Below are positions 1 to 64,000 of a DNA stretch of 64,000 nt, piece by piece. The notes under the pieces were generated by a model. It saw only the letters and a program-made list of their open reading frames with translations, was not told where the DNA came from and searched no databases. Every line of letters starts with the position of its first letter. Within the stretch, counting starts at the first letter, position 1. Source of the DNA: Deltaproteobacteria bacterium (lineage in GTDB: Bacteria > Myxococcota > Kuafuiibacteriia > Kuafuiibacteriales > Kuafuiibacteriaceae); NCBI GenBank assembly GCA_040218735.1, contig JAVJQW010000008.1, forward strand, positions 416,001 through 480,000, given 5' to 3'. A program made the position numbers and the translations under genes.

Positions 1-52
1 GCGGACGCAACGAAATCCGCGCCACGGCGGGCGGACGCAATGAAATCCGCCC
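1..52 (+). repeat. 30-bp-period in-frame tandem repeat (GCGGACGCAAYGAAATCCGC), at least 2 copies
   Basis: Positions 1-20 and 31-50 differ by 1 base; may continue upstream of the window. Confidence 0.7.
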
Positions 53-459
53 CGTCCGCGCCCCCCCGCAAGCTCGTCACCGTCGCGCGCGACCCCGACA
101 CCGCCTTCGTCTACTGGTCTTGCCCCGCAGACGAGGGCGAGGCCCGCCTCGTCTGGCGCGCCGGCGCGCGCACCGTGCGCGTCGAGCGCGTCGACGCCAC
201 CGCCGGGAAGCGTTACCTCCCCTTCGTCGCGCCCGACGAACCGCACGCCGCCACGCTCGAGCTCGACGGCGTCGAACTGCGCTCCAACGCGGCGCGTCCG
301 CCCGAGGCTGCACCGCGCGCCGCGGGGCCGGCGGTGTTCATTCACCCGGCCGACCCCGAGCGCCGCGCGCTCGCCGAACGGCAGCGTCGCCAGCGCGAAC
401 AGCTCGTGCGCCCGACACACCCCCGCCCCGAGCACGTGTCGTCGTCGCGGCTCGGGTAG
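1..459 (+). CDS. DUF4912-family protein, probably 5'-truncated by the window edge
   Basis: 'KLVTVARDPDTAFVYW' and 'RSN' motifs typical of DUF4912; usual neighbour of GH57 genes. The frame is open from position 1 (ADATKSAPRR-ADAMKSAP), so the ATG at 40 may be internal. Confidence 0.7.
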   Translation, partial: ADATKSAPRRADAMKSAPSAPPRKLVTVARDPDTAFVYWSCPADEGEARLVWRAGARTVRVERVDATAGKRYLPFVAPDEPHAATLELDGVELRSNAARPPEAAPRAAGPAVFIHPADPERRALAERQRRQREQLVRPTHPRPEHVSSSRLG

Positions 460-465
460 CGGGCC

Positions 466-2046
466 GTGTCGCCACCGTCACGCCCGGGCCGACTCGTCCT
501 CTTCCTGCACGCGCACCTCCCCTACGTTCGTCACGTCGATCGCGAAAACGCACTGGAAGAGGACTGGCTCTTCGAAGCCATCACCGACGTCTACCTCCCG
601 CTCTGCCGGCTCCTCGATCGCTGGAACGCCGACCGCGTCCCCGTTCGCATCGCGCTCTCCGTCAGTCCGACGCTCACCGCGATGCTTCGGGACCGCCTCC
701 TCCTCCAACGCTACGCGAAGCGACTCGAAGACCTCCTCGCCTTCGCCCGACGTGAGCGCAGGCGAACCAGCGACGGCCCCCTCGCCCCCCTCGCGGAATC
801 CAACGCGCACCGGTTCGAAGCCGCCTGCACCGACTTCTTCGAAACCTACGACGGCGACCTCGTCGAAGCCTTCGCCCGAGCCCAGCGACGCGGCCAGCTC
901 GAGCTCTGCACCACCGCCGCGACCCACGCCTTCCTCCCGCACCACGCGCTCCACCCCGAGCTCGTCCACGCCCAGCTCGCCGTCGCGATTCGCAGCCACC
1001 ACACCGCCTTCGGCGCCGCGCCCCACGGCATCTGGCTCCCCGAGTGCGGCTACGTCCCCGGCCTCGACGAACACCTCGCCGACGTCGGCCTCGCTTACTT
1101 CGTGATGGACACCCACGGTGTCACGAACGCCGACCCGCCCCCAGTGTTCGGCCACTACGCGCCCGTCGTGTGCGCGAGCGGTGTCGTCGCCTTCCCGCGC
1201 GACCCGGCGGCCTCGGCCGCGGTGTGGAGCGATCGACACGGCTACCCCGGCGCGCCCGAGTACCAAGAACGTCACCGAGACGCCGGCTTCGACCTCGACG
1301 CCGAAGCGCTCGGACCGCTGCTCCTCGACGGCGGTCAGCGACGGTCGGTCGGCATCAAGTACCACCGCATCACCGGTCGCGACGTGCCCCTCGGCGACAA
1401 GGCGCTCTACGATCCCGCCGCCGCCGCCGCTCGCATCCACGCTGACGCCGAGCACTTCGTTCGCACGCGGATCGACGACGCGGTCCACTTCGCCCGCACG
1501 CGCGATCGCCCCGCGGTCCTCGTCGCACCCTTCGACGCCGAGCTGTTCGGTCACTGGTGGTTCGAAGGCCCGGCGTTCCTCGACGCCGTCGTCCGCAATG
1601 TCGCCAACACCGACGCCATCGCGCTCGCCACGCCACGCGACGTGCTCGACGCCGGCGAACGCTTCCAACTCACCGCGCCGGCCCACAGCTCATGGGGCGC
1701 GGGCGGCTACGGGTGGACCTGGCTCAACGAGACCACCGACTGGATCCTCCCCCGACTCCACGCGGCGACGGAGCGGCTCTGGTCGAAGCTCCCCGCGAGC
1801 CCGCAAGATCAACGCGCGCTCCGCCAAGCCGCGCGCGAGCTCCTGCTCGCCTGCGCGAGCGACTGGCCATTCATCCTGACCAACGACTCCGTCGTCGAGT
1901 ACGCCACCGCGCGCGTGAGGCAGCACCTCGACGACTTCCAACGCCTCACGCGTACCATCGACGAACCCACGCTCGCCGCCCTCGAGCGCGCCCACCCGAT
2001 CTTTCCCGGTCTGCAGCTCGCCGACCTGTCCCCGGAGGACTCATGA
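466..2046 (+). CDS. GH57 1,4-alpha-glucan branching enzyme (DUF1957 C-terminus)
   Basis: LHAHLPYVRH, EDWLFEAI, GIWLPECGY (nucleophile), PFDAELFGHWWFEGP (acid/base), QAARELLLACASDWPF. Confidence 0.93.
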   Translation: MSPPSRPGRLVLFLHAHLPYVRHVDRENALEEDWLFEAITDVYLPLCRLLDRWNADRVPVRIALSVSPTLTAMLRDRLLLQRYAKRLEDLLAFARRERRRTSDGPLAPLAESNAHRFEAACTDFFETYDGDLVEAFARAQRRGQLELCTTAATHAFLPHHALHPELVHAQLAVAIRSHHTAFGAAPHGIWLPECGYVPGLDEHLADVGLAYFVMDTHGVTNADPPPVFGHYAPVVCASGVVAFPRDPAASAAVWSDRHGYPGAPEYQERHRDAGFDLDAEALGPLLLDGGQRRSVGIKYHRITGRDVPLGDKALYDPAAAAARIHADAEHFVRTRIDDAVHFARTRDRPAVLVAPFDAELFGHWWFEGPAFLDAVVRNVANTDAIALATPRDVLDAGERFQLTAPAHSSWGAGGYGWTWLNETTDWILPRLHAATERLWSKLPASPQDQRALRQAARELLLACASDWPFILTNDSVVEYATARVRQHLDDFQRLTRTIDEPTLAALERAHPIFPGLQLADLSPEDS

Positions 2047-2894
2047 AGCTCGCCCACTTCTCCGACATCCACGTCACCCTCCCGCCCTGGCGCGGCGGCG
2101 TCGCGGGGCTCGTCGGCAAACGTGTGATGGGCGCGCTGAACTACTACGTCGGCGGTCGCCGCAGCCACTTCGCGAACGTGGAGCACCGCATCCAACGGCT
2201 GCTCGAAGACGTCGATGCGCAGGACGTCGACCATGCGCTCTGCACCGGCGACGTCACCCAGATGAGTCGCTCCGAAGAGTTCGAACGTTGCGCCGCGCTC
2301 TTCGGCGATCGCCTCGACGCCCCCGATCGCTACACCGTCATTCCGGGCAATCACGACCGGTACACCCCCACCGCCGATCGCGAGCGACGCTTCGAACGTC
2401 ACTTCCGCGCCGTCGCGCCCGACGCCTATCCGCACGTCAAACGCCTCGGCTCGCTCACGATCGTCACGATCGACGTCGCGCGCGCCGCCGGGTTGCTCGA
2501 CTCCTCCGGCCTCGCCGGCCCCGAGCAGCTCGCCGCGCTCCAAGAGATCCTCACGACCCCCACAGACGCCTTCGTCGTCCTCGCCATGCACTACGGCCTC
2601 CTCCGCAGCCGCGGGCAGCCGGACCGACCCAGCCACGGCATCCGCGACTACGAGCGCATCATCGAGCTCGTCCGCTCCCCCGACACCCACGTGCACGCGG
2701 TGCTCCACGGCCACATGCACGACGCCTACCGCGTCGACGTCGGCGACGTCCCCGAGCTGTGCGCAGGCAGCGCCACGGACGTCTACCGGCGCTGCGGCTA
2801 CAACGTGTACACGATCGACCCGGCCGCGAAGACCCTCCACGCGGAGCGCCGGGTCTGGGACGGCGACCAGGACCGCTACGTCGCCGAGGGATGA
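2043..2894 (+). CDS. Calcineurin-like metallophosphoesterase
   Basis: SDIH, TGDVT, PGNHD and HGHMH motifs; ATGA overlap with the GH57 stop. Confidence 0.88.
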   Translation: MKLAHFSDIHVTLPPWRGGVAGLVGKRVMGALNYYVGGRRSHFANVEHRIQRLLEDVDAQDVDHALCTGDVTQMSRSEEFERCAALFGDRLDAPDRYTVIPGNHDRYTPTADRERRFERHFRAVAPDAYPHVKRLGSLTIVTIDVARAAGLLDSSGLAGPEQLAALQEILTTPTDAFVVLAMHYGLLRSRGQPDRPSHGIRDYERIIELVRSPDTHVHAVLHGHMHDAYRVDVGDVPELCAGSATDVYRRCGYNVYTIDPAAKTLHAERRVWDGDQDRYVAEG

Positions 2895-2925
2895 AATCCA
2901 CCGGCCGGTCGAGTAGACCGAAGGG

Positions 2926-3852
2926 GTGGAACTGAAGCAGCTCGAGTATCTCGTCGCGGTCGCGGAGCACGGCAGCATGAGCAAGGCCGCGCGTGAGCTG
3001 CGCGCCAGTCAGCCCACGCTCAGCGTCGCGATCAAGAACCTCGAAGAAGAGCTCAACACCACGCTGCTCCACCGCGACAGTCGCGGCGTGTCACTCACCG
3101 CCGCCGGTCGCAAGCTGCGCGACGCTTCGCAGGAGGTCACCGAGATCCTCGAGCGGGCGCGCGCGCAGATCATGGACCTCGAGGAGGAGGTCGTCGGCGA
3201 CTTCACGATCGGCTGCAACGAAGCGCTCGGCGCCTACTTCCTCCCCGGCTTCATGCAGGGCTTCATCGAGCGCGCGCCGCGCGTGCAGCTCAAGCTCTGG
3301 AACGGCACGTCCGCCGCCGCGCGCCAGGCCGTCATCGATCGCACGATCGACTTCGGCGTCGTCGTGAACCCGGAGCCGCACCCCGACCTCGTCATGGTGA
3401 AGCTCTTCCACGACGGCATCGAAGTCTTCGTCGCGGTCGACGAGCCCCTCCCGCGCACTCGCATCGAAGCGATGATCCGCCTCAAGCGCGGCCCGCTGAT
3501 CTGCGCCCGTCGCATCGGCCCGGTGCGCGAGCTCCTCGCGCGCTTCGACGCCGACGACGCCCTCCCGGATCGCATCCTCGACTGCGGTGATCTGCAGCTC
3601 GTCCGCCAGCTCACCGTCGCGGGTCTCGGCGTCGCGCTCCTCCCGCGTCGCGTCGCGCAGATCTACGCCGGCGAGCTCGTGCAGCTGCACCGTGAGCTCC
3701 CCGGCTTCCCGGACACGATCTGTTTGTTGTATCGCGCGGATCTCCACCGCACGCAGGGCGCGATGGTGCTGAAGGACGCGTTGGTGGAGTACGGTCGCGA
3801 GCTACAGTCCAGCGACCCGAACGAGGACTCGATCCTGCCCCCGCAGATGTGA
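2926..3852 (+). CDS. LysR-family transcriptional regulator
   Basis: N-terminal HTH (QLEYLVAVAEHGSMSKAARELRASQPTLSVAIKNLEEEL) plus substrate-binding domain. Confidence 0.93.
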   Translation: MELKQLEYLVAVAEHGSMSKAARELRASQPTLSVAIKNLEEELNTTLLHRDSRGVSLTAAGRKLRDASQEVTEILERARAQIMDLEEEVVGDFTIGCNEALGAYFLPGFMQGFIERAPRVQLKLWNGTSAAARQAVIDRTIDFGVVVNPEPHPDLVMVKLFHDGIEVFVAVDEPLPRTRIEAMIRLKRGPLICARRIGPVRELLARFDADDALPDRILDCGDLQLVRQLTVAGLGVALLPRRVAQIYAGELVQLHRELPGFPDTICLLYRADLHRTQGAMVLKDALVEYGRELQSSDPNEDSILPPQM

Positions 3853-3853
3853 A

Positions 3854-4423
3854 TCAGCCGAAGAGGTTGAACCAGGCCATCGGCCCGAGCGCGAGGTTCG
3901 TCAGGAAGTTGCCGACCTGGAAGCCCGAGTTGTAGTCGCGCTGCTGCTGCATCGCGTACGACTGCTGCGCGGCGTACGCCTGGCTCGCGTAGGACTGACC
4001 GGCCGCGTACCCCTGCAGGTAGCTCGTCAGGTAACCCGCCGGGTTCATCATGTCGTTCCAGGAGCCGCCGGGGACCGACATGTTCGCGCCGTTGACGCGG
4101 TTGCGGACGAAGGCGTCGTTGCGGCCGCCGTCGGTGCGGATCTCGGCGGTGCTGCCGTTGAGGATGTTCTGGTAGCGGACGACGCCGTCCCGCTGGTTGC
4201 CGTCGACCAGCTCGACCCAGCCCGGACCCTGGAGGTCGACCGAGTCGTCACGCCCGAGGTTGTTGACCTGCGTGTTGTTCTGGAAGCCGCCGACGCTGAA
4301 GTTGTTGCGTCCGCGGTCGCCGACGAAGCGCGTGTTGTTGAACGCGCCACCGACCGAGTTGTTGGTCGTCCCGCGCGTGTCTCGAATGGTCCGCGTGTTT
4401 CCGATGCCGTTCACGTTTGCCAT
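3854..4423 (-). CDS. Hypothetical N/G/Q/Y-rich low-complexity protein
   Basis: 189-aa ORF with strongly GC3-biased codons and purine-rich SD-like upstream sequence (GGAGAG...GGGAG). Confidence 0.8.
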   Translation of the reverse strand: MANVNGIGNTRTIRDTRGTTNNSVGGAFNNTRFVGDRGRNNFSVGGFQNNTQVNNLGRDDSVDLQGPGWVELVDGNQRDGVVRYQNILNGSTAEIRTDGGRNDAFVRNRVNGANMSVPGGSWNDMMNPAGYLTSYLQGYAAGQSYASQAYAAQQSYAMQQQRDYNSGFQVGNFLTNLALGPMAWFNLFG

Positions 4424-4578
4424 GCGTCTTCTCCCGACCGCTCTCCTGAGCAGTTATGAAAGTTGTCGGCTGAACCCGACTGACGGTGCGTGTTTCGACA
4501 TACATTTTTAGCAGGTCGCGTACCAACCCACAACGCACCCATAATACTACATGTATTGATATGTGTGACCGGGTGATC

Positions 4579-5064
4579 CTAGGGCCGACGGTCGAAGCGG
4601 AGCACCGTCGACACCCGCGGGTCCTGGAACGTGGACGTACGCAGCGCGAGGCCCCCTTCCACGCAGAACTCCGCGGTCGCGTGGAGTTGGGTCGGGCGCG
4701 TCCCGTCGCAGGGGATCGCGTCGCCTTCGGCCGAGGAGTCGCCGAAGCAGATCGTCGACCCCTGCACTCGGTAGAACCCGCCGTACACCGCGGTGAACCC
4801 GCAGGCCTCCGAGGCGCCCCCGGTCTTCTTCCAGGCCTGGATGTCGAGGTTGATCGAGTAGCGGCCGTTCGGGTTGAAGAAGACCGTGCCGCTGACCCCG
4901 CCGGTGCACCCGTCGGGCTGCGCCGCCTCGAACTCCGCCGCGACGAGGTCCCACCCCGCGACGGGGTCGCCGCCGCACGCTTCGAAGCCGGCGTCGTCGT
5001 CTCCGCCGCAGGCCGCGAGGGCGAATGTGATCGAGAGGAGGGAGGTACGGGCGATCCGGTTCAC
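4579..5064 (-). CDS. Hypothetical Cys-containing lipoprotein
   Basis: GTG start overlaps the kinase stop (GTGA); signal peptide with lipobox LAAC, then GGDDD. Confidence 0.75.
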   Translation of the reverse strand: MNRIARTSLLSITFALAACGGDDDAGFEACGGDPVAGWDLVAAEFEAAQPDGCTGGVSGTVFFNPNGRYSINLDIQAWKKTGGASEACGFTAVYGGFYRVQGSTICFGDSSAEGDAIPCDGTRPTQLHATAEFCVEGGLALRTSTFQDPRVSTVLRFDRRP

Positions 5065-6071
5065 GTCGACCGCGCCGGTAGCGTGAAGGACACGCGAAGG
5101 CCAGTACCTTCGTCGCGGCCGTCCAGCCGGATCGAGCCGCCGTGCCGCTCCACGATTCGCCGGCAGAGCGCCAGGCCGACGCCGGTGCCCGTCCCCACGC
5201 GTGGTTGCAGGCGCTTGAAGATCTGCAGCATCCGCTGGTGCTGCTCGGGCTCCAGGCCGATCCCGTTGTCCGTCACCGCGAAGGTGCGCCACCCGTTCGT
5301 CGCCTCGCTCGTGATGTGCACTTCGGGTGGCGCGTCGGACTTGAACTGAATCGCGTTGTCGATCAGCTGAACGAACAGCTCGACGATCTGGTGGAAGTCC
5401 GCGAACGCCTCGCCGAGCTCGTCCGCCGTGACCTTCGCGCCGGCCTCTTGGATTCGTTCTTGGAGCTGCTCACACGCCGCGTCGACGGCCTTGTTCATCT
5501 CGAACTGCTCGGGCGCGTTGCCGCGGGTGTTGATCCGCGAGTACCGCAGCAGATCCTTCAGCTGCTGGCGCATCCTCGATGCGCCCTGACTCGCGAACTG
5601 GATGTACGTCTTCGCTTCGCCGTCGAGGGCGTCGCCGTAGTCTTCTTCCAGCAGCTGCGTGAAGCTCGTGACCATCCGCAGCGGTTCGTTCAGATCGTGG
5701 CTCACCACGTAGACGAACTCTTCGAGCTGGCGGTTCTTGCGGTCGAGGGCGTCGAGCCGCCGAAGAATCGGTGCGGGCGCCGCGGCCAGCAGCGTGATGG
5801 TGCCGTCTTCGTTCGGGTTCGCGAGCCACTCGAAGCTCGCCGACTCCGGTCCGATCACCGCGTGGACGATCGTCTCCGGTCCGTCGAGGTCGGACAGCTG
5901 CGCTTCGGTCTCCGCGTAGCAGTCCTCACGAACGATATCGAGGAAGGAGGTGACGTCGCCGAAGCGCTTCTGAAACGACGCGTTCGACCAGACCACCCGC
6001 GACCCGCGGACCTTCACGGTGCACGCGGGCTGATCCAAGAGCTCTAGGGCTTCGGTAACCTTTTCGTTCAA
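5061..6071 (-). CDS. Cytoplasmic sensor histidine kinase (PAS-like N-terminus)
   Basis: H-box SHDLNEPLR, N-box LIDNAIQF, G1 DNGIG, G2 GTGVGLA. Confidence 0.92.
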   Translation of the reverse strand: MNEKVTEALELLDQPACTVKVRGSRVVWSNASFQKRFGDVTSFLDIVREDCYAETEAQLSDLDGPETIVHAVIGPESASFEWLANPNEDGTITLLAAAPAPILRRLDALDRKNRQLEEFVYVVSHDLNEPLRMVTSFTQLLEEDYGDALDGEAKTYIQFASQGASRMRQQLKDLLRYSRINTRGNAPEQFEMNKAVDAACEQLQERIQEAGAKVTADELGEAFADFHQIVELFVQLIDNAIQFKSDAPPEVHITSEATNGWRTFAVTDNGIGLEPEQHQRMLQIFKRLQPRVGTGTGVGLALCRRIVERHGGSIRLDGRDEGTGLRVSFTLPARST

Positions 6072-6107
6072 TCAGGCGCCCCCCCGAGCGCTGGGAGCCG
6101 TCGCCCC

Positions 6108-7694
6108 CTACAACGGCTCGATGTCGTGAAGTATCAACCCTTCCGCGTTCTGCAGAGCGTAGTTGATGCCCCACTCGGAGTCGGTGAGCAACACGGGCAG
6201 ACCGTTTCGGTCTTCCAACACGGTAAAGCTGCTCGACCCTTCCAACCACTTCTTCGCTTCCGGCTTGCCGTCGATCCACCGCGCGAATCGAAACGACGCG
6301 GACGCCAGATCGGCCTTCACGTTGTATTCGGCTTCCAACCTTGCACGCAGAACTTCGAACTGAAGCACACCGACGGCGCCGAGGTACGGGTTCTGCCGAT
6401 CACGGGGCCGAAAGAACAGCTGAATCACACCCTCGTGGGCGAGCTGCTCGAGCCCGGTATCCAGCTGCTTCCGCTTCAGCGGATCCTTGAGCACCAACCG
6501 CCCGAAATGTTCGGGGGCGAACCGCGGGATGCCGGCGAACGCGAGCCGCCCCTTCGCCGACACGGTGTCGCCGACGCGCAGCTTGCCGCTGTCGTAGATG
6601 CCGACGATGTCGCCCGGATACGCGTGGTCGACGACCGACCGCTCCTGCGCGAGGAACGACTGCGGGCGCGCCATGCGCATCGTTTGCCCGCTCCGGCCGA
6701 TCGTCACGTCCATGTCGCGCTCGAACGTCCCGCTCACCACGCGCATGAACGCGATGCGGTCGCGGTGCTTCGGGTTCATGTTCGCCTGGATCTTGAAGAC
6801 GAACCCGGAGAAGCGCGGGTCCGATGGCGGGATCGACTCGCCGTCCTCCAGCGTACGCGGCGATGGCGGCGCCGCGTTCTGCGCGAGGAACTCGAGGAGC
6901 CGCTCGACGCCGAAGTTCGTCATCGCCGAACCCCAGAACAGCGGCGACAGCTCCCCCGCGAGGAATGCGTCGTGGTCGTACTGCTCGCCCGCTTCGGTGA
7001 CGAGCTCGAGGTCTTCCTCCGCCTTGTCGAACAACGCGCCGGCGAACCGCGACTTCGCTTCGTCCCAGCTGATGGTCTCGGTGTGGAGGATCTTCGTGCC
7101 GTGCGCTTCCGCGTCGAAGAGCGTGACCTCGCGTGTCTTCACGTCGACCACACCCTTGAAGTCGCGCCCCATACCGAGGGGCCAGTTGATCGGCGCGACG
7201 CGCAGGTCGAGGGACTCGGAGACGTCGTCGACCAGCGCGAGCGGATCGAGCCCCGCGCGGTCGAGTTTGTTCATGAACGTGACGACCGGGACCTTCCGCA
7301 TCCGGCACACGTCGAAGAGCTTCTTCGTCCGCGGCTCGACGCCCTTGGAGTGGTCCATCAACATCACCGCGGAGTCGACGGCGGCGAGCGTTCGGAAGGT
7401 GTCCTCGGAGAAGTCGGCGTGGCCGGGGGTGTCGAGGAGGTTCAGCATCTTGCCGAGGTGCTGAAACTGCAGCACCGACGACGTCACGGAGATGCCGCGC
7501 TCCTGCTCCATCTGCATCCAGTCCGACACCGCGTGGCGCGACGCCTTGCGCGCCTTCACCGAGCCCGCGAGGTGGATCGCCTTGGCGTACAGGAGGAGCT
7601 TCTCGGTGAGCGTCGTCTTACCGGCGTCCGGGTGGGAGATGATCGCAAACGTGCGACGTCGCTTGGCTTCCTGGGCGAGCGTCTTCTCCGACAT
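6108..7694 (-). CDS. prfC: Peptide chain release factor 3
   Basis: RRTFAIISHPDAGKTTLTEKLLL, DTPGHADFSEDT, FKIQANMNPKHRDRIAF, GAVGVLQFEV. Confidence 0.97.
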   Translation of the reverse strand: MSEKTLAQEAKRRRTFAIISHPDAGKTTLTEKLLLYAKAIHLAGSVKARKASRHAVSDWMQMEQERGISVTSSVLQFQHLGKMLNLLDTPGHADFSEDTFRTLAAVDSAVMLMDHSKGVEPRTKKLFDVCRMRKVPVVTFMNKLDRAGLDPLALVDDVSESLDLRVAPINWPLGMGRDFKGVVDVKTREVTLFDAEAHGTKILHTETISWDEAKSRFAGALFDKAEEDLELVTEAGEQYDHDAFLAGELSPLFWGSAMTNFGVERLLEFLAQNAAPPSPRTLEDGESIPPSDPRFSGFVFKIQANMNPKHRDRIAFMRVVSGTFERDMDVTIGRSGQTMRMARPQSFLAQERSVVDHAYPGDIVGIYDSGKLRVGDTVSAKGRLAFAGIPRFAPEHFGRLVLKDPLKRKQLDTGLEQLAHEGVIQLFFRPRDRQNPYLGAVGVLQFEVLRARLEAEYNVKADLASASFRFARWIDGKPEAKKWLEGSSSFTVLEDRNGLPVLLTDSEWGINYALQNAEGLILHDIEPL

Positions 7695-7709
7695 GGCCGC
7701 CGCCGTCTA

Positions 7710-8198
7710 TCACGCGCGGGCCCGGGCTCCACAGCACTTCTTGTACTTCTTGCCGCTCCCGCAGGGACACGGGTCGTTTCGACCCACCTTGGGCGCCGAG
7801 CGCTTCACCGGCTCCGCCACCATGCGTCCGTCGTCGTAGTACCAGCGCCCCGCGATGCGCACGAACCGCGACCGCTCGTGGTGCGTGATCGTGGTGCCGT
7901 CCTGGGTGTACCGCGCGCGGAACTCGACGATGCCTTCGTCGTCATCGACGTCCTCCGTCTCGACGACCTCCAGGCCGACCCACTGTGCGTTCTTCGACCA
8001 GGTCGCCGCCGCGTCGCGGTCCCACTGCTCGCGTTTGTCGGGGTGGTGGGTCTCGCCGATGTAGTCGACCGCGCCTTCGACGTAGGCCGCGTAGCGCGAC
8101 CGCATCAACGCCTCCGCCGTGGGCGCGTTCTCGACGCCGGTCACGTAGCGTCCGCAGCAGGTTTCGTAGGCGCCCTCGAGTCCGCAGTGGCAAGGCAT
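7710..8198 (-). CDS. YchJ-family protein with SEC-C motifs
   Basis: CHCG...[40 protein letters not shown]. Confidence 0.92.
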
Positions 8199-8268
8199 GG
8201 GCCCTCGATACCACAGGTTCGCCGTGGTTTGACCGGGCGTCCGCTGTGAGCAATCTTGTCGAACTACC

Positions 8269-8772
8269 GTGACCATGACCGGCGCCGATCTCATCACGCT
8301 CGCTTGGCTGATCGTCGGTCTGATCCTCATCGGTGGGGAAGTCATCATCCCCGGGCTCGTCGCCGTCTTCCTCGGCGCCGCGGCCGTCCTGGTCGCCGGC
8401 CTGCGCTACGTCGGTCTGATCGACAGCCTGGTCGCCTCGCTCTTCGTGTGGATGGGCGCGTCCGTCGGCCTCACGTTCACGCTGCGGGGCTGGATGAAGA
8501 AGTACCTCCCGGCCGAGTCCAAACGCGGACAAATCAACGAAGGAATCACATCGATCGGTGAAGTCGTCGAAGTCCTCGTCGACGTCACCGAACGGGATGC
8601 GTCCGGGCGCATCCGCTACCAGGGCACCACGTGGCCGGCGACCAGCACCGACCGCGTGATCCCGAAAGGCGCGCGAGCCCGCCTCGTCGCGCGCGACAAC
8701 CTCGCCTGGATCGTCGAGCCCCTCGGTGAGCTCGAAGCAGGCGACGAGGATGGAGAAGAACCATGGGCGTAG
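8269..8772 (+). CDS. NfeD-family membrane protein
   Basis: Three hydrophobic helices, then OB-fold-like [12 protein letters not shown]; directly upstream of SPFH genes. Confidence 0.85.
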
Positions 8773-9701
8773 GAACCACCGTCGCCACGACATTCGTCGT
8801 GGGACTCATCTTCCTGATCGTGAAGACCTTCCGCATCATTCCGACGCGGCACCACGTGGTGAAGGAGCGGCTCGGCAAGTTCGCCGGGGTGCTCCAGCCC
8901 GGGTTCCACTTCTTCGTCCCGTTCATCGACCGTGCGTCGTACACGCAGGAGATGCGGGAGCAGGCGTTGGACATCCCCCCGCAGAGCTGCATCACGCGCG
9001 ACAACATCCAGGTGGAGGTCGACGGGATCGTCTACCTCAAGGTGATGGACGCGAAGAAGGCGTCGTACGGCATCGCGGACTACCGACAGGCGTCGGTGAA
9101 CCTCGCGCAGACGACGATGCGTTCGGAGATCGGCAAGCTCGATCTCGACGACACGTTCTCCGAGCGCGACCGCATCAACGAGAACATCGTGCGCGAGATC
9201 GACAAGGCGAGCGACCCGTGGGGGATCAAGATGATCCGCTACGAGATTCGCAACATCACGCCGTCGCACCGCGTGATCGACACGATGGAGAAGCAGATGG
9301 AAGCGGAGCGTGCGAAGCGCGCCGCGATCACCGTGTCGACCGGTAAGAAGGAGTCGAACATCCTGGTGTCCGAGGGTGAGCGTCAGGAGGCGATCAACCT
9401 CTCCGAGGGCTCGCGTCAGAAGCGCATCAACGAGGCGCAGGGGCAGGCCGAGGAGATCCGCCTCGTCGCCGAGGCGAAGGCGCGGGGCGTCGACATGGTC
9501 GCCGCCGCGATCCGCAAGCCGGGCGGCGAGCTCGCGGTGAAGACGCAGCTGGTCGAGCAGTACCTCGAGCAGTTCGGTCAGATCCTCTCGAAGGCGAACG
9601 TGTCGGTGGTGCCGTCACACGTCGCGAACATCCGCGGCGTCATGGACGGGATCTCGCACATCGCGGCCGGCGTGAACGGAACGAACGGAAAGGGGCGCTG
9701 A
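8763..9701 (+). CDS. SPFH/band-7 (paraslipin-like) protein
   Basis: ERLGKF, QSCITRDNIQVEVDG, LAQTTMRSEIG, MEKQMEAERAKRA. Confidence 0.93.
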   Translation: MGVGTTVATTFVVGLIFLIVKTFRIIPTRHHVVKERLGKFAGVLQPGFHFFVPFIDRASYTQEMREQALDIPPQSCITRDNIQVEVDGIVYLKVMDAKKASYGIADYRQASVNLAQTTMRSEIGKLDLDDTFSERDRINENIVREIDKASDPWGIKMIRYEIRNITPSHRVIDTMEKQMEAERAKRAAITVSTGKKESNILVSEGERQEAINLSEGSRQKRINEAQGQAEEIRLVAEAKARGVDMVAAAIRKPGGELAVKTQLVEQYLEQFGQILSKANVSVVPSHVANIRGVMDGISHIAAGVNGTNGKGR

Positions 9702-9703
9702 AC

Positions 9704-10684
9704 ATGGAAGCCTTCCACACCCTCTACTCGACCGGGATCTGGACGATCCTCTTCCTCTACACCGCGTTCCGCTTCGTGCGGTGCGTGCGGCTGGTGCCGC
9801 AGCGCAAGGCGTACATCGTCGAGCGCCTCGGCAAGTACCACACCACGCTCGGCCCCGGGTTCCACGTGTTGATCCCGTACTTGGATCGCATCGCGTACAT
9901 CCAGGATCTGCGTGAAGAGGCGATCGAAGTGCCGCCGCAGGAGTGCTTCACCAAGGACAACGTTCGCATCGAGGTGGACGGCATCGTCTACATCAGCGTC
10001 ATCAACCCCGAGAACGCCAGCTACGGCATCACGGACTACCGCTTCGCGGCGATCCAGCTCGCGCAGACGACGACGCGCTCCGTGGTCGGTACACTCGAGC
10101 TCGACCGCACCTTCGAGGAGCGCGACGAGGTCAACTCGCGCGTGGTCGGCGTGCTCGCGGAGGTCGGCAACGCGTGGGGTATCCAGGTCCACCGTTACGA
10201 GGTGAAGAACATCGTCCCGCCGCCCACCGTGCGCGACGCGATGGAGCGCCAGATGGCCGCCGAGCGCGACCGTCGCGCGGTCCTCGCGAAGGCCGAGGGT
10301 GAGATGCGCTCGCGCATCAACGAGTCCGAGGGTCGGATGAAGGAGACGATCAACCGCTCCGAGGGTGAGAAGCAGCGGCGCATCAACGAGGCGCAGGGTC
10401 GCGCCGAGGAGATCCTCGCGGTGGCGAAGGCGACGGCCGAGTCGATCGAGAAGATCGGTGCGGCGCTCTCGCGACCGGGCGGCGTCGAGGCGACGAACCT
10501 CCGGTTGTCGCAGCAGCTGGTCACTCAGCTCGGGAACCTCGCGTCGGGCAAGCACTCGGTGCTGCTGCCGTCGGACCTCGCGAACGTCCAGAACGTGCTC
10601 GACACGGTCTCGCTCGACAACGGACCGACCAACGGCTTGGTGCGGACGGACGACCGTACGCTGCCGTCGACGCCGGCCTCGTAG
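9704..10684 (+). CDS. SPFH/band-7 (paraslipin-like) protein, second paralog
   Basis: ERLGKY, QECFTKDNV, LAQTTTRSVVG, MERQMAAERDRRA. Confidence 0.93.
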   Translation: MEAFHTLYSTGIWTILFLYTAFRFVRCVRLVPQRKAYIVERLGKYHTTLGPGFHVLIPYLDRIAYIQDLREEAIEVPPQECFTKDNVRIEVDGIVYISVINPENASYGITDYRFAAIQLAQTTTRSVVGTLELDRTFEERDEVNSRVVGVLAEVGNAWGIQVHRYEVKNIVPPPTVRDAMERQMAAERDRRAVLAKAEGEMRSRINESEGRMKETINRSEGEKQRRINEAQGRAEEILAVAKATAESIEKIGAALSRPGGVEATNLRLSQQLVTQLGNLASGKHSVLLPSDLANVQNVLDTVSLDNGPTNGLVRTDDRTLPSTPAS

Positions 10685-10686
10685 TA

Positions 10687-10717
10687 TTTGACAGGTCTAT
10701 CAAAAACGTCCCACGCT
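10687..10717 (+). promoter_or_regulatory. Putative TetR operator overlapping a sigma70-type promoter
   Basis: Imperfect palindrome TTTGACAGGTCTATCAAA (10687-10704) contains TTGACA; CACGCT (10712-10717) lies 7 nt before the TetR GTG. Confidence 0.6.
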
Positions 10718-10724
10718 CGCGGGC

Positions 10725-11303
10725 GTGGGACGTCCCCGTAAGTTCGACGAAGCCGAAGCCCTCGGCGCCGCGCTCGACGTGTTCTGGACGAGCGGCTTCG
10801 AAGGCGCCTCCACCACCGAGCTCGCGGGGCGGATGGGGATCGGCGCGCAGAGCCTCTACAACACCTTCGGCGACAAACGCGCGCTGTTCGACCGGGCGCT
10901 CGCGCACTACCGCGCGCTCTACGTCGACGCGCTCCTCGCGCCGCTCGAAGCCGCCGACGCCGGGCTCGAAGGCGTCCGTTCGTACTTCGACACCGTCGTC
11001 GAGGCGCTCGCGTCGGATCCGGCGGCGCGCGGCTGTTTCCTCGTGAAGTCGACGGTGGACCTCGGTGCGGTCGACCCCGCGATGGCCGCCCTCGCGCGTG
11101 AGCACTTCGATCGCATGGAGGCGGCGATGACGCGTGCACTCACCCGCGCGAAGAAGGACGGAATGTTGCGCTCGACGGAGCGCCCACGCGCGCTCGCGAA
11201 GCACCTCGTGGTGTGTGCGGCGGGGCTGTCGGTGCTGGCGCGCTCCGGCGCGGATCGAAAGGCGCTCCGGCAGGCGGCGCGGGTCGCGGTGAACGCACTA
11301 TGA
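10725..11303 (+). CDS. TetR/AcrR-family regulator
   Basis: GRPRKFD...VFWTSGFEGAST..L...MGIGAQSLYNTFGDKRALF; GCF motif in the C-terminal domain. Confidence 0.93.
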   Translation: MGRPRKFDEAEALGAALDVFWTSGFEGASTTELAGRMGIGAQSLYNTFGDKRALFDRALAHYRALYVDALLAPLEAADAGLEGVRSYFDTVVEALASDPAARGCFLVKSTVDLGAVDPAMAALAREHFDRMEAAMTRALTRAKKDGMLRSTERPRALAKHLVVCAAGLSVLARSGADRKALRQAARVAVNAL

Positions 11304-12115
11304 AATGGAAGTACGTCGTCGGCGCGGGCGCCGCGCTCTTGGTGGCACCGATGTTCCTCCTGGCGGACCTGACGCCTCCGGAGGTCGAGGACGGGATCAC
11401 TGCCGAGCGGGCGAAACGAGGGAGGGCGTTGCTCGAAGCGCTCGCGGTGCGTCACGGGCGCGACGTGCTCGCCGAACACCAACGTCTCGAGCTGACTCTC
11501 GTCGACACGTGGGGTGGCGTCATGGGGTCGATGTTCAACCCGTTCGCGGAGTCGACGCAGACGATGGACGTCGTGTTGGCCACGCGCGCGTGGACCGCGT
11601 CGTTTCGGCTCACCGACGGGCCGGACGCGGGCACCGAGTGGGGGATGAAGGACCTCGAGATCTATCGGCGTCCGCCGGGGGGCGCGATCGAGTCCCCGCC
11701 CGCCGAGGATCTGGACCCGATGATGAGCGCGAAGTTCCTGGTGCCGACGCTCCGCTACGTCATGGTGTTGCCCGTGGAGATCGGCAACGCCGAGCTCATC
11801 GCCGCGCTCGACCCGGTCACGGAGGAAGGACGCGCCTTCGATCGGGTCTTCGTGACCTGGGGCGCCGTCGAGGCGCACGCGGAGGACGACCAGTACATTC
11901 TGTGGATCGACCGGGCTTCCGGGCGACTCGATCGCGTCGAGTACACCGTGCGCGAGATGATGCGCAGCGCGCAGGGCCTCGCGCGGTATGAGGAATATCA
12001 CGAGACGAACGGCGCCCTCGTGCCCGCGCGTGTCACGTTACAGGCCGTGCTCCCGGGCGGACCGCTGGCTCGTTTGCATGAGTTGGACATGAATTCGCCG
12101 CGGATCGTCCGCTGA
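11300..12115 (+). CDS. Hypothetical exported protein, coupled to TetR
   Basis: ATGA overlap; N-terminal hydrophobic segment; 'DQYILWID...GRL..VEYTVR' segment. Confidence 0.75.
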   Translation: MKWKYVVGAGAALLVAPMFLLADLTPPEVEDGITAERAKRGRALLEALAVRHGRDVLAEHQRLELTLVDTWGGVMGSMFNPFAESTQTMDVVLATRAWTASFRLTDGPDAGTEWGMKDLEIYRRPPGGAIESPPAEDLDPMMSAKFLVPTLRYVMVLPVEIGNAELIAALDPVTEEGRAFDRVFVTWGAVEAHAEDDQYILWIDRASGRLDRVEYTVREMMRSAQGLARYEEYHETNGALVPARVTLQAVLPGGPLARLHELDMNSPRIVR

Positions 12116-12163
12116 CCCGAGGTTCAGGCGCCAAGTCTCGCGCAATCGACTAAAAGACTCGGC

Positions 12164-12973
12164 GTGAATACCGAACTCACCCCCGTGCGCTCTGCTGTTC
12201 TTACCGGTCTCATCCTCGCCGCCACCGCCACCACCGTCGTCGCGGGTCCCGGCATTCGACGTCGCTTCGTGCGTCCGACGCAGCCTGCGAAGGCGTTGGC
12301 GAAGTGGCACCACGTCAACGTGCGGAGCGGTGGTGTGAACCGCATCGCTTCGACGCGGCCCGACAACACCGGCGGCGCCGGATCGCTCGAGCAGATCCTC
12401 CCGGCGCACCCGTCGGCGATCGCCGAGTTCGAAGTCCTCGCGCGCGACGTGCACCCGGATCCGACGGAGGGCATCCAACCCTGGACGGGTGGCTTCGGTC
12501 TGCTCTCGCACCTCACCGAGCTGTCGTTCGACTGGTATCGCGACTCGGCGAGCGGCGCGTGGTCGCACATCACGCCGGCGCTGCGCGTGCTCGTCTGGGA
12601 TCCCGACGCGGGCCTCAACGGCGGCACGTACCTGCTGACCTGGGAGGGCGTCTACAACGGCTACTCACAGCCGGGCGTCGGCGTCCCCGTCGACCAATGG
12701 GTGCACGCGGAAATCACGAACGACAACTTCTGGCGCATCCCGATCTACGTGGACGGCGAGTGGGTCGGCCCCGACTTCTGCAGCGCGAACCCGCTCGAGT
12801 GTTACCAGTACGGCAACGAGCTCGGCGACTGGGGCTTCGGCCCGAGCGCGCGCGTCGTCGGCCTGAGCGTCGCGGTCGGCGGCGGCTGGAACGGCGACTA
12901 CCACGGGTTCATCGACAACGTGGCGATCGACTTCGCCGGTCAGCGCAAGCGGCTCTGGAACTTCGAGCCCTGA
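12164..12973 (+). CDS. Hypothetical secreted beta-rich protein
   Basis: Signal-like N-terminus; Trp/Gly-rich body (LSFDWYRDS, LTWEGVYNG); good codon bias. Confidence 0.75.
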   Translation: MNTELTPVRSAVLTGLILAATATTVVAGPGIRRRFVRPTQPAKALAKWHHVNVRSGGVNRIASTRPDNTGGAGSLEQILPAHPSAIAEFEVLARDVHPDPTEGIQPWTGGFGLLSHLTELSFDWYRDSASGAWSHITPALRVLVWDPDAGLNGGTYLLTWEGVYNGYSQPGVGVPVDQWVHAEITNDNFWRIPIYVDGEWVGPDFCSANPLECYQYGNELGDWGFGPSARVVGLSVAVGGGWNGDYHGFIDNVAIDFAGQRKRLWNFEP

Positions 12974-12977
12974 TCCG

Positions 12978-13787
12978 TCAGCCCGCGTCGGGGAGGGTGA
13001 CGTCGACGAGCCAGTAGTGACTGTCGATCGCCCACCCTTCGACGCCCGGCGCTGACGCGGCCGCGAGCACTTCGACGCTCGCCTCCTTCACGCGTGCCCA
13101 CGCGCCCTCGATGTCCGCGAGTCCGCGCCGCATCGCGCGCCACGCGGGGTGGTTCGTCTCTTGGTCCTCGAACCACGCCGCCGCCGACGGCGCAGTCATC
13201 CGGTGCGTGCGGCGCACGAGCGTGAGGTCGACGCCGGGCCACATCTTCGACAGCCAGTTCCCGTCGCCCCACAGCAGCTCCTCGCTGGGCGGCGCTTCGT
13301 CGGCGGATTCATCGGAGGGCGGACGCACCTCGGACGCGACCCTCATCATCGCTTCGTAGGAGTCGTTGAGGGGGCCCTCGGCCATCCACGTCGTGAAGAC
13401 GATGCGACCGCCCGGGCGCACGACGCGCCGCAGCTCACGGATGCAGTCGCGCGCGTCGGGCGCGAAGATGATCGAGAAGATCGCGATCGCGGCGTCCTGG
13501 CTGTGGTCGCCGAGCGGCAACGCGCCGCCGCTGCCGGCGCGCCAGTCGACGACGAGCCCTTCGTGGGCAGCGCGCTTTGACGCCACGCCCAACAGACGCT
13601 CCGCCGGATCGATCCCGGTGAGCGTCGCCCCGCGCCGCGCGGCGGCGAGCGCGCCGTTACCGGTGCCGCACCCCACGTCGACGATCCGCGTTCCGGTCGT
13701 GGGCGCGAGGTGCGCCACGACCTCGTCGCTCACGGAGAGCAGCGTCGTCGCGGTCCGCTCGTAGTGACCATCACCCCAGTCGAACAT
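12978..13787 (-). CDS. Class I SAM-dependent methyltransferase
   Basis: IVDVGCGTGNG motif I; ELRRVVRPGGRIVFTTW. Confidence 0.9.
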   Translation of the reverse strand: MFDWGDGHYERTATTLLSVSDEVVAHLAPTTGTRIVDVGCGTGNGALAAARRGATLTGIDPAERLLGVASKRAAHEGLVVDWRAGSGGALPLGDHSQDAAIAIFSIIFAPDARDCIRELRRVVRPGGRIVFTTWMAEGPLNDSYEAMMRVASEVRPPSDESADEAPPSEELLWGDGNWLSKMWPGVDLTLVRRTHRMTAPSAAAWFEDQETNHPAWRAMRRGLADIEGAWARVKEASVEVLAAASAPGVEGWAIDSHYWLVDVTLPDAG

Positions 13788-13822
13788 CGTGGAACGCGTA
13801 GCGCATCGATCGCGGCCGGTCA

Positions 13823-15322
13823 CTAAGCGCTCTGAACCCAGCGCGCGACCGTTCTTCGATCGATGCCCAGGATGGCGCCGGCCTCTTTGAAGCTACCGGT
13901 GCGTTCGTAGACGAGGTTGACGTAGGCTCGCGTGACCTCATCCAGGGACATCCGGCCCTCGAGGACCTCGGCGCCGAAGCCGGGGGCAGTCGTGCGGCGT
14001 GGTTGGTACTGACGTCGGATCAGGACATTGCGGACGCATTGTTCGAGCTCCCGCACGTTGCCGGGCCACGTGTAGTCCGGCGGGATGTTCGCCGTGATGA
14101 AGCCGAAGACCTCGTCCGCGACGGCGGGCCCTTCGTCCGCTCCGGCGATCCGGATGGCCAAGAAGAGGACGAGGTCTTCGAGCTCGTCGATGTCGTCACG
14201 CAGACGGTCGACCAGCGGTGGTGTCTCCAGGACGTCCGCGCACAGGCGGTAGTACAGATCCTCCCGGAACCGCTCGTCGAGCATTCGGGCCTCGAGGTCC
14301 CGATGCGTTGCGGCGAGGATCTTTCCCGAGAAGGGGCGCGGTGTAGCGTCACCGACGCGCGAGTACGACCGCGTCTGTAACAACCGCAACAGCTTCACCT
14401 GGAGTGAGGGGTCGAGGTCTCCGATCTCGTCGAGGAAGATCGCGCCGGTCTCGGGGACGACGTCCAAGAACCCGGCGCGGTCCGCCGCGGCCCCGGTGAA
14501 GGCACCTCTTGCGTGTCCGAACAGCTCCGACTCCAACAGTGTGGGCGCGAGCGCCGCGACATTGATCGGCACGAAGCGGCCATCGATCGGGCCTGGGAAC
14601 GACTTCGTCTTCGGGTCGAATGCGAGATACCCAGACAGTGCGATCGCGCGGGCCACCAACTCCTTGCCCGTGCCGGACGGCCCAAGGACGAGCGTGGGGG
14701 TGTCGCTCATCCTGGCGTACATCGAACGGTGATGGCGTCGGAGATCGTGCGTGAAGATCGAGCGCCAGATATCGGAGCGCAGGCGCGCCGTGGGCCGTGA
14801 GCTGCCGATGACGTGGGTGAACACATGGTGGAACGCGCGACGGATCTGGAACAGCGTCGAGTACAGGTGGGGGAGCTCGTCGGGGGTGACGAGGTTGGTC
14901 TGCACGAGCAGAGCGACCGCGTCGCGTTCGAAGTTGTCGTACCCGCCCGCGCGGAGCCTCGATGTGGCGTGCTCCGACGCCATCGTCAGCTCGGTGAGCG
15001 CGACTTCGTTGCGCGAGTAGAGCGCGTACCGCGCCACGTCGAGATAGAGAGCTCGGTCTTCGTCGGAGGGGGGACGCGCAGGGTCGTAGCGCGCGCGGAG
15101 GGTCTGCGTCGTGCTCCAGACGACATCGTCGACACGGAAGGCGTTCTCGCTCGGCGCACCCCCGAGGGCTGATCGGTAGCGCCACAGGCCGGCCCCCTGG
15201 ACGAAGTCGGCTCCGAGCAGCCTTCGCTCGAGCGCCACCCGCTCTTCGAGGAACGGGTTCGCGGTGGCGAGCCCGGCGATCAGTCGCGCGCGCTCCCGCG
15301 CGTCTTCCGACGGAAACAGCAT
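13823..15322 (-). CDS. Sigma54-dependent enhancer-binding protein with unrecognised N-terminal domain
   Basis: Walker A GPSGTGKE, ESELFGHARGAFTGA, Walker B FLDEIGD, FREDLYYRL, WPGNVRELE, C-terminal HTH. Confidence 0.92.
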   Translation of the reverse strand: MLFPSEDARERARLIAGLATANPFLEERVALERRLLGADFVQGAGLWRYRSALGGAPSENAFRVDDVVWSTTQTLRARYDPARPPSDEDRALYLDVARYALYSRNEVALTELTMASEHATSRLRAGGYDNFERDAVALLVQTNLVTPDELPHLYSTLFQIRRAFHHVFTHVIGSSRPTARLRSDIWRSIFTHDLRRHHRSMYARMSDTPTLVLGPSGTGKELVARAIALSGYLAFDPKTKSFPGPIDGRFVPINVAALAPTLLESELFGHARGAFTGAAADRAGFLDVVPETGAIFLDEIGDLDPSLQVKLLRLLQTRSYSRVGDATPRPFSGKILAATHRDLEARMLDERFREDLYYRLCADVLETPPLVDRLRDDIDELEDLVLFLAIRIAGADEGPAVADEVFGFITANIPPDYTWPGNVRELEQCVRNVLIRRQYQPRRTTAPGFGAEVLEGRMSLDEVTRAYVNLVYERTGSFKEAGAILGIDRRTVARWVQSA

Positions 15323-15335
15323 CGAGTACAATCAG

Positions 15336-15352
15336 TGTACTCAATGTGTACA
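15336..15352. promoter_or_regulatory. Candidate enhancer (UAS): TGTAC-N7-GTACA inverted repeat
   Basis: TGTACTCAATGTGTACA lies between the EBP start and the sigma54 promoter; extra GTACA at 15326-15330. Confidence 0.5.
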
Positions 15353-15402
15353 TCCTGTGCTCGAGCCCGCACGACGCCCTGATTTCCGGCACCTAGGGGG
15401 CA

Positions 15403-15418
15403 TGGCACGACCGGTGCT
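15403..15418 (+). promoter_or_regulatory. Sigma54 -24/-12 promoter
   Basis: TGGCACG-ACCG-GTGCT matches TGGCACG-N4-TTGCW with one mismatch; divergent from a GAFTGA-containing EBP. Confidence 0.8.
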
Positions 15419-15430
15419 CTAGGCCTGAGC

Positions 15431-16066
15431 ATGGAAACGAACCACGCGCACAACCACCATTCACATCGCCGCGACTGCGGAGTTGCGGCGCAAGACCTCA
15501 TCGACAAGTCCGGCTACGCGGCGGCTGCGCTGACGCTGATACCGCTGCCCGGCAGCGAGATCGTCGCAGTCATGCCCATCCACGTGGGGATGGTCGTCGG
15601 TGTCGGCGCGATCTACGGGCAGAGCGTCACCAAGAAGGCGGCCACGGACATGGTCGTGCAGATCTGCACCACCGTTGGCATGTCGCTGGTGGGCAGCCGG
15701 ATCGCGACCACCGCCGCCAAGGTGCTCCTCCCCGGGCTCGGCGGCTTCGTCGCGGCGCCGTTCATGTTCGCGTCGACGCTCGCGATCGGTGCAGTCGCTC
15801 GCGCCTACTTCGAGTCTGGCTGCTCGATGTCCGACGCTGAGATGCGATCGGTCTACGAACGCGCCCAGCGCAGCGCGCGGTCTTCGTTCGACGCGTCACG
15901 CATGCGCTCCGAGGAGGCGAGGGACGCGGCCGAGGCCGCCGCAACGCAGGACGTGGCCGAGGATCCCAGCGAACGACTCGAGAAGCTCCGCCGCCTCCTC
16001 GACGACGGTCTGATCGACCAGAGTGAGTACGACGAGACCAAGGCTCGAGTCCTCTCGGAGCTGTAG
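15431..16066 (+). CDS. DUF697/YcjF-like protein with C-terminal SHOCT domain
   Basis: AAAALTLIPLPGSE...MVVGVGAIYG; SHOCT-like ERLEKLRRLLDDGLIDQSEYDETKARVL. Confidence 0.75.
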   Translation: METNHAHNHHSHRRDCGVAAQDLIDKSGYAAAALTLIPLPGSEIVAVMPIHVGMVVGVGAIYGQSVTKKAATDMVVQICTTVGMSLVGSRIATTAAKVLLPGLGGFVAAPFMFASTLAIGAVARAYFESGCSMSDAEMRSVYERAQRSARSSFDASRMRSEEARDAAEAAATQDVAEDPSERLEKLRRLLDDGLIDQSEYDETKARVLSEL

Positions 16067-16075
16067 AGGAGATCG

Positions 16076-16462
16076 ATGATGAAACAGCGGCCCCTCGGTC
16101 TTCTCGTCATCTGCGCCATGGGCGTGGTCGGCGTGATCGCGCAGATCATCCTCGGCGCGATCTGCATGTTCGGAATACTGCTCCACGCCCACTCGGTCAC
16201 CTATCTCCGCGAAGGCGACTCGGCGATCGTCCTTATCGCGGTGATTGCCGGGCTCAACTGCTGGGCCGCCGCACTCGTCGGGGCCAAGCTCGTACACGGC
16301 TTGTATCACCTGCGGCGGTGGGCGCGTACGGCGGTGATGGTGCTCTCGCTCGTCCTACTGGCAAGCGTGCCGTTCCTGTTCAACTACGTGACGCTGCTCG
16401 TTGGGGGCTTCACGTTGGCCTATCTCGCGTTGGCCCCGACGGTTCGAACGTCGTTCCGATGA
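16076..16462 (+). CDS. Small integral membrane protein (about 4 TM)
   Basis: SD GAGGAG; RPLGL N-terminus; four hydrophobic segments. Confidence 0.7.
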   Translation: MMKQRPLGLLVICAMGVVGVIAQIILGAICMFGILLHAHSVTYLREGDSAIVLIAVIAGLNCWAAALVGAKLVHGLYHLRRWARTAVMVLSLVLLASVPFLFNYVTLLVGGFTLAYLALAPTVRTSFR

Positions 16463-16701
16463 AGGCAGGGTTCGTCACGTCGATGCGTCCGCGAGCGACA
16501 GCTCGAAGTTCAACACGCCGGCCGCGTGCGCCGCCGCGCTCACCGCGAAGGCGACCGCCTGCTTAGGGCGCTGCAGCTGACGCGCTCACGCTACGTTGGC
16601 GGAGCCTGCGGTGTCGATACATGTGTATCGGCACATCTAATGTGTCGATTGCCGATGCATCCGGATTCGTGGGCCGGGCGACGTGCCTCGACCCGTCCTC
16701 C

Positions 16702-17151
16702 TCAGTCGCAGTTGGTGCTGCTCGCGATCGTCGCCATCGAGAAGTCTGCGCCGGTCGCGCCGGTGCAGTTCGAGCTGGCGATGTCGGCGTTCGTGAAGTC
16801 CGCCCCCTCGAGCTTGGCGTTCGAGAAGTTGGCGCTCGCGATGTCGGCGTTCGTGAAGTTGGCGTTGGTCAGGTCCGCGTTGCTGAAGTTCGAGGACGCG
16901 ATGTCCGCGCGGTTCAGGTCGGCGCCCGCGAGGTTGGCGTTGGCGAAGTTCACGCTGGAGAGGTTGGAGCCCGAGAGGTCGACGCCGGAGAGGTCGGCGT
17001 TCGAGAGGTTGGAGCTCTGGAGGTTTTCACCCGCGAGGTTGCAGCCGGTGAGATCCATTCCATCGTAGTTGCCGGCGACGTCGTTGCTCGGGCAGTCGCC
17101 GCCGCACGCGATGGCGGAGAGGAGAACCATGGACAGGAGGATGTGCTTCAT
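16702..17151 (-). CDS. Pentapeptide-repeat lipoprotein
   Basis: Lipobox AIAC; tandem A(D/N)(L/F)xx pentapeptides. Confidence 0.9.
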   Translation of the reverse strand: MKHILLSMVLLSAIACGGDCPSNDVAGNYDGMDLTGCNLAGENLQSSNLSNADLSGVDLSGSNLSSVNFANANLAGADLNRADIASSNFSNADLTNANFTNADIASANFSNAKLEGADFTNADIASSNCTGATGADFSMATIASSTNCD

Positions 17152-17366
17152 CGCGCGGAGGGTAATGCATCTCGGGGGCCAGCGCGCGTCGCCGGCCGCC
17201 GTGCCTCTCGAGTGCCAAGCCGGGTGAGCACGCGCCGTGGACAGGATGATCGCGCGTGCGCCGAATCACGAATCGGCGCCTGGGTTTGGGGGTGCGCGGT
17301 CGACTTCACACTTCCTCGCCCAGGACGCTGGACGGATCGGCGTGCGTCGGCGGTATGATGAATTTC

Positions 17367-18866
17367 GTGGCCGGCCCCGCCCGTTGGATATTCCCCTGCG
17401 CGTTCCTCTCGGCGGCGGCCTGTGTGCCGCACGGGTTGGTCGGGGGGCAGCAGGCCATCGCGAATCGCGACGGTGGTGTGTATGTCGCGGAGGACGGCGC
17501 CGTGTTGCCGATCGACTCCGGCGTTCCGCCCGATCACGACGGTGGTCCGCCGCGCGACGCTGGTCCGCCGCGCGACGCGGGCCCCTGGACGCCGCCGCCC
17601 GGGGGCGCCGAGGGATCGCTCGGTGCGTTCCCCGGTGCGCAGGGCTTCGGGACCGAGACGGTCGGAGGTCGTGGCGGTCAGATCCTGCACGTGACGACGC
17701 TGAGCTGGGACGGCCCCGGCTCGTTCTCCGAGGCGCTCTACACCCCGGGCGCGCGCATCATCGTGTTCGAGGTGAGCGGCGTGATCGACGTGCCCGACGT
17801 CGGACGTGAGATGGGACCAGAGCACTCGTTCCTGACGATCGCCGGGCAGACGTCACCGGGGGGCATCACGTTCCGCGGCAACGGCGTCGGCGGACCGACG
17901 TTGTTCTTCTACGCGCCGCAGGCGCCGGACGATCGAAAGCTGCACGACGTCATCGTGCGGTTCGTCCGCTTCCGCGGCCACGGCAACACGGACAACGTGA
18001 CGATCGCGGGTGCGCATCACCTCGTGTTCGATCACTGCGACTTCTCGGGCGCCGACGACGAAGCGCTCGACATCACCTACGCACACGACGTGACGATCTC
18101 CTGGAGCACCGTCGCGAACAGCGGGCCGGGCAGCCACTACGGCTTCCTGTTCGCGTACGCGCCGAGCACGCGCTTTTCGTATCACCACAACCTCAGCGCG
18201 AATCACGCGAACCGTTGCGGCGCAAACATCCACTGGGACGAGGGTGGGCCGCCGGCCGAGGGCGTCGACATCGACATCCGCAACAACGTCCTGCACAACT
18301 GCGGCAACGAGTCGTTCTTCCACTTCTGGACGGGTGACTGGTCGCCGGGCACGGTGCGCGCGAACTTCGTCGGCAACACGATGTCCGAGGGCCCCAACAC
18401 CCACAACGGCTCGGTCGCGATGTTCGGACTCGACCGTCCCGTCGCGGTGTTCGCCGACGACAACAGCTACCCCGGCTATCCGCTGCACCCGGACTGGGGG
18501 AATCCGGAGCTGGTCGGTTCGGCGCACCCGATGGCGCCCGTCGACACGGCGCCGCACGCCGACGCCTACGAGCGGGTGCTCGCGCGGGCAGGCGCGTGGC
18601 CGCGCGACGCGATGAACGTGCGCACGGTCGGCCAGGTTCGATCCGGCGAAGGCGGCTACGGCCTGGTGAACGACCCGGTGATCGAGTCGGGCCCGCCGCC
18701 GCCGGCCGACGTGGATCGCGACGGGATGCCGGACGCGTGGGAGGAGATGAACGGCCTGGTCGTCGGCACCGACGACTCGGCGGGGGATCTCGACGACGAC
18801 GGGTGGACGAACATCGAGGAGTACCTCGAAGCGCGCGCGCAGAGCCTGATCGGCGTGACGCCTTAG
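17367..18866 (+). CDS. Pectate-lyase-like (PL1-type) lipoprotein
   Basis: AFPGAQGFG..TVGGRGG, GSFSEAL, TIAGQTSPGG, DHCDFS; C-terminal DRDGMPDAWE...DDDGWTNIEEYL. Start placed at GTG 7 nt after TATGAT (alternative ATG at 17355). Confidence 0.85.
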   Translation: MAGPARWIFPCAFLSAAACVPHGLVGGQQAIANRDGGVYVAEDGAVLPIDSGVPPDHDGGPPRDAGPPRDAGPWTPPPGGAEGSLGAFPGAQGFGTETVGGRGGQILHVTTLSWDGPGSFSEALYTPGARIIVFEVSGVIDVPDVGREMGPEHSFLTIAGQTSPGGITFRGNGVGGPTLFFYAPQAPDDRKLHDVIVRFVRFRGHGNTDNVTIAGAHHLVFDHCDFSGADDEALDITYAHDVTISWSTVANSGPGSHYGFLFAYAPSTRFSYHHNLSANHANRCGANIHWDEGGPPAEGVDIDIRNNVLHNCGNESFFHFWTGDWSPGTVRANFVGNTMSEGPNTHNGSVAMFGLDRPVAVFADDNSYPGYPLHPDWGNPELVGSAHPMAPVDTAPHADAYERVLARAGAWPRDAMNVRTVGQVRSGEGGYGLVNDPVIESGPPPPADVDRDGMPDAWEEMNGLVVGTDDSAGDLDDDGWTNIEEYLEARAQSLIGVTP

Positions 18867-19078
18867 CCGGCCTTCTTCTTCAGGAGTGCTCGCGCCCCCT
18901 CGAACGCGAGCCACAGCCACGGCGCCCCGTGCATCGCGAGGTCGCCCCAGTCCATCAGCTTCATCCCGTCCGCGCCGCCCGCGACCCAGCGGATCTTCCC
19001 GACCACGTGCGGCTCGGGGAGGTACGGCGCGAGGCCGAGCGTGGCGCAAGCGATCAGGGGGACGAGGAGGTTGCGCAT
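18863..19078 (-). CDS. Small conserved-type membrane protein
   Basis: TLGLAPYLPEPHVVGKIRW...DWGDLAMHGAPW, 71 aa. Confidence 0.75.
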   Translation of the reverse strand: MRNLLVPLIACATLGLAPYLPEPHVVGKIRWVAGGADGMKLMDWGDLAMHGAPWLWLAFEGARALLKKKAG

Positions 19079-19091
19079 CGTGGGGCGGGAT

Positions 19092-20426
19092 TCAGCCCGC
19101 TCCGGCGGTGGCGAGCAAGCGCTCACGAAACGCGGGGTCGAAGTACTGGATGCCCACGGACCCGTCGAGAGCCGGCCAGCCGCCCGCGGGTGCCGGGAGG
19201 TCGAAGCCCCGCTCGGCGAGGGCGCACGCGACGACGTGAGCGATCTTACTCGGGACTGCCGGGATGCGCATACGCGCGAGCGGCTCCCCGGGCGGCGCGC
19301 GGCCATCACCAAAGGCGCTGGCGAAGACCACTGGTGTGCGTCCCGTCTTCTGAACACGGCGCATCGCGCGAATGACGTCGTGCCCATCCGGTTCGGGCAT
19401 TACGTCATCGAGAATCACCAGATCCACGATGCGCTCCGACAGTCTGACGAACGCTTCGGCCCCTCCGTGCGCGCAGGTGACGTGCACCTCCGGGAAGCTC
19501 CGGCGCAATCCACGCGCAATGCCGCGCGTCGCAAGCACTTCGTCGTTGACGACGAGAACGTGCGGTCTGCGCGGTGGTATCACGCAGTCCTCGGCCCCCT
19601 CCGCCGCCTCGACCCTCGGTCCCGAGCGAGCTTTGAGATCGCCGACAACGGTCGGGTCGTAGCCACGCCGAGCGAGGGCAGCGCCGAATCGACCGCGAAG
19701 CGCCGCAATCGAATAGGGTTCGTTGAAGACTGCGAACGGTGCATAGGGTGCGAAGTCGAATTCCGAACAGTTCGTGCCTCGCTTGATCATGAGGTCGCTG
19801 ACACCATGGTCCGATCGAGCTCGGATCCGATCGAGTACGGCGAGTCCCCCTGGTGCTGGCAGGAACGAGTCCGCGAAGACCAGATCGAAGTTCTCACGCG
19901 AGAGGATGTCGATCGCCTCTTCCGCCGAACCTGTCCCGCGGAGTCGAAGGTACGGCCGAAACTTCCCGAGGTGGCGAGCCATGGAACGCAGAAGCGGCAA
20001 CTCATCTTCGATGATCAGCACGGAAGGACGCTCGTCGATGTTCGGGAGGTCATGAGCAAAGGAGCGTTCGTGAACGTCCTCGAGACGAACGCGGAGCGCC
20101 TCGGCGGCTTCGAAGGCAGAAGGTCGGTCCAGACCCTGCCGCCCGAGGTCCCGTCGGCGAGCGTGGCGTCCCGACTCGATCACCGCGACGCCCGGGGTGG
20201 GTTGAGGTTCCTTGGGGCCCTCGGGCATCACGGCCAGGGAGATGCGTTTCGGCGCCTCCTCGATCGATTCGACCATCGTGACGTCGGCGAACGCCGCAAC
20301 GACCCGGCGCCACAGTTTCACCGCATAGGTGTCTTCGTGGAGGACCAGCACGACCGCGGGGTCCTTCGATCGCGCCGGATGAATTCCGTGTTCGGAGAGG
20401 TCGATGGTCACGTCTTCGTAACTCAC
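19092..20426 (-). CDS. Multi-receiver response-regulator-like protein
   Basis: Two REC-like domains (VLIIEDE...FDLVFADSFLPAPGGL; VLVVNDE...VDLVILDDVMPEPDG...PVVFASA). Start uncertain. Confidence 0.7.
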   Translation of the reverse strand: MSYEDVTIDLSEHGIHPARSKDPAVVLVLHEDTYAVKLWRRVVAAFADVTMVESIEEAPKRISLAVMPEGPKEPQPTPGVAVIESGRHARRRDLGRQGLDRPSAFEAAEALRVRLEDVHERSFAHDLPNIDERPSVLIIEDELPLLRSMARHLGKFRPYLRLRGTGSAEEAIDILSRENFDLVFADSFLPAPGGLAVLDRIRARSDHGVSDLMIKRGTNCSEFDFAPYAPFAVFNEPYSIAALRGRFGAALARRGYDPTVVGDLKARSGPRVEAAEGAEDCVIPPRRPHVLVVNDEVLATRGIARGLRRSFPEVHVTCAHGGAEAFVRLSERIVDLVILDDVMPEPDGHDVIRAMRRVQKTGRTPVVFASAFGDGRAPPGEPLARMRIPAVPSKIAHVVACALAERGFDLPAPAGGWPALDGSVGIQYFDPAFRERLLATAGAG

Positions 20427-20499
20427 CGTTCGATCATGAGTTGGGTCGAGGTGTGCATTCGAGGCCCCGCGTAGGTGTCCACCCCCGATGGTCCAAGGA

Positions 20500-21315
20500 T
20501 CAGTTGCAGTCGAAGCCCTCGCCCCGCTCCGCGTCACTGACCGCCCCGTCACCATCATCGTCGTCGAAGTAGCTGTTTCGGTCGCAGACGGCGCCCGAAC
20601 CCGAGCCCTCGAAGTTGTCGTCGACGTCGTTGCGCACGAGGATCGAGTTGTTGCCGTCGTTGACGAGGTTCCCGAAGACGTCCACCTCCGCGACGAGGCA
20701 ATTGTTCGATCGGATGAGTAGGTTTCCGTCCACGACGGAGAAGACGAACGCCGCGGTGTTCAGGTCCATGGTCACGTTCCCCGTGACACGTACCCCGCGC
20801 ACCCTCGCGTTGTTTCCGGTGATCAACAAGTCACCGTCGATGATCGATTTGTCCGGGCCGTTGCCGTAGAGCGTCACGTCGTTGCCGTCGATCACCACGT
20901 CACCTTCGACCGCCTGCCCGTCGGTCTCCGCAGCGAACGTGATGACGGCGCCGTTGCCCTGCTGCGGGATCGTCGTGCCGCCGCCTTCCGCGATGGTGAC
21001 GTCGTCGGGGCCGCCGCCGTCGGTGTCCTCGTAACAGACGACCTCACGGACCTCGCCGTCGACCACGACGACATCGACGGGCCCTTCATCCGACTTGCAG
21101 TACTTGCCGCGGCGCTCGACGGGTGTGCACGTGTCGTCCGAGACCTGCACGCAGTCGTTGTCGCCGGAGGCCGTGGCGACCGAGCCTTCTCCGTCCGCGC
21201 CGCCGATCACGGTGACGTCGCCGTCCTCGTAGTCCTGGTAGGGCTGCTGAAAGAGGACGTCGTCGTCCCCGCACCCGAGGGCGAGCGTGAGGAGCCAGAG
21301 GGCCGAGCGCTTCAT
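20500..21315 (-). CDS. Acidic lipoprotein with probable right-handed beta-helix
   Basis: Lipobox ALGC; repeated G(D/N)(V/L)x(I/V)xGN units. Confidence 0.75.
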   Translation of the reverse strand: MKRSALWLLTLALGCGDDDVLFQQPYQDYEDGDVTVIGGADGEGSVATASGDNDCVQVSDDTCTPVERRGKYCKSDEGPVDVVVVDGEVREVVCYEDTDGGGPDDVTIAEGGGTTIPQQGNGAVITFAAETDGQAVEGDVVIDGNDVTLYGNGPDKSIIDGDLLITGNNARVRGVRVTGNVTMDLNTAAFVFSVVDGNLLIRSNNCLVAEVDVFGNLVNDGNNSILVRNDVDDNFEGSGSGAVCDRNSYFDDDDGDGAVSDAERGEGFDCN

Positions 21316-21395
21316 TCGCGCAGCGTGCCATCGAACGCCTCCCTCACCGGCGACGCGTGCGGCACAAGCGTATACGTTTCGACTTCAGGGGCGTG

Positions 21396-21872
21396 TCACG
21401 CGGTCGCGCGCGGGTCTTGTGGACCGTCGACCTGCACCACCTTCACCCCGTGGGACTCCAGGTACGCGCAGCCGTTCTCACCCACGTACCCACCCGTCAC
21501 GACGAGCACGCGCTGAATCCCTGCGTGGTGGATCAGCTTCGCGCACAGGAGGCACGGTTCGCCGGTCACCAGCAGCCACGCGTCGCGCGTGGGGACGCCG
21601 TTGGCGGCGGCGTTGCAGATGACGTTCATCTCGGCGTGGTGGCAGCCGATCTCCATGCGCGTCCCCGACTGTACGTTCATCGTGTCGCGGAGGCAGGCCG
21701 TGTCCCCGCAGAGCTCGCCGCCGCCGCGCGGGCCGCCGTTGTAGCCGTCCATCAGGACGACGTTGCGCGTCGGGTCGACGAGGAGCGCGCCGAACTTTCG
21801 GCGTGGGCAGTTCGACGCCTTCGCGAGGGCGAGGCACTGCTCGATGCGGATCTTGATGTGCTTTTCCTTCAT
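21396..21872 (-). CDS. dCMP deaminase / ComEB-family zinc deaminase
   Basis: SNCPRRKFGA, GYNG, HAEMN, PCLLC. Confidence 0.92.
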   Translation of the reverse strand: MKEKHIKIRIEQCLALAKASNCPRRKFGALLVDPTRNVVLMDGYNGGPRGGGELCGDTACLRDTMNVQSGTRMEIGCHHAEMNVICNAAANGVPTRDAWLLVTGEPCLLCAKLIHHAGIQRVLVVTGGYVGENGCAYLESHGVKVVQVDGPQDPRATA

Positions 21873-21922
21873 CGGAGGCTTCGCAGTCCTATCAGGTCGC
21901 CGATGCGGTATGAACCTCGACG

Positions 21923-23098
21923 ATGACGTCGAACCCCTTCGCCACTCCCGTCGCGAAGCCCACGCCGCAGCAGGGCGTCGCCCTCGTCGTCGCGCTCCTG
22001 CTCATCGCGTACGGGTTCGAGCACATCGGCTTCTATGGCTTCCGGGCGCACGCCATCACCGCGCTGGTCGACCAGCTCGGCTCCGACGACGTGTTCCAGG
22101 CCTACGGCACCCTCACGGGGGTCACCGTGTACGGGAGCCTCCTCGGCGGTCTCGTCGCCATTGCGACCGGCCCCCGCGTGCTCGTCCTCGCCGGGACGAT
22201 CTTGGCCGCGGTCGGGATGGGGCTGTTCGTCGTCGACCTCCACCTCGTCGGCGCGGGGCTCCTCACGCTCGGCGTCGTCCTCTACCGCGTGTGCATCCCC
22301 GCCTGGGTGATCCTCGGCGTTCGCCACCTCACCTTCGCGCGACGCGTCGGGATCCTCCTGCTGATGTACACCGCGATGAACGTCGGGTCGGGCCTCGGAC
22401 CGATCCTCGGCACCGCCCTCGGGGGGGCGTCGACCGAGCTCCCCTTCATCCTCATGTCGGCGGCGATGCTCATCGCGTTCGGCGGCTTCCTCGCCGCCTA
22501 CCTCCGGCAACGCCAGTTCGACGAGGCCCCCCGCCCCGCCCCTCGCGGCCTCGTGGCGTGGTTGCTCGCGCTCCTGCTCGCGTCGTTGGTCGCCGCGCTC
22601 ACCAGTCGCCAATCGATGGACGTCCTGCGCGGCGCCGACATGCAGTGGGGCACCGCGATCGGCCCGGTCGGAGGGCTCGTCTTCGCGCTCGCCGTCGGCG
22701 TCGTCGCGACGATCGGTGCGGCCAACGTCGCCCGGTCCTACGCGGTCCTCGCGGTCTTGGTGCTCACCCCCGTCGGCGGTCTGCTCGCGGTGGCCGGCGG
22801 CACGTTCAACAGCGTCGTGGCCGCGATGGTCGGTGCCGTGACGATCGCTCTCGCCGAGACCCTGTGCTCCGCCGTCGCGCTCGCGCTCATCGCGGGGGTG
22901 CGTCCGCGGTTCGTCGCGGCCGTCGTCGGTGGTTGGATCACGATCCGCGCGCTCACCTACCAGGTCGGGGAGGCGGCCGGTGATCTGACACTCTTCGCGT
23001 TGATCGCCGCGATCGCCGCGTCGTTCCTCGCCCTCGCCGTCGCGTTGAAGTTCCGGCGGTCGATCGATGAGCCCCCCGCAACGCCGAATGCGGTATGA
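21923..23098 (+). CDS. MFS-type membrane protein, degenerate POT/PTR2-like
   Basis: About 12 hydrophobic segments; 'FEHIGFYGFRA' resembles the POT ERFxYYG motif; 'YTAMNVGS' resembles the POT YxxxNxGS. Confidence 0.6.
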   Translation: MTSNPFATPVAKPTPQQGVALVVALLLIAYGFEHIGFYGFRAHAITALVDQLGSDDVFQAYGTLTGVTVYGSLLGGLVAIATGPRVLVLAGTILAAVGMGLFVVDLHLVGAGLLTLGVVLYRVCIPAWVILGVRHLTFARRVGILLLMYTAMNVGSGLGPILGTALGGASTELPFILMSAAMLIAFGGFLAAYLRQRQFDEAPRPAPRGLVAWLLALLLASLVAALTSRQSMDVLRGADMQWGTAIGPVGGLVFALAVGVVATIGAANVARSYAVLAVLVLTPVGGLLAVAGGTFNSVVAAMVGAVTIALAETLCSAVALALIAGVRPRFVAAVVGGWITIRALTYQVGEAAGDLTLFALIAAIAASFLALAVALKFRRSIDEPPATPNAV

Positions 23099-25728
23099 CG
23101 CCGCCCATGGCTTCCTCGCGCCGACTCGTCCTCGTCGACGGCACCGCGATGATCTATCGCGCGTACTTCGCGATCCCCGGGCACCTGTCCACCGCGTTCG
23201 GCCTCCACACCAACGCGATCTACGGCTTCGCGACGATGTTCCAGAAGCTGTTCGCACAACGGAAGCCCGACTTCGGCGCGGTCGTGTTCGACGCCCCCGG
23301 CAAGACGTTCCGCGACGAACAATACGAGGACTACAAAGCGGACCGCGCGCCGATGGAGGACAAACTCAAGGCGCAGCTCCCGTGGATCACACGCCTCGTC
23401 GAAGCGCAGAACTTCCACATCCTGAAGGTGCCCGGCTACGAGGCCGACGACGTCATCGGCACCCTTACGAAGCAGGCGCGCGCCGAGGGGATCGAGGTGC
23501 TGATCGTCTCCGCCGACAAGGACTTCTCACAACTCATCGACGACGACGTGAAGATGTTCGATCCGATGCGCGACGTGACTTACGACGCCGTGCTCGTGAA
23601 GAAGAAGTGGGGCGTCCCGCCGTCGCAGTTCATCGATCTGCTCGCGCTCCTCGGCGACAAGATCGACAACATCCCAGGCGTCCCCGGGATCGGTAAGAAG
23701 GGCGCCGCCGATCTCCTCACCAAGTACGGCTCGCTCGACGCCACCCTCGAACACCTCGACGAGCTCTCCACGCGCTACAAGAACGCGCTCACCGAGCACC
23801 GCGAGGACGCGAAGCTCAGCCAGCAGCTCGCCACCATCGACCAGGCCGTCCCCCTCGAGGAGACGGTCTCGGACCTCGTGCTCGAGGCGCCCTCCGTCGA
23901 AGTCCTCAACGCGCTCTACCGCGAGCTCGAGTTCTACTCGCTCCTCGAAGGTGAAGATCTCCCCGACGTCGACGCGAAGAAGATCGAGATCGTCGAAGAC
24001 GTCGCGCCGCTGGTCGAAGCGCTCCACGCCGCGAAGGACGTCGCGGTCGCGGCGATCCACGAGAAACCCAGCGCGATCGTCGGGGCCTGGGTCGGCGCGG
24101 CGTTCAGCTTCGACGACCGCATCGTCTACGTCCCGCTCGACGACGACCGCATCACCCAGCTCGCACCCTGGTTCGCCTCCGACGTTCCGAAGGTGACCCA
24201 CGACGTGAAGTCGCTGTGGCACCTCGTCCGCCGCGCCGGCCACCCGCTGAACGGCGTCGTGTTCGACACGATGCTCGCGTCGTATCTCGTCGACCCCGTC
24301 GCGAGCATCCCGCACCGGCTCGAACAGCTCGTGAAGGTTCACCTGCACCGGACGCTGTCGCCGGTGAAGCGCATCATCGGCGCCGGGAAGTCGGAGAAGA
24401 AGTTCGCCGAAGTGGCCGTCGATGATCTCGCGCCGTACGCCGCCGAGATCGTCGGCGCGATCCGCGAGACCTGGCCCAAACTCACGAAGCGCATCGACGA
24501 AGAGGGCCACGCGGAGAAACTCGCGAACACCGAGCTTCCGCTGTCGTTCGTGCTCGGCCGGCTCGAGGAGGACGGCGTGCTGATCGACGTCGAAGATCTC
24601 GAACGCATCGGCGCCGAGCTCGCGGAGCGCCTCGCGGATCTCGAGGAGCGCATCTACGAAATCGCCGGGGAGAGGTTCAACGTCGCATCCACGAAGCAGC
24701 TGAGTCACATCCTCTTCGAGAAGCTGGAGCTCCCGGTGATCAAGAGGACGAAGACCGGTTATTCGACCGCCGTCGACGTCCTGGAGCGCCTCGCCAAGAA
24801 ACACGAGATCGCGGCGCTACTCATCGACCACCGAAAAGTCTCCAAACTCATCAGCACGTACACCAACGTCCTCGTCGAAGCCGTCGACCCCTCGACGAAG
24901 CGCGTTCACGCGTCCTACCAGCAGACCGTCGCCACGACCGGCCGCATCATCTCGACGGACCCGGATCTCCAACGCACCCCGACCAAGACCGAGGACGGCA
25001 AACGAATCCGCCGCGCGTTCATCGCGCCCGAAGGTCACAAACTCATCTCCGCTGACTGGAGTCAGATCGAGCTGAGGATCCTCGCGCACGTCAGCGAGGA
25101 CGAACACCTGATCGAGGCGTTCACCACCGAGACGGACATCCACCGTCGCACGGCGGCGCAGCTCTTCGACGTCGCGCCCGAGGACGTGGACGAAGCGCAG
25201 CGACGCGTCGGTAAGACGGTGAACTTCGCGACGATCTACGGGCAGGGCGCGACCGCGCTCGGGCAGATCCTCGACGTCCCGCGCAAGGAGGCGGAGCGCT
25301 ACATCGCGGCCTACTTCGAATATTACGCGGGCGTGCGGAGCTGGTTGGTCGCGACGATGGAACGCGCCGAGGAGGACGGCTTCGTCACCACGCTGTTCGG
25401 GCGGCGGCGTTACATCCCGGAGCTGTCCAGCAACAACGTCATGGACCGACAGACCGGTCTGCGGATGGCCGCCAACACGCCGATCCAGGGGTCGGCCGCG
25501 GACATCATGAAGCAGACGATGCTCGATATCGCCCGCGCGCTCGAGACCGAGGCGCTCGCGTCGCGAATGGTGCTCCAGATCCACGACGAGATCGTGTTCG
25601 AGTCGCCGGAATCGGAGGTCGACCGCGTCGGTTCCTTGGCGAGGGAGAAGATGCAGTCCGTGGTGTCTCTGCGTGTGCCGCTGGTGGTCGACGTCGGCGT
25701 CGGCGCCACCTGGGCCGACGCACATTGA
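23095..25728 (+). CDS. polA: DNA polymerase I (divergent; 3'-5' exonuclease degenerate)
   Basis: 5' nuclease LVDG..MIYRAYFA, GYEADDVIGTL, DKD; motif A ADWSQIELRILAH, motif B KTVNFATIYG, motif C QIHDEIVFE. Confidence 0.95.
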   Translation: MTPPMASSRRLVLVDGTAMIYRAYFAIPGHLSTAFGLHTNAIYGFATMFQKLFAQRKPDFGAVVFDAPGKTFRDEQYEDYKADRAPMEDKLKAQLPWITRLVEAQNFHILKVPGYEADDVIGTLTKQARAEGIEVLIVSADKDFSQLIDDDVKMFDPMRDVTYDAVLVKKKWGVPPSQFIDLLALLGDKIDNIPGVPGIGKKGAADLLTKYGSLDATLEHLDELSTRYKNALTEHREDAKLSQQLATIDQAVPLEETVSDLVLEAPSVEVLNALYRELEFYSLLEGEDLPDVDAKKIEIVEDVAPLVEALHAAKDVAVAAIHEKPSAIVGAWVGAAFSFDDRIVYVPLDDDRITQLAPWFASDVPKVTHDVKSLWHLVRRAGHPLNGVVFDTMLASYLVDPVASIPHRLEQLVKVHLHRTLSPVKRIIGAGKSEKKFAEVAVDDLAPYAAEIVGAIRETWPKLTKRIDEEGHAEKLANTELPLSFVLGRLEEDGVLIDVEDLERIGAELAERLADLEERIYEIAGERFNVASTKQLSHILFEKLELPVIKRTKTGYSTAVDVLERLAKKHEIAALLIDHRKVSKLISTYTNVLVEAVDPSTKRVHASYQQTVATTGRIISTDPDLQRTPTKTEDGKRIRRAFIAPEGHKLISADWSQIELRILAHVSEDEHLIEAFTTETDIHRRTAAQLFDVAPEDVDEAQRRVGKTVNFATIYGQGATALGQILDVPRKEAERYIAAYFEYYAGVRSWLVATMERAEEDGFVTTLFGRRRYIPELSSNNVMDRQTGLRMAANTPIQGSAADIMKQTMLDIARALETEALASRMVLQIHDEIVFESPESEVDRVGSLAREKMQSVVSLRVPLVVDVGVGATWADAH

Positions 25729-25757
25729 GGTATGGTTCGACCGATGGAGACGTGTGA

Positions 25758-26660
25758 ATGAAACTCCCGTCGCTGTCCGCGCTTCGTGCGTTCGAAGCGG
25801 CCGCGCGTCACCTCTCCTTCACGCGCGCCGCGGAGGAGCTGTGCGTGACCCAGGCCGCGGTGAGTCATCAGGTGCGTGCGCTCGAAGAGGAGCTCGGGCA
25901 CGCGCTCTTCAACCGGCACCCCCGGCGGGTTTCGCTCACCGAGGAGGGGCGCATCCTCTCGCAAGCGGCGTCGTCCGCGTTCTCGGAGATCGCGTACGGC
26001 GTCGAGGCGATGGCCCAGGCCGGGCACACCGGCGCGGTGAACGTGAGCGTGTCGCCGTCGCTGGCGGTGAAGTGGCTGCTGCCGCGGCTCGACGACTTCC
26101 GTGAGAGTCACCCGGAGATCGACGTCCGCATCTCGGCGAACGACCGCCTGATCGACCCGGTGCGCGAGGGGGTCGACCTGTGCATCCGTTACGGGCCCGG
26201 CAACTACCCGGGCCTGGAGACGACGTTGCTCATGAAGGATCAGGTGTACCCGGTGTGCAGCCCGGCCCTGAAGCGTGAGCTGTCGTCGCCGGCCGACCTC
26301 TCCGAGGTCGTCCTGCTGCAGGACGAGATGATGATCGAGGACGACAGCCGCCCGGACTGGAAGAAGTGGTTCGAAGCCGCGGGTGTCGAGGATCCTTGCA
26401 AAGGCGAGACGATCCGCTTCTCCCACGCGGTCATGATGATCGACGCCGCGCTGGCCGGTCAGGGGGTTGCCCTCGGCCGGAGCACCCTCGTGGCCGACGA
26501 TCTGGAGCAGGGGCGCCTCGTGAGGCCCTTCGAGCCCTATTTCGAGTCCGCTTTTGCGTACTGGGTGGCGGTGCCGAAAGGTGCGGTGCTCGGGCCGAAG
26601 ATCACTGCATTCCGGGAGTGGTTGTTAGCTCAGGCCGGGACGGGTGCCCCCACCGGGTGA
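25758..26660 (+). CDS. gcvA: GcvA-like LysR regulator
   Basis: LPSLSALRAFEAAARHLSFTRAAEELCVTQAAVSHQVRALEE; KWLLPRL; AALAGQGVAL. Confidence 0.85.
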   Translation: MKLPSLSALRAFEAAARHLSFTRAAEELCVTQAAVSHQVRALEEELGHALFNRHPRRVSLTEEGRILSQAASSAFSEIAYGVEAMAQAGHTGAVNVSVSPSLAVKWLLPRLDDFRESHPEIDVRISANDRLIDPVREGVDLCIRYGPGNYPGLETTLLMKDQVYPVCSPALKRELSSPADLSEVVLLQDEMMIEDDSRPDWKKWFEAAGVEDPCKGETIRFSHAVMMIDAALAGQGVALGRSTLVADDLEQGRLVRPFEPYFESAFAYWVAVPKGAVLGPKITAFREWLLAQAGTGAPTG

Positions 26661-26702
26661 CGGACTGGCGATTGACCGCCCGCCCTGACGATAATCGGGC
26701 CC

Positions 26703-28613
26703 GTGGCGCGGATCTGCCCCACATGCCCGTCGGTCCTGTCGTCGGCGAACGCGAAGTGCCCCGTCCACGACACCAGTGTGGACGGTGACGACCCGTTCGT
26801 TGGGCGTTCGCTCGGCGAGTACCGGATCGCGAGTCGGCTGCGCGCGGAGCGTGGGGGTGTGTGGTACCGCGCGGTCGACGATCGCTCGAACCGGTTCGAT
26901 GCACTGATCGGCTACGGCGAGATCAACCGTGACGATCTCGCCCGCGCGACGCAGGAGGCTGGGCGTGCCGCGCAGCTCTCCGAGGCACGCGTGGCGCGCA
27001 TCGTCGCGACCGGGTCGACGACCGGTGGCCCGCCCTATCTGATCTACGAGACAACGAGCGGTCCGAACCTCGCCAACCTGGTGGAGCACGGCGGGGCGTT
27101 CGACCTCTCCCGAGCCGTCAAGACGATGCGCGCGGTCTGCGAGGCGCTCGCAGCGGCCGACGCCTGGGAGCTCTCGCACCTCGGTCTGACGCCGAAGCTC
27201 ATCACGCTCGACGGCGAGAATGCGATCATCACCGGGTTCGGCGCCGCCGCGCTTCGCCGTCTCGCCGGTGCGCCGGTGGACAGCGAGTGGTTGGGGCCGG
27301 TCGCGACCACGGAGCCGTCGTTCACCGACGATGTCTACGCGCTGGGTGCGCTCTTCCACGCGCTGTTGTTCGGCACGCCGCCCGGTGACGTCCCGAACGA
27401 GCTACCGCGGGATCCGACGCTCGGGCGCCTGCTCGCGCGCATGGTCGCGAAGGATCGTTCGGCGCGTCCGACCAGCGTCGACGAGCTGCTCGAGGAGCTC
27501 GTCGAGCGTCCGCGTCCGCGGTTGGCTTCGGACCTGACCATGCCGCCCGAGAAGGGTGTGAACACGTACATCCTCGAGGCGGGCGCGGTGCCACGAGAGC
27601 GCGTGGCGGTCGCCGCAGCGGGGCTCGACATCGCGAAGGCTCCGCAGGCGCGACAGGACACGGCGCCGATGCCGTCCGGCACGTTCAACGACAAGGGCGC
27701 TGCGGGTGTCGCGCCGTTGCCGCCCGACAAGAAGGCGCTGCCCGATCGCGCCAAGACGCGGATCCTCCCCAACAGGGAGCCCGCCGCGAACGAGCGACGC
27801 ATCGAGACGCTCGTCGTGCGGCCCCGCGGCCTGCCGTCCTCGCCTCGGCCCGCGATCGAGCAACGACCGCTGGAGCCGGAGCCGGAGCGACCGACGACAC
27901 CGATGGCGTCTGCGGCGCCGATCGTGCTCGACGACGACGACATCGAGCCGCTCGATCCGCCGCGCTCCCGCACCGGCGCGTTCTTGCTCGTGGCCTTCGC
28001 GGCGTGCGCTGCGCTCCTCGGGGTGTGGCTCGCGCTGGACAGCGAAGAAGCGCCGCCGATCGAGGTGGCAGCGAGCGCCGTCGAGGCGCCGACGAAGGTC
28101 GTCGAGGCGCCGCCTCCGATCGAGCCGGTGGGTTCCGCGGAGACGGAGCTGTTGCCGGAGGGTGATGCGCTGCCGGACGGTGATGCACCGGTCGAGCCTC
28201 GGAAGGTCGCGCAAGTCGTCTTGCGGATCGACTCCGAACCGCAGGGTGCGGTGGTGTACCTGACGAACGGCTCTGCGGTGCTCGGCGAGACGCCGTTCGA
28301 GATTCGCCGAGATGCGTCGGACGAGCGAATGGGGTTCGAGCTACGGCTCGACGGCTACAAACCTTCGCTCGCGACGATGTCGGCGAACGAGGACGGCCGC
28401 ATCGAGGTGGTGATGGAGAAGCTCGCCGCGCGGCCTCCGCCGCCGAAGGCTGAGCCGCCGCCCACGAGGCCCGCACCGCCGCCCGAGCGGGTCTCGACGA
28501 CGCGTCCTCCGCCCAAGAAGATACGACGACGTGTGCGGCGACGCCGAACCCGCGCGAAGGAGAACCGGAAGACCTTGGAGCGTGGGACGCTCCTGGATCC
28601 GTTCAGCGAGTGA
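26703..28613 (+). CDS. Membrane Ser/Thr pseudokinase with N-terminal Zn ribbon and periplasmic PEGA domain
   Basis: CPTC..CPVH; kinase fold with HRD changed to HLG and DFG to GFG; TM GAFLLVAFAACAALLGVWLAL; PEGA RIDSEPQGAVV..GETP; C-terminal DPF. Confidence 0.8.
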   Translation: MARICPTCPSVLSSANAKCPVHDTSVDGDDPFVGRSLGEYRIASRLRAERGGVWYRAVDDRSNRFDALIGYGEINRDDLARATQEAGRAAQLSEARVARIVATGSTTGGPPYLIYETTSGPNLANLVEHGGAFDLSRAVKTMRAVCEALAAADAWELSHLGLTPKLITLDGENAIITGFGAAALRRLAGAPVDSEWLGPVATTEPSFTDDVYALGALFHALLFGTPPGDVPNELPRDPTLGRLLARMVAKDRSARPTSVDELLEELVERPRPRLASDLTMPPEKGVNTYILEAGAVPRERVAVAAAGLDIAKAPQARQDTAPMPSGTFNDKGAAGVAPLPPDKKALPDRAKTRILPNREPAANERRIETLVVRPRGLPSSPRPAIEQRPLEPEPERPTTPMASAAPIVLDDDDIEPLDPPRSRTGAFLLVAFAACAALLGVWLALDSEEAPPIEVAASAVEAPTKVVEAPPPIEPVGSAETELLPEGDALPDGDAPVEPRKVAQVVLRIDSEPQGAVVYLTNGSAVLGETPFEIRRDASDERMGFELRLDGYKPSLATMSANEDGRIEVVMEKLAARPPPPKAEPPPTRPAPPPERVSTTRPPPKKIRRRVRRRRTRAKENRKTLERGTLLDPFSE

Positions 28614-29257
28614 TGATGCGTTCGATTGCCCTGGCTCTGAGCCTCGTGTTCCTCGCACCGACCGTCGCGGAGGCGGTGTCGAAGCGCGACCGTACGCGCG
28701 CGAAGCGTTTTGCGCGTCGAGCGGCGCGTAGCTTCAAGCTGAAGCGGTACAAACAGGCGTTGCGCGACTTCGAGCGCGCGTACGACCTCGTGGAGCTCCC
28801 GGCGCTCCGCTACAACATCGGGCAATGCCACCTCCTGCTCGGACACTACGACGACGCGATCGCCTCGTTCGAACGGTTCCTCGAGGAGTCGCCGGACACG
28901 CCCTACGCGAACGACGTTCGTGCGCTGATCGCGGAGGCGGATGCGGAGATCGAGAAACGCAAACCGAAGCCCGAGGTCCCGATCGTCGAGGAAGAGCCTG
29001 CGATCGCCGTGCTCGACGATCCCCCTCCGCCGGTGGTCCCGCCGCCGCCGTCCCCCGCGGTGACGACGCCTCCACCGGCGCCGCCCGTCGCGGAGCCGGG
29101 TGACGACGACGGCTTCCCGATGTGGGTCGTCTGGGCGATCGTAGGTGGGGTCGCCGTCGCGGGCGGGACCGCGGCGATCGTCGCGGCGCAGCCCGACACC
29201 ACGATCGTGTTGCCGATGGGTGACCTCGGGGTCATCGACAGGAGGGGCCCGCGATGA
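28610..29257 (+). CDS. Exported TPR protein with C-terminal TM
   Basis: Signal peptide; YKQALRDFERAY..PALRYNIGQCH..GHYDDAIASFERFL; Pro-rich linker; WAIVGGVAVAGG. Confidence 0.85.
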   Translation: MMMRSIALALSLVFLAPTVAEAVSKRDRTRAKRFARRAARSFKLKRYKQALRDFERAYDLVELPALRYNIGQCHLLLGHYDDAIASFERFLEESPDTPYANDVRALIAEADAEIEKRKPKPEVPIVEEEPAIAVLDDPPPPVVPPPPSPAVTTPPPAPPVAEPGDDDGFPMWVVWAIVGGVAVAGGTAAIVAAQPDTTIVLPMGDLGVIDRRGPR

Positions 29258-32200
29258 GGTGGAGGGTAGCGGCGCTCCTGTTGTTGGCGGCCTGTGCCGA
29301 CAAGGTCGAAGTGCAAGACGGGTTGACGGGCCTGGAGATCACCGTCCGTTACGACGCGGCGGCGGGGCTCGATCAGATCGCGATCGAAGGCGCGCTTTCG
29401 AACGGTGACGAGGCCTTCGAGTCAGCCGTCATCCCCGAGTCGCCGGCGCCTCTCACGGCGGGGCAGAACAGCGTCGTGCTGCTGCTTCCGGAGACGCTCG
29501 CTGGCCAGACGATCCGCGTTCGTGTGGACGGCCTCGCGGCGGGCGACATCGTCGCGACCGCGCGCACCGACGTGATGGTGGAGCGAAGGGCGCTCGCGAA
29601 GGTCGCGCTGCAGCTGGGCCTGCCTGCGGTGTGCGGCGACGGCGTCGTGCGCGACGCCTTCGAAGCCTGCGACGACGACAACCTCACCGGCGGCGACGGC
29701 TGCTCGGCGCAGTGCGAGGTCGAGGTGGGCTGGACCTGCACGGGGAGCCCGAGTGTCTGCGCGCAGTGTGGTAACGGGGTGATCGAAGGCGCCGAGGCGT
29801 GCGACGACGGCGGGACCGCGGTGGGTGACGGCTGCAACGCGAGCTGTGTCATCGAGCCGGGCTGGGTCTGCGAGGGCGCGCCGAGCACGTGCTCCGAGTG
29901 CGGTGACGGCGTCATCCTCGCCACCGAGGCGTGCGACGACATGAACGTCGCGGACCTCGACGGCTGCTCTTCCGAGTGCGAGATCGAACACGGGTGGGGC
30001 TGCCTCGGTGTGCCGTCGACCTGCACTTCGACCTGCGGTGATGGGTTGATCGCGCTGGGCGCCGAGGCGTGCGACGACATGAACGTCGCGCCGCTCGACG
30101 GTTGCTCTTCCGCGTGTGCGATCGAACCCGGCTACACGTGTATGGGCGAGCCCTCGGTCTGCACCTGCGACGGCGACGTGGACATGGACGGGATCGTCGA
30201 CTGCTCGGACACGTGCATCGACGTCGACCAGGACACGTTCGGCGCCGGCGGACCGCTCGGCAACACGTGCGCGGGGCCGGACTGCGACGACACCGCCGCG
30301 ACGTGTGTGGACGACTGCACCACGGACGTCGACGCCGACGCCGAAGCGGACTGCCGCGACACCTGCCTCGACGCGGACGGCGACAACTTCGGCGTGGCCG
30401 GCGGGGGCGGGAACACGTGCCTCGGCGTCGACTGCGACGACGCCGTCGCGACCTGCACCAACGACTGCGCGACGGACGTGGACACCGACGCCGTGGCGGA
30501 CTGCGCGGACACCTGCCTCGACGCGGATGGCGACGACTACGGCGTCGCGGGTGGCGCGGGTAACACGTGCCTTGGCGCGGATTGCGACGACGCCGTCGTG
30601 AGCTGCACGAACGACTGCGTCACCGATACGGACGCGGACACCGTGGCGGACTGCGCTGACACCTGCCTCGACGTCGATGGGGACGGCTACGGGATCGCCG
30701 GGGGCGCGGGGAACACGTGTACGGCCGTGGACTGCGACGACGCCGTCGTGACCTGCGACGCGGATTGCACGACGAACACCGACGGCGACGCGATCGCGGA
30801 CTGCGCGGATACCTGTCTCGACGGTGATGGCGACGGTTACGGCCTCGCGGGTGGCGCGGGGAACACGTGCACCGCCGCGGACTGCAACGACGCGGTCGCC
30901 ACCTGCAATGTGGATTGCGCCACGAACGTGGACGCCGACGCCTCGCCGGACTGCGCCGATACGTGCATCGACGTCGACGGTGATGGCTACGGTGCCGCGG
31001 GAGGCGGCGGTAACACCTGCACTGCGGCCGACTGCGACGACGCAGAGATTACGTGCAACGTGGATTGCGCGACCAACACGGACAACGATGCCATCGCGGA
31101 CTGCGCGGACACGTGCCTCGACCCGGACGGCGACGGCTACGGCGCGGCGGGCGGGGCCGGAAACTCCTGCACGGGCGCCGACTGCGACGAGACCGCCGTG
31201 ACGTGCAACGTGGATTGCACGACGAACGTGGACGGAGACGGCATCGTCGACTGCGCGGACACCTGCCTCGACGGTGACGGCGACGGCTACGGCCTCGCGG
31301 GCGGCGCGGGGAATACGTGCACGGCGGCCGACTGTGATGACGCCGTTGCGACCTGCAACCTGGATTGCGTCACGGACGTCGACGGCGATACCACCGCCGA
31401 CTGCAACGACAGTTGCCTCGACGCCGATGGCGACGGGTACGGCGCCGCCGGAGGCCTGGGCAACACGTGCACCGGGCCGGACTGCGACGACCTCCGGGTG
31501 GCGTGCACGACGGACTGCGTCGCGTGCCTGCCGGGCACCATCTCAGTCACGGCGCAGACACCCGTGGCGGCGTGCGGGACGTCGGTCGTCACGATCGATC
31601 TCGACAACTACGACAACGCTGCGGCCGACATCATGTGCAGCGCTTCGAACGAGCTGTTGTTCGGCTCGACACAGTTCGAGATCGGGTTCGAGGAGTGGAC
31701 CAGCTTCACCGGCGGCGGCCTGGTCGTGCTGCGATCTTGGCCGAACAGCTTCCCGACGCCGTCGTGCTCTGCGGGGACCAACGGTGACTTCGTCCGCTTC
31801 GACGAAGGCGATCCGAGCTTCCTGCAGCTCGGCGCTCCGCTCGACCTCGCGGGCGTCGGAAACCTCGAGCTGAGCTTTACGGCTGGGTATCGCAACAACC
31901 CTCCGGCCGGCGACGTCCTCACGGTCTCCGCCTGCTGCGGCGTGGCCTGCACCCCCACGGCCGTGGGGACGGTTCCGAACGACAACGTCACGCCGGGCGG
32001 CGACAACTGCCAGACCCGAACCTTCAACCTGCCCGCCACGCTCGACGACTGCAGCGCATTGATGGTGCGCTTCGACTGGCCCGACAGCAGCGCGCGTGCC
32101 GGCATCGACGACATCGTGTTACGCGGCGAGGCGCTGATGACGCCGGTCGCGGAGACGGGCGGGGGCATCTACACCAGCGCGCTGATGTCGTGCCCCGCGA

Positions 32201-32280
32201 TCGCGTACGTCGTCTCCTGCACCTGGGACGATGGCGTGAACCCGTCACGCCAAGACGCCGACGCGGTGTTCTTCCAGTAG
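29254..32280 (+). CDS. Large Cys/Asp-rich surface lipoprotein (4 Myxococcus Cys-rich DUF4215-type repeats + 9 x 50-aa repeats)
   Basis: Lipobox LAAC; CG(D/N)G..EACDD....DGC...C repeated 4 times; 50-aa repeat 9 times; C-terminal beta domain. Confidence 0.88.
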   Translation: MRWRVAALLLLAACADKVEVQDGLTGLEITVRYDAAAGLDQIAIEGALSNGDEAFESAVIPESPAPLTAGQNSVVLLLPETLAGQTIRVRVDGLAAGDIVATARTDVMVERRALAKVALQLGLPAVCGDGVVRDAFEACDDDNLTGGDGCSAQCEVEVGWTCTGSPSVCAQCGNGVIEGAEACDDGGTAVGDGCNASCVIEPGWVCEGAPSTCSECGDGVILATEACDDMNVADLDGCSSECEIEHGWGCLGVPSTCTSTCGDGLIALGAEACDDMNVAPLDGCSSACAIEPGYTCMGEPSVCTCDGDVDMDGIVDCSDTCIDVDQDTFGAGGPLGNTCAGPDCDDTAATCVDDCTTDVDADAEADCRDTCLDADGDNFGVAGGGGNTCLGVDCDDAVATCTNDCATDVDTDAVADCADTCLDADGDDYGVAGGAGNTCLGADCDDAVVSCTNDCVTDTDADTVADCADTCLDVDGDGYGIAGGAGNTCTAVDCDDAVVTCDADCTTNTDGDAIADCADTCLDGDGDGYGLAGGAGNTCTAADCNDAVATCNVDCATNVDADASPDCADTCIDVDGDGYGAAGGGGNTCTAADCDDAEITCNVDCATNTDNDAIADCADTCLDPDGDGYGAAGGAGNSCTGADCDETAVTCNVDCTTNVDGDGIVDCADTCLDGDGDGYGLAGGAGNTCTAADCDDAVATCNLDCVTDVDGDTTADCNDSCLDADGDGYGAAGGLGNTCTGPDCDDLRVACTTDCVACLPGTISVTAQTPVAACGTSVVTIDLDNYDNAAADIMCSASNELLFGSTQFEIGFEEWTSFTGGGLVVLRSWPNSFPTPSCSAGTNGDFVRFDEGDPSFLQLGAPLDLAGVGNLELSFTAGYRNNPPAGDVLTVSACCGVACTPTAVGTVPNDNVTPGGDNCQTRTFNLPATLDDCSALMVRFDWPDSSARAGIDDIVLRGEALMTPVAETGGGIYTSALMSCPAIAYVVSCTWDDGVNPSRQDADAVFFQ
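30175..31524 (+). repeat. Nine tandem 150-bp (50-aa) coding repeats, 6 Cys each
   Basis: Consensus (D/N)VDxDxxADCADTCLDxDGDGYGxAGGAGNTCTxADCDDAVxTCNxDCxT; exact 150-nt period. Confidence 0.92.
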
Positions 32281-32284
32281 TCGG

Positions 32285-33370
32285 TCACTCGACGAGCGGC
32301 TCGAACCACATCCGCGCCAGGCCTCCGCGTCCGGCGACGAGGTACGTCTCGGCGCCTTCTTCGCGGACGATCCGGTGCACGCTGTCGACGATGCTCGGAC
32401 TCAGCGCCGTGTAGCGGCACGGCGACCCGTCGACGTCACTCGCCGCGCGGTGGCAGCTCGCGGAGACGAAGCCCCCGCCCGGCTTGGCGACAAAGGCTTG
32501 CACGGTCTCGTTGCGGTAGAGCTCACCTGCACAGGCGATGCGATTCTCAGCGTGATCGCCGGAGCGCAGGCCGGACGTGATCGGCGCACGGAACGTGTCG
32601 ACGCGGACGATGAAACCCGCCGAGGTCCCCGCGTAGACGGCGTCCTCCGTGATCGTCAGCGCCGTCGGCTCCCCGTTGGGTTTGGGATCGATGATCTGGC
32701 ACCTCGCTTCGTCCCCGAAGTAGACGCAGCTCTGCGCCTGGTCCGCCGCGACGAGGAATGGTCCCTTGTCCGGGTGGAACGCGACGGCGCCGCGCGTGAT
32801 CGTCGCGGTCGAGCTGGTCTGGACGGCGATACGCCGCGGGGCGGTTCCGTTGACCCGCCAGAGCCCACCGCCGCGCTCCGGGTGGCCGGCGCCGTAGACG
32901 AGGCCACCGTCCGAGGGCCCGGCGATCGATTCGAGCGCGATGTTGCCGAGCGCCCATCGTTCCCGGACGACGTTCTGCGCGAGGTCGACGCGGACGAGGA
33001 CACCTTCGTCGGCGTCGTCGAGCGCGCTCAGCCAGGCTTCGTCGCCATCGATGCGGAACGCGTCGTAGATCTCCGTGAGGTCTTCGAGGCCGGACGGGGC
33101 GTCGATCGGGACCTCGTCCGCGCCGCTCGCGACGCGCCACCACCGAACACCATCCTGAAGGGCGAGGTGGGCGCCCCCGAACGACACGATCGCGGAGACG
33201 GAGATCGCCGCCGTCCCCGTCTCGATGAGCGTCGCGTACTTCGCTTGGAGACAGCCTACGACCGGCGGCGTGCCCGCGTCCCGCGGAGGCCCGGCGTCCG
33301 TGGCTTCGACGATCACGATGTACGGCTCGCAGGCGGCGAGCAGGAGCGCGGCGGAGAGCCAGCGCTTCAC
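32285..33370 (-). CDS. Hypothetical lipoprotein (beta-propeller-like)
   Basis: GTG start overlapping the upstream stop; lipobox LAAC; DAGPPRDAG linker. Confidence 0.75.
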   Translation of the reverse strand: MKRWLSAALLLAACEPYIVIVEATDAGPPRDAGTPPVVGCLQAKYATLIETGTAAISVSAIVSFGGAHLALQDGVRWWRVASGADEVPIDAPSGLEDLTEIYDAFRIDGDEAWLSALDDADEGVLVRVDLAQNVVRERWALGNIALESIAGPSDGGLVYGAGHPERGGGLWRVNGTAPRRIAVQTSSTATITRGAVAFHPDKGPFLVAADQAQSCVYFGDEARCQIIDPKPNGEPTALTITEDAVYAGTSAGFIVRVDTFRAPITSGLRSGDHAENRIACAGELYRNETVQAFVAKPGGGFVSASCHRAASDVDGSPCRYTALSPSIVDSVHRIVREEGAETYLVAGRGGLARMWFEPLVE

Positions 33371-34062
33371 GGCCCGGCCCCCAAGAAGACGACGCCCGCC
33401 GTGGTGAGCACGGCGCCGACGAGCACGCTGAGGTTGGAGGTCAGCCCGAAGGTTGCGTTGCGGTCGCGTGCGTCCATCGCGACGGCGAGGTCGCCGCGTT
33501 CGGCGGCGGCTTCGGCGTCGGCTCGGTGCCCTTCGGCGATCACGCGCAGGGCGACGCCGGCCACGACGAGCGCGGCCCCTCCGCCGACGCCGGCCCACCC
33601 GAGCGCGGTGGAGCGCTCGGCGGGGGGGGCCGGGCTCGGCGCGCGCGGCGCGACGGAGAGCGGGAACAGCACCCGCGCCACGCCGTCGAGCGTCGGTGCC
33701 CACGAGTCGCGATCCCGCGGGAGGTCGAGGTGCAGCGACTTCGGGTCGTCGCCCTCCGGGGCGTACTCGATCGCGATGCGCGCGAGCTGCGTCCCGCTGA
33801 ACATCTTCACGGTGACGACGGAGTTGACGCCGGTGCGCGCCACGAGCTCGTCCGCGCTGGTCGCGAACTCGTCGAGCACTGGGCTCTGGCCGGTCTCCCG
33901 TTCCAACGAAGCGGCGAAGGACGCGATGAGGTAGCTCCGGTCGTCGGCGCTGACACCCTCGGTGGCCGCGACGAAGAGGCCGACCGACGGTGTGGCGGCG
34001 ATCAGCGCGAGCCACGGCAAGGTCACGACCCGGAGCCTCCCCGAGGCGAAGACGGCGCGCAA
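33367..34062 (-). CDS. Hypothetical exported protein with two C-terminal hydrophobic helices
   Basis: Architecture like myxobacterial kinase-partner proteins (LGWAGVGGGAALVVAG ... VLVGAVLTTAGVVFL). Start uncertain. Confidence 0.65.
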   Translation of the reverse strand: MRAVFASGRLRVVTLPWLALIAATPSVGLFVAATEGVSADDRSYLIASFAASLERETGQSPVLDEFATSADELVARTGVNSVVTVKMFSGTQLARIAIEYAPEGDDPKSLHLDLPRDRDSWAPTLDGVARVLFPLSVAPRAPSPAPPAERSTALGWAGVGGGAALVVAGVALRVIAEGHRADAEAAAERGDLAVAMDARDRNATFGLTSNLSVLVGAVLTTAGVVFLGAGP

Positions 34063-34081
34063 GGCTGCTACGATGTGGCCC

Positions 34082-35698
34082 GTGGGCGACGTCGATCCGC
34101 TGCTCGGCCGAATGGTCGGGCCCTACCGTATCGGCGCGCTCCTCGGGGTGGGCGCGTCCGGGCGGGTCTACCGGGCGGAGCACGTGTCGCTGCTACGCCG
34201 CGCCGCGGTGAAGGTGTTCGAGGGGCACGTGCTCGAGCCGGGCAACGCGCGTGAGCGCTTCCTCCGCGAGGCGGGCGCGCTCACGCGGCTCGAGCACGGC
34301 AACGTCGTCCGGCTCTACGATGCCTCGGTCACCGACGACGAGATTCCGTACCTCGCGATGGAGTGGATCGATGGCGTGACCCTCGCCGACCAGATGAAGG
34401 TCGGTCTCACGCCCGGTCGCGCGATCCTGATCGGGTCGCAGGTCGCCCGCGGCCTCGCGGCGATCCACGACGCCGGTTTCGTTCACCGGGATCTCAAACC
34501 GACGAACGTCATGCTCACGTCCAACGACGGGACGGTGAAGATCGTCGACTTCGGGATCGTGCGCTCGCAGTGGTTCCCGACGATCACCGCCGTCGACTCC
34601 ATCGTCGGGACGCCGCGGTTCATGGCACCCGAGCAGCTACTGGAGAGTCGAAGCGCGTCCGCGGCGGCCGACCTGTACGCGCTGGGCGCGATGTTGTTCC
34701 TCATGTTCACCGGGGAGCCGCACGTGCACGGCGTCGACCTCAAGCAGATCATCACGGCGCAGCTCTCGGAGGTTCCGCCGTCCCTGGAGCCGACGTACGG
34801 CGAGGTCGGCGCGCTCGTGGATCGAATGCTCGACAAGATCCCTGAGTCGCGACCGTCGGCGGCGGAGGTCGCCGCGGTGTTCGCGGCGCACGCGCCCGAG
34901 GAGCCGACCGAAGGCATGACGCGCGTCCTCACGGAGGTTCGCTCCGCTCGTCAGGCGGCGGACCGGCGCGCGCCGATCGTCGTGCCGACGCCGCTCACGC
35001 AGAGCGACGCGCTGACGGCGACGCCCGCCGCGCCCCGTCGACCTTGGCTGGCGTCGGCGGCGGCGTTCGTCATCGTCGCGGCGGCGGCCGGCTGGCTCAC
35101 GATGCGTTGGGTGGCGCCGACGCGGGCTCCGGTGGAGCCCCAGCCGGCCGAACGATCCGCGCAGGTCACGCCGCGGATCGCCGCGCCGTCCGCGGTCGAG
35201 CGTTCGGCCGAGGTCCCGTCGGCGACCGAGCGCTCCGCCGAGGGCACCCCGCGGATGCCTTCGGCGGTGGAGCGCTCCGTGGTTCCTTCGCCGTCCGCGG
35301 CGAAGCGTGCCGAGGTTGCTCCGCGGACGTCCGCGCCGGAGGTTGGCTCCGAGCGGGGGGCGGCGACGCTCGACGCCGAGCGGCCAGCGCCTTCCCGTCG
35401 TTCCGGGCAGACGCGTGCACGCGCTTCGGACGTCGCACCGTCCGACAGCGCTGCACCGTCGCCACCGCCGACCGTGGCGGCGTTGCGGGAGCGGATGCGG
35501 TCGTTGCGTGCGCAGTACCGCGCGGTGGGCTCGCGTCTCGCGCCCGACGTGGGGCGCGCGCTCGACGCACGTTACTTCGATCTCGAGACGCAGCTCGATC
35601 GCGCGCAGAGCGACCAGGCGCGGATCACCTTCGCGGCGTCGTGTGACGCCTTCGAGCGCGAGCTGCGCGCCGCCGTCACTCGAGCAGCCAAGCCTTGA
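34082..35698 (+). CDS. Membrane Ser/Thr protein kinase
   Basis: LGVGASGRVY, AVK, HRDLKPTN, DFG, GTPRFMAPE; TM; short PSA(V/T)ERS repeats. Start at GTG 7 nt after TACGAT. Confidence 0.92.
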   Translation: MGDVDPLLGRMVGPYRIGALLGVGASGRVYRAEHVSLLRRAAVKVFEGHVLEPGNARERFLREAGALTRLEHGNVVRLYDASVTDDEIPYLAMEWIDGVTLADQMKVGLTPGRAILIGSQVARGLAAIHDAGFVHRDLKPTNVMLTSNDGTVKIVDFGIVRSQWFPTITAVDSIVGTPRFMAPEQLLESRSASAAADLYALGAMLFLMFTGEPHVHGVDLKQIITAQLSEVPPSLEPTYGEVGALVDRMLDKIPESRPSAAEVAAVFAAHAPEEPTEGMTRVLTEVRSARQAADRRAPIVVPTPLTQSDALTATPAAPRRPWLASAAAFVIVAAAAGWLTMRWVAPTRAPVEPQPAERSAQVTPRIAAPSAVERSAEVPSATERSAEGTPRMPSAVERSVVPSPSAAKRAEVAPRTSAPEVGSERGAATLDAERPAPSRRSGQTRARASDVAPSDSAAPSPPPTVAALRERMRSLRAQYRAVGSRLAPDVGRALDARYFDLETQLDRAQSDQARITFAASCDAFERELRAAVTRAAKP

Positions 35699-36281
35699 TC
35701 GCCGGGACCTCCGTGCGCGCCCACTTCGGCGCGGTGCGGACCTTCATGAAGGCATCCCACAGCGCATCCACGAGCTGGCCGAGGCGCTCGGTCAACCACA
35801 GTCGCTCCAGGAGTCGATCGTCTTCCTCCTCCTGAAGGAGCGCGGGGAGGTTCGCGGCGCGGAACGCGAGGTTCTCGGCGTCGAGGGTGACCTCGAAGAC
35901 CTGCTCGCCGTGTTGGATCCGGAGGCGTGCGCGGTGGACGAGGAGCCCGCGGTCGATCGCGATGCGTACGATCTCCGCGTACGCCGACGTGTGGCCTTTG
36001 ACGGCGAGCTCCGTCGCTTCGCCCGCGAGGCCCCTCAGGACGACGTCGCCGACGAGCAGCGCGCTGACCGGTGCGTCGTCGACGACCGCGATCGTGTCGC
36101 CGCTCGCGGTGCGCCAGAGCATCCACGTCAACATCTCGCGCCCGAGGTACGCCCGGTTGTGGGCGAGGGCGTCGAGCGCTTTGCCGCGTTCGACCTCTCC
36201 GGCGTCGACCTCCTCTTCGATCGCTTCACCGTCGACGCCCAGCTCGCCGCGCAGGAACTTGGTCTCGTCCGACTTGGCCAT
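35676..36281 (-). CDS. RdgC-related protein (second half of a split pair)
   Basis: YLGREMLTWML...ARLRI...TLDAENLAF...LPA...DRLLERL; coupled to the upstream RdgC-like gene. Confidence 0.6.
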   Translation of the reverse strand: MAKSDETKFLRGELGVDGEAIEEEVDAGEVERGKALDALAHNRAYLGREMLTWMLWRTASGDTIAVVDDAPVSALLVGDVVLRGLAGEATELAVKGHTSAYAEIVRIAIDRGLLVHRARLRIQHGEQVFEVTLDAENLAFRAANLPALLQEEEDDRLLERLWLTERLGQLVDALWDAFMKVRTAPKWARTEVPAIKAWLLE

Positions 36282-36907
36282 CAGCGCACCTGCAACGCGA
36301 CGTCGTCGCCGAAGAGCTCGGGGGTCGCGCGGATCTTGTCGACGTCGACGTCGGACGCATCGACGCGCGCGCCGGGTGACGTGGAGTGGAGGGTGACGTC
36401 GAATGCCTCTTCGATCGCGACTTGGATCTCCTCGACGATCTTCTTCGACGAGGCCCACAGCTGCACCGCGTTGGTGTCGAGGTTCCAGCTCACGTCGAAC
36501 GTCTGCGTGGAGACGAACGCACGACGGCGCAGCTTCTTCAGGATGATCTCCTTTTGCGCCGACTTGTCCGCGCGCTTCGGCGGGTGCCCGATCTTCTCTT
36601 CGAACGCGCGCGACCACGCGTCGATCTCGGAGCGCACCAGCGCCGCCGGAACGCGCACGCTGTCGACCCGCCACGTCGCGAGCAGGTAGCTCCCGTACAA
36701 GAACCGGCTCGGCGCGAGGTCGGTCGCCTGGTGGTCCTCGAGCTCGACCCATCCGGCGGAGCGATCCTGCTCACCGGATTGATCGAGCGGCTCGAAGGCG
36801 CCCTTGCGGAGGGCGTTCGCCAGGGATCGCCTCGGATCCTTCGTGGGTTCCTTGTGATGTTCCGCGCGGAAGCGCGAGTACGTCACCGCACCTTTGAGCA
36901 GCGGCAT
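36281..36907 (-). CDS. RdgC-family recombination-associated protein (N-terminal half)
   Basis: GAVTYSRF, RSAGWV, WRVDSVRVPAALV, 'KRADKSAQKEII..KL', FDVSWNL. Confidence 0.65.
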   Translation of the reverse strand: MPLLKGAVTYSRFRAEHHKEPTKDPRRSLANALRKGAFEPLDQSGEQDRSAGWVELEDHQATDLAPSRFLYGSYLLATWRVDSVRVPAALVRSEIDAWSRAFEEKIGHPPKRADKSAQKEIILKKLRRRAFVSTQTFDVSWNLDTNAVQLWASSKKIVEEIQVAIEEAFDVTLHSTSPGARVDASDVDVDKIRATPELFGDDVALQVR

Positions 36908-37041
36908 GGGCGCGCGACGTTCGGTCGGGTGCTGCGCGCGGTCAACCGGGTCGTCGCCACCCGCACCGGGTAGCCGATGACACGGTCGCGACGGCTTCGG
37001 GAACGCCGAGCGTTGGCGCGGTGTCTGCAACCGGGAACCGC

Positions 37042-38142
37042 ATGACCACCGAGCTGACGCCGTACACCCCACCCCATGCTCCGGAGCGGACCTTCGCTCC
37101 GCGGAGCGGCGTCGGGTTTCTCATCGGCGCCGGCGTCGCGTTCTTCCTGGTCGGGATCGGCACCGGCGTGGCGCTCGGGGCGCTCGCCGCCTACCCGTTC
37201 GGAGTCTCGGGCGTACTCTTCTTCGTCGCCTTCCTCCGCAGCGCACGTCACCAGTGGCGATTGTTCGCGGCGCCCGCCGGCGTGGTGAGCGCTTGGGTGA
37301 TGCTCGGCAACTTCGCGGTGGTGCTGTTGTCGCTCGGCGCCTCGGCGCTCGGTGCGCTCACCGCGTTCGTTTCGACGTTGAGCTTCTCGCGCGGTCGTCA
37401 GGTCGAGAAACACGGTCGGAAGGTCTTCGCCGATCTGTACGAAGCCGTGGAGCACCGGACCGAGGCACGCGTCGGCGTACCGGAGGAGGTCGCGGAGGCG
37501 TGGCGCAAGAACGGCCTCACCGAGCACGCCTCGGTGGCCGCCTTCGCACGCTTGTCGATCGAGCTGCTGGAGCTGGGCGCGCCGCCCCGCCTCGTCGACG
37601 CCGCGCACGCCGACGCCCTCGACGAGTCGCGCCACACCGACCTCTGCTTCGACCTCGCACGGCAGCTCGACGGTCGCGACGTTCGCCCCGGCGCGTTCCC
37701 GACCGGCGCCGCGCGCGCCACGCGAGGGCCGCGCACGATTCGTCTGTGCCGCCTCGCCGTCGAGAGCCTGATCGACGGCGCGATCAACGAGGGCGTGTCG
37801 GCGCGGGTCGTCGCGGATCTGTCCAAGGCCGTCACGGATCCGAAGATCGCCGAGGTCCTCCGCGCAATCGCTCGCGACGAAGGGCGCCACGCGGTGCACG
37901 GGTTCGAGGTCCTCGCGTGGTGCATCCAAGAGGGCGGGCGCCCGGTCGTCGCTGCGGTGGAGAGCGCGTTGGCGCACCTGCCGAAGACACTCGGGCGCGG
38001 ACTCTCCGAGGACGCCGCCGATGGCCGCTGGGAGCGCTACGGAATCCCCAGCCGCGGACGCGAGACCGAGGCCTTCGAAGTGGTGCGCGCAAGGACGATC
38101 CAGCGGACACGACGGCTGATCGAGAAGGCTCGCGCTGCATGA
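37042..38142 (+). CDS. Membrane-anchored ferritin-like di-iron domain protein
   Basis: N-terminal TM helices; EHASVAAFARL, DESRH and DEGRH (two ExxH motifs). Confidence 0.82.
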   Translation: MTTELTPYTPPHAPERTFAPRSGVGFLIGAGVAFFLVGIGTGVALGALAAYPFGVSGVLFFVAFLRSARHQWRLFAAPAGVVSAWVMLGNFAVVLLSLGASALGALTAFVSTLSFSRGRQVEKHGRKVFADLYEAVEHRTEARVGVPEEVAEAWRKNGLTEHASVAAFARLSIELLELGAPPRLVDAAHADALDESRHTDLCFDLARQLDGRDVRPGAFPTGAARATRGPRTIRLCRLAVESLIDGAINEGVSARVVADLSKAVTDPKIAEVLRAIARDEGRHAVHGFEVLAWCIQEGGRPVVAAVESALAHLPKTLGRGLSEDAADGRWERYGIPSRGRETEAFEVVRARTIQRTRRLIEKARAA

Positions 38143-38586
38143 GCTGAGGACGCGCCCGCTCATCACCGATCGGCTCGTTTGTGTGGTGCGCGAGGGCTGG
38201 AGCACATCCAGATCGCACCGCGCGGTCGCCCCGGAGGTTACGTCGACGAGCTGTTAGCGGCGCGCGGCCTCTCGCGGCGGGTGGCGCGCGCGGTGCCGTA
38301 CTTCTCGGCGGCGCTGCAGATGGTGGCGAGCTCGGACCGGATCCTCACGGTGTCGGAGCGCATCGCGCGTCTCGCGGCGCCGACGCTCGGGCTCACGGTC
38401 GTCGAGCCGCCGCTCCCCTTGGAGCCGTTTGCGCTCAGCATGGTTTGGCACCCGCGGTTCGACGCCGACCCCGCGCACCGTTGGATCCGCGAACAGCTCC
38501 TCGACGTGTCACGGGAGAAGGACGGACTCGTGCACCGCTCCGCGCGCAAGCGCCTCAGTCGGTCCGATCCGACGGGGCGGCGTTGA
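38141..38586 (+). pseudogene. LysR regulator remnant (C-terminal domain only, internal deletion and frameshift)
   Basis: ELRTRPLITDRLVCVVREG in one frame, shifting at 38197 to LEHIQIAPRG..VDELLAARGLSRRVA..WHPRFDADPAHRWIRE; no HTH and no start. Confidence 0.8.
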
Positions 38587-38638
38587 GGGTTGCATCCGGT
38601 GCAATGAGGATGTCCAAACGGATCGAGGCGCTGGGGCG

Positions 38639-40366
38639 TTAGCGGTCGACGCGGAGCAGCTTCGCGTCCCAGGGGAGGAGCACCCAGATGCGGCCATCGT
38701 CGTCGGCGATCATGCGCCCCGGGGCGCCGTGGCCGGTGGGGACCGAGCCGGGGACGAAGCGCTGCGTCTCGAGGTCGTACTCCGCGAGGGACGCGGGCCA
38801 GTTCACCTGGTCCGTCGACCACGTGCCGGCGACGAGCGCGCGGGTCGTGCCGGGCCAGCGCAGCGTGGCCATGGGGCGGGCGTCGTCGTCGAAGATCACC
38901 GAGCGTTCCAGGACCTGCGTCTCGGTGATCGGGTAGACGCCGGCGTTCTTGCGGCTGAGCGTGAACAGCGCGAGCTCGCCGGTCCAGGAGACGTCGCTCG
39001 TGCGGTGATCCTCGCGATCGATCTGCGGCGGGAACTGCACGACGTCGCGCACGACGCCGGCGTCGAGATCGAACCAGTGCACGCGCGGGCGTTCGGTGTC
39101 GGCGAGGATCGCCGTGGTGGTGTCGACGGAGGTGCCGTGGACGATCGTGACCTCGGGGTGCCACGTGCGGTGCGCGGGCGCGAGGGTGGCGAGGTCCCAC
39201 GTGAACACCTTCGTGCCACCCGTGGTGACGACGGCCGTGACGACGGTGTCGCCCACAACGTCGAAGTACGAGACGCGCGCGTCTTGGGTGAACAGCAGCG
39301 GCGCCTCCTCGGGGCCCGGATTGAAGCGTGCGTCCGCGGTCACGCGGTTCACGACGCGCCCGCGGCGGTCGAATCGGGTCAGCTCGAAGCGGCCGTTGAG
39401 GCTCTCCATGCCGAGGAAGCCGTCGGCGGTCGGCGCGAGGCGCTGAACGCAGCCGGGCACCGCGGCGCTCGCCGTTCGGGTGAGGGTGTCGACGTCGTAG
39501 ATTTCGATGACGCCACGCACGGCTTCGCCGCACCCGCGGAACGGCGTGCCGGGACCGACGCTCAGCGCGAGGTCATCGCCCGAGATCGCGAAGTCGTGGG
39601 CGTAGCCGAAGAAGCGCGACGCGACCGGTGGCAACACGAGCTGCCCGATCAGATCCGGAGGGGGGCTGTACGGCTCGACGTCGAGGAAGCGGATCGTCTC
39701 GACCTCGAGGTCGAGCTCCCGTTCGGTGTACGCATGCACGACGCACATCTCGGGCGCTCGGCAGGTGTAGGTCGCGGCGCGGGGCGGGATGGGCTCGACG
39801 GCCTCACACGCGACGGGGGCGATCGGTTCGAGACACATCGATCCGTCGGGCCACAGCGTCCCGTTCATCCGCCCGAACTCGCAGTCGAGGTCGAATTCGA
39901 AGCGACACTGCGTGCGGGAGATCGTCGTGAGGGGGCAGCGGAAGAGTTTGCACTCGAGGTCGAAGGACACGTCGAGTGGGTCGACGTCCGGGCAGGCTGC
40001 CTCCATCCACGTCGCGGTGAGCGGTGGTGCATCGACGGCCGTGCCGTCGGGGAGTCGCACGGCGACGGCGGGGCTCGGCAAGCGAGGTTGACACCCACTC
40101 GCGGCGCGGAGTGTGTCGGTCGCGAGCGCTTCCGCCGCGGGTGGGTTCATCGCGGCGATGGCCTCCGCGGTCCAGCCGATCGCGATCGCGTCGTCCGCGA
40201 AGTAAACGGAGGCGCTGCGGTCGAAGGGCAACAGCCCGGTCGCGCCGGTCACGGTTTCGCCGTCGACCTGAACCGCGGCGTACCAGGCGACGTCGTCGCC
40301 GAACGGGATACGCTCCGGCGCGCCGCACGCGCCTGACAGCAGCGCGATGGCGACCCAACGTCTCAT
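38639..40366 (-). CDS. Hypothetical lipoprotein with Cys-rich middle and beta-propeller-like C-terminus
   Basis: MRRWVAIALLSGAC lipobox; ATGA overlap with the PEGA gene. Confidence 0.8.
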   Translation of the reverse strand: MRRWVAIALLSGACGAPERIPFGDDVAWYAAVQVDGETVTGATGLLPFDRSASVYFADDAIAIGWTAEAIAAMNPPAAEALATDTLRAASGCQPRLPSPAVAVRLPDGTAVDAPPLTATWMEAACPDVDPLDVSFDLECKLFRCPLTTISRTQCRFEFDLDCEFGRMNGTLWPDGSMCLEPIAPVACEAVEPIPPRAATYTCRAPEMCVVHAYTERELDLEVETIRFLDVEPYSPPPDLIGQLVLPPVASRFFGYAHDFAISGDDLALSVGPGTPFRGCGEAVRGVIEIYDVDTLTRTASAAVPGCVQRLAPTADGFLGMESLNGRFELTRFDRRGRVVNRVTADARFNPGPEEAPLLFTQDARVSYFDVVGDTVVTAVVTTGGTKVFTWDLATLAPAHRTWHPEVTIVHGTSVDTTTAILADTERPRVHWFDLDAGVVRDVVQFPPQIDREDHRTSDVSWTGELALFTLSRKNAGVYPITETQVLERSVIFDDDARPMATLRWPGTTRALVAGTWSTDQVNWPASLAEYDLETQRFVPGSVPTGHGAPGRMIADDDGRIWVLLPWDAKLLRVDR

Positions 40367-41526
40367 CGCGAATCCAACACCGCGGCGGCGGTGGCGCCGG
40401 CCACGCCCGCGCCGACGCCGGTCAACAGCTCTACCCACGGGAAGCCGCCGTCGTCGTCGAGCCACCACGTTGCGATCGCCCAGCCGGCGCCCATGAGTCC
40501 GATGCCGGCGGCGACGACCGGGATGGAGATGCCGCCCGGGTTGACCGCGTCGCGATCGGAGGAGGGGAGGTCGCCGGTCGAGAGCCCGAAGCGCGGTGCG
40601 CCGAGCGGGGTGCACGGGGCGTCTTCGTCGGCGGCGAGACAGGCGTCGTCCACGGCGTTGGCGCGCACGATCGCGTAGACGCCGAGGGACACACCGATCG
40701 CCGCGGCGGTCAGTCCGGAGTAGGTGAGCACGCGCCGCGCGACGGGGGAGGCGCCGAGGGGGAGCAACGTGATCGCGGCGGTGGCGGTGCGGCTGCGTTC
40801 GACGTGGATCGGTCGCGTCTCGGCGGTGAACCCGGGGCGCCGGAACGCGAGCACGCGCCGGCCGGGGCGGACCTCTTCGACGCGGGTCGTGCCGGCGGCG
40901 AGTGTGCTGCGGAGGGTGCCGTCGATCCACAGCTCGACTTGCGGCGTCTCGATCGTGATCTCGATGCGGCCGAAGGGCGCGAGCTCGTTCATCGCGTTCA
41001 GCAGCGGCGCGAGCTCGTGGTCGATGCTGCCTTCGAAGAACGTCGGGAGGCCGGTGGCGTCGACGACCGTCGGCTGGGTTCGTGCGGAGCGGGACCAGAT
41101 GCAGTCTTCGATCGCCTCGCGTGCTTCGCGACCTTCGACGCCGGGACCGGCGCGGCACTGGGCGGCGCGTTCGGTGTCGATCAGGGTGAGTTGCAGGCGG
41201 TCGCGCCCGTCGCCCACAGGGAGCACGGTGATCGCGACGATCGCAGCGAGGCGCTCCCGGCCGGAGCGCGCGGCGTCGACCCAGCACGCGAGGCGCGCGG
41301 GCCCGTCGCACCGCGCGAGGCGCTCGGCGTCCACGCCGGCCTGCGCGGGCGGTCGAACGTCGAGGCCGGTCTTCGCGCGGAACGTCGCATCGGCGACGCG
41401 CACGAGATCCGTCGAAGGCGCCGCGCCCTTGGGGAGCGCCACGACCATCAGCGCCGGCGTGCGCTCCGCGAGCCCGACGCGCGCGCTGGACGCGATCGCG
41501 GCGAGGACGAGGAGGGCAGGGCTCAC
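40363..41526 (-). CDS. Exported PEGA-domain protein with C-terminal hydrophobic helices
   Basis: GRIEI...VELWIDG...PGRRVLAFRRPGF; CDGPARLAC; GTG start 7 nt after TAAGCT. Confidence 0.78.
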   Translation of the reverse strand: MSPALLVLAAIASSARVGLAERTPALMVVALPKGAAPSTDLVRVADATFRAKTGLDVRPPAQAGVDAERLARCDGPARLACWVDAARSGRERLAAIVAITVLPVGDGRDRLQLTLIDTERAAQCRAGPGVEGREAREAIEDCIWSRSARTQPTVVDATGLPTFFEGSIDHELAPLLNAMNELAPFGRIEITIETPQVELWIDGTLRSTLAAGTTRVEEVRPGRRVLAFRRPGFTAETRPIHVERSRTATAAITLLPLGASPVARRVLTYSGLTAAAIGVSLGVYAIVRANAVDDACLAADEDAPCTPLGAPRFGLSTGDLPSSDRDAVNPGGISIPVVAAGIGLMGAGWAIATWWLDDDGGFPWVELLTGVGAGVAGATAAAVLDSR

Positions 41527-41537
41527 GGGGCGGAGCT

Positions 41538-41700
41538 TACTCGATGGCCTTCGAAGTCGGCATGCCGCGAACCCCTTCGACGTCGGCGCTCGATGCGCGC
41601 GCCCCTCGACGCTGGCGTGCATCTCGCTCGCTTCGATCCGGCGGAGGAACCGGGTTCACCCGGGGAGGTGCGGCGGGTCTCAGCGGCGCGCCGGAGCACG
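41538..41700 (-). repeat. Degenerate duplicate of the kinase 3' end (41833 to about 41970)
   Basis: Shared blocks TACTCGATGG.CTTC, CCTTCGACGTCGGCGCTC, ATCTCGCTCGC.TCGATCC.GCGGAGGA, GCGGCGCGCCGGAGC.CG in the same order, with indels. Confidence 0.8.
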
Positions 41701-41831
41701 GTGAGCGCGCGCGGACTTCGCGGCGCCTCGGGGGGCGTCACGGGCGCGCCGGGGACGGCTCCTCCGGGCGTACGTTCGCGGCGCGCTGCCTGCCCGCAGG
41801 GACGTGCGTTGGCCGTGGCTCCCCCGGCGGC

Positions 41832-43883
41832 CTACTCGATGGACTTCAGCGCGCGCACGCACGCCGCGAGGCCTTCGACGTCGGCGCTCATCTCGCTCGC
41901 CTCGATCCTGCGGAGGAGGCGGGTGCGCGCGGGGCCGTCGGGGCGGGACTTCGCGGCGCGCCGGAGCGCGTCGCCGAGCGCGGCGACGCGGGTGAGGTCG
42001 GCCGGCGCCGCGCGGGCGGCGGAGAGGGCGCGGTCGACCTCGGGGAATCGGTTCGACTCGGCGGGGCGCTTGCGGCCGCCCACGCGGGCGTCGTTGCCCG
42101 AGCCGTGCGCTCGGCCGTCGTTGCCCGAGCCGTTCGCTCGGCCGTCGCCTCGCGCGGCGTTCGCTTGGCCGTCGCCGTGACCGCCGCTCGCATCGCCGTC
42201 GCCGTGACCGCCGCTCGCATCGCCATCGCCTCGGGCGGCGTTCGCTCGGCCGTCGCCTCGGGCGGCGTTCGCTTGGCCGTCGCCGTGACCGCCGCTCGCA
42301 TCGCCGTCGCCGTGACCGCCGCTCGCATCGCCGTCGCCTCGGGCGGCGTTCGCTCGGCCGTCGCCGTGACCGCCGCTCGCATCGCCGTCGCCGTGACCGC
42401 CGCTCGCATCGCCGTCGCCTCGGGCGCCGTTCGCGCCCTCCCGGCGCGGGCCGTTGGCTTCGCGGTCGCTCCTGCCTGCGCCGACATCCCCGCCGCTCAC
42501 CGCTCGCACCGCGTCTTGGTCACGGCGTTCGGCGTCGAGCGCGCGCGCCTCGTTCGCCGTGCCGCGGCCGACGTCGTTCGCGATCGCGCTGCCGTTCGCG
42601 TCTTCTTCGCCCACCCGGCCGCGTGGCGCGACGCGAGGCCCTGGCGCGGCTGCGCTCTGCGTCGACGGCGCGGCCGCCTCCTCCGCACCCCCCCGCGGCC
42701 ACACCGCGAACCCCACGCCGGCGGCGACCGCCAGCGCCCCCGCCGCGAGGATCCACCGCCCCGCCGGGCCTGGCGCGTCGCGCACGACGCTCGCCATCTG
42801 GGCGTCGAGCATGTCCGGCGTGTCGACGGGGTTCGTCGCGGTCGCGTCGAGGTTCGCGAGGAGCGGCGTGGGATCGGGATCCGTCACGCCTGGATCCGGG
42901 CTCACGTCGACGATCTGCGAGATCACCGCGTAGATCGTCGTCCCCCGCGCGCCCCCGAGCTCACGCAGCAGCGGCCGCGCTGCGTCCGCCAGCTCGGCGG
43001 CGCTCGCGTAGCGCTCCGCCGGATCGATCGCGAGCGCCCGCGCCACCACGTCATCCAGCGGCAGCGGCAACCCTTCGCGTGCGTCACTCGGCTTCGGCCT
43101 CGGTCCCCCGAGGATCCGCCCCGTCACGCGCGGCAGCGCGTTCGAAGCCAACCGCAGCGGCGGCTTGTAGGCGCGCGCCGGGCGCCCGTCCGCGTCGACG
43201 ATGAACGCTCGCGCCGCCGTGATCAGCTCGAAGAGGATTGCGCCGAGCCCGAAGACGTCGCTCCGCGTGTCCGCGCGCTCACCGCGCACTTGCTCCGGCG
43301 ACGCGTAATGCAGCGACCCGACGATACGCCCGACCGTCGTCGCGTCGCGCCCGGTGGGCGTGAGGATCCGCGCCACGCCGAGGTCGAGCAGCTTCACGTA
43401 CGCGCGTCCGCCGCGCCGCACGAACATCACGTTGCTCGGCTTCAGGTCGCGGTGCACGACCCCCTGCTCGTGGATGTAGTGCACCGCAGAGCACAGCTCG
43501 TCGAAGACACGCTCCGCCTCGGCGGCGTCGAGGTGCTCGTCGCGCTGTGAGCACTGCTTGAGCACGCGCGCGAGCGGGACGCCGTCCACGTAATCCATCG
43601 CGAGGTACGCGCGCGACTCGGTCATCGAGAACCCGAGCGGCCGCACGATGCTCGGGTGATCGAGTCGCGCGAGCAGCTCCGCCTCCTGCTCGAACCGCTC
43701 GCGGACGACCGCGCCGATCTCGAGCACGCGCGGATGCAACACCTTCAGCGCGACCTGACGCCCGAGCGCGTCCGCGCTCTCGTCGGTCGCCAGCCACACT
43801 TCACCGAACCCTCCGGATCCGAGGCGGCGCAGCGTCACGTAGCGGTCGTCGATCCGCGTGCCCGGCGCGATCTTCTCGGTCAT
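41832..43883 (-). CDS. Membrane Ser/Thr protein kinase with repeat-rich periplasmic region
   Basis: LGSGGFGEVW, VALK, HRDLKPSN, DLG, GSLHYASPE; TM WILAAGALAVAAGVGFAVW. Confidence 0.92.
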   Translation of the reverse strand: MTEKIAPGTRIDDRYVTLRRLGSGGFGEVWLATDESADALGRQVALKVLHPRVLEIGAVVRERFEQEAELLARLDHPSIVRPLGFSMTESRAYLAMDYVDGVPLARVLKQCSQRDEHLDAAEAERVFDELCSAVHYIHEQGVVHRDLKPSNVMFVRRGGRAYVKLLDLGVARILTPTGRDATTVGRIVGSLHYASPEQVRGERADTRSDVFGLGAILFELITAARAFIVDADGRPARAYKPPLRLASNALPRVTGRILGGPRPKPSDAREGLPLPLDDVVARALAIDPAERYASAAELADAARPLLRELGGARGTTIYAVISQIVDVSPDPGVTDPDPTPLLANLDATATNPVDTPDMLDAQMASVVRDAPGPAGRWILAAGALAVAAGVGFAVWPRGGAEEAAAPSTQSAAAPGPRVAPRGRVGEEDANGSAIANDVGRGTANEARALDAERRDQDAVRAVSGGDVGAGRSDREANGPRREGANGARGDGDASGGHGDGDASGGHGDGRANAARGDGDASGGHGDGDASGGHGDGQANAARGDGRANAARGDGDASGGHGDGDASGGHGDGQANAARGDGRANGSGNDGRAHGSGNDARVGGRKRPAESNRFPEVDRALSAARAAPADLTRVAALGDALRRAAKSRPDGPARTRLLRRIEASEMSADVEGLAACVRALKSIE
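42123..42419 (-). repeat. About eleven 27-bp coding repeats of two alternating types (GDGDASGGH and GDG(R/Q)ANAAR)
   Basis: Direct reading of DNA and translation. Confidence 0.88.
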
Positions 43884-44779
43884 GGCATCCGCGAGATCTC
43901 GAAGCGATCGATCCCGAACCGCCGCGCCCCGCGCCGCACCTGCACGATCCCCGCGCCGCCCAACACCCCCGCCGCCAGCAGCTGCTCACGCGCCTTGTGG
44001 ATCGCGACGTTCAGGCCGTTCGAATCCATGCGCAGCATCTTCGACAGCGCGTCACGCTTCACCCAACCGCGCTCGTCTTCGGGGCGGTCCTGCTCCTTCT
44101 CACGCAGCCGCGCGAGCGTCAGGAGCACGTACCCGTGCCACGCGGGCTCGAGCGCGGTGAGGCGACCGCGGTGGACGACGTCGATCTGCACGCGCTCCTC
44201 GTCGCGGCTCACCGCGAAGCGCAGCGTGATCGTATCGATCGTCGGCGACGACTGGAACGCCGGCGTGCCTTCGAACAGCTCCGGCAGGTGCACCGTCCAC
44301 GTGTGGCCGCCCGCCGTGACGGTGTCGCCGTCCTCGACCGCGCCTTCGTCGTCGCCTTCGATGCGCCAGTCGCCCTGGTTGTCCTGGAAGATCGAGAGGT
44401 CCGGGTGCTCGGCGTCGGGCAGCACGAGGAGCCCGTCGCGGCCCGCGGCGATCACGCCGTCGGCGCGCTCGGCGAAGACACTCGGCGCGTCGGCCTCCGT
44501 GACCTCCCACGCTTCGTCGACGTCGCCGAACGCGAGCCGCGAGCCGACGTCGATCGTCACGGTCTCCCCGGCGACGAGCATGTTGCCGTCGACGAAGGTC
44601 CCGTTGCGGCTCCCGAGATCGCGGATCTCCCACGCGCCGTCGCCCCAGCGCACGAGCGCGTGTTCGAGGGAGACACACGCGGTGTCGATCGTGAGCCCCG
44701 CGTCCGAAGCACGTCCGACGCGGAGCCGCGAGGTCACGTGTGCCTCGCGTCCGTCCCGCACGCTTCGGAGTGTCGCCAC
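43880..44779 (-). CDS. FHA-domain protein with C-terminal winged-helix-like region
   Basis: VGR, VSLEHA, DLGSRNGTFVDG; C-terminal LNVAIHKAREQL; ATGA coupling to the kinase. Start GTG 44779 or ATG 44788. Confidence 0.85.
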   Translation of the reverse strand: MATLRSVRDGREAHVTSRLRVGRASDAGLTIDTACVSLEHALVRWGDGAWEIRDLGSRNGTFVDGNMLVAGETVTIDVGSRLAFGDVDEAWEVTEADAPSVFAERADGVIAAGRDGLLVLPDAEHPDLSIFQDNQGDWRIEGDDEGAVEDGDTVTAGGHTWTVHLPELFEGTPAFQSSPTIDTITLRFAVSRDEERVQIDVVHRGRLTALEPAWHGYVLLTLARLREKEQDRPEDERGWVKRDALSKMLRMDSNGLNVAIHKAREQLLAAGVLGGAGIVQVRRGARRFGIDRFEISRMP

Positions 44780-44812
44780 GCGCGCCATGATAGCGCGTGA
44801 CGGCGACGTGGG

Positions 44813-45733
44813 TCAGTACTTCTCGGGGACGTAGAGGTTGTCGGGGAGCGTCTTGCGCTCGTAGTTGGGGTTGTGCTCACGCTCGGGGAGGATGACGTCC
44901 TCCTGCGGGACCTCGTCGTACGGGACCTGATCGAGGAGGTGACTGATGCAGTTGAGGCGCGCGCGCTTCTTGTCGTTCGCTTCGACGATCCACCACGGCG
45001 CCTCCGGGATGTTCGTCCGCTCGAGCATCTCCTCCTTCGCCTTCGTGTAGTCCTCCCAGCGGATGCGCGACTCGAGATCCATCGGGCTCAGCTTCCACTG
45101 CTTCATCGGATCGTGGATGCGCATCAGGAAGCGGTACTGCTGCTCCTGGTCGCTGATCGAGAACCAGTACTTCACGAGCTTGATCCCGGAGCGCACCAGC
45201 ATGCGCTCGAACTCCGGCACGTCGCGGAAGAACGTCTCGACTTCGTCGGGCGTCGCGAACCCCATCACGCGCTCGACGCCCGCGCGGTTGTACCAAGAGC
45301 GATCGAACAGGACCATCTCACCGCCCGAGGGGAGGTGCGGCACGTAGCGCTGGAAGTACCACGCCGTCTTCTCGCGCTCGCTCGGCGCGGGCAGCGCGAC
45401 CGTGCGACACACCCGCGGGTCGAGGCGCTGCGTGATGCGCTTGATGACGCCGCCCTTGCCGGCCGCGTCGCGCCCCTCGAAGAGGATGACGAGCTTGTAG
45501 CCGGTGTTCGCGACCCAGTCGTGCAGCTTCACGAGCTCGGACTGGAGCGTGAACAACGCCTGGAAGTACGTCCGCCGGTCGATCGCCGAGTGGTGCTCGG
45601 ACTTCAGCGCCGCATCGACGGCCGCCTCGCGCCGCCCGTCGGCGAGCTCGAGCTCGAACTCCTCGTCGAAGCTGTCGGCGAGCTCCTGCTGCACCCACTC
45701 GTGTACCTCGGAGCGCTTGGGATCTTCGGACAT
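44813..45733 (-). CDS. ppk2: Polyphosphate kinase 2
   Basis: FEGRDAAGKGGVIKR, WYFQRY, FDRSWYNRAGVERVMGF, WKLSPMD. Confidence 0.96.
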   Translation of the reverse strand: MSEDPKRSEVHEWVQQELADSFDEEFELELADGRREAAVDAALKSEHHSAIDRRTYFQALFTLQSELVKLHDWVANTGYKLVILFEGRDAAGKGGVIKRITQRLDPRVCRTVALPAPSEREKTAWYFQRYVPHLPSGGEMVLFDRSWYNRAGVERVMGFATPDEVETFFRDVPEFERMLVRSGIKLVKYWFSISDQEQQYRFLMRIHDPMKQWKLSPMDLESRIRWEDYTKAKEEMLERTNIPEAPWWIVEANDKKRARLNCISHLLDQVPYDEVPQEDVILPEREHNPNYERKTLPDNLYVPEKY

Positions 45734-45754
45734 GGGTGATTCATAGCGCCCGGG

Positions 45755-47095
45755 TCAGTCCAAGACCACCCAAGCCACCTGATTGGAACCGGTCGCGATG
45801 TTGCCGCCGCCCATCATGATCCCGTCTTCGAACGAAGCCATCAGGTTCAGGTCCACGCCGACGGTCGCGTCGACCGGGCAGTCGACGCTGCCTTCGTGGA
45901 ACTGGCCGAGGATGCCGTTCGCGCCGCCGTAGAGGATCGCGTCCCCGAAGATCCCCGCAGCCTCCAGGGTGCGGGCGATCGGGGGACCGCGGCGGAGCCA
46001 CTCGCGAGATCGAGGATCGAGCGTGGTGTAGATGAAGCCGAGGTCGGTGCCGATCACGAGGCCGAGGCGAGGGTGGACGGTCACCGCCGAGCATCGGTTG
46101 TCGAGCGGCGGCGTCACGCGGTCGAACGTGCCGTCCGGATCGAGCACCCAGATCGTAGCGCTCCCGTCGATCGCGACCACCGATCCGTCACGCAACTCGG
46201 CGAGTGCGGCGTTCGACGAAGTCGCCCCGTTCGACGGGACGGATACCTCGTCGAGCAAGGCCCAAGCGCCGTCGTGACGGTAGATGCGCGTGACCGTCGA
46301 CGACTCCGTGAGCGCGACCGCAAACACCACCGCTTCTCGTGTGACGAGCAGCGCCTCGACGCTGAAGCCGGCGGCGTCCGCGATCGACAGGTCGTTCTGG
46401 GGGACGAGTGGAGGGCCGAAGAGGATGCGTCCGCCGCCGCCACCGAGCCAGAGGTTGCCATCGCGATCCATCGTCCCCGCGCGGCCCGGGAAACCGTCGA
46501 GCTGCGGTCGCGCCGTGATCCCGTCGCGCGTCGCCGTGACGAAGCGTCGGCTGCGTGTACCGACGAGCGCCTGGTCGTCGTCGATCGCCAGGATGATCTC
46601 GATGTTCGCCGGATCCTGAATCGGGTACTGCACGGCGAAGACCTGGCGACACAGATCGATCTCCACGCACGAGTCGTCGCTCACGATCAGGTGCGAGACG
46701 ATCGTCCCCGGGATGTCGGCCGGCGGGATGTTGATCCAGTCCGACACCGCGCGGTCGCGCAGGTCCGCGCGCCGAACGACCGCCGGGCGACCGAGCGCGC
46801 AGGGGCGCTCGTCGGGGCCCGCCGCGAACAGCTGACCGCCGACCATCTCGAAGTCGTCGAGCGACTGGTCGTAGTCGAGCGCGTACAGCTGCACGTCGTC
46901 GGCCGCGAGGTCTCGGGTGAACTGCGCCTGGACGATCTCCCGATCGTCGAGCTGGAACGCGAAGGCCTCCACGCCGCCGTCGTCCACCGCAGCGAGGATT
47001 CGGGTTTGGTGGACCGGATCCGCCGCGGGGCTCGGCACGAACAGCTCGACATCGCCCCCGCAGCCGGCCAAGAGCCCTAGCGCGACGCCGACCAA
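45755..47095 (-). CDS. Hypothetical lipoprotein (beta-propeller-like C-terminus)
   Basis: Lipobox LAGC; repeated short beta strands. Start codon uncertain (TTG at 47095). Confidence 0.7.
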
Positions 47096-47125
47096 ACCTG
47101 CTACAGCGGCGGCGAAAGAGAGACC

Positions 47126-48529
47126 ATGGCCAACGAGACCCGCACCGAATCCGACAGCTTTGGACCCATCGAGGTCCCCGCCGACAAGTATTGGGGCGCG
47201 CAGACGCAACGTTCGCTCGAAAACTTCCGCATCGGCGAAGAGCACTTCCCGCGCATCTTCATCCGCGCGTACGGGATCGTGAAGCAATCGGCGGCGGATG
47301 TGAACGGGGCCGCCGGTCAGATCCCCGAGAAGTACCAGAAGGTCATCGCCGACGCCGCCCAGGAGGTTATTGACGGAAAGCTCGACGACAACTTCCCGCT
47401 CGTTGTCTGGCAGACCGGCAGCGGCACCCAGACCAATATGAACGTCAACGAGGTCATCGCGAACCGCGCCAACGAGATGCTCGGGATGGCGCTCGGCGCG
47501 AAGGACGGCGTGCACCCGAACGACCACGTCAACCGCGCGCAGTCCACGAACGACAGCTTCCCGACCGCCATGCACGTCGCCGCCGGACTCGCCGTGAAGG
47601 AGCAGCTCCTCCCCGAGCTCGACGCGCTCGCGAAGGTCTTCGAGGCGAAGGCCGACGAATTCAAGGACATCATCAAGATCGGCCGCACCCACCTGCAGGA
47701 CGCGACGCCGCTGTCGCTCGGGCAGGAGATCTCCGGCTGGGCCGCGCAGCTCCGTCACGCGATGGCCGCGGTCGAAGCGACGCTCCCGCAGATCTACGAG
47801 CTCGCGATGGGCGGCACCGCGGTGGGCACTGGCCTCAACACGGTCGAGGGGTACGCGGAGGGCGTCGCCGCGGCGATCGCGAAGCGCACCAACCTCCCGT
47901 TCGTCACCGCGCCGAACAAGTTCGCGGCGCTCGCCGGGCACGACGCGATCGTCGGCCTCTCCGGCGCGCTCAAGCAGGTCGCGTGCGCGATGATGAAGAT
48001 CGCAAACGACGTCCGCTGGCTCGCGAGCGGCCCGCGCTGCGGCCTCGGCGAGCTGCGCATCCCCGAGAACGAGCCCGGCAGCTCCATCATGCCCGGCAAG
48101 GTGAACCCGACGCAGTGCGAGGCGGTGACGATGCTGTGCTGCCGCGTCATCGGGAACGACGCCGGCATCGGCGTCGCCGGCTCGCAGGGCAACTTCGAGC
48201 TGAACGTCTACAAGCCGATGATGGTGCACTCGGTGCTCGAGTCGATCCGCATCCTCGGCGACGGCACGCGCTCGTTCCGCACCAACTGCGCCGAGGGCAT
48301 CGAGCCCAACCGCGAGCGCATCGACGCGCTGCTCCACGAGTCGCTGATGCTCGTCACGGCGCTCAACCCGCACATCGGCTACGACAAGGCCGCGCAGGTC
48401 GCGAAGAAGGCCTACAAAGAGGGCACGACCCTCGTGCAGGCCATCACCGCGCTCGGCTACATGGACGCCGACGAGTTCAAGCGCGTCGTGAAGCCCGAGC
48501 TGATGATCGGGCCCAAGCCGAAGTCCTGA
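47126..48529 (+). CDS. fumC: Class II fumarate hydratase
   Basis: [45 protein letters not shown]. Confidence 0.97.
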
Positions 48530-48541
48530 TCCGCGCGCCCC

Positions 48542-50908
48542 TCACGGGGCGTTGGCGAGCCCGTAGTTCAAGACGGTCGTGCTGTCCGCGTACCGCTGCG
48601 CGCTCGTCGATCCGAGCACGACCGAGATGACGTCCGCCGACCCGTCGTTCGCCGCGGCGACGAGGCAGGCGCCCGCGAGATCCGTCGTGCCGGTCTTCAC
48701 TCCGTAGGCCGACGCCATGAAGTTGCTGCTCTGGTTGCAGGTCTGCAGGCCGGTCCCGCGAAGGTGGCGGTTCGAGTTGCAGAAGGTTCGGAACACCGTC
48801 GTCGACGTCCCGCGCGACCAGCGCATCCGAGCCTCGGGCGTCGCGACGAGGTTTCGAAGCCTCCAGTCGGCGTTCAGCGCGAAGTCTGCGAGCCGCGCCA
48901 TGTCGCGCGCCGTCGAGTAGTGCGCGCACGCGGTGACGTCGGGTTGGAACCCGTTGCACCCTGCGATGAAGTCCTCCGGATCGCGCCCGTGGGGGGATGT
49001 GAAGCTCGTGTCGTCGAGGCCGAGCTGCCGCGCGCGGGCGTTCATGCGGGCGACGAACGCAGCCTCGCTCCCGGCGACCCGGCGCGCGAGCACGATGGCG
49101 GCGTCGTTCCCCGACGGCAACATGAGGCCGATCAGCAGGTTGCCGAGCGTGACGACGTCACCGGATCGGAACCCGACTACGCTCGTCGTCCCGACGATCG
49201 CGGGGTCCACCTCGGCGGCACGGACACGCGCGGTCGACGACAGGGTGACCTCACCGCGGTTGACCGCCTCGTACACGAGCAGCGCGGTCATGATCTTCGT
49301 CGTGCTCGCCATGGGCACCCGTTTGTCGGGGTTCTTGGCCCCGATGATGCGGCCCGTGGCGCGGTTCATCACGATGGCCGCATCGGCGGTGAGGCTCGGT
49401 AACGCCGGTTCGATGTCACCCGCGAAGACGGCGCCCGCGGCGTTCTTGCCGTCCACCGACTCCGAGGGCGCGCCGATCGCCAGGTTGTCCTTTCCGTCGT
49501 TGTCGAAGTCACCCGCGACCAACGCGTCGCCGAAGCCGTCGCCGTCTTCCTCCACGCCACCGAAGACGCGCTGCGTGAGGTAGTAGGCGCGCGGCGGGCT
49601 CAGGCTCGCGTTGCTCCCGAAGAACACAAACGTCGCGCCGTTGTCCGTGCGGCCTTCGATGTCCTCGCCCGGCGCACCGACGGCGAGATCGTCGAAGCCA
49701 TCGTCGTCGAAGTCGCCCACGGCGAGCGCGCGGCCGAACTCGTCACCGGCTTCGTTGCTCGCGTCACCGGAGTTCTGCGTCAGCCATTCGACGTTCGCCG
49801 GCAGCAGCCCCTGGGAGGCGCCGCGGAAGATCGCAATCATGCCACTGTTCGACTGTCCGCTGCTGTCCTTGCTCGGAACTCCGATCGCGAGATCGTCGAA
49901 GCCGTTCGCGTTGAAGTCACCGATCGCCAGCACACTCCCGAAGCGGTCGTCAGCGTCTCGGGTTTGGCTCGGGACGGACAGCATGGTGAACACCTCGGTC
50001 TGCGCCGGAAGCAAGCCCGCCGCCGAACCGTGGAACGCCACGACCATGCCGGCGTCCGTCGCGCTCCCGAAGTTCTGGTCGGGGACCCCGACGATCAGAT
50101 CGTCGAAGGGGCTCCCGTTGATGTTGCCCGCCGCCAACGCGACGCCGAAGTGATCGCCGGATTCGTTGGTGTGTCCGGGCACCGAGCTCTGCGTGAAGTA
50201 CTCGGTGCTCGCGGAGTAGAGGCCGCCCGATGCGCCGTAGAAGACCGCGACCGCTCCCGCGCCGAAGACGCCCGAGACACCTTCGTTCGGTGCGCCCACG
50301 GCGAGGTCGTCACAGCCCGCGCCGTTGAAGTTCCCGGCCGCCAGCGCGTGGCCGAAACCGTCGTTGGTCTCGGGGCTCATCCCCGAGACCGAAGCCTGGG
50401 AGTGGCTGGAAGCGCCTTCGAGGCCCGAGCTCGAGCCGTGGAAGACAAAGACGCGACCGGCCCCCACTTGGCCGCCCACGGTGCGGCCGGGCGCGCCGAT
50501 CGCGAGATCCGGGAAGTTGTCGCAGCCGAACTCGCCGACGACCGCCGACGCCCCGAAGCGATCGTACGCCTCCCGAAGCATCCCGAAGTGCGTGGGGTCG
50601 AGCCATTGGACGCCGCCGGATCCGGGCCCCGTCGGTCCACCGTAGAAGACCATCACGTGCCCCGTGTCGGTCCCGCCGTAGTCTTCTTGGGGGGCCGCGA
50701 CGACGAGATCGTCGAACCCGTCGAGGTCGAAGTCCGCCGAGGCGAGTGTGTCTCCGAAGCGGTCGTAGGCCTCGACGGTGCCGCCGCCGTCGTCTTGGGT
50801 GAGCACTTGATCGCGATAGCCGCCGACGTGGGCCGAATGGGTGTCGACGTCGAGCGGGGCGCCGCAGGCGGTGGCGGCGATGGCGAGGAGGCAAAGGTGA
50901 CGTGTCAT
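48542..50908 (-). CDS. Lipoprotein: 7 FG-GAP repeats fused to an S11 D-Ala-D-Ala carboxypeptidase domain
   Basis: Lipobox ATAC; seven FG..GAP/GVP blades; SxxK (ASTTK), SxN (SGND), PHG, KTG (KTGTT). Confidence 0.9.
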   Translation of the reverse strand: MTRHLCLLAIAATACGAPLDVDTHSAHVGGYRDQVLTQDDGGGTVEAYDRFGDTLASADFDLDGFDDLVVAAPQEDYGGTDTGHVMVFYGGPTGPGSGGVQWLDPTHFGMLREAYDRFGASAVVGEFGCDNFPDLAIGAPGRTVGGQVGAGRVFVFHGSSSGLEGASSHSQASVSGMSPETNDGFGHALAAGNFNGAGCDDLAVGAPNEGVSGVFGAGAVAVFYGASGGLYSASTEYFTQSSVPGHTNESGDHFGVALAAGNINGSPFDDLIVGVPDQNFGSATDAGMVVAFHGSAAGLLPAQTEVFTMLSVPSQTRDADDRFGSVLAIGDFNANGFDDLAIGVPSKDSSGQSNSGMIAIFRGASQGLLPANVEWLTQNSGDASNEAGDEFGRALAVGDFDDDGFDDLAVGAPGEDIEGRTDNGATFVFFGSNASLSPPRAYYLTQRVFGGVEEDGDGFGDALVAGDFDNDGKDNLAIGAPSESVDGKNAAGAVFAGDIEPALPSLTADAAIVMNRATGRIIGAKNPDKRVPMASTTKIMTALLVYEAVNRGEVTLSSTARVRAAEVDPAIVGTTSVVGFRSGDVVTLGNLLIGLMLPSGNDAAIVLARRVAGSEAAFVARMNARARQLGLDDTSFTSPHGRDPEDFIAGCNGFQPDVTACAHYSTARDMARLADFALNADWRLRNLVATPEARMRWSRGTSTTVFRTFCNSNRHLRGTGLQTCNQSSNFMASAYGVKTGTTDLAGACLVAAANDGSADVISVVLGSTSAQRYADSTTVLNYGLANAP

Positions 50909-50921
50909 GGTTCGCCCGCTG

Positions 50922-50937
50922 AGCACCGACCGTGCCA
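50922..50937 (-). promoter_or_regulatory. Sigma54 -24/-12 promoter
   Basis: Minus strand TGGCACG-GTCG-GTGCT, ending 13 nt before the ATG at 50908. Confidence 0.75.
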
Positions 50938-51068
50938 GCGGGATGGCGTGGTGGAACGCCGCGATTGGGCGCTCCGGGGCGTCGCGCGCACGTGCGGCGG
51001 GCGTGCGCGCACGACGCGTCGGCACGAACTTCTGACCGATCCTTTTCGTCGGGGCGGTCGTATCGTAC

Positions 51069-52502
51069 GTGTCGTCGATGCTGCGCGCGCTGTGTACGAA
51101 GGAGCTTCGGCTCGCGCTGCGTTCGCGACGGGTGGCTTGGGCGGGGGCCGTGATGTTCGCCTTGTGCGGGGTCGCGGCCGCGTCCGGCACGCTCGAGCAC
51201 CAGGCCCGCGCCGAAGAGCACCGCCGCCTCGTCGAGTTCGCGGAGGCCTCGTTCGCGGGCCAGCGCGCCGACCACCCCCACACGATCGCGCACAACGGGT
51301 ACGTCGTATCGCGCCCGCCCGCGCCGCTCGGTCACCTCGACGCGGGGATCGAGACCGCGTACGGCCGGTGGCTGCGCCTCGACGCGCACCAGACCCGGCC
51401 GCTCTCCGGCACCCGCACCACCGAGATCGCCCGCGGGCCGGGGGCGGGGCGCTTCGATCTCGGGTTGCTGCTCGCGGTGTTCGGGCCGGTGGTGATCGTG
51501 CTGCTGGTGTTCGATCAGGTCGCCCGCGAGCGGAACAACGGGACCCTCGCGATGCTGTCGTCCGCCGGTCTGGGCCTCGGGCCGTTCGTGGTGTCGAAGG
51601 CGTTCGGCGCCGCGGTGCGATCGGGGTTGGCGATCGGCGTGCCCGCGCTCGTCGCCACGGTGCTCGCCACGCTCGCGGTGGGCACGATCGACTTCGCCCG
51701 CCTGCTCGCATGGTTCGCCGCGCACGCCGTGGCGCTCGCGGTGTGGGGGGCGATCGTCCTCGCGATCTCGGCGTTCAGCGCGTCGGCGCGCCAGGCGTTG
51801 GTCAGCGGCTTCGCGGTGTGGGGGACGCTCGCGCTGTTCGTGCCGCCGGTGTCGGGTGCGGTGTCGCAGCTCGTCGCGCCGGTGGCGCCGCCGGGGGAGC
51901 AGATGGTGAGGGCGGCCGAGTGGGCCGAGAGCGCGCACGCGCAGAGTGAAGCGCTCCGCGATCGTGCGCTGGCCGAGATTCGTCGCCGGCACCCGGAGTG
52001 GGACGGCAAGGGCGAGCCGCCGGAGGTCGTGGACGCCGTGATGCTCGCGCTCGCCGACCGCGACGCGACCTCCAAGATGAACGCGATGTTCGCCGCGCTC
52101 GACGCCGAGCAGGATCGCCAGGAGCGCTGGGCCGCCGCGCTCGCGTTTGTTTCACCGAGCGGGCTCGCGAGCCTCGCGTCCAGCGCGATCGCCGGCAGCG
52201 ACCTCGCGCACATGCGCTTCGCTTTCCTGCACTACGAGGCGTATCGGCAGGAGCTGATGGGTTGGTTCAACGCGTGGTGGGCGCAGGAGGGCCGCGGCGG
52301 GTTCGAGGCGTACGGCGAGGAGAAGAAGTTCGACGACTTCGAAGCCGCGCCCCGGCCGACGGTGCCGCGCGTCGACCTCCCGTTCTCGCTGACGCGCGCC
52401 GCGATGTCCGTGGCGCTGCTCGCGGTGGCGTTTGTGATCGGCGCGCTGGCCTTCGCCGCTTCGGCGCGGCGGGCCCTCGCCACCTCGGGAGGTCGAGCGT
52501 GA
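51069..52502 (+). CDS. ABC transporter permease (DUF3526-type)
   Basis: [45 protein letters not shown]. Confidence 0.85.
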
Positions 52503-52894
52503 GGCTCGGCGACGCCGCCGCGCCGACCGCGCGGGCCGCACCGACCGAGCAAACCGCGCAAACCGCGCAAACCGCGCCGACCGCGCCGACCGCGCCGACC
52601 GCGCCGACCGCGCGGCGTGCGCCGACCGCGCCGACCGCGCCGACCGGGCCGACCGGGCCGACCGGGCCGACCGGGCCGACCGGGCCGACCGGGCCGACCG
52701 GGCCGACCGGGCCGACCGGGCCGACCGGGCGGCGTGCGCCGACCGCGCCGACCGCGCTGCGTGCGCCGACCGCGCCGACCGCGCTGATGACCGCGCCGAC
52801 CGCGCCGACCGCGCCGACCGCGCTGCGTGCGCCGACCGGGCGGCGTGCGCCGACCGCGCGGCGTGCGCTGACCTCCGCCGGGGGGCGCGCGTGA
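52499..52894 (+). CDS. Possible 131-aa collagen-like (PTG/PTA) repeat ORF between the two permeases
   Basis: GTG overlaps the upstream stop and its TGA overlaps the downstream GTG; almost entirely repeat sequence. Confidence 0.35.
52520..52866 (+). repeat. 9-bp minisatellite (CCGACCGCG / CCGACCGGG / CAAACCGCG / CGGCGTGCG)
   Basis: Ten perfect CCGACCGGG copies at 52640-52729, flanked by variant units. Confidence 0.95.
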
Positions 52895-54237
52895 TGCGCG
52901 CGATCTACGGACACTCGCGGCGCGCGCAGTGGCGCTCCTCGCGCGCGCGCCTCGTCGCCGCCGCGCTGTTCGTCGCGTCGACCACATCGGTCGCGCTCGG
53001 CGCGTGGCTCGGCGCGGCGCACCGAGGTGCCGGACTCCGCGACGTCGCCTCCTTCGAACGACGGCTGGACGCGGGCGCCGACAAGAGCGCGTTCGCGGTG
53101 AGCGCCTACGAAGACGTGATCGTCGCCCGCGGCGCCCGCCCTTCCGCGATGCTCACCGCGAACGATCTCACCACGCTGCCCGACGCCGCGATCCTCCGCC
53201 TCTCCGATCCGCCCGCGATGATCCCCACGCTCGCCGAGCGCTCGCCGTCCGCGCTCCTCCTCGGCCGCCTCGACTTCGCGTGGGTCCTCGCATTGCTCCT
53301 CCCCCTCGCGGCGATCGCGCTCGCCTACGACGCCGTCAGCCGCGACCGTGAGCGCGGCACCCTCGCGATGTTGCTCGGACCGGCGCGCTCGTCGGGGCCG
53401 TTGCTCCTCGCCCGCACCGCCGTCGTCACGGAGGTGCTCCTCGTGGGCGTGCTCCCCGGAATCGTGGCTTCGGCGTTCGTCGACGTCGTCGCGCCGGCGG
53501 TTGTCGCTGCGTACGCATTCGTCGTCGCCGCCGTCGTCGTCGCGGTGAGCGCACGCTCCGAGCGATCCGCGGTGGCGCTCGCGACCTCACTCGGCCTGTG
53601 GCTCACGTTCGGCGTCGCGGTACCGCTCTCCGTGAGCGCGGTGGTGCGATCGAGCTACCCGGAGCCGGATCCACGCGCCCGCCTCGCGGGGGAGAAGGGC
53701 GCCGACGCCGTCTTCACCCGCGCGACCGAGGGCATCGTCGCGGCCGGTGTCGAGCGGGACGCCGCGCTCGACCCCGAGACCGCCGAAGACGGTGAGATGA
53801 GCCAGCTGCGGTACGACTTCCTGCTCATGCAAGAGCGCTTGCGCCGCAAGCGCGGCGCGCGCTTCGAGGGTGAGCGTGTGCTCGCGCAGCGCGCTGAGGC
53901 GATCGAACTCGCTGCGTGGCTGTCGCCGACGTCTTTGGTCGCGGGTGTGCTCGCCGACGTCTCCGGCACGCGGCCCTGGGAGCGACGCACGTTCGCGAAG
54001 GACGCGGCGGCGTACCGCGGCGAGGTCGAGCGGTTCGTGCGCGCCGAGATCCTCGCCGGTCGAAGGACGCTCGACGACCCGACCCGTTTCCCGCGGCTCG
54101 CCCGCGTGCCGCCCACGCGGCGCACGCCTGCGCTCGTCGCGGTGTTCCTCTTCCTCGCGGGAGGAATCGGTGTTTGGTTCCAAGCCACGCGCCGCCTCGA
54201 CCGCGGAGGCTTCGCGCCCACGAAGGAAGACGCATGA
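52891..54237 (+). CDS. ABC transporter permease (DUF3526-type), second paralog
   Basis: [30 protein letters not shown]; WLSPT..LADVSGT. Confidence 0.85.
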
Positions 54238-54926
54238 TCGTCGTCGAGAACCTCGTCAAGACGTTCAAGGACCACCGGGCCGTGGACGGGCTCGACCTGA
54301 GCGTGCAGGCCGGCGAGGTCTACGCGCTGCTCGGCGGCAACGGCGCCGGGAAGACGACGACGATCCACCTGCTGCTCGGCCTCATCGAACCGGACAGCGG
54401 CACGATCCGGATCGACGGCGTCGACGTGAAGCCGGGCGTCCGTCCGAAGGCGGCGTTCGTCCCGGAGGTCGTCGAGCTGTACCCCGACCTCACGCCGCTC
54501 GAGACACTCGAGCTGTTCGCGAGCGTCGCGTCGGTGGACGTGGGGGCGGAGGCGATGAAGCAGGCGCTCCTCGACGCCGGCCTGGCCGCGAGTGATCACA
54601 CGCGCCGGCTCCGGGTGTTCTCGAAGGGGATGCGCCAGAAGGTCGCGCTCGCGATCGCGCAGATCCAAGGCGCGCGGGCGCTGCTGCTCGACGAACCGAC
54701 GAGCGGCCTCGATCCGCGGGCGGCTTCCCAGCTGCTCGATCGCCTCGCGGCGCTGAAGGCGGAGGGGGCGGCGATCCTCATGTCGACCCACGACGTCTAC
54801 ACTGTGAGCGCCGTCGCGGATCGCATCGGAATCTTGCGCGAGGGTCGTCTCGTGGATGAGCGCGACAAAACTCAGCTCGGCGACCGCGACGTGGCGACCT
54901 GGTATCGCGAGACGATGGGCGGGTGA
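54234..54926 (+). CDS. ABC transporter ATP-binding protein
   Basis: GGNGAGKTT, FSKGMRQK, LLDEPTSGLDP, STHD. Confidence 0.95.
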   Translation: MIVVENLVKTFKDHRAVDGLDLSVQAGEVYALLGGNGAGKTTTIHLLLGLIEPDSGTIRIDGVDVKPGVRPKAAFVPEVVELYPDLTPLETLELFASVASVDVGAEAMKQALLDAGLAASDHTRRLRVFSKGMRQKVALAIAQIQGARALLLDEPTSGLDPRAASQLLDRLAALKAEGAAILMSTHDVYTVSAVADRIGILREGRLVDERDKTQLGDRDVATWYRETMGG

Positions 54927-54965
54927 GGCTTGACCGCCTCCCCCATCGAACGCTTGATGCACCCC

Positions 54966-56084
54966 ATGTCGCGTTGGATCACCGCCGCCCTGTTGATCCC
55001 GCTCGCGCTGTCGAGCACCGGGTGCGGGATCCTGCTGCAGTCGGCGTTCGGGTGGTCGACCGAGGAGCGGCGGGTCTCGGAGAAGACGCACGCGATCACC
55101 GTGCGCACGCAGCCGGAGGGGCTCCCGGTGTCCCGCTCGGGCCCAGACGGGACGAAGCAGCTCGGCGCGTCGCCGGTGACGGATCAGATCCTCTACGAGC
55201 AGGAGATGGTGATCGAGTCGCCGTCCACGGCGGGGCTCTACATCGGTGGGGTGTTGGAGATCGTCGCGGCCTTCACTGCGTTCTTCGCGAGCGCGCCCGG
55301 GGACTGCGAGGACGTCTTCATCGATGGGTGCGAGACGAACATCCCGCTCGCGTTGCTCGGCGGCGCGCTGATGTACTTCGGCCTGCAGGACATGGTGATC
55401 GGCCTCGTGTACGGGCTCTCGGGCGATCAGGTGAAACAGAACCGCGCGGTGAATCCGCCGACCTATACCTACGCCTCCGTCATGGCCGGCAAACCCCCGC
55501 AGGAGAAGCGCATCCAGGTGCCCGACTCGAGCTTCGCCAACTTCAGCTTCGACGGCACCCCGGTCGCGCCCGTCGCGAAGCAGGCGCCTCCGCCTCCTCC
55601 GCCTCCTCCGCCCCCGACGACCACCGCGCCGCCGCCTTCGGGGACGAAACCCAACGTGTCGAAGTGGGTGATCGCGGTGATGGACGTCGAGGACGTGAAC
55701 GCGGGCGCCAACAACGGGATCGAGCGCGGCCTCGTCCGCAACCTCGGCGACCAGCTCCGCATCTTCATCGCACAGACGGGCGTGCGGACGATCGACCGGA
55801 GCGCTCAGGAGCGCGCGTTGAATGACGTCATCTCGGAGGCCAAGAGTGACTCGTACAAGGCCTGCTATGACGATTCCTGTCAGATCGAGCTCGGTAAGGC
55901 GCTCGCGGCGACGCACATCCTGAGGTCGCGGATCACCCGGTTCGGTTCGCGGTGTGTGCTCAACGCGGAGATGATCGACCTTCGGGCCGAGGTGACGGTG
56001 AAGGCGGCTTCGGCGCGGGGTGACTGCGAGGCGGAGGGCTTCCTGACGATGAGCGAAGAGGTCGCCAACAGCCTGGTGCAGTGA
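54966..56084 (+). CDS. Lipoprotein with PEGA-like domain, poly-Pro linker and TolB-N/CsgG-like C-terminal domain
   Basis: Lipobox STGC; ITVRTQPEG; Pro run; IAVMDV...CYDDSCQIELGKALAA. Confidence 0.65.
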   Translation: MSRWITAALLIPLALSSTGCGILLQSAFGWSTEERRVSEKTHAITVRTQPEGLPVSRSGPDGTKQLGASPVTDQILYEQEMVIESPSTAGLYIGGVLEIVAAFTAFFASAPGDCEDVFIDGCETNIPLALLGGALMYFGLQDMVIGLVYGLSGDQVKQNRAVNPPTYTYASVMAGKPPQEKRIQVPDSSFANFSFDGTPVAPVAKQAPPPPPPPPPPTTTAPPPSGTKPNVSKWVIAVMDVEDVNAGANNGIERGLVRNLGDQLRIFIAQTGVRTIDRSAQERALNDVISEAKSDSYKACYDDSCQIELGKALAATHILRSRITRFGSRCVLNAEMIDLRAEVTVKAASARGDCEAEGFLTMSEEVANSLVQ

Positions 56085-56136
56085 GTCCGACGGAATCTTC
56101 TTTACTCGGGACCCGACAAAGCCCATCCAAACAAGC

Positions 56137-57174
56137 GTGGACGAATTCAAGATCGACGGCCGGTCGATCGGCCCCGGGGAGCGCGCCAGCATCCAGCTCC
56201 CCGTCGCGCGGCTGAAGACCCAAACGGAGATCTCGATGCCCGTCCGCGTGGTGCGCGGCAAGAAGGACGGCCCGACGCTCTTCGTCTCGGCCGCGGTTCA
56301 CGGCGACGAGATCAACGGCGTCGAGATCATCCGACGCCTCCTCCGCCTTCAACTCTTGAGGCGCATCCGCGGGACGCTGATCGCCGTGCCGATGGTGAAC
56401 GTCTTCGGCTTCATCCAGCTGTCGCGATACCTCCCCGACCGCCGCGATCTCAATCGATCCTTCCCCGGGTCGGAGGGCGGCTCGCTCGCCGCGCGCATCG
56501 CGGACATGTTCATGTCGGAGATCGTCGCGCAGTCCACCCACGGGATCGATCTGCACACCGGCGCGATCCACCGGACGAACCTCCCGCAGATTCGCGTGTC
56601 GTTCGACGACAGCGAGGCGCTGAAGCTCGCGCGTGCGTTCGGCGCACCGGTGGTGATGGACGCATCACTCCGCGACGGCTCGCTCCGCGAGGCGGTCTGC
56701 GGCAAAGGCATCCCGGTCATCCTCTACGAAGCGGGGGAGGCGCTGCGCTTCGACGAGTGGGCGATCCGGCCCGGCCTCCGTGGCATCGTCTCGATCATGC
56801 ACGAGATCGGGATGCTCCCGGCGCCGAAGCGTCCGCGCAAACACGCGCCGTCGATGCTGGTGGAGCGTTCGACGTGGGTGCGAGCGACGGAGAGCGGAAT
56901 CCTCAGCGCGCGGGTTACGCTCGGACAGCGTGTGCACCGCGGAGATCTGCTCGGGATGATCGGTGACCCGTTCGGGGATCTCGAGATTCCGATCGAAGCG
57001 CCCGTGAGCGGGGTGGTGATCGGTCGAACGAACCTCCCGCTGCTCAACGAGGGAGACGCCGTGTTCCACATCGCCCGCATCGACGACAAGGAGCAGCTGC
57101 CGCCGACGATGGAGGCCTTCCAGGCGGCGCTCGAGACCGGGTTCGGTTTCGATCCGGAGGGGAAGCAGGAATGA
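56137..57174 (+). CDS. Succinylglutamate desuccinylase/aspartoacylase (M14) family protein
   Basis: HGDEING, RRDLNRSFPG, IDLHTG, YEAGEALRFD. Confidence 0.92.
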   Translation: MDEFKIDGRSIGPGERASIQLPVARLKTQTEISMPVRVVRGKKDGPTLFVSAAVHGDEINGVEIIRRLLRLQLLRRIRGTLIAVPMVNVFGFIQLSRYLPDRRDLNRSFPGSEGGSLAARIADMFMSEIVAQSTHGIDLHTGAIHRTNLPQIRVSFDDSEALKLARAFGAPVVMDASLRDGSLREAVCGKGIPVILYEAGEALRFDEWAIRPGLRGIVSIMHEIGMLPAPKRPRKHAPSMLVERSTWVRATESGILSARVTLGQRVHRGDLLGMIGDPFGDLEIPIEAPVSGVVIGRTNLPLLNEGDAVFHIARIDDKEQLPPTMEAFQAALETGFGFDPEGKQE

Positions 57175-57683
57175 CGAGGACCGCCGACAAGGTCACGATC
57201 GGCTACGCGGAGTACGTCGCGTTTCCGGAGTGGGGCATCCCGCGGTTGCGCGCGAAGACGGACACCGGCGCGCGAACTTCGGCGCTTCACGTCGACAACA
57301 TCGAGCGGCTGCCGCGCAACCGGGTGCGGTTCGAGGTCGTGGTCGCGGCGAACGGCCGGCGCGTGCGTGTCGAGGCGCCGATCGTCCGGGTGTCGAACGT
57401 GCGTTCGAGCAACGGCGTGCCCGACGAGCGCTACATCGTGAGCACCACGTTACAACTCGGAGGCGTCGAGAAGACGATCGAGGTCAGCCTGGCTTCGCGC
57501 AGCGGGATGATCTACCGGATGCTCCTCGGGCGCCGCGCCATCGCCCACGACTTCCTCGTGGATCCCGGCCGGCGCTACGTCGCGTCGACGCCGCCCAAGG
57601 GCAAGAAGAAGAAGGCGCCCGCGAAGAAGAAGAAGAAAGTGGCCAAGAAGAAGAAGAAGGCGCCGAGGCGGAGCGTGGGCTGA
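57171..57683 (+). CDS. RimK-associated retropepsin-like protease (RimB-type) with poly-Lys tail
   Basis: AKTDTGARTSALH, RSSNG..ERY, MLLGRRA, FLVDP; tail KGKKKKAPAKKKKKVAKKKKK. Confidence 0.88.
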   Translation: MTRTADKVTIGYAEYVAFPEWGIPRLRAKTDTGARTSALHVDNIERLPRNRVRFEVVVAANGRRVRVEAPIVRVSNVRSSNGVPDERYIVSTTLQLGGVEKTIEVSLASRSGMIYRMLLGRRAIAHDFLVDPGRRYVASTPPKGKKKKAPAKKKKKVAKKKKKAPRRSVG

Positions 57684-58858
57684 TGCGCGCCCTGAAGATC
57701 GCGATCCTCTCCAGAGAGCCCGACAACTACAGCTCGCGTCGCCTGAAGGAAGCCTGCAAGGCGCGCGGCCACAAGGTCCGGATCCTGTCGTCGACGAGTC
57801 TGTCGATGATGGTCGAAGAGGAGCGCCCGCAGCTGTTCTACAAGGACAAGGCGCTCGCGGACTACGACGCCATCATCCCGCGCATCGGCGCGTCGGTGAC
57901 GTTCTACGGGACCGCCGTCGTGCGGCAGTTCGAGCAGATGGGGGTCTTCTCGCTCAACAGCTCGAACGCGATCCTCGTGTCGCGCGACAAGCTGCGCTCG
58001 CTACAGATGCTGAGCAACCACGCGATCGGCATCCCGCCGACCGCGTTCGTTCGGGAGAAGGTCGACGTCCTCCCAGCCATCGCGCGGCTCGGCGGCGCGC
58101 CGGTGATCATCAAGCTGCTCGAAGGGACGCAGGGGGTCGGCGTGATCCTCGCGGACTCGCTGAAGGTCGCGGAGGCGATCGTCGAGACGCTGCAGAGCGC
58201 CAAGCAGAACGTGCTGCTCCAGAAGTTCGTGAAGGAGAGCCGCGGCCGCGACGTCCGCGCGTTCGTCGTCGGCGATCGCGTTGTCGCGGCGATGCGCCGG
58301 GTCGCGAAGGACGGTGAGTTCCGGAGTAACGTGCACCGCGGCGGGACCGCGACGCGGATCGAGCTTCCGCCCAAGTACGAACGCACCGCGATCCGCGCGG
58401 CGCAGATCATGGGTCTCAACGTCGCGGGTGTGGACATGCTCGAGGCGGCGAGCGGGCCTCAGGTCATGGAGATCAACTCGTCGCCGGGCCTCGAGGGCAT
58501 CGAGGGCGCGACGGGCCTCGACATCGCGAACATGATCATCGAGCACATCGAGGACAAGGTGCTGCTCCCCGAAGTCGATCTGAAGTTCAGGTTGAAGCTC
58601 GACGAAGGGTTCGGCGTCGCCGAGGTCCCGGTCCAGGAGAAGGGCACGTTCGACGGCCGATGCCTGGAGCAGTCGGGCCTCGAGGAGCAGCAGGTCCGCG
58701 TCCTCAGCATCCGACGCGGCGCGGACTCCACCATCCCCAGCCCCCACGGCTCCACCCAGATGCTCGCGGGCGACGTCCTCCTCTGCTACGGCCCGCGCAC
58801 CGCGTTGAAGGGGCTGATCCCGCCTCCCCCGTCGAAGAAGCGCCGCAACCGCCGCTGA
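57683..58858 (+). CDS. rimK: RimK alpha-L-glutamate ligase with C-terminal TrkA-C (RCK_C) domain
   Basis: IIPRIGAS, SRDKLRSLQ, KLLEGTQGVGV, FRSNVHRGG, EINSSPGLEGIE; tail 'VLSIRRG..IPSPHGSTQMLAGDVLLCYG'. Confidence 0.93.
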   Translation: MRALKIAILSREPDNYSSRRLKEACKARGHKVRILSSTSLSMMVEEERPQLFYKDKALADYDAIIPRIGASVTFYGTAVVRQFEQMGVFSLNSSNAILVSRDKLRSLQMLSNHAIGIPPTAFVREKVDVLPAIARLGGAPVIIKLLEGTQGVGVILADSLKVAEAIVETLQSAKQNVLLQKFVKESRGRDVRAFVVGDRVVAAMRRVAKDGEFRSNVHRGGTATRIELPPKYERTAIRAAQIMGLNVAGVDMLEAASGPQVMEINSSPGLEGIEGATGLDIANMIIEHIEDKVLLPEVDLKFRLKLDEGFGVAEVPVQEKGTFDGRCLEQSGLEEQQVRVLSIRRGADSTIPSPHGSTQMLAGDVLLCYGPRTALKGLIPPPPSKKRRNRR

Positions 58859-58924
58859 TCCAGCTCGAAACACTCCCGGCGTCTCGGTATCGAACGGCGT
58901 ACTCCGCCGCCGAATGCTGGATAC

Positions 58925-59467
58925 ATGCGAATCTGGTTCGGCCTCTCTCTCCTCGTCGGGTCCCTACTCGCGCCCCTCGTCGCGTCCGCGCAGGACACCG
59001 ACAGCGCCTCCGTGCAGGTGGACGCGACCGTCGTCGCCGCGATGTCGGTGACCGAGATGAACTCGCCGATCGACCTCGGCCAGCTGTTCCAGAGCTCCGC
59101 TGACGACGTCGCCGCCGACGGTTCGTCCAGTCCGTTCTCGACCGCCGCGCGCTTCGACATCACTGGCGCGAGCGCGCTGTCGTGGCGACTCACCGTGGTC
59201 TACGCCGACCTCACCGGCCCCGGCGCCGAAGTCATCACGATCACCAACCCCGCCGCGAACGACATCTGTTTCAACACGACGCAGGGCAGTCAGTCCCCGT
59301 GCACGCAGACCGGCGACTCCCCCCTCACCGTCACCGCGGGCAACCACGGCGGTGACGGCACGGCGTGGGTCGGCTTCTCGTTCTCGGTGCCGGCCAACGC
59401 GACGGCCGGCGCGTACTCGAACGCCGCCGCGGTTCAGCTCACCGCCGACGCGCTCCTGGGGACCTGA
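58925..59467 (+). CDS. Putative chaperone-usher major pilin (DUF4402/spore-coat-U-like)
   Basis: Signal peptide ASA-Q; alternating N-terminal strand ASVQVDATVV; IDLG; C-terminal PANATAGAYS. Confidence 0.7.
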   Translation: MRIWFGLSLLVGSLLAPLVASAQDTDSASVQVDATVVAAMSVTEMNSPIDLGQLFQSSADDVAADGSSSPFSTAARFDITGASALSWRLTVVYADLTGPGAEVITITNPAANDICFNTTQGSQSPCTQTGDSPLTVTAGNHGGDGTAWVGFSFSVPANATAGAYSNAAAVQLTADALLGT

Positions 59468-60294
59468 TGATGAAGCTCTGGTTCGTCGCTGCCGTCACCC
59501 TCGTCAGCACCAACGCGTGGGCGCTCGACATCGCCCCGCAGGTCCTGATCATCGACGCCAAGGATCGCTCCGGCGCGCTCCTGCTGCGCAACGGCGCGGA
59601 GGCGATGGTCGAGGTCCAGGTCGACGTCCGCTTCGGCTTCGAAGTCGCCGACGCGGACGGCAACGTCCAGGCGCACTACCCCGCGCAGCCTACGGACGAT
59701 CATCGCTCAGCGGCGCCGTTCCTCCGCGTCTATCCCCGCCGCGCGCGCCTCGCGCCCGGTGAGGAGCGCGTGGTGCGCATCCTCGCGCGAACGCCGAGTG
59801 ACCTCCCGCAGGGGGAGTACTGGGCGCGCGCGTCGATCCGCGCGGTGCCGGTGATGCCGCCGAGCGTCGAGCCTTCGGACCGCGTGCGTCTCCAGGTCGG
59901 CGTGACGACGGAGCAGCGCATCCCGGTCTTCGTCCGCCACGGTCGCGCCGCCGCGACGGCGCACATCCAGGACGTGTCATGGGAGGTCGAGAAGCGGCAC
60001 GGTCGTGACTTCCTCGTCGCGCGTTACTTCGTGGGTCTGGAGGGGAGCGGCGCGTTCCTCGGAACCGTGCACGCACGGGTGAAGCGCGCGGACGGTGAGC
60101 TCGTCGGCCTCCGCGACAAGAACCTCGCCGTGTTCGAGTCGGGTTGGCGTCGCGTGGAGATTCCGCTGGAGAGCCTGCCCGGCAGGGGTGCGCGCCTCGA
60201 GCTGTCGACGGAGCGACGGCACCCTGCGATCACCAACGACGATCTCCTCCCGGGCGGGGTCACGAGATGGTCCGCTGCGCTCGCCTCGCGTTAG
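59467..60294 (+). CDS. Putative periplasmic pilus chaperone
   Basis: AWA-LDIAPQVLIID...LLLRN; VYPRRARLAPGEERVVRI; LPQGEYW; IPVFVR. Confidence 0.78.
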   Translation: MMKLWFVAAVTLVSTNAWALDIAPQVLIIDAKDRSGALLLRNGAEAMVEVQVDVRFGFEVADADGNVQAHYPAQPTDDHRSAAPFLRVYPRRARLAPGEERVVRILARTPSDLPQGEYWARASIRAVPVMPPSVEPSDRVRLQVGVTTEQRIPVFVRHGRAAATAHIQDVSWEVEKRHGRDFLVARYFVGLEGSGAFLGTVHARVKRADGELVGLRDKNLAVFESGWRRVEIPLESLPGRGARLELSTERRHPAITNDDLLPGGVTRWSAALASR

Positions 60295-61190
60295 TCGCGT
60301 TTGTGTTTCCGACGACCGCGTACGGCGCGGTGACCGTCGAGCAGAACCTCGACCTCACGATCGTACCCACCGGCACCACGCGAACGGTGCTCCCCACCGA
60401 CAGCACCGCGGCGAGGTACCGGCTCACGCTCGACGGCGTTCGCTGTGACAGCGGCCCGGCGACGATCACGTTCAGCGCGCTACCGTCTCAGCTCGACGAC
60501 GGCGGCGCGGCGACGTTGCCGCTGACCTACGGCGCCGCCTCCGCGCGCATCGAGGAGGAGGCGAACAGCGGGAACAACGCCACGTTCGATCCCACCGTCG
60601 GGACGACGTGGGCCTACGCCGCGTTCCCGGCGATCGTGACGCTCGGTGCATCGACCACGGCCGGCGCTTCACAGACCGTCGCGTCCTACGCCGCATCGCC
60701 GGTCACGATCGAGCTCGACTACGAGAGACTCATCGTCGTCTGCGTCCCGCACAACGACGACGCCGACGCGACCATGGCCGCCGAGGTGCAACCGGGCCTC
60801 GACGTCGCCGCGACCAACGGACCCCTCGACCTCGGGATGTTGTTCCAGGGCGAGACCGTCGTCGTGCCCGCCGACGACAGCGGCTCGGTCAGCTCCGCGC
60901 AGTTCGCCGCGTCCGGCCCCAGCGGTTTGAACTGGCAGCTCACCGTCACCACGTCGGACCTGCAACACGCGTCGCTCCCCGACACCCTCACCCTCACGTT
61001 CACGTCGGGCCTCTACGGCACGGTGTCGCCGCCCGCGACGTCGTTCTCGGATGGCGCGATCGTCAGCTCGGGAACCCACGGCGGCGCGCTCGACATCTGG
61101 CTCGGGTACCAGGTCGTGGTCCCGGCGAACGCCGCCGAGGGGGCCTACAGCGGATCGATCACGTTGACGGTCGACGCGCTCCTGGAGTGA
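60267..61190 (+). CDS. Putative two-domain tip adhesin/minor pilin
   Basis: Signal peptide; C-terminal domain paralogous to the 58925 pilin (PLDLGMLFQ; VPANAAEGAYSG..LTVDALL). Confidence 0.7.
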   Translation: MVRCARLALVAFVFPTTAYGAVTVEQNLDLTIVPTGTTRTVLPTDSTAARYRLTLDGVRCDSGPATITFSALPSQLDDGGAATLPLTYGAASARIEEEANSGNNATFDPTVGTTWAYAAFPAIVTLGASTTAGASQTVASYAASPVTIELDYERLIVVCVPHNDDADATMAAEVQPGLDVAATNGPLDLGMLFQGETVVVPADDSGSVSSAQFAASGPSGLNWQLTVTTSDLQHASLPDTLTLTFTSGLYGTVSPPATSFSDGAIVSSGTHGGALDIWLGYQVVVPANAAEGAYSGSITLTVDALLE

Positions 61191-61193
61191 GCC

Positions 61194-63692
61194 GTGCTGT
61201 CGCTCCTCCTGTTCGCGGTCGCGGCGGTCCCCGAGCCCGAGCCGATGCTCGTGGAGCTCGTGGTCGAACGTCTGCATCGCGAAGTGCTGGAGGTCCCGCA
61301 GCTCGACGGTCGGCCGGGCGTTCCGGTGCGGCACCTGCTCTCGATCCTCGGTATCGAGCACCACTCGGACGGTGACGCGGTCGTCGGGCACTGGGCGGGG
61401 CGCGAACGCCCGTTTTCGATCTCCGCCGCGGCGATCGAGCTGCACGACCGGACGATCCCGCTCACCTCCGCCGACGTCGCCTCCGCCGACGGGATGTTGT
61501 TCCTCGCCCCCGCGGTGTGGACCGAGGCCTTCGCGCTCGACCACCGCTACGACCCGCGACGCCTCCGCGTGTCGTTCGCGCCCGGCGCCGACGTGCCCGC
61601 GGTGTCACGACGTCTCCTCGCGAGCGCGCGCGCGACGGAGGACACGTCGACCTCGCTGCACCTCGACCGTGTCCCGCGCGCGATGCTCGGCGGCCACGTC
61701 CTCGACTGGGAGCTGTGGAGCGCAAACGTGCTCACGCCGGACCGCTACGCCGACGCGCAGTTCCGTCTGTTCTACGGCGGCGAGCTGCTCGGCGGTGCGC
61801 TCTCGCTCGCGCCGTACGGGACCTTCGCGCAGCCCTGGAACCCGGCGCGGAGCCGCGCGGTGTGGTCGTTCAACATCGACCAGCCGGCGCTGCAGCGGAT
61901 CGACTTCGGCACCATCGGCGGCCCGGGGCCCTGGTCGCGTCCGATGCTCGGCGCGCGCATCACGAACCGCCCGCGCGAGCGAGGGCTCGGGTTCGACGAG
62001 CTCGGGCGGATCGTCACCGCGCCCCCCAACACGTTCGTTCGCGTGTGGAGCGACGGTCGGCTCGTCGACGCGGGTGAGACCGACGGCCTCGGTCGCCGCC
62101 GGGTTCAGCTCCCGACGAACTACGGCTCGAACCTCCTGCGCGTCGAGTACATCGATCGCTACGGCGCGCTCGTCTCGGAGGAGGCGTTGCTCCGCGTCCC
62201 GGCGGCGGCGCTCGCGCAGGGCCGCGCGGAGTACGACGTGGGCTTCGGGCTGGACCGCAACGTCGCGGACCGGATCGTCGGGGGTGTGGAGGGGGCGTTT
62301 GGTCTCCTGCCGAGCCTCACGCTGCGCGGCGGCGCGGACATCTTCGTCGACGCGGGCGCGCCGCGGACCTACGCCTACGCGCGCGCGATCGTCACGCCGC
62401 TCGACATCCTCACCGTCGAGCTCACTGCGGCGCCCGGGACGGGGTACCTCTCGAACGTCGCGCTGCGCACCGCGGACGGGTGGCTGCTCACGGCGTCGCA
62501 CGACGAGTACGCGGCGGACGCCGCACGGCTGCCGAACCTGTTGCGGCGGCGTTCGAGCCTGGCGACGTCGTATCCACTCACGCGGTTCGGGCTGCCCGTC
62601 GCGCTGCGCGCTTCGGCGCGCGAGACGACGCTGACCACCGGCGTCCGCTCCTCGGAGGCGACGGCGGGGGCGGCGATTCGCTTCGACACCTCCACGCTCA
62701 TGCTCGACTACGACTGGCGCGGGGATCTGTTGGGCGGCCTCACCGATCGCACCGCGGTGCGTGCGCGCTACGTGGCGCCGGTGCCCTTCGTCGGCGGCGC
62801 GGCGTCGATGGGCGCGGCGTGGGATCTGTTGGACCACCACGTCGACGAGGTCCGGGTGGCGTACACCCGATCGCTGTACGGCGCGTGGCCGCTGCGGTTG
62901 CGTCTGTCGTACGCGATGCTGGAGGTCGGGCCGGGCGAGCGCGCGCACGAGGCGAACGTGACGTTCGGTTTCTCCTGGGACGCCGCGCTCACGGAGGCTC
63001 GCAGCTACGCGCGCAGCGGTGGAGATCCGACGGTGCACCTGCGCGCGGCGGGGAGCCTCACGTTCGAGGACGACGGCGTGGTCGCGTCGTGGCGTCCGCA
63101 GGCCGAGCGCGGGCGCGCCGAGCTGCGGTTCGTCGGCGCGCCGTCCGACGCAGCCGGGCGGGTCGTGACGATCGGCGGACGGCGGTACCGCGCCGACGAC
63201 GACGGCAAGGTCTTCGTCCCGTCGCTGATCCGCGGGCGCACCTACGCGATCGACGCGCGCGATCCCGGTATCGCCGCACCGAACGTCGTCCCGCTCGTCC
63301 CCGAACAGGCCTTCGTCGCGCGCGCGCACCGTAAACACGTGGTCGAGATCCCGCTCGTCGCGACCGGGGAGATCGAGGGGCGCGTGTTCATGCGGCGCGC
63401 GGACGGGACGGAGCGTGGCGTCGGCCGGATTCGCATGAAGCTCCTCGACCCGGACGGCAACGTGGTCCGCAGCGGTTGGACCTACGACGACGGCGCGATC
63501 TACCTCTTCGGCGTCCCGCCGGGGCGCTACCGCGTGCGGCTCGAAGAGGATCAGCTGCGCCGCCTCGGGATGCGCGCGTTCCCGCGGGAGCGCCGCGTCG
63601 AGATCCCCGCGACGCAGGACGGCGTGGTGATCGGCGACGTCGGCTTTCAGCTCTCGCCGCTGCCGTTCTACCTGACGGAGGCCGCGCCTTGA
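61194..63692 (+). CDS. Putative divergent outer-membrane usher
   Basis: 832 aa; amphipathic beta strands; plug-like 'V...GRLVD...LPTNYGSN.LRVE..DRYG'; C-terminal Cna-B/SdrD-like (GEIEG..DG..Y..VPPGRY). Confidence 0.68.
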   Translation: MLSLLLFAVAAVPEPEPMLVELVVERLHREVLEVPQLDGRPGVPVRHLLSILGIEHHSDGDAVVGHWAGRERPFSISAAAIELHDRTIPLTSADVASADGMLFLAPAVWTEAFALDHRYDPRRLRVSFAPGADVPAVSRRLLASARATEDTSTSLHLDRVPRAMLGGHVLDWELWSANVLTPDRYADAQFRLFYGGELLGGALSLAPYGTFAQPWNPARSRAVWSFNIDQPALQRIDFGTIGGPGPWSRPMLGARITNRPRERGLGFDELGRIVTAPPNTFVRVWSDGRLVDAGETDGLGRRRVQLPTNYGSNLLRVEYIDRYGALVSEEALLRVPAAALAQGRAEYDVGFGLDRNVADRIVGGVEGAFGLLPSLTLRGGADIFVDAGAPRTYAYARAIVTPLDILTVELTAAPGTGYLSNVALRTADGWLLTASHDEYAADAARLPNLLRRRSSLATSYPLTRFGLPVALRASARETTLTTGVRSSEATAGAAIRFDTSTLMLDYDWRGDLLGGLTDRTAVRARYVAPVPFVGGAASMGAAWDLLDHHVDEVRVAYTRSLYGAWPLRLRLSYAMLEVGPGERAHEANVTFGFSWDAALTEARSYARSGGDPTVHLRAAGSLTFEDDGVVASWRPQAERGRAELRFVGAPSDAAGRVVTIGGRRYRADDDGKVFVPSLIRGRTYAIDARDPGIAAPNVVPLVPEQAFVARAHRKHVVEIPLVATGEIEGRVFMRRADGTERGVGRIRMKLLDPDGNVVRSGWTYDDGAIYLFGVPPGRYRVRLEEDQLRRLGMRAFPRERRVEIPATQDGVVIGDVGFQLSPLPFYLTEAAP

Positions 63693-64000
63693 GACGCGCC
63701 GCGTTGCTGCTCTTGCTCCTCACGGCCTGCGGCGGATCCGGCGCGGCGCCCTACGATCCCTCCGGCGTGTGGCACGGGGTGCTCCGCACGAACGGGGTCG
63801 AGGACTCCACGTTCACGCTCGAGCTCGCGCCCTCGCGTGAGCGAGGCAGCGGCGTCTGGCGCTTCGACACCAATAACGGCGAGGGCGACGTCGACGTCGT
63901 CGTCGCGAACACTCGTCGCGTGCAGCTGAGGCTCTACTCCGCGATCGGGTGCCGCGCCGAGATCACGATCGAGGCGATCGTCGCGGACGAGGCGAGCTGG
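63689..64000 (+). CDS. Hypothetical lipoprotein, 3'-truncated by the window edge
   Basis: TTG overlaps the usher stop; LRRAALLLLLLTAC lipobox; frame open to the end of the window. Confidence 0.65.
   Translation, partial: MRRAALLLLLLTACGGSGAAPYDPSGVWHGVLRTNGVEDSTFTLELAPSRERGSGVWRFDTNNGEGDVDVVVANTRRVQLRLYSAIGCRAEITIEAIVADEASW

What the first reader, a model, noticed from the sequence alone, without database searches (positions are those of the whole stretch)
48542..50937. Integrin-alpha-like 7-blade propeller fused to a D,D-carboxypeptidase, lipid-anchored and sigma54-controlled
Seen: lipobox; exactly seven FG-GAP blades with DFDxDGFDDL-type Ca2+ loops; then an S11 PBP domain with all three catalytic motifs (STTK, SGN, KTG), two Cys-pair insertions, and no PBP5 C-terminal stalk or amphipathic anchor; plus a dedicated -24/-12 promoter. 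Established: DacA/PBP5 enzymes trim peptidoglycan pentapeptides, seven FG-GAP repeats make the integrin-alpha head, and myxobacterial development relies heavily on sigma54. I do not know this fusion as a characterised architecture. Inference: an adhesin-guided wall-editing enzyme for prey attack (surface or vesicle delivered), sporulation remodelling or beta-lactam trapping. Best candidate here for an undescribed system.
Basis: partly seen in the sequence, partly recalled or inferred. Interest (0 to 1): 0.78.

Follow-up and report, generated by a model that had tools for sequence, protein, structure and literature searches.

The report
Propeller-fused cell-wall peptidase lipoprotein
This gene encodes a lipid-anchored enzyme that joins an integrin-like seven-blade propeller to an apparently active cell-wall D-Ala-D-Ala peptidase, a rare but recurring and unstudied combination that probably sits behind a sigma-54 promoter right next to its start codon.

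Summary
Window 48542-50908 (-) is one 788-aa gene. It has a lipobox signal (Cys15) and exactly seven FG-GAP blades, four with canonical Ca2+ loops. An 11-residue linker leads to a Peptidase_S11 domain with intact STTK/SGN/KTG motifs, two Cys-bracketed insertions and no PBP5 stalk or amphipathic helix. The AlphaFold2 model is confident (pLDDT 94, pTM 0.91). The propeller matches integrin-alpha heads and the enzyme matches Streptomyces K15 DD-transpeptidase (TM 0.91).

The fusion is not a misassembly: an independent 9.9-kb metagenome contig spans it. It is rare but recurrent, with at least 33 protein clusters, from "Deltaproteobacteria", Verrucomicrobiales and Planctomycetota where named. Variants include the reversed domain order and M4-protease triple fusions. 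Only 2 of 401 sampled genomes of the phylum carry it. This genome's only other S11 gene is a catalytically dead fused paralog.

The -24/-12 motif is at chance level within the window. Genome-wide, however, 107 of 268 such motifs sit 13-15 nt before a start codon (controls 1-10), and this gene is one of them. A leaderless sigma-54 promoter is therefore likely.

The function is inferred: an accessory, conditionally expressed DD-peptidase whose propeller replaces the PBP5 stalk as spacer or targeting module. Whether it acts on the cell's own wall or on foreign wall is unresolved. It is a new variant of a known kind.

The parts
48542..50908 (-). Coding sequence of the 788-aa FG-GAP propeller / S11 DD-peptidase lipoprotein (stop codon 48542-48544).
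   Evidence: GC3 is 0.89.
50864..50908 (-). Signal peptide with lipobox, MTRHLCLLAIAATA|C (residues 1-15).
   Evidence: The pattern is recalled from PROSITE. Cys at this position recurs in homologs.
49415..50812 (-). Seven-blade FG-GAP beta-propeller, residues 33-498. Ca2+-type loops are canonical in blades 1, 5, 6 and 7.
49382..49414 (-). Short inter-domain linker IEPALPSLTAD (residues 499-509).
   Evidence: A whole-model pTM of 0.91 suggests a fixed domain arrangement.
48551..49402 (-). Peptidase_S11 (class A low-molecular-weight PBP) catalytic domain, residues 503-786.
   Evidence: K15 TMt 0.91, rmsd 1.9 A.
49295..49306 (-). SxxK motif STTK (Ser535 nucleophile, Lys538).
49106..49114 (-). 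SxN motif SGN (residues 599-601).
48689..48697 (-). KTG motif (residues 738-740).
48926..48958 (-). Cys-bracketed insertion 1, C651-NGFQPDVTA-C661. It marks the module-fused S11 clade.
   Evidence: Both Cys are present in all 26 fused rows examined (the window protein, 24 homologs and the dead paralog) and in P0254-P0256. The columns are gaps in 29 of the 30 ordinary S11 rows.
48737..48781 (-). Cys-bracketed insertion 2, C710-x13-C724.
   Evidence: C710 is present in 14 of the 25 catalytically intact fused rows, including the window protein.
50923..50937 (-). Sigma-54-type -24/-12 element TGGCACggtcgGTGC, with 14 nt between its last base and the ATG.
50984..51010 (.). Perfect inverted repeat GCGCGCACG-N9-CGTGCGCGC, 47-73 nt upstream of the -24 element. 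It is a candidate enhancer (UAS) site and is untested.
   Evidence: No chance estimate was made, and G+C-rich DNA yields such repeats easily.

Best explanation
The gene encodes an exported, lipid-anchored, accessory low-molecular-weight penicillin-binding protein.

Shown:
- It has a lipobox signal.
- A rigid seven-blade Ca2+-type FG-GAP propeller follows.
- A short linker joins the propeller to a catalytically intact S11 domain of the single-domain, K15-like kind.
- Two Cys-bracketed insertions lie between the SxN and KTG motifs.

Inferred mechanism:
- After Lgt/Lsp processing the protein is tethered by Cys15. Residue +2 is Gly, so I expect default sorting to the outer membrane.
- Residues 16-32 form a disordered tether.
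- The propeller takes the place of the PBP5 stalk and amphipathic helix, acting as the spacer, holder or targeting module.
- Ser535 attacks the D-Ala-D-Ala end (carboxypeptidase) or a 4-3 cross-link (endopeptidase or transpeptidase) of peptidoglycan stem peptides.

The enzyme is not the housekeeping one. The genome has a separate S13/PBP4 homolog, and S11 enzymes are uncommon in the phylum.

Expression is probably gated by an enhancer-binding protein acting through a sigma-54 promoter. That promoter lies so close to the ATG that the mRNA would be leaderless or carry at most about 3 nt of leader.

Whether the substrate is the producer's own sacculus or foreign wall material is not resolved. I lean to the producer's own envelope.
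For: Domains and motifs.

Fold: pLDDT 94.1 and pTM 0.91. K15 DD-transpeptidase gives TMt 0.91 at 34% identity, PBP6 gives TMt 0.66, and ~440-450-residue integrin alpha chains give TMt 0.72-0.75.

Catalytic residues are under selection. All 25 catalytically intact fused rows, including the window protein, keep Ser, Lys, Ser, Asn and K-T-G.

The fusion is real. One 9937-bp contig of run X2 covers 48400-51300 with 46 differences and no gaps. The same architecture is found in G083.

The coupling recurs:
- 27 of the 119 other clusters listed carry FG-GAP plus S11, and adds 6 more.
- The reversed order S11>FG-GAP occurs in Planctomycetota MAGs.
- M4-protease triple fusions exist.
- On the S11 tree, all N-terminal-propeller forms except the long-branch P0092 fall in one 37-row clade (SH-aLRT 96). 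The four strict reversed-order forms lie outside it.

Accessory status:
- PF00768 hits the own genome only twice, at this gene and at a paralog.
- One S13 homolog is present.
- S11 passes its cut-off in 35 of 401 sampled genomes of the phylum.
- The fusion occurs only in G000 and G083.

Lean toward an endogenous envelope role. The paralog P0351 is also a lipobox protein, and its catalytic motifs are destroyed (D/T, N-A-N, Y-F-G).

Promoter. 107 of 268 genomic -24/-12 motifs are followed at 13-15 nt by the start of a long high-GC3 ORF. The five controls gave 1/160, 5/254, 1/164, 8/352 and 10/307. This gene sits at offset 14. The genome encodes about 90 strong Sigma54_activat hits.
Against: There is no biochemical, expression or localisation evidence. 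No RNA data were available.

Sequence cannot separate carboxypeptidase, endopeptidase and transpeptidase activity. The best NCBIfam equivalog scores are far below their cut-offs (112 bits against 765).

The outer-membrane assignment rests on sorting rules I recall, not on a test.

Within the window the promoter motif alone is at chance level. It has one mismatch in the -12 element. The G083 ortholog has no such motif. No enhancer-binding protein gene flanks the gene; the nearest in the window is about 34 kb away.

Relatives fused to an M4 protease with an FTP propeptide look extracellular. The propeller's close relatives are attached to many other hydrolase domains. Both facts favour the foreign-substrate rival.

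I could not obtain model coordinates, so the position of the active site relative to the propeller faces, and whether the Cys pairs can bond, are unknown.
Confidence: 0.55

Rival explanations
1. Foreign-wall enzyme. The protein is displayed on the cell surface, shed on outer-membrane vesicles or secreted. The propeller binds a component of other cells' envelopes or of wall debris. The S11 domain edits that peptidoglycan, either to weaken prey or to help digest necromass.
For: - The fusion and S11 itself are patchy in the phylum.
- Sister proteins carry DUF4382, an FTP propeptide and an M4 protease ahead of the propeller and S11 (P0132, P0029).
- Close propeller relatives are fused to PF01551, PF01400, PF00082, PF13582/13583/13688, PF00188 and PF18962. 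From memory these are M23, astacin, S8, reprolysin-like, CAP and the T9SS tail.
- Cys-bracketed loops are conserved.
- In other S11 clade members, DUF642 or an Ig-like module replaces the propeller.
- The DNA turns up in sponge, aquaculture and biofloc metagenomes.
Against: - In the three loci examined, none of the flanking ORFs I scanned with Pfam is an identifiable immunity protein.
- The family also occurs in Verrucomicrobiales and Planctomycetota MAGs, lineages I do not know as predators (from memory).
- A DD-carboxypeptidase is not lytic by itself (established knowledge).
- A lipobox normally gives a periplasm-facing anchor.
- A dead paralog fits a regulatory role in the cell's own wall machinery better.
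Confidence: 0.25
2. Docking module. The propeller docks the peptidase to a specific protein partner, such as a synthase, an outer-membrane protein or the dead paralog. The enzyme would then be part of a regulated wall-remodelling complex used during a developmental or stress programme such as sporulation.
For: - Integrin-type propellers are protein-binding platforms (established knowledge).
- The genome holds a catalytically dead fused paralog that is also a lipoprotein.
- The promoter is probably sigma-54 dependent.
- The domain arrangement looks rigid (pTM 0.91).
Against: - Gene neighbourhoods reveal no partner, and there is no synteny among the three loci.
- The paralog carries no comparable promoter motif: it is not among the sites listed.
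- The condition of expression is unknown.
Confidence: 0.12
3. Beta-lactam sink, sensor or hydrolase rather than a wall-editing enzyme.
For: - S11 domains are acylated by beta-lactams (established knowledge).
- Weak hits to Beta-lactamase2 (50.8 bits) and to class A beta-lactamase models (28.6 bits against a cut-off of 200).
Against: - All beta-lactamase scores are far below their cut-offs, and the S11 score dominates.
- The closest folds are DD-peptidases.
- There is no signalling domain and no regulator next to the gene.
Confidence: 0.04

Closest known systems
Streptomyces K15 DD-transpeptidase (PDB 1SKF, 1ES4 and mutants), a single-domain S11 enzyme
   Same: It is the best structural match to residues ~504-785: TMt 0.91, rmsd 1.9-2.0 A, 33-34% identity. 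It also gives a full-length sequence alignment. Like the window protein it has the catalytic domain only, with no PBP5-type C-terminal domain.
   Different: K15 has no propeller and no lipobox. The window protein carries two Cys-bracketed insertions. Its second motif is SGN, whereas K15 has SGC as I recall (the entry title 'C98N mutant' is consistent with this). K15 is reported as a strict transpeptidase (from memory); the activity here is unknown.
E. coli PBP5/PBP6 (DacA/DacC) and relatives, the textbook S11 DD-carboxypeptidases
   Same: They give the top sequence matches: PBP6 3it9 at E 7e-28 and the DacC, DacD and DacA NCBIfam models. All three catalytic motifs are shared. The fold matches at TMt 0.65-0.67.
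   Different: There is no PBP5_C beta-sandwich stalk and no C-terminal amphipathic helix. Anchoring is N-terminal through a lipid plus the propeller. Scores are far below the equivalog cut-offs (99-112 bits against 610-765). The region between SxN and KTG is 36 aa longer.
Integrin alpha-subunit head and bacterial FG-GAP propellers
   Same: Seven FG-GAP blades, DxDxDGxxD Ca2+ loops and N-terminal strand closure. TMt is 0.72-0.75 to ~440-450-residue alpha5 and alphaV chains.
   Different: There is no beta-subunit partner, thigh or calf domain. Only 4 of the 7 loops are canonical. The propeller is covalently joined to an enzyme.
Bdellovibrio predatory DacB-type DD-endopeptidases (Bd0816, Bd3459; from memory, not searched here)
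   Same: They are a precedent for a low-molecular-weight PBP used against another cell's wall, which is what the foreign-wall rival proposes.
   Different: They belong to family S13, not S11. They have no propeller and are paired with a self-protection protein. I found no comparable protein among the neighbouring ORFs scanned here.
Other module-fused S11 proteins of the same clade (S11+DUF642, S11+Ig-like, M4+FG-GAP+S11)
   Same: They share the S11 subclade and the C651/C661 insertion.
   Different: The partner modules or the domain order differ. As far as my searches show, none has been characterised.

Membership tests
Peptidase S11 / class A low-molecular-weight PBP (Pfam PF00768) | Profile match above the curated cut-off | tested here: met
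   178.2 bits against 27.6, residues 503-767.
Peptidase S11 / class A low-molecular-weight PBP (Pfam PF00768) | Catalytic motifs SxxK, SxN and KTG | tested here: met
   STTK 535-538, SGN 599-601 and KTG 738-740. They are conserved in all 25 catalytically intact fused rows.
Peptidase S11 / class A low-molecular-weight PBP (Pfam PF00768) | Fold of solved S11 enzymes | tested here: met
   K15 TMt 0.91, PBP6 TMt 0.66.
Peptidase S11 / class A low-molecular-weight PBP (Pfam PF00768) | Penicillin binding and DD-peptidase activity | not testable with these tools
   Needs Bocillin labelling and muropeptide assays.
PBP5/DacA-type DD-carboxypeptidase (E. coli paradigm) | C-terminal beta-sandwich domain (PBP5_C; accession PF07943 from memory) | tested here: not met
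   No such hit. The protein ends 21 residues after the S11 match, inside the fold's last helix.
PBP5/DacA-type DD-carboxypeptidase (E. coli paradigm) | C-terminal amphipathic membrane-anchor helix | tested here: not met
   The C-terminus ...VLNYGLANAP aligns to the end of K15. The anchor here is an N-terminal lipobox.
PBP5/DacA-type DD-carboxypeptidase (E. coli paradigm) | NCBIfam equivalog cut-off (DacA, DacC, DacD) | tested here: not met
   98.6 against 694, 111.9 against 765, and 102.5 against 610 bits.
Integrin-alpha-type FG-GAP seven-blade propeller | Seven FG-GAP repeats forming a closed propeller | tested here: met
Integrin-alpha-type FG-GAP seven-blade propeller | Ca2+-binding DxDxDGxxD hairpin loops | tested here: met
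   4 of 7 blades are canonical, comparable to the four Ca2+ blades of integrins as I recall, and 3 are degenerate. Metal binding itself was not tested.
Integrin-alpha-type FG-GAP seven-blade propeller | Ligand or partner binding on the propeller face | not testable with these tools
Sigma-54 (-24/-12) promoter | GG and GC dinucleotides 10 nt apart within TGGCAC-N5-TTGC | tested here: met
   TGGCACggtcgGTGC matches 9 of the 10 specified bases.
Sigma-54 (-24/-12) promoter | Occurrence beyond chance | tested here: met
   The window alone gives no signal. Genome-wide, 107 of 268 motifs lie 13-15 nt before a start codon, against 1-10 in five controls, and this site is at offset 14.
Sigma-54 (-24/-12) promoter | Cognate enhancer-binding protein or upstream activating sequence | tested here: inconclusive
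   No EBP gene is adjacent. A perfect 9-nt inverted repeat lies 47-73 nt upstream, but its significance was not assessed.
Sigma-54 (-24/-12) promoter | Mapped transcription start and RpoN dependence | not testable with these tools
   No RNA run was listed.
Bacterial lipoprotein | Lipobox with Cys after a hydrophobic stretch and a basic N-terminal region | tested here: met
   MTRHLCLLAIAATAC passes the pattern (pattern from memory). Acylation was not tested.

The most novel reading that the evidence does not exclude
Propeller-S11 proteins, together with their M4-protease, DUF642 and Ig-like fused relatives, form an unrecognised family of exported cell-wall-targeting effectors. A Ca2+-dependent binding module steers a DD-peptidase onto foreign peptidoglycan, either living prey or necromass. 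In this genome the enzyme belongs to a large regulon driven by enhancer-gated sigma-54 promoters that abut start codons and therefore make leaderless mRNAs. I found no description of that promoter arrangement.
Probability: 0.2. Interest if true: 0.7.

Novelty: new variant of a known kind. Interest (0 to 1): 0.5.

Why it matters
Low-molecular-weight PBPs are usually described as a catalytic domain on a stalk anchored in the inner membrane. Here the stalk is replaced by a rigid integrin-like propeller on a lipid anchor.

The same coupling of domains appears in both orders and in at least three named lineages. That argues the propeller does something for the peptidase, such as positioning it, recognising a substrate or docking a partner.

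The system is tractable. It has one active enzyme, one natural dead paralog and a confident structural model. It could show how wall-editing enzymes are aimed.

The promoter result may matter more broadly. If sigma-54 promoters really start transcription at the start codon of about a hundred genes in this genome, and in many relatives, that would join an enhancer-dependent polymerase to leaderless translation. My literature searches found no description of this.

Tried and rejected
**Named-genome range.** The single genome-contig scan used FG-GAP-only peptide patterns. None of its 80 loci holds an S11 domain in an ORF of 200 aa or more. It therefore gave no named-genome range for the fusion. 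Matches that seemed to extend past residue 494 (L006, L042, L050) were repeat matches.

**Expression.** No RNA holder was listed.

**Promoter conservation among strains.**
- The -24 and -12 bases are unchanged in runs X2, X5 and X8.
- Variants fall at 50930 (spacer, X2) and at 50918 (all four runs).
- At 1-3% divergence this is expected by chance, so it is uninformative.

**Sigma-70 scan.** The scan of 48300-51300 found 0 sites.

**Synteny.**
- The neighbours differ in all three loci. In the window they are fumC and ABC-2/DUF3526 permeases. In G083 they are an alpha/beta hydrolase, an AAA ATPase and an AstE-like gene. At the paralog they are a DsbA-like gene and a kinase.
- The AstE-like genes of the two loci share only 31% identity over 96 aa.

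**Long open frames around S11 hits.** Those in G112, G229, G334, G382 and G250 hold no propeller.

**My own mislabels.**
- My phmmer labelling called P0252, P0257 and P0258 'noFG'. Pfam shows FG-GAP-type repeats in P0252 and P0258, and the precomputed list shows PF01839 in P0257.
- P0258 is a further S11>FG-GAP form that lies inside the main clade.

**Export-signal enrichment.**
- Among the 107 start-abutting sigma-54 sites, 14 have a lipobox, against a background of 5.6-7.2%.
- 41 of 107 look signal-like, against 20.5-29.9%.
- This is only about twofold. My lipobox regex also required Cys at position 19 or later, so it misses the target itself. I draw no conclusion from it.

**Failed or empty steps.**
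- The first genome-wide motif script used a wrong regex and returned nothing; it was corrected.
- The earlier-findings index returned nothing.
Active-site orientation and Cys-Cys distances could not be measured.
Full report
**1. The gene**

The longest open frame on the minus strand runs 48542-51295. Its first 129 codons are not protein-like, and they overlap the start of a divergent gene (51069-52502, +). The first sensible start is the ATG at 50908, which gives 788 residues. GC3 of the frame is 0.89, typical of this roughly 70% G+C genome.

**2. Anatomy**

Pfam finds FG-GAP (163 bits, E 8e-49, six significant stretches) and Peptidase_S11 (178 bits against a cut-off of 27.6, residues 503-767). 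The weaker beta-lactamase-family hits are what any penicillin-binding fold gives. NCBIfam's best models are DacC, DacD and DacA, but at 99-112 bits against cut-offs of 610-765, so the protein is not an equivalog of any named PBP.

- **Propeller repeats.** A regex finds seven 'FG...loop' units at residues 51, 118, 185, 254, 323, 391 and 459. Four of them (blades 1, 5, 6, 7) fit the strict Ca2+-loop pattern. Three are degenerate: EFGCDNFPD, NFNGAGCDD and NINGSPFDD.
- **Catalytic motifs.** STTK is at 535-538, SGN at 599-601 and KTG at 738-740.
- **Insertions.** Two lie between SGN and KTG, each bracketed by Cys: C651-x9-C661 and C710-x13-C724. Against E. coli PBP6 this region is 88 residues instead of 52.
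- **N-terminus.** MTRHLCLLAIAATAC passes the lipoprotein pattern (pattern from memory).
- **C-terminus.** There is no PBP5 C-terminal domain. The chain ends inside the last helix of the S11 fold.

**3. Structure**

I ran AlphaFold2 on an 89-sequence alignment of fused homologs, FG-GAP-only proteins and S11-only proteins. It gave mean pLDDT 94.1 and pTM 0.91. Only residues 1-6 and 13-31 are disordered.

The model has 28 strands between residues 33 and 498, which is seven four-stranded blades. The N-terminal strand 33-36 completes the last blade. An 11-residue linker follows, and then the PBP fold runs from 510 to 786. A pTM this high for a two-domain protein suggests a fixed arrangement of the domains.

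Foldseek against the PDB returns two kinds of match:
- ~440-450-residue integrin alpha chains, at TMt 0.72-0.75;
- Streptomyces K15 DD-transpeptidase at TMt 0.91, rmsd 1.9-2.0 A and 33-34% identity, and PBP6/PBP5 penicillin-binding domains at TMt 0.65-0.67.

I could not get the coordinates. The orientation of the active site and the Cys-Cys distances therefore remain open.

**4. Is the fusion real, and how common is it?**

Four independent metagenome runs hold close relatives of this DNA. In run X2 a single 9937-bp contig covers 48400-51300 with 46 differences and no gaps. The domain junction is therefore not an assembly artefact.

*Word-indexed search of 5.8 billion proteins.* 27 of the 119 other clusters listed carry both PF01839 and PF00768. 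A search with the S11 part alone adds six more: P0131, P0252, P0257, P0258, P0260 and P0261.

*Exhaustive search of 1.84 billion 50%-identity representatives.* About eleven of the best 150 are such fusions (classified):
- P0003, P0004, P0017, P0018, P0024, P0131 and P0033;
- the long forms P0132 and P0036;
- the reversed forms P0176 and P0170.

This is a lower bound, because propeller-only proteins crowd the list.

*Names given by sources:*
- 'serine hydrolase [Deltaproteobacteria bacterium]', in the window protein's own 90% cluster;
- 'FG-GAP repeat protein [Deltaproteobacteria bacterium]', which is the G083 protein;
- 'hypothetical protein' from Verrucomicrobiales;
- 'hypothetical protein' from Planctomycetota, for the reversed order;
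- 'D-alanyl-D-alanine carboxypeptidase' from JGI.

*Architectures confirmed by Pfam:*
- FG-GAP then S11;
- S11 then FG-GAP (P0176, P0258);
- DUF4382-FTP-M4-FG-GAP-S11 (P0132) and FTP-M4-FG-GAP-S11 (P0029);
- S11 then DUF642 (P0259);
- S11 then an Ig-like domain (P0255).

*Within the phylum.* I searched 401 sampled genomes of the window's phylum. A full-length match was found only in the window's genome (two copies) and in G083, a member of the same family at 51-53% identity. S11 itself passes its cut-off in 35 of the 401 genomes. The five other S11 hits lying in open frames of 600 aa or more have no propeller.

**5. Evolution of the S11 part**

I built a quick maximum-likelihood tree of 74 S11 domains. 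I left out 56 of the 96 unfused hits, keeping the first 40 in file order. I also left out ten further rows: near-identical or short members of the P0009 and P0013 clusters (P0122-P0129), and the fragments P0260 and P0261.

- All N-terminal-propeller forms except P0092, a long branch, fall in one clade of 37 rows (SH-aLRT 96).
- That clade also holds the five M4-type long forms (their own clade, support 99), the DUF642 forms and the Ig-like forms.
- The four Planctomycetota-type reversed forms lie just outside it.

Three rows that my script labelled 'noFG' do carry FG-GAP-type repeats: P0252, P0257 and P0258. P0258 has the reversed order and lies inside the clade.

The C651/C661 pair is present in every member of this clade that I examined. 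Those two columns are gaps in 29 of the 30 ordinary S11 rows.

The picture is an S11 subclade that repeatedly exchanges an accessory module, most often an FG-GAP propeller, on either side of the enzyme.

**6. Place in this genome**

PF00768 hits the 11.6-Mb genome only twice: at this gene and at G000:C29:17626-19836. The second is a 784-residue paralog, 34% identical, with the same architecture. Its hydrophobic stretch also ends in a Cys (LGLWAC).

The paralog's catalytic positions read Asp and Thr in place of Ser and Lys, N-A-N in place of S-G-N, and Y-F-G in place of K-T-G. It is a pseudo-enzyme that has kept the C651/C661 pair.

The genome also has one S13 (PBP4-type) gene. The window gene is therefore the only predicted active S11 enzyme, and it is an accessory one.

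None of the neighbours is wall-related:
- a convergent fumarase, 12 bp beyond the stop codon;
- two divergent ABC-2/DUF3526 permeases, 160 bp upstream;
- further out, PPK2, an FHA protein and a Ser/Thr kinase.

The G083 and paralog loci have unrelated neighbours. The gene stands alone.

**7. The promoter**

TGGCACggtcgGTGC lies at 50923-50937 and matches 9 of the 10 specified bases. Taken alone this is unimpressive:
- The window holds 3 sites with at most one mismatch, against 2.26 expected.
- It holds 32 sites with at most two mismatches, against 44 expected.
- The G083 ortholog has TGGCATcggccTTTC with no GC, at an incompatible distance.
- No enhancer-binding protein gene is adjacent.
- Only 14 nt separate the motif from the ATG, so a normal leader is impossible.

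I then laid the whole genome and asked where such motifs sit.
- There are 268 motifs with GG and GC fixed and at most one mismatch. Of these, 107 are followed at exactly 13, 14 or 15 nt (36, 52 and 19 sites) by an ATG or GTG. Each such start opens an ORF of at least 100 codons with GC3 of at least 0.82. The background is about 2.3 per offset.
- Changing the spacer to 4, 6 or 7 nt gives 1/160, 5/254 and 1/164.
- Scrambling either half gives 8/352 and 10/307.
- The downstream genes are diverse.

The target, at offset 14, is a member of this class. So is a second site in the window, at 15403-15417 (+), offset 13, which lies beside an enhancer-binding protein gene at 14240-14713 (-).

The genome has about 90 strong Sigma54_activat hits. 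The exact pattern followed by N13-15 and ATG is found in 78 of 101 sampled genomes of the phylum. Some genomes have up to 15-16 copies, against 0-2 (mostly 0) for the reversed-pattern control.

My inference is that sigma-54 holoenzyme in this lineage commonly starts transcription at or within about 3 nt of the start codon. The gene studied here is very probably one such unit: about 95 observed one-mismatch sites against about 7 expected at these offsets.

A perfect 9-nt inverted repeat lies 47-73 nt upstream and is a candidate activator site. I did not estimate its chance expectation.

I found no paper describing leaderless sigma-54 promoters in myxobacteria:
- The search returned 0 papers.
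- I saw only the listing of 20 of the 100 papers found, and none was on this topic.
- In PMC12754779 I read only the two passages that mention 'leaderless', which concern a sigma-A promoter.

**8. What it most likely does**

The following are shown:
- an export signal with a lipobox;
- a rigid propeller;
- an S11 domain whose catalytic residues are conserved across all 25 catalytically intact fused rows, including the window protein.

The following are inferred:
- lipid anchoring, probably in the outer membrane because residue +2 is Gly (sorting rules from memory);
- the propeller standing in for the PBP5 stalk as spacer, holder or targeting module;
- attack on D-Ala-D-Ala termini or on cross-links of peptidoglycan;
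- conditional expression through sigma-54.

The choice between the cell's own wall and foreign wall is open. These points favour the cell's own envelope:
- the lipobox;
- the dead paralog, since pseudo-enzymes are typical regulators of a cell's own wall hydrolases;
- the family's presence in Verrucomicrobiales and Planctomycetota MAGs.

These points favour a foreign substrate:
- the patchy distribution;
- the M4-protease and FTP-propeptide fusions;
- the many hydrolase domains attached to close propeller relatives.

I put the cell's own envelope reading at 0.55, foreign wall at 0.25, partner docking within a developmental programme at 0.12, and beta-lactam roles at 0.04.

**9. Novelty and verdict**

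Both domains belong to well-known families, and the protein passes their membership tests. It fails the tests for the PBP5/DacA architecture.

The combination is unstudied. A 2008 survey of prokaryotic serine-protease architectures that includes DD-peptidases lists FG-GAP only with trypsin (PMC2605481; passages read). My two literature searches for the combination found nothing relevant. Supplementary files of papers were closed, so a mention hidden in a table cannot be excluded.

This is a new variant of a known kind, not a new system. The promoter analysis adds an unexpected genome-wide feature that deserves its own follow-up.

Noticed in passing
Whole genome G000. In the window: 50923-50937 (-) and 15403-15417 (+).: Sigma-54-type -24/-12 motifs sit at a fixed 13-15 nt before start codons. 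This holds for 107 of 268 motifs, against 1-10 in five spacing or scrambling controls. It implies about a hundred leaderless or near-leaderless sigma-54 transcription units. The exact pattern plus N13-15 plus ATG occurs in 78 of 101 sampled genomes of the phylum, with up to 16 copies per genome. It is rare in the f9 family genomes. I found no description in the papers searched.
   Followed up: partly
G000:C29:17491-19845 (+), which is L093:5492-7846.: A 784-aa paralog has the same propeller-plus-S11 architecture and a lipobox-like Cys. Its SxxK, SxN and KTG motifs are all destroyed while the C651/C661 pair is kept, so it is a natural pseudo-enzyme. A DsbA-like thioredoxin gene lies just upstream.
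   Followed up: partly
Proteins P0132, P0029, P0020, P0036 and P0038 (metagenomes).: These 1342-1469-aa proteins chain (DUF4382)-FTP propeptide-M4 thermolysin-like protease-seven FG-GAP repeats-S11 peptidase. That puts a protease and a wall peptidase on one propeller. Their S11 domains form one clade.
   Followed up: partly
Window 14240-14713 (-) and 15403-15417 (+).: A Sigma54_activat (enhancer-binding protein) gene lies next to a divergent sigma-54 motif. That motif is 13 nt before the ATG of a 211-aa His-rich ORF beginning METNHAHNHHSHRR. This is a likely activator-and-target pair.
   Followed up: no
Window 50984-51010.: A perfect inverted repeat GCGCGCACG-N9-CGTGCGCGC lies in the 160-bp divergent intergenic region between the peptidase gene and the ABC-2 permease gene. 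It is a possible activator binding site.
   Followed up: no
Proteins P0004, P0005, P0009, P0010, P0012, P0013 and P0015 (those with source names are from Verrucomicrobiales).: These forms of the fusion lack the lipobox Cys. They carry an extra C-terminal extension of roughly 75-80 residues, with a conserved ...RYRIEKSTDLxDWExLETGIQG... stretch and no Pfam match.
   Followed up: no
Window 41832-45754 (-).: A Ser/Thr protein kinase, an FHA-domain protein and a PPK2 polyphosphate kinase lie in a row on the minus strand.
   Followed up: no
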